Shown: in pieces, positions 1-20,966 of the stretch | How positions within the stretch are numbered: the first letter of the stretch is position 1 | Layout: every line of letters begins with the position of its first letter | DNA from: Eledone cirrhosa | Taxonomy: Eukaryota | Reading direction: 5' to 3' | Assembly (NCBI GenBank): GCA_964016885.1 | Contig: CAXHJY010001392.1 | Location: 1 to 20,966, forward strand | DNA length: 20,966 nucleotides | Notes under the pieces: generated by a model | Told to the model about the DNA's origin: nothing | Seen by the model: only the letters and a program-made list of their open reading frames with translations | The model's database searches: none | Position numbers and translations under genes: made by a program

Positions 1-261
1 TTTACTCATAGTATATCATAGCTATATTACAATTACACACATTACCATTACACAGAGAACCCCTCTCTCTCTAGCTCTCTCTTACTCTCCCTTTCACTCA
101 CTCTATGTCATAGTTATATTACAAATACATACACAGAGTCCCCCCTCTCTCTCTCTCTCCTCCTTTCACTCACTCTATATGATAGCTATATCATACACAC
201 ACACACAGTCCTCCTCTCTCTCGCTCTCTCTTCCTTTCACTCACTCTATATGATAGCTATA

Positions 262-304
<43 letters not shown>

Positions 305-843
305 CTCTCTCTCTCTTCCTTTCACTCACTCTATATGATAGCTATATCACACACACACACACACACACTCCCTCTCTCTTCCTTTCACTCACTCTATATG
401 ATAGCTATATTACAAATACACACACACATCCCCCCTCTTTCACTAGCTCTTTCGTCACAAACACTCCCTCTCTCTCTTGTTCTCTCTCTCTCTCCCTTTC
501 ACTCACTCGATATGATAGCTATATTACAAATACACACACACACACCCCTCTCTCACTAGCTCTCTCGTCACACACACTCCCTCTCTCTCTTGTTCTCTCC
601 CTTTCACTCACTCTGTATGATAGCTGTATTACACACACACAGCCCCCCCCCCCTCTCTCGTTGTTCCTATCACCCACAGTAGATGTTAATTCTATCACAA
701 ACACACCCTCTTACTCCCTCTCTTTCTTTCAATTGCTCTATATAGGTAACTATAGTACACACACATTCTCTCTCTCTCTCTCTCTCTCTCTTCACCCCTC
801 ACTTACTCTATATCTTAACTATATCACAGACACATACTCCCCG

Positions 844-875
<32 letters not shown>

Positions 876-978
876 CTCTCCTCCTTTCACTCTATATGTT
901 TGCAATATCACACAAACGCACACACACTCTCCTCTCACTTTATATGTTTGCAATATCACACACACACACATATACACA

Positions 979-1047
<69 letters not shown>

Positions 1048-1124
1048 CTCTCACTTTATATGTTTGCAATATCACACACACACATACATACACACTCTCC
1101 TCTCACTTTATATGTTTGCAATAT

Positions 1125-1158
<34 letters not shown>

Positions 1159-1186
1159 TATACACACACACACACATACATACACA

Positions 1187-1217
<31 letters not shown>

Positions 1218-1347
1218 TCCTCTCACTTTATGTTTGCAATATCACACACACACACACACACATACATACACACACACTCTCACTTTATATGTTTGCAATG
1301 TCACACACACACACACACACCCTCTTCTCACTTTATGTTTGCAATAT

Positions 1348-1379
<32 letters not shown>

Positions 1380-1758
1380 TACACACTCTCACTTTATATG
1401 TTTGCAATATCACACACACACACATAAACACACACCCTCTTCTCACTTTATATGTTTGCAATATCACACACACACACATATACACACACACTTTCCTCTC
1501 ACTTTATCTGTTTGCAATATCATAAACACACACATACACACACATATACACACACACACACTCCTCTCACTTTATATGTTTGCAATATCTCACACACACA
1601 CACACACACACACACTCACTTTATATGTTTGCAATATCTCACACACACACAAACACACATCCTCTTCTCACTTTATATGTTTGCAATATCACACACACAC
1701 ATAAACACACACCCTCTTCTCACTTTATATGTTTGCAATATCACACACACACACATAT

Positions 1759-1789
<31 letters not shown>

Positions 1790-2330
1790 CTTTCCTCTCA
1801 CTTTATCTGTTTGCAATATCACAAACACACACATACATACACATATACACACACACACTCTCCTCTCACTTTATATGTTTGCAATATCTCACACACATAC
1901 ACACACACATACACACACATATATACACACACACACACACACACACTCCTCTCACTTTATATGTTTGCAATATCACACACACATACATACACACACACAC
2001 ATATACACACACACACACTCTCCTCTCACTTTATATGTTTGCAATATCACACACACATACATACACACACACATATACACACACACACTATCGCTCTCGC
2101 TCTCTCTCCTTCTCTCACTCTATATGTTAGCTTTATCATACACACGACCACCCTATCTTTATCTCTCCCTCCCTCTCTCACTCAGTATGTTAGCTATATT
2201 ACAAACACACACAGTCTCTCTCTCTCTCTCTCTCTCTCGCTCTCTCTTTCTCGCCTCCTCCTTCCACTTACTATATATGATAGCTATATCATAAATACAC
2301 ACCCGCTCTCTCTTCCTCACACTTTCACCA
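1..2330 (+). repeat. Compound minisatellite: conserved ~29-nt core separated by variable (CA)n/(CT)n tracts
   Basis: Core ctcctctcactttatatgtttgcaatatc occurs about 18 times between ~885 and 2050. Related, more diverged units (ctcactctatatgatagctatat) lie at 1-640 and 2110-2290. Confidence 0.95.
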
Positions 2331-2350
2331 TAATATACTCTATTATTACA

Positions 2351-2520
2351 AGGTGGTGGATTGGACGCCATGCTTTTCAGCATAGAGTTACGTCCCTCTA
2401 CGGTCTGAGTTCAAATCCCGTCGAGGTTAACTTTGCCTTTCATCCTTACGGGGTCGATAAAATAAAGTACCAGTAATGTACTGGGTATTTGCTGGCCTTG
2501 TGCCTAAAGTAGAAAATTAT
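2351..2520 (+). mobile_element. tRNA-derived SINE, family A (slightly 5'-truncated)
   Basis: B-box gttcaaatcc at 2409-2418. Body ctttcatccttacggggtcgataaaataaagtaccagt is shared with copies at 6242, 9366, 9552 and 19058. Short AT-rich tail. Confidence 0.85.
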
Positions 2521-2563
2521 TACTATATTACAATAACACTTCATCTCTTTCTTTCTCTCTCTC

Positions 2564-2782
2564 ATATATATATATATAATATATATATATATAATATATA
2601 TAATATATATATATATATATAAATATTATATATAAATATTATATATATATAATATATATAAATATATATATAATATATATATATATAATATATATATAAT
2701 ATATATATATATATAATATATATATTATATATATATATAATATATATATATAATATATATATATATAATATATATATATAAT

Positions 2783-2816
<34 letters not shown>

Positions 2817-2827
2817 ATATATATAAT

Positions 2828-2924
<97 letters not shown>

Positions 2925-4440
2925 TAATATATATATATAATATATATATATATATGTATATATATAATATACATATATATATATATATATATAATATACA
3001 TATATAATATATATATAAATATATAATATATATATATATAATATATAATATATATATAAATATATAATATATATATATATAATATATAATATATATATAT
3101 AATATATTATATATATTTAATATATAATATATAATATATTATATATATAATATATATATAAATATATAATATATATATATAATATATTATATATATATAA
3201 TATATATATAAATATATAATATATATATAAATATATAATATATATATAAATATATAATATATATATAAATATATAATATATATATATAATATATATATAA
3301 ATATATATATATAATATATATATATAATATATATATATAATATATATATATAATATAATATATAATATATATATAATATATATATATAATATATATATAA
3401 ATATATAATATATATATATAATATATATATAAATATATATATATAATATATATATATATATAATATATATATATAATATAATATATAATATATATATAAT
3501 ATATATATAATATATATATAATATATATATAATATATATATATATAATATATATATATATATAATATATATATAATATATATATAATATATATATAATAT
3601 ATATATAATATATATATAATATATATATATATAATATATATATATATAATATACATATATATATATATATATAATATACATATATATATATATATATAAT
3701 ATACATATATATATATATATATAATATACATATATATATATATATATAATATACACATACATATATATATAATATACACATATATACATATATAATATAT
3801 ATATATATATATAATATACATATATATATATTATATATATATATGTATATTATATATATATATGTATATTATATATATGTATATATATATATATATGTGT
3901 GTATATTATATATATATGTGTATATTATATATATGTATATATATATATATATATATGTATATTATATATATATGTGTATATTATATATATATGTGTATAT
4001 TATATATATATATATTATATATATATGTGTATATTATATATATATATTATATATATATGTGTATATTATATATATATATATATATATATAATATACACAT
4101 ATATACATATATATAATATATATATATAATATATATATATAATATACATATATATATATAATATACATATATATATATATATATAATATACACATATATA
4201 TATAATATACACATATATATATAATATACATATATATATAATATACACATATATATATAACATACATATATATATAATATACATATATATATATAATATA
4301 CATATATATATATAATATACATATATAATATGCATATATATACATTATATACATATATATATATAATATGCATATATATACATTATATACATATATATAC
4401 ATTATATACATATATGACATATATATGACATATATATATA
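2564..4440. repeat. Very long interrupted (TA)n microsatellite
   Basis: About 1.9 kb of (TA)n with AA, CA and TG interruptions. Confidence 0.98.
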
Positions 4441-4441
4441 T

Positions 4442-4631
4442 GAAAAAGTATGACCCCGACGGCAGAGCTCAAGCCGTTTCGACGGCTATTTCAGTCCAGA
4501 AATAGCCGTCGAAATGGCTTGAGCTCTGCCGTCGGGGTCATACTTTTTCCTATTACCCACTCTACTACCCTAAGTATTGAGTACTCTGGTGCGTTACGGT
4601 CCATCTGGTTCCTTACCACAACTCCTTAGTT

Positions 4632-4636
<5 letters not shown>
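4442..4636. mobile_element. Fold-back palindromic element with hammerhead 3' half (Penelope-like terminus)
   Basis: 51-bp arms at 4442-4492 and 4499-4549 with one mismatch and loop agtcca. Followed by tattgagtac (4575-4584). Flanked on both sides by (TA)n. Related copies at 5382-5462 and 12142-12185. Confidence 0.75.
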
Positions 4637-4676
<40 letters not shown>

Positions 4677-4696
4677 CAACAAAATACAATAAATAA

Positions 4697-4727
<31 letters not shown>

Positions 4728-4859
4728 ATATATATTATTGCTATATATACACCACACCCTATTTAACCAAATGGTTGCACACACGGCGCTTCAGTTGCAT
4801 CCACCTCTCTTGTTTCGCTAGCAGACTATCTATATATCTATCTATTGCTCCCCCCCCCC

Positions 4860-5332
4860 TCTACATACACACATATATATATACACCTATATATATGCAC
4901 ATATATATATATATATACACCTATATATATGTGTGCAGATATCTACACCAATATATGCACACACACACACACATATATAGATATATACCCCTATATATAT
5001 GCACATATATATATATATACACCTATATATATGTGTGCATATATATACACCAATATATGCACACACACATAGATATATATATACCGCTATACAGATATGC
5101 ACCTATATATATATGTACACACAAACATACACACACACACACATATATATATATACCCCTATATATATGCACATATATATGCACATATATATGTATACAC
5201 AAACACACACACAGGTACATATATATATAGATATACCGCTATATGCATGCACATATATATGTATACACACACGCACACACACACATATAGATATATATAC
5301 CCCTATATATATGCACATATATATATACACAA

Positions 5333-5368
<36 letters not shown>

Positions 5369-5380
5369 CTATATATATAT
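4860..5380 (+). repeat. Compound (TA)/(CA) minisatellite
   Basis: Recurrent acc(c)ctatatatatgcacatatat and atagatatatac units. Confidence 0.85.
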
Positions 5381-5381
5381 A

Positions 5382-5460
5382 TAGGAAAAAGTAAGACCCT
5401 AAGTATTGAGTACTCTTGTGCGTTATGGTTCCATCTGTTTCCTTACCACATTTCCTTCGT

Positions 5461-5462
<2 letters not shown>
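5382..5462 (+). mobile_element. Internally deleted copy of the 4442 element
   Basis: taggaaaaagtaagaccc is joined directly to taagtattgagtactc...ccttaccaca, matching 4442-4456 and 4571-4632. Confidence 0.8.
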
Positions 5463-6010
<548 letters not shown>

Positions 6011-6241
6011 ACGTATATATATTAGGTTATATACAATTAGTGTATATAGTATGTATGTTTAATAACAGACGTGCGTTTGACGATTATTGACTGGGTGTTG
6101 TGTCACATTGGGGTGGTGGCGGTGTTGATGATAGAGAGGGGTGATGATGTTGATGGTGGTGGTGGTGGTGATGGTGGTGGTGGTGGTGATGGTGGTGGTG
6201 GTGGTGACAAGGTACAATGTTTTGTTGCGATTATGTACAAA

Positions 6242-6336
6242 GAGGTTTAACTTTCATCCTTACGGGGTCGATAAAATAAAGTACCAGTAATACACTGGGA
6301 TAATTGCTGGCCTTGTGCCAAACAGTAGAAACATTT
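6242..6336 (+). mobile_element. SINE family A, 3' half
   Basis: Near-identical to 2423-2520; no tRNA-like head. Confidence 0.85.
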
Positions 6337-6431
6337 ATCTACGTGATCAATGGAAATGTTAGAAATAGTAGTCGAATGTCCCTCATATCAAACCGCCTCA
6401 TCGTCTTCAATTTCAAAACGTTGTAGTTATT

Positions 6432-7370
6432 ACCATCAACACCACCCCCACCATCACACCACACCACACCAACGGACATCACCCTACCACCGCCGCCCCC
6501 ATCATCACACCACACCAACGGACATCACCCTACCACCGCCGCCACCATCATCACCCCCACCACTACCAACATCCCACCACCACCGCCGCCACCATCATCA
6601 CCCCCACCACTACCAACATCCCACCACCACCGCCACCACAATCATTAATATTACCACAGCCACTATTAACCTCACATCCCAGCTAATCCACCACCACTAA
6701 CACCACCACCACCTCACAACCAACATCAACACCACCACCACCACCACTAACACCATCACCACCGCCACAAATACCACCACCACCAACATCAACATCACCA
6801 CCACTAACACCACCACCGCCACAAACGCCACCACCACTAACACCACCAACACTACCACCAACATCACACCACTAACACCACAACCACCGCCACAAACACC
6901 ACCACAATCACCACCACCACCGCCACAAACACCACCACCACCACTAACACCACCAACACCACCACCACTAACACCACCACCACCGCCACAAAGACCACCA
7001 CAAACACCACCACCACCACTAACACCACCAACACTACCACCAACATCACCACCACTAACACCACCAACATCACCACCGCCACAAACACCACCACAAACAC
7101 CACCACCACCGCCACAAACACCACCACCACCACTAACACGACCAACACTACCACCAACATCACCACCACTAACACCACCAACATCACCACCACTAACACC
7201 ACCACCACAAACACCACCGCAAACACCACCACCACCGCCACAAACACCACCAACACTACCACCACTAACACCACCACCACCACAAACACCAACGCCACCA
7301 CCACCACAAACACCAACACCAACACCACCACCACCACCACCACTCACACCACCAACAACACCACCACCAA
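6432..7370 (+). repeat. Degenerate (ACC/CAA)n trinucleotide repeat
   Basis: caccaccac runs with recurrent ctaacac and gccacaaacac sub-units. A (GGT)n tract of opposite polarity lies at ~6110-6205. Confidence 0.92.
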
Positions 7371-7494
7371 GGAGAGACCACCCACACACACGCAAAACCA
7401 ATCTTATCTTTATCAATGAATATATTGTAGATTGGTACAAAGACTGGCAGAGTTGGAGAGCTGGCTTGATTTCATTGTGTGGGACACACAGAAA

Positions 7495-8342
7495 TATATA
7501 TACACACACATACATACACACACACATAAACACACACAAACAAACACATACACTCAAACACATACATACACAAACATATAAACACAAACCCACACAGACG
7601 CACACACATATACGCAAATACACACACAAACAAACACACAAACGCACACAAAACACATACACACAAACATAAACACACACAAACAAACACATACATTCAA
7701 ACACATACATACACAAACATAAAAACACAAACCCACACAAACACACACACATATACACAAACAAACACACAAACGCACACAAATAAAACACATACACACA
7801 AACATAAACACACACAAACACATACACTCAAACACATACATACACAAAGATAAAAACAAACGCACACAAACACACACACATATACACAAATACACACACA
7901 AACAAACACACAAACGCACACAAATAAAACACATACACACAAACATAAACACACACAAACAAACACATACACTCAAACACATAATACACAAACAAAAACA
8001 CAAACCCACACAAACACACAAATACACACACAAACGCACAGAAATAAAACACATACACACAAACACACACAAACAAACACATACACTCAAACACATACAT
8101 ACACAAACATAAAAACACAAACCCACACAAACACACACACATATACACAAATACACACAAACACACAAACGCACACAAATAAAACACACACGCAAACATA
8201 CACACATACATACACCCACACACATACACAAACACATACATACATACATATATACACACGAACACACATACATACACAAAAACACACACACACATATATA
8301 TATATATATACACACACACAAACACAAACATACATTCACACA
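7495..8342 (+). repeat. Degenerate (CA)n-derived minisatellite
   Basis: Recurrent aaacgcacacaaataaaacacatacacacaaacat and tacactcaaacacatac units. Confidence 0.9.
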
Positions 8343-8352
8343 TATTGTTGGA

Positions 8353-8488
8353 TCTCCGTCGGTTCCAACGACGAGTGGTCCAGGTAATTCGATCGTGAAA
8401 AATGCCTTCTCGTTAAATTAAAATGCAAATGGTTAGGTGCAATTACAGGTACAATCCACCTTGAATCTCGGAGATTCAGGGTATCACA
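8353..8488 (+). mobile_element. Decayed SINE internal fragment (resembles a cephalopod SINE central domain)
   Basis: ctccgtcggttccaacgacgag...ctcgttaaattaaaatgcaa...ggagattcag resembles an abundant octopus repeat as I recall it; not verified by search. Confidence 0.5.
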
Positions 8489-8588
8489 ATGTGTATGTGT
8501 GCATGCATATATGTATGCATGTATGTATATATGTATGTATGTATGTGTATGTTTCTATCCATGTATGTATATGTGTGTGTATCTGTGC

Positions 8589-8647
<59 letters not shown>

Positions 8648-8651
8648 CATA

Positions 8652-8728
8652 CAGGGTGTCCCCAAAAATGTATACACACTTTGATTATATTTATGTTGAA
8701 GCGTGTATACATCTTTTGGAGCACCCTA
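8652..8728. mobile_element. Tc1/mariner-type MITE (77 bp)
   Basis: Imperfect terminal inverted repeats cagggtgtccccaaaaatgtatacac / gtgtatacatcttttggagcacccta. TA dinucleotides on both sides (8650-8651, 8729-8730). Confidence 0.75.
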
Positions 8729-8743
8729 TATATGTTTGCGTCA

Positions 8744-8787
<44 letters not shown>

Positions 8788-8874
8788 GGTACGTTATTCC
8801 GGGTTGAATCGGAGGTAACCACAGTAAGTAAGGTACTCAATACATAGCAGAGTATAAAAGTTTTAATATAGATG

Positions 8875-8925
8875 AGATTCTACAGCACTAGAACTGTTTC
8901 ATTCTTTAGAAATCATCAGGAATCT
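8875..8925 (-). ncRNA. Type I hammerhead ribozyme (near-canonical)
   Basis: Minus strand: agattc CTGATGA t-ttc-taaa-gaa-t GAAA cagttctagtgctg TA gaatct. Perfect 6-bp stem I, stem III acag/ctgt, GUA triplet. The 10.1-11.1 position is U-U. Confidence 0.8.
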
Positions 8926-8947
8926 GGGTATCAAAAAATAAATATGG

Positions 8948-9009
8948 TATTTATAGTTCTCTTCAGGTGGTAGAAGAGGGTAGGGAGTGGAATGGGTGTA
9001 GGTCATTGG
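8948..9009 (-). promoter_or_regulatory. Candidate Pol II core promoter upstream of the HHR
   Basis: TATAAATA (8955-8948) and CCAAT (9009-9005) on the minus strand, about 30 and 80 nt upstream of HHR stem I. Confidence 0.35.
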
Positions 9010-9101
9010 TTGATAGAAAAGGGGATTCATTAAAAGCTAATTCTTCAAAGCTATAGTTTATATTTAGAGTAACACAGGCAGGAAGAATTCTATAAACAAG
9101 T

Positions 9102-9158
<57 letters not shown>

Positions 9159-9281
9159 ACAACAGTGAGATAAACAGGTACTCAAGTTTCGTTGGGTTCT
9201 GGGCCCCAATACGTTCAGCTTGTCATAAGAAACATAATGTGGTTATTCATACTAAACTCGTCCTATGGACTGAATGCTCTT

Positions 9282-9685
9282 ACTCAGACCGTAAAAGGGC
9301 GTAGCTCTATGCTGCAAAGCATGGTGTCCGACTCTCTACCGATACTGCCAATCCATAAAAATAATAATTGTTTCTACTTTTAGCACAAGGCCAGCAAATT
9401 CACCAGTACATTACTGGTACTTTATTTTATCGACCCCGTAAGGATGAAAGGTAAAGTTAACCTCGGCGGGATTTGAGCTCAGATCGTAAAGGGACGTAAC
9501 TATGCTGGAAAGCATGTCCGACCCTCCACCGATACTGCCAATTCACCATAATAATTGTTTCTACTTTTGGCACAAGGCCAGCAATTACCCAGTGCATTAC
9601 TGGTACTTTATTTTATCGACCCCGTAAGGATGAAAGGAAAAGTTAACCTGGCCGGGATTTGAACTCAGACCATAAAGGGGCGTAA
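9282..9685 (-). mobile_element. Head-to-tail tandem of SINE family A (partial + full + partial)
   Basis: Head only at 9282-9354, full copy at ~9366-9547, 5'-truncated copy at ~9552-9685. A-box-like tggcagtatcgg and B-box gttcaaatcc on the minus strand. Confidence 0.9.
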
Positions 9686-9686
9686 G

Positions 9687-9737
9687 AGTTTCAAAAGATC
9701 CCGTTAAGGGTGAAAACAGCGATTCTTTGCTTAAACT
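9687..9737 (+). ncRNA. Decayed type I hammerhead (family C)
   Basis: agttt CAAAAGA t-ccc-gttaa-ggg-t GAAA acagcgattctttgc TT aaact. Stems I and II are intact and the core has 2 substitutions. Homologous to 11189-11240. Confidence 0.55.
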
Positions 9738-9769
9738 ATATTCTGTTATTTTAATAAATAAATAAATAA

Positions 9770-9800
<31 letters not shown>

Positions 9801-9867
9801 TTCACACGAACATATGTATATACACATATGCGGTGTGTATGTATATATATATACGTATTTGTGTTCA

Positions 9868-9908
<41 letters not shown>

Positions 9909-10120
9909 TTATATATTTATGTGGTGTGTATGTATATATATATACGTATTTGTGTTCATGTGTGTGTGCATGTATTTGTATGTATATATATATATATGTG
10001 TGTGCACATGTACGTGTGTGTATATATATATAGGAACGATCGACTTTCGTCAAATCGGACCGAGGGAACAATGTTTCCGTTGGTCTTTCCAATTGCTATC
10101 GGTCGCAACTCCAGGTAGAA

Positions 10121-10236
10121 GGAGCAACGTGAAATAAAGTGTCTTGCTCAAGGACATAACGCATGGCCTGGTCCAGGAATCGAACTCACAACCTTACGAT
10201 TGTGAATCCAATTCTCTAACCACTCAGCCACACGCC
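10121..10236 (-). mobile_element. tRNA-derived SINE family B, 5' part (CORE-like domain)
   Basis: A-box tggctgagtgg (10230-10220) and B-box gttcgattcc (10185-10176), followed by gtccttgagcaagacacttt. Confidence 0.85.
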
Positions 10237-10241
10237 TTCAC

Positions 10242-10382
<141 letters not shown>

Positions 10383-10727
10383 CTGTCAGCGTTATCTCCT
10401 GTGAGATCTTTATAATCTAGCTTTGGTCTATCATTATATCATTTGTCTCATTGAAACATCTCAAATGATTATCGCGTTCATCTGACCTGGTTGACATGTT
10501 TAGGGGTCAGGGGTCAGATGTCAGGACGAACTAGCTTAAGCTATGAGATGGTTGGGAGGGAGAGAGAGAGGAGTTCAGACAAAAGAAGGAGGTGGAAAAC
10601 GAAGAGGAGAAGGAGGGGATTTACGGAAGGAGGTTTGTTTTGCAAATATATACACACATGCGTATATATATATGTATGTATGTATGTATATATATATATA
10701 TGTATATATACATATATATATATATAC

Positions 10728-10763
<36 letters not shown>

Positions 10764-10764
10764 G

Positions 10765-10830
<66 letters not shown>

Positions 10831-10900
10831 CATATATTTCGTTTCTGAATTTGTTTAGCAAGATACTTTATCTGAAATCGTGTGTTGAAACCGATATTGT

Positions 10901-10948
<48 letters not shown>

Positions 10949-10987
10949 TATACATATATACACACACACACACATATATATATACAC

Positions 10988-11030
<43 letters not shown>

Positions 11031-11127
11031 TCCATACATACACTCACATATATATACTCACTCACATAAATATACATCATCATCGTCGTTTAACGTCCAT
11101 TTTCCACGCTATATATATGCGTGTCTG

Positions 11128-11174
<47 letters not shown>

Positions 11175-11188
11175 TTTAATAACAAATT

Positions 11189-11240
11189 AAAGTTTAAGCA
11201 ATGAATCACTGCTTTCACCCTTAACGGGATCTTCACCTTT
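11189..11240 (-). ncRNA. Decayed type I hammerhead (family C)
   Basis: Minus strand: aaag GTGAAGA t-ccc-gttaa-ggg-t GAAA gcagtgattcattgc TT aaacttt. Quasi-palindromic stem III; C3 and part of stem I are lost. Confidence 0.55.
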
Positions 11241-11492
11241 ATAATTATTACTATATATATATTAGTTTTGCGAGGTTTTTTATATGAAATCGTGTGTCGA
11301 AACAAATATTGTTATACTTGGGGAGGGTCATATTTGTGTAATATTGCCAGAATTAATAACAGAACACACTCACTGTTTGGTTGGTTTTCGCTTCTAGCTG
11401 TCTTTTATATCGGTAATCTAACTTACTCGTCCCTCAATGTTGCCATTGACTGACCGACGGTCAAAAAATTATATAGATACAATATAGACACA

Positions 11493-11555
11493 AACACATA
11501 TATATAGTTTATCATAAATCTTTCGTTGCACATCTGCAACATCGTCAGTGGTGTT
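11493..11555 (-). ncRNA. Type I hammerhead with intact core and disrupted stem I
   Basis: Minus strand: aacacca CTGACGA t gttgca-gatg-tgcaac GAAA gatttatgataaac TA tatata tgtgtt. 6-bp stem II and quasi-palindromic stem III. Confidence 0.7.
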
Positions 11556-11632
11556 ATATTTTCCTCCTGTTGTGTTGTATGTCTACGCCATTTTTATTCA
11601 GTCTGTCTATATATTTATTTATATATACACAC

Positions 11633-11743
11633 GTGCTCTGATTTGTTGACCAGTGGTGAACAATGTATTGGAGATCGATTGACGCAACATCAAGCGATTA
11701 GCGAACTCTAGACACACCTGATCAACGAAACAATTGTTAGTAC
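11633..11743 (+). ncRNA. Decayed type I hammerhead with long stem II (family D)
   Basis: gtgct CTGATTT gttgaccag...ctgatcaac GAAA caattg TT agtac. Homologous to 20019-20139. Confidence 0.55.
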
Positions 11744-11796
11744 TTTAAATAAAGCCCTTATTGTACAGCCAACCATGTTACTTTTCTTTCTTTAAC

Positions 11797-11842
<46 letters not shown>

Positions 11843-11846
<4 letters not shown>

Positions 11847-12108
11847 ATTAAATAAATGGAAACTATATTTATAAAACCATATTTATTTCATTATATATAT
11901 TTCAGGGATATCATATTAACAATATGCTATGCCTTCCTCAGACAAAATACAATATAAACAGTTTTATAGATAAATAGATTCGACATACCGTAACAACATC
12001 GACTTGCATTTGAAGAGGTTGATTTGGCAGCAAATATTTGTCGAGTGCTTTTATATCAGTTATAAATATTTACTAGTTGTAACCCAACAATTTTAAATAT
12101 AACTTTCC

Positions 12109-12112
<4 letters not shown>
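11843..12112. mobile_element. Diverged, deleted copy of the 18112-18525 palindromic element
   Basis: 11850-11990 matches the reverse complement of ~18288-18425, and 12036-12112 matches 18450-18528. (TA)n on both sides. Confidence 0.8.
11884..11949 (-). ncRNA. Type I hammerhead ribozyme (family A)
   Basis: Minus strand: tattttgt CTGAGGA aggcatagcatatt-gtt-aatatgatatccct GAAA tatata TA atgaaata. 8-bp stem I, stem II with 12 of 14 positions paired, palindromic ATATATAT stem III. Confidence 0.85.
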
Positions 12113-12141
<29 letters not shown>

Positions 12142-12145
<4 letters not shown>

Positions 12146-12185
12146 GTCCAGAAGTAGCCGTCGAAACGGCTTGAGCTCAGCCGTC
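12142..12185 (+). mobile_element. Fragment of the 4442 element (hammerhead 3' half)
   Basis: ttcagtccagaagtagccgtc GAAA cggcttgagctcagccg TC matches 4490-4533. Confidence 0.75.
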
Positions 12186-12199
12186 TGTGTGCGCGGGTT

Positions 12200-12945
<746 letters not shown>

Positions 12946-13104
12946 TCAGTTTATGTGTAAAGAATTAACAAGGAGAAGATCCCTACTATCACCTCTCGCC
13001 CCGTGTCCCCCAGTTTATAGCGACATAATTGCAGGGAGAGGTCTGATGGCCGTAGGGATAGGAGTGGTCAATTATAGTTAAATATAGGATATGGTGGTGC
13101 GCTG

Positions 13105-13850
13105 GGGTGGGTTGTTGTGGTGGTGGATGTGTGGTGATGGTGGTTGTGGTGATAGATGTGGTGGTGGTGGTGGTTGTTGTTGTGGAGGTGGTGGTGGTGG
13201 TGGTTGTTGTGGAGGTGGTGGTGTTGTGATAGATGATGTGTGGTGGTGGTTGTGGTGGTGATAGATGTGGTGGTGGTGGAGGTTGTTGTTGTGGAGGTGG
13301 TGGTGTTGTGATAGATGTTGTGATGGTGGGTGGTGGTTGTTGTTGTGGAGGTGGTGGTGCTGGTTGTTGTCGTGGAGGTGGTGGTGTTGTGATAGATGTT
13401 GTGGTGATGGTGGGTGGTGGTGTTGTTGTGATAGATGTTGTGGTGGTGGTGGTTGTGGTGGTGATAGATGTAGTGGTGGTGGTGGTTGTGGTGGTGGTGG
13501 TGGTTGTTGTGGAGGTGGTGGTGGTGGTGGTGGTGTGCTAGATGTTGTGGTGATGGTGGGTGGTGGTTGTTGTTGTGGAGGTGGTGGTGGTGGTGTTTGT
13601 TGTGGAGGTGGTGGTGTTGTGATAGATGTTGTGGTGATGGTGGGTGGTGGTGGTTGTTGTGGTGATAGATGTAGTGGTGGTGGTTGTGGTGGTGATAGAT
13701 GTAGTGGTGGTAGTTGTTGTTGTGGAGGTGGTGGTGGTTGTTGTTGTGGAGGTGGGGGTTGTTGTGGAGGTGGTGGTGTTCTGATAGATGTAGTGATGTT
13801 GGTGGTTGTTGTTGTGGAGGTGGTGGTGTTGTGATAGATGTTGTGATAGA
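13105..13850 (+). repeat. Degenerate (GGT/GTT)n repeat punctuated by gatagatg
   Basis: Recurrent gttgtggaggtggtggtgttgtgatagatg. Confidence 0.92.
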
Positions 13851-16130
13851 TGTCTATATTGTTCTTTTGTTGTGTTGTTATGTCTCATATATTGTTGTAT
13901 ATTGTTGTGTTGATGTGATGTCTATATTGTTCTTTTGTTGTGTTGTTATGTCTAATATATTGTTGTACATTGTGTTGATATGATGTCTATATTGTTGTAT
14001 ATTGTGTTGATGTGATGTCTATATTGTTCTTTTGTTGTGTTGTTATGTCTAATATATTGTTGTATATTGTGTTGATATGATGTCTATATTGTTCTTTTGT
14101 TGTGTTGTTATGTCTAATATATTGTACATTGTGTTGATATGATGTCTATATTGTTGTATATTGTGTTGATGTGATGTCTATATTGTTCTTTTGTTGTGTT
14201 GTTATGTCTAATATATTGTTGTATATTGTGTTGATATGATGTCTATATTGTTCTTTTGTTGTGTTGTTATGTCTTATATATTGTTGTGTTGATGTGATGT
14301 CTATATTGTTCTTTTGTTGTGTTGTTATGTCTCATATTGTTGTATATTGTTGTGTTGATGTGATGTCTATATTGTTCTTTTGTTGTGTTGTTATGTCTTA
14401 TATATTGTTGTATATTGTTGTGTTGATGTGGTGTCTATATTGTTGTATATTGTTGTGTTGATGTGATGTCTATATTGTTCTTTTGTAGTGTTGTTATGTC
14501 TTATATATTGTTGTATATTGTTGTGTTGATGTGATGTCTATATTGTTCTTGTGTTGTGTTGTTATGTCTTGTATATTGTTGTGTTGATGTGATGTCTATA
14601 TTGTTCTTTTGTTGTGTTGTTATGTCATATATTGTTGTATATTGTGATGTCTATATTGTTCTTTTGTTGTGTTGTTATGTCTAATATATTGTTGTATATT
14701 GTTGTGTTGATGTGATGTCTATATTGTTCTTTTGTTATGTTGTTATGTCTCATATATTGTTGTATATTGTTGTGTTGATGTGGTGTCTATATTGTTGTAT
14801 ATTGTTGTGTTGATGTGATGTCTATATTGTTCTTTTGTAGTGTTGTTATGTCTTATATATTGTTGTGTTGATGTGATGTCTATATTGTTCTTTTGTTGTG
14901 TTGTTATGTCATATATTGTTGTATATTGTGATGTCTATATTGTTCTTTTGTTGTGTTGTTATGTCTAATATATTGTTGTATATTGTTGTGTTGATGTGAT
15001 GTCTATATTGTTCTTTTGTTGTGTTGTTATGTCTTATATATTGTTGTATATTGTTGTGTTGATGTGATGTCTATATTGTTCTTGTGTTGTGTTGTTATGT
15101 CTTGTATATTGTTGTGTTGATGTGATGTCTATATTGTTCTTTTGTTGTGTTGTTATGTCATATATTGTTGTATATTGTTGTGTTGATGTGGTGTCTATAT
15201 TGTTCTTTTGTTGTGTTGTTATGTCTCATATTGTTGTATATTGTTGTGTTGATGTGATGTCTATATTGTTCTTTTGTTGTGTTGTTATGTCTCATATTGT
15301 TGTATATTGTTGTGTTGATGTGATGTCTATATTGTTCTTTTGTTGTGTTGTTATGTCTCATATATTGTTGTATATTGTTGTGTTGATGTGATGTCTATAT
15401 TGTTCTTTTGTTGTGTTGTTATGTCTCATATATTGTTGTATATTGTTGTGTTGATGTGGTGTCTATATTGTTCTTTTGTTGTGTTGTTATGTCATATATT
15501 GTTGTATATTGTTGTGTCTATATTGTTCTTTTGTTGTGTTGTTATGTCTAATATATTGTTGTATATTGTTGTGTTGATGTGATGTCTATATTGTTCTTGT
15601 GTTGTGTTATTATGTCTTGTATATTGTTGTGTTGATGTGATGTCTATATTGTTCTTTTGTAGTGTTGTTATGTCTTATATATTGTTGTGTTGATGTGATG
15701 TCTATATTGTCCTTGTGTTGTGTTGTTATGTCTCATATATTGTTGTTTTGTGTGTTATTATATCTATGTTGTGTTGTTTGTCATATCTATGTTGTTGTAG
15801 TGTTGTTATGTCTAATATACTGTTGTGTTACTGTTATGTCTAACACTGTTGTGGTGTCGTTCTGTTGTTTATGTCAAATATATTGTTGTGTTATGTCTAA
15901 TATATCGTTGTGTTGTTATTATGTCTAATATATTGTTGTTATTGCAGTAGGGTTTTTGTGTTTATTGTTGTGTTTGAATTATCCTTGTGTTATTATGTCT
16001 GTGTTGTTGTTATGTCTGTAATATTGTTGTGTTGTGTTGATTGTTATGTCTGTTGTGTTGATCGTTGTTTGATTTATACTTATGATATTATGTCTGTGTT
16101 GTTGTTATGTCTGTCTTTGTTGTTAACGAT
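13850..16130 (+). repeat. ~66-68 bp tandem minisatellite, decaying after ~15730
   Basis: Unit tgatgtgatgtctatattgttcttttgttgtgttgttatgtctcata(ta)ttgttgtatattgttgtgt. The 22-aa periodicity in ORF 15158..15361 reflects the 66-bp unit. Confidence 0.96.
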
Positions 16131-16229
16131 AGTGTAGTGTTGTGATACCATAATATAATGTTCTGTTGTTGTTCTTCTAATTGTTGTTCTGTTTGGGGCT
16201 GTTTTTAGCGGGTAGGGGGTGAGGGTGTT

Positions 16230-16720
16230 TACACCAAACCCTCGCACCCATCAATCCTTCTTTCGCCACCCAACCCCGTCTCCACCTTCTTCCTTACAAC
16301 TCCCCACCCCACCCATCAACCTCTCCTAATGTCTTTACTGTTTTACAACCAGGTCCTTCCTCGCAGCCGCCTCCTCCTCCTCCTCCACCAACACACTCCC
16401 CCCCCCTTCATTTCCCATCTCCCACCTCTACCTTACTCCTCCCACCCCCTCGAAAACTCCTGTCCCTACATCTGTTATTATTTCACCTCACCCACCTCTT
16501 CCCTCCCCCTCACATGTAAAACACATTAAATATATTGACTCCTCCTACCACACCTATTTCCCCCTCCTCCTCCTCCTCCTCTCCCTCCCTTTAATATATC
16601 CTCTACAACTGATCACATCACCACCCCTCCCACCACTTCTACAGACACCTTCGATGCAACTTTCCCTCTAACCGCTCCTCCGGGAGCTATCTATTTATCT
16701 ATCTATCAATCTCCCTCACC
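16230..16720. other. C/T-rich low-complexity tract
   Basis: Strong pyrimidine skew with (CCT)n and C runs. Confidence 0.7.
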
Positions 16721-16739
16721 TTGTGTCAATCTGTGTATC

Positions 16740-17575
<836 letters not shown>

Positions 17576-17750
17576 TTTAAATCTCGTAACTTATGAATTC
17601 AACAAACAAATAGAGAGATTGATCAAATAAGAGTCAGACCAAAGAATGAGTTTTACAGTAGATTGGAAGCACTCAACGGGAAATAATTTTCTGGAGTTAT
17701 TAAAATTAAAATATAAGTATTAATAAAATAGATGTTCTTTTGATCAATTA

Positions 17751-17805
17751 CATTTTATTATACATATTTCAGAGGTACAACAGTACGTCCTCATCAGACA
17801 AAATA
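17751..17805 (-). ncRNA. Type I hammerhead ribozyme (family A), mirror copy
   Basis: Exact reverse complement of 17917-17971. Confidence 0.85.
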
Positions 17806-17916
17806 TAATGATACATGGCATACCCTGAGATGTTAAATGGTTAAGATTTAATCAAGCTAGATTACCTTGATTAAATCTTAACCATTTAATATCTCAGGGT
17901 ATGTCATGTATCATTA

Positions 17917-17971
17917 TATTTTGTCTGATGAGGACGTACTGTTGTACCTCTGAAATATGTATAATAAAATG
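17917..17971 (+). ncRNA. Type I hammerhead ribozyme (family A)
   Basis: tattttgt CTGATGA ggacgtac-tgtt-gtacctct GAAA tatgta TA ataaaatg. Stem I can be extended (atcatta/taattgat). Predicted cleavage after 17963. Confidence 0.85.
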
Positions 17972-18016
17972 TAATTGATCAAAAGAACATCTATTTTATT
18001 AATACTTATATTTTAA

Positions 18017-18054
<38 letters not shown>

Positions 18055-18111
18055 AACGCCATCTATATCCACACACTCTCTCTCTCTCTCTCTCTAAATA
18101 TATATTTATAT

Positions 18112-18520
18112 ATGTAGAGGTTATATTTAATTTGTTGGGATACAAAAAGCAAAATATTTTTATAACTGATATAAAGCACTCAACAAATTATTGGAGTAAA
18201 AATACGATATTTTAATAAATGGAAACTATATTTATTTCATTATACATATTTCATGGAGCTTCCAACCGACATGGTCGCATTCTTTAAGGGTATGTCAATA
18301 TTTGTTTATAAAACTGATCTATATTATATTTTATCTGATGAAAGCGCACCATAATTTGCTTTGGTGTCCTTGAAATATCTATAATGAAATAAATATGGTT
18401 TTATAAATATAGTTTCCATTTATTAATATATCGTATATTTACTCCAAAAATTTGTTGAGTGCTTTATATCAGTTATAGAAATATTTGCTTGTTGTATTCC
18501 AACAAATTAAATATAACCTC

Positions 18521-18525
<5 letters not shown>
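18112..18525. mobile_element. Inverted-repeat element with hammerhead, embedded in (TA)n
   Basis: Imperfect arms at ~18112-18253 and ~18371-18525 (14-nt indel) around a ~117-nt spacer. Confidence 0.85.
18327..18391 (+). ncRNA. Type I hammerhead ribozyme (family A)
   Basis: tattttat CTGATGA aagcgcacca-taatttgctt-tggtgtcctt GAAA tatcta TA atgaaata. 8-bp stem I, stem II with 9 of 10 positions paired. Predicted cleavage after 18383. Confidence 0.85.
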
Positions 18526-18599
<74 letters not shown>

Positions 18600-18859
18600 C
18601 AGCGCCATCTATATCCGTTCTATTTCTCTCCACTCTACACCAACACACATTATACACCAGTGCCCCCTATACACAGAAATCCACATCACTCCTCGTGTCT
18701 CTACTTCTCTTCCTTCTGTCAATAATTTCTCGCTTGTTTATTCGTCAATCAAACTTCCCCTCCTCCTCCCCCACTCTTTTAACTTTCTCATTCACTCTCC
18801 CTCTTCAGTGATCCTGTACGCCTTATTTTCTCCGCTCTCTTTGTCCATTCTGTCTTTGT

Positions 18860-19400
<541 letters not shown>

Positions 19401-19910
19401 CGTGGTCCGTAAAAATGCCTAGAAACGTCAAAATATAACGTAAGATGTAATTAAAAAAAGAGGGTGCATCTTATGCGAAGGGGCTTCCAATAGGTAGGCA
19501 AATATGGAATATTGTTATTAATAAGTTAGCGTTAAAAAAATATTTATATTGCCACGAAAAAAGGTATTAAAAAATCGCGGAAGATATTACTATTCCGCGA
19601 ATATGCGGTGGTTTCCACGAACAATTATTTGTTAGGTTCGAAAGAAAGTTCCACCAATAATCTGGACTGCGAATGCCCGGGGTACGATATATATATATTG
19701 TAGAAAACTTATAATTAAACAATTGTTTGGAAAGAGAGATATATTTTAATTATATCTCATATGAAATAATACAACTGGCTTTCCACAAAATACATATAGT
19801 TAGCACCCCAAACACAAAATTGGGATTATACTAAGGTATATCCTATTGTTTGTTGAGTGAGATGATAGCCAGTCAGAGTTTAGCTTAAAGCTATCTCTGT
19901 TATTGTATTA

Positions 19911-19975
<65 letters not shown>

Positions 19976-20018
19976 GAAAGAAGAGTGACACGGTTTGCTA
20001 TACAAAAATGGTTTTTAA

Positions 20019-20139
20019 TCTCACTGCTGCCAATTGTTTCTCTGAACTGGTTGGTCTAAAGATCGCTATCCGCTTATTTTCACGTTACTCGATCGCCAAT
20101 ACAAAGTTATAACCAGTCAGTTCATCGGAGCTTGCGAGA
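20019..20139 (-). ncRNA. Decayed type I hammerhead with long stem II (family D)
   Basis: Minus strand: tctcgcaagct CCGATGA a-ctga-ctggtt...aaccag-t-tcag-a GAAA caattg GC agcagtgaga. Lies in island 19973-20257, which has (TA)n on both sides. Confidence 0.6.
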
Positions 20140-20257
20140 ATGAAAAGAATATATTGTTGAGTCAAACTTAGCCAAGCGTTGATATCATTCACTACCCGGA
20201 GTACCATAACTGGACTACACTTAAGTGGAATACATATAACAATAATTTGTTACCCCG

Positions 20258-20510
20258 TATATATATATATATATATATATACATACATATACATACATAT
20301 ATACATACATACATACATATATATATGTATACATACATATATATATATATATATATATGTATACATACATATACATACGTACATATATATATATATATAT
20401 ATATGTATACATACATATACATACGTACATATATATATATATATGTATACATATATATATGTATGTATACATACATATATATACATACATACATATATGT
20501 ATACATACGT

Positions 20511-20542
<32 letters not shown>

Positions 20543-20966
20543 GTATATATATATGTATACATACATATACATATATATATATACATACATATATATATAT
20601 ATACATTATATATATATATATTGTATATGTATATATATTATATATATATATTGTATATATATATTATAAATATATATTTTGTATATATATATATATAATG
20701 TATATATATATATATTATATATATATATATTACATATATATATACATTATATATATATATTATATTTATATATTTTGTATATATAAATATTTCATATATA
20801 TATACATTATATATATATATTATATATATATATTTTGTATATATATATATTATATATATATATTTTGTATATATATATATTATATATATATATGTTACAT
20901 ATATATATATTATATATATATATACATTATATATATACATTATATATAAATATAATAAATATATTT
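20258..20966. repeat. (TA)n/(TACA)n compound microsatellite
   Basis: Visible directly in the sequence. Confidence 0.97.

Follow-up and report, generated by a model that had tools for sequence, protein, structure and literature searches.

A head-to-head pair of hammerhead-bearing repeat copies, probably of Penelope-like origin, in microsatellite-rich animal DNA

A stretch of 20,966 nucleotides, the whole of which is referred to here as the window, contains a near-perfect palindrome with the same hammerhead-like motif on both of its strands. This raises the questions whether the palindrome is real, how it came about and whether either strand could yield a self-cleaving RNA. The window is animal DNA dense in microsatellites, and these, together with SINE-like repeats, suggest an octopus as the host. 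We consider it likely that the palindrome (element A) is a head-to-head pair of hammerhead-repeat copies, that these represent the pLTR end module of a Penelope-like element (PLE), and that they probably arose in one insertion via fold-back of the cDNA.

Element A consists of two arms of 162 nt each, which differ at three sites (17818/17904, 17832/17890 and 17857/17865) and enclose a centre of 3 nt (Table 1). The first-pass annotation had described arms of 159 nt with two mismatches in a palindrome of 327 bp, which is the same structure once the near-centre mismatch is joined to a 9-nt loop. Self-complementary 12-mers number 242 in element A, whereas none of 1000 base shuffles had more than 14, and folding of the two strands as hairpins gave −244 and −238 kcal/mol (z of −41 and −40), the former value being equalled by none of 100 shuffles. 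The inverted repeat is far beyond chance. As had been described before, the right arm runs into a (TA)n tract, here (TA)15, and the left copy continues past the palindrome on the minus strand through the GTTGAGTGCTT motif. This tail resembles the tail of a neighbouring related element (neighbour B) to a degree which was matched by 4 of 2000 shuffles. Farther out, positions 17595-17612 are identical to the right tail of B at 16 of 18 positions (5 of 2000 shuffles as good), and no match was found to the left tail of B (599 of 2000 shuffles as good) or to the tail of a second neighbour, C (1302 of 2000). The left boundary of element A is uncertain and falls between about 17575 and 17640; with this uncertainty, no target-site duplication was evident by eye. 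The left end does not lie at a (TA)n tract.

Table 1. Positions of element A, its hammerhead-like motifs and the two related elements in the window
Feature	Position	Strand	Remarks
Left arm	17698..17859	-	5′-truncated copy of the hammerhead-bearing end module, reading right to left
Right arm	17863..18024	+	second copy of the hammerhead-bearing end module; stops at the short 3′ end of the family
Centre of element A	17860..17862	.	3 nt; 9 nt if the C/C mismatch 17857/17865 is included
(TA)15 microsatellite	18022..18052	.	right junction; likely target site
Tail	17640..17697	-	3′ extension of the left copy only; GTTGAGTGCTT motif (17667-17677) common to B and C
Possible further tail	17595..17639	-	unmatched by family reads; boundary uncertain
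Minimal type I hammerhead motif	17913..17975	+	right arm; core 17925-17955
Helix I (right arm)	17913-17924/17964-17975	+	12 bp
CUGAUGA (right arm)	17925-17931	+	
Helix II (right arm)	17932-17951	+	
GAAA (right arm)	17952-17955	+	
Helix III (right arm)	17955-17962	+	8-nt palindrome; predicted cut after A17963
Mirror hammerhead motif	17747..17809	-	identical in sequence to the right-arm motif; core 17767-17797; predicted cut after 17759
Neighbour B	18098..18539	.	of a related subfamily; arms inverted, at about 18098-18257 and 18367-18539, each with a tail
Neighbour C	about 11843..12112	.	B-like; hammerhead arm on - (core 11900-11941) with short end, tail-only arm on +

The segment 17575-18021 was compared with four public sequencing runs, two of which come from one sample (X1 and X2), one from another organism (X5) and one of which was used as reads (X8). 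Part of the stretch is contained in seven of the ten public runs listed, and none is on record as RNA. Records of the same repeat family were matched in all four runs (1538 contigs in X1, 1664 contigs in X2, 4 contigs in X5 and 2043 reads in X8). No read or contig in these four runs spans the exact centre with both flanks, the best share of words being 0.41, and the left flank of element A is nearly uncovered (depth 0-6), a coverage hole that proves nothing. Inverted PLE structures are moreover known to trouble assemblies, as stated by Craig et al. (2021, PMC8557442), and both points would fit a palindrome that is a mere fold-back artefact of sequencing or assembly. What makes such an artefact unlikely is that the mirror image ends precisely where the family has its natural short end and then enters (TA)n, with neither tail nor flank being mirrored. 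Against it also stand the three sites at which the arms differ, of which two are private left-arm variants, and the fact that B, with an arm divergence of 6%, and C, with non-overlapping arms, share the same plan. Overall, we regard an artefact as very improbable.

The summed contig depth over the arms was at least 10^5 in X1 and X2, where the 16 long pieces shown have a depth of 7-20, and, with depth not being copy number, this points to a family size of the order of 10^4 copies. Two types of 3′ end occur in this family. At the short end, loose (TA)n begins at 18017 in 106 X8 reads and one X5 contig, and at its mirror position 17705 in 11 contigs of X1 and 10 of X2. Like the left arm, other copies extend through 17640-17697. 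The previous suggestion that both ends of the insertion are 3′ ends of the element is thereby supported. Family records match element A only from 17640 on, with other letters beyond this point (38 and 41 contigs, 531 reads), and in the opposite direction copies run upstream of 17863 in 366 X8 reads and in 12 and 13 contigs.

Both arms carry A17704/T18018, a position at which the other base accounts for 99% of the family depth in X1 and X2 and is found in 90 of 91 X8 reads. This shared rare variant indicates that a single template lineage gave rise to both arms. The left arm has G17818 and C17857 as private variants, the family otherwise standing at 99.6% (A at 17818) and 97% (X1), and the third pair, 17832/17890, is polymorphic within the family (C at 56% in X1). 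The divergence between the arms of element A amounts to 1.2-1.9%, compared with 6% plus gaps in B. With the octopus calibration of a JC distance of 0.09 for 25 My quoted in PMC13282606, a calculation by hand gives an age of about 2 My (Poisson range roughly 0.2-7.5 My), provided that the arms were not homogenised and that the host is indeed an octopus. Together, the low divergence and the rare variant uphold the description of the palindrome as young, in the sense that its arms share one recent origin. An origin of the arm differences in A-to-I editing, suggested by both outer mismatches being G-U on the plus strand and by G17818 being private, was not adopted, as the second of these sites varies within the family and two transitions are no proof.

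The shared variant also bears on the idea that element A goes back to two independent insertions, or to a later inverted duplication at the DNA level, during replication or repair and unrelated to retrotransposition. Two related elements do lie within 100 bp of each other, and DNA that is rich in A/T and dense in microsatellites tends to undergo slippage and fold-back repair. Independent insertions, however, would have to account for a common rare variant and identical 5′ points, and a duplication at the DNA level would have no reason to stop at the canonical short end of the family. Either course of events appears scarcely probable.

Two related elements accompany element A in the window. B, only about 75 bp away, has arms which differ by 9 substitutions in 150 aligned pairs and by gaps of 14 and 1 nt. 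It holds one whole hammerhead on the plus strand (core 18335-18375), its left arm stopping just inside the hammerhead, and shows a 4-bp hairpin at the junction and TA-rich ends, with (TA)n at the right one. On B coordinates, the arms of C correspond to 18274-18429 and 18445-18530 and thus do not overlap but leave a gap of 15 nt; a 10-bp palindrome lies at its junction. Each of the three elements contains a head-to-head inverted 5′-truncated copy and has two 3′ ends that face outward; the junctions are of three types: a symmetric duplication in A, an asymmetric duplication in B and a non-overlapping inversion in C. The tail is present at one end only in A and C, and both end types occur in the family. 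A/T-rich or microsatellite targets are likewise common to them, as (TA)n is found at the right end of A, at the right end of B and at both ends of C. A further motif common to A, B and C, GGTATGTC, lies upstream of the hammerhead (17897-17905, 18289-18298 and, on the minus strand, about 11984-11992); farther upstream the three differ. GGTATGTC resembles a splice donor, and the family consensus upstream of 17863 contains a pyrimidine run ending in AG, similar to a splice acceptor. Introns are known from PLE pLTRs.

One could assume that what moves is the short palindrome as such, copied whole in the manner of a fold-back, MITE-like or retrozyme-like element. A centre shorter by 2 nt (at 17861) is indeed found in 3 and 4 contigs with summed depths of 372 and 545, where a single locus has about 7-20, and X1 and X2 each contain one contig of 82 nt that crosses the centre with five gaps. 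These centre-crossing contigs, however, extend by less than 31 letters to one side. Depth drops at the centre to about 1% of the value in the adjacent arm bins (in X1, 1046 at 17862 as compared with 84,000-93,000). The inverted joints in the runs vary widely, the junctions of B and C differ from that of A, and so do the lengths of the centres. It is therefore quite improbable that the palindrome moves as such. A MITE or fold-back DNA transposon in particular was rejected, there being no fixed ends and the junctions and arm lengths varying among A, B, C and the joints in the runs.

These joints provide further insight into the origin of the inversion. Of 15 joints shown (12 further ones exist), 14 run from the antisense side (17665-17854) into the sense arm (17863-17951). 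They occur at varied points and mostly at single-locus depth; five of the 14 have a side of at least 30 letters in any run, and the shorter sides are often repeat-derived. Four of the 14, plus one more, land at 17863-17865. This accumulation hints at a preferred 5′ point and could be explained by the same PLE family inserting in a different way, namely by two cDNAs being primed from the two cut strands on two RNAs of one source locus, both ending at a preferred 5′ end of the RNA, and then being joined. In keeping with this, the anole PLE protein PAc cuts and extends both target strands in vitro, has two reverse transcription start sites, which define the tail, and was modelled as a dimer (PMC11167929); the arms of element A end at two different 3′ ends, and B possesses two tailed arms of unequal length. 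On the other hand, both cDNAs would have to end no more than 3 nt apart, which contrasts with the many copies running upstream of 17863, and the clustering at this point is partly forced, as the reference ends there. We therefore regard priming on two templates as unlikely.

Fold-back of a single cDNA, the reading we prefer, could have proceeded as follows. The protein of an autonomous PLE, acting in trans, would introduce a nick at a (TA)n tract in A/T-rich DNA, and reverse transcription would be primed at the distal start site, the one that includes the tail. The cDNA would extend by about 220 nt or more toward the 5′ end until, some 60 nt upstream of the hammerhead, it meets a small natural hairpin and stops. 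Re-priming of the cDNA 3′ end on itself might then lead to copying back and thereby create the mirror arm, whose junction with the target would lie at the second 3′ end, the internal one without the tail. As judged by eye, 17867-17873 would pair with the family consensus upstream of 17863 as a 7-bp inverted repeat, whose loop contains the centre of element A. The centre observed is 7 nt longer than a clean snap-back on this hairpin would leave, so that extra or non-templated bases have to be assumed. Beyond this locus, one may speculate that the hairpin, which lies some 60 nt upstream of the hammerhead, marks a hot spot at which reverse transcriptase stops and re-primes, mass-producing near-perfect palindromes of 300 bp throughout the genome; this we consider doubtful.

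The first-pass annotation had named fold-back and twin priming side by side. For element A, fold-back fits better. L1 twin priming on one RNA, the classical case, inverts without duplicating; it resembles the elements seen here in having two outward primed ends and suits the non-overlapping arms of C, and it differs from element A, which is fully duplicated.

The assignment of the family to the PLEs is one that we infer from its anatomy. Among 67 listed frames of at least 70 aa in 8600-20300, none was recognised by eye as a reverse transcriptase or GIY-YIG frame, and two short frames upstream of B and C, tested as possible ends of an endonuclease, gave no Pfam match. An inverted 5′-truncated copy beside the 5′ end, a tail often present at one end only and a bias for microsatellites or (TA)n are standard features of PLEs (Craig et al., 2021, PMC8557442). 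In addition, abundant head-to-head inverted structures with palindromes at their junctions were ascribed to self-priming, which was argued to take place on an antisense RNA template and not on cDNA, and small RNAs were reported from Penelope copies (Arkhipova et al., 2013, PMC3846280). Compared with the EN+ PLE insertions described in both papers, element A is alike in its head-to-head inverted 5′-truncated copy, its junction palindrome, its one-ended tail, its (TA)n target and its hammerhead within the repeat. It differs in comprising the end module only, without an ORF, in being fully symmetric on the 5′ side and in a tail of 58 nt or more, where 30-40 bp are usual for PLE tails. Most likely, element A is an ordinary, published form of PLE insertion and as such a dead retroelement stump.

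A relation to non-LTR retrozymes was also considered. These are likewise non-coding, carry a type I hammerhead and have been proposed to derive from PLEs (bioRxiv 10.64898/2026.07.22.740005; PMC7229834). Retrozymes, however, form head-to-tail tandem arrays (bioRxiv 10.64898/2026.07.22.740005), whereas element A is an inverted pair and can thus not supply the two ribozymes on the same strand that unit-length circles need. A tandem retrozyme was rejected, as the window contains no tandem array of the module. Pattern scans of metagenomes returned no locus and then two, which lie in bacterial-type coding DNA without blastn similarity to A, B or C and were put down to chance. Among the papers listed in searches of the octopus and cephalopod literature on hammerheads and Penelope, none describes the family of element A; the main text of PMC13282606 mentions neither a ribozyme nor a palindrome, and its supplements and repeat library may hold the family.

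The hammerhead pattern has four matches in the window, two in A, one in B on the plus and one in C on the minus strand, while 100 shuffles gave none. In element A, the two motifs point outward from the centre, just as had been annotated. All four share the core C3 U4 G5 A6 N7 G8 A9, G12 A13 A14, A15.1-U16.1 and H17, the latter being A. Helix I measures 8-12 bp across these motifs. At the seven outer positions of helix II in A, B and C, 18 of 21 cells are paired and both sides have changed at four of the seven positions; one in 100,000 shuffles paired as well, a count which, the copies being related, is not a probability. The three unpaired cells all belong to one conserved C/C position. This C/C mismatch, at the fourth position of helix II (17935/17948 and the equivalents in B and C), is flanked by covarying pairs and possibly represents a tertiary contact. 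Helix III can pair with itself at 8 of 8 positions in A and C and at 6 of 8 in B.

With this, the motif is a conserved hammerhead-like structure and, as judged from sequence, a putative ribozyme. It shares the CUGANGA/GAAA core, a long helix II and a palindromic helix III with the minimal type I hammerheads of PLEs, and also the occurrence of many variants per genome and of opposite-strand pairs 100-700 bp apart (Cervera and de la Pena, 2014, PMC4209133). Distinct from these are the conserved C/C in helix II, a helix I of 8-12 bp, a helix III palindrome of 8 nt and the pair which closes helix II, being G-U in A and A-U in B and C. The PLE consensus has a G10.1-C11.1 pair at this place and an extra nucleotide after A9, and the motifs in the window are accordingly variants of it. 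An Rfam search of 17862-18520 at E values up to 10 gave four chance matches, none of them to a hammerhead model, and no hammerhead was among the best 150 of 271 matches for the whole window at E up to 1. These 150 were below threshold and mostly miRNA models placed on microsatellites and on the hairpin. A miRNA reading (MIR9408, MIR774) was dismissed, as the scores lie below the gathering score and any perfect hairpin scores likewise. Of the earlier designation as a ribozyme, the presence of the motif on both strands holds; the word is a motif call, and the activity that it implies is putative.

If transcription reads through the palindrome, the antisense arm is transcribed first on either strand, and the hammerhead that follows is predicted to be locked in the duplex. 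Either strand is predicted to form one long hairpin (−244 and −238 kcal/mol), as compared with about −13 kcal/mol for the hammerhead region alone, and these models agree with the proposal that read-through RNA masks the motif. Unconstrained folds did not contain the active hammerhead core, neither in the monomer nor in the homodimer. The companion proposal, that transcripts started in the centre could cleave themselves, found no support: the RNA of a single arm would probably not self-cleave on its own. Its 8-nt palindromic helix III suits dimers, and for a lone minimal hammerhead of PLEs no cleavage was detectable and dimers showed low activity only (PMC4209133). The dimer model is restated in PMC6765202. 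A scan for sigma-70 sites at the centre gave 2 where 1.2 are expected and was discarded, the model being inapplicable to an animal.

As a single locus, element A is of little importance. The combination of three junction types in one window with an abundant family, in turn, offers a test of how PLE inversions arise, which PMC8557442 treats as an open question. If the hot-spot reading were true, tens of thousands of copies could separate cDNA fold-back, self-priming on antisense RNA and two-template priming from each other, and, if the host is a cephalopod with heavy A-to-I editing, they would supply it with dsRNA from all over the genome. The variant of helix II, with its closing pair of a purine and U and its conserved C/C, would be a small addition to the catalogue of PLE hammerheads if it cleaves.

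Further repeats were observed elsewhere in the window. A SINE-like repeat of 186 bp, which we take to be typical of octopus genomes, is present in two tandem copies and one further dispersed copy (9282-9685 and about 19070-19240). A tRNA-derived SINE-like stretch at about 10040-10235 has a B-box-like sequence near 10175 and ends in (TG)n. By eye, a stretch of about 45 bp was seen twice, in diverged form and 430 bp apart (about 10845-10905 and 11280-11320). Finally, a minisatellite at 13849-15826 shows higher-order periods of 33, 68 and 284 bp and is preceded by a (GTG)n-rich tract (13117-13828).
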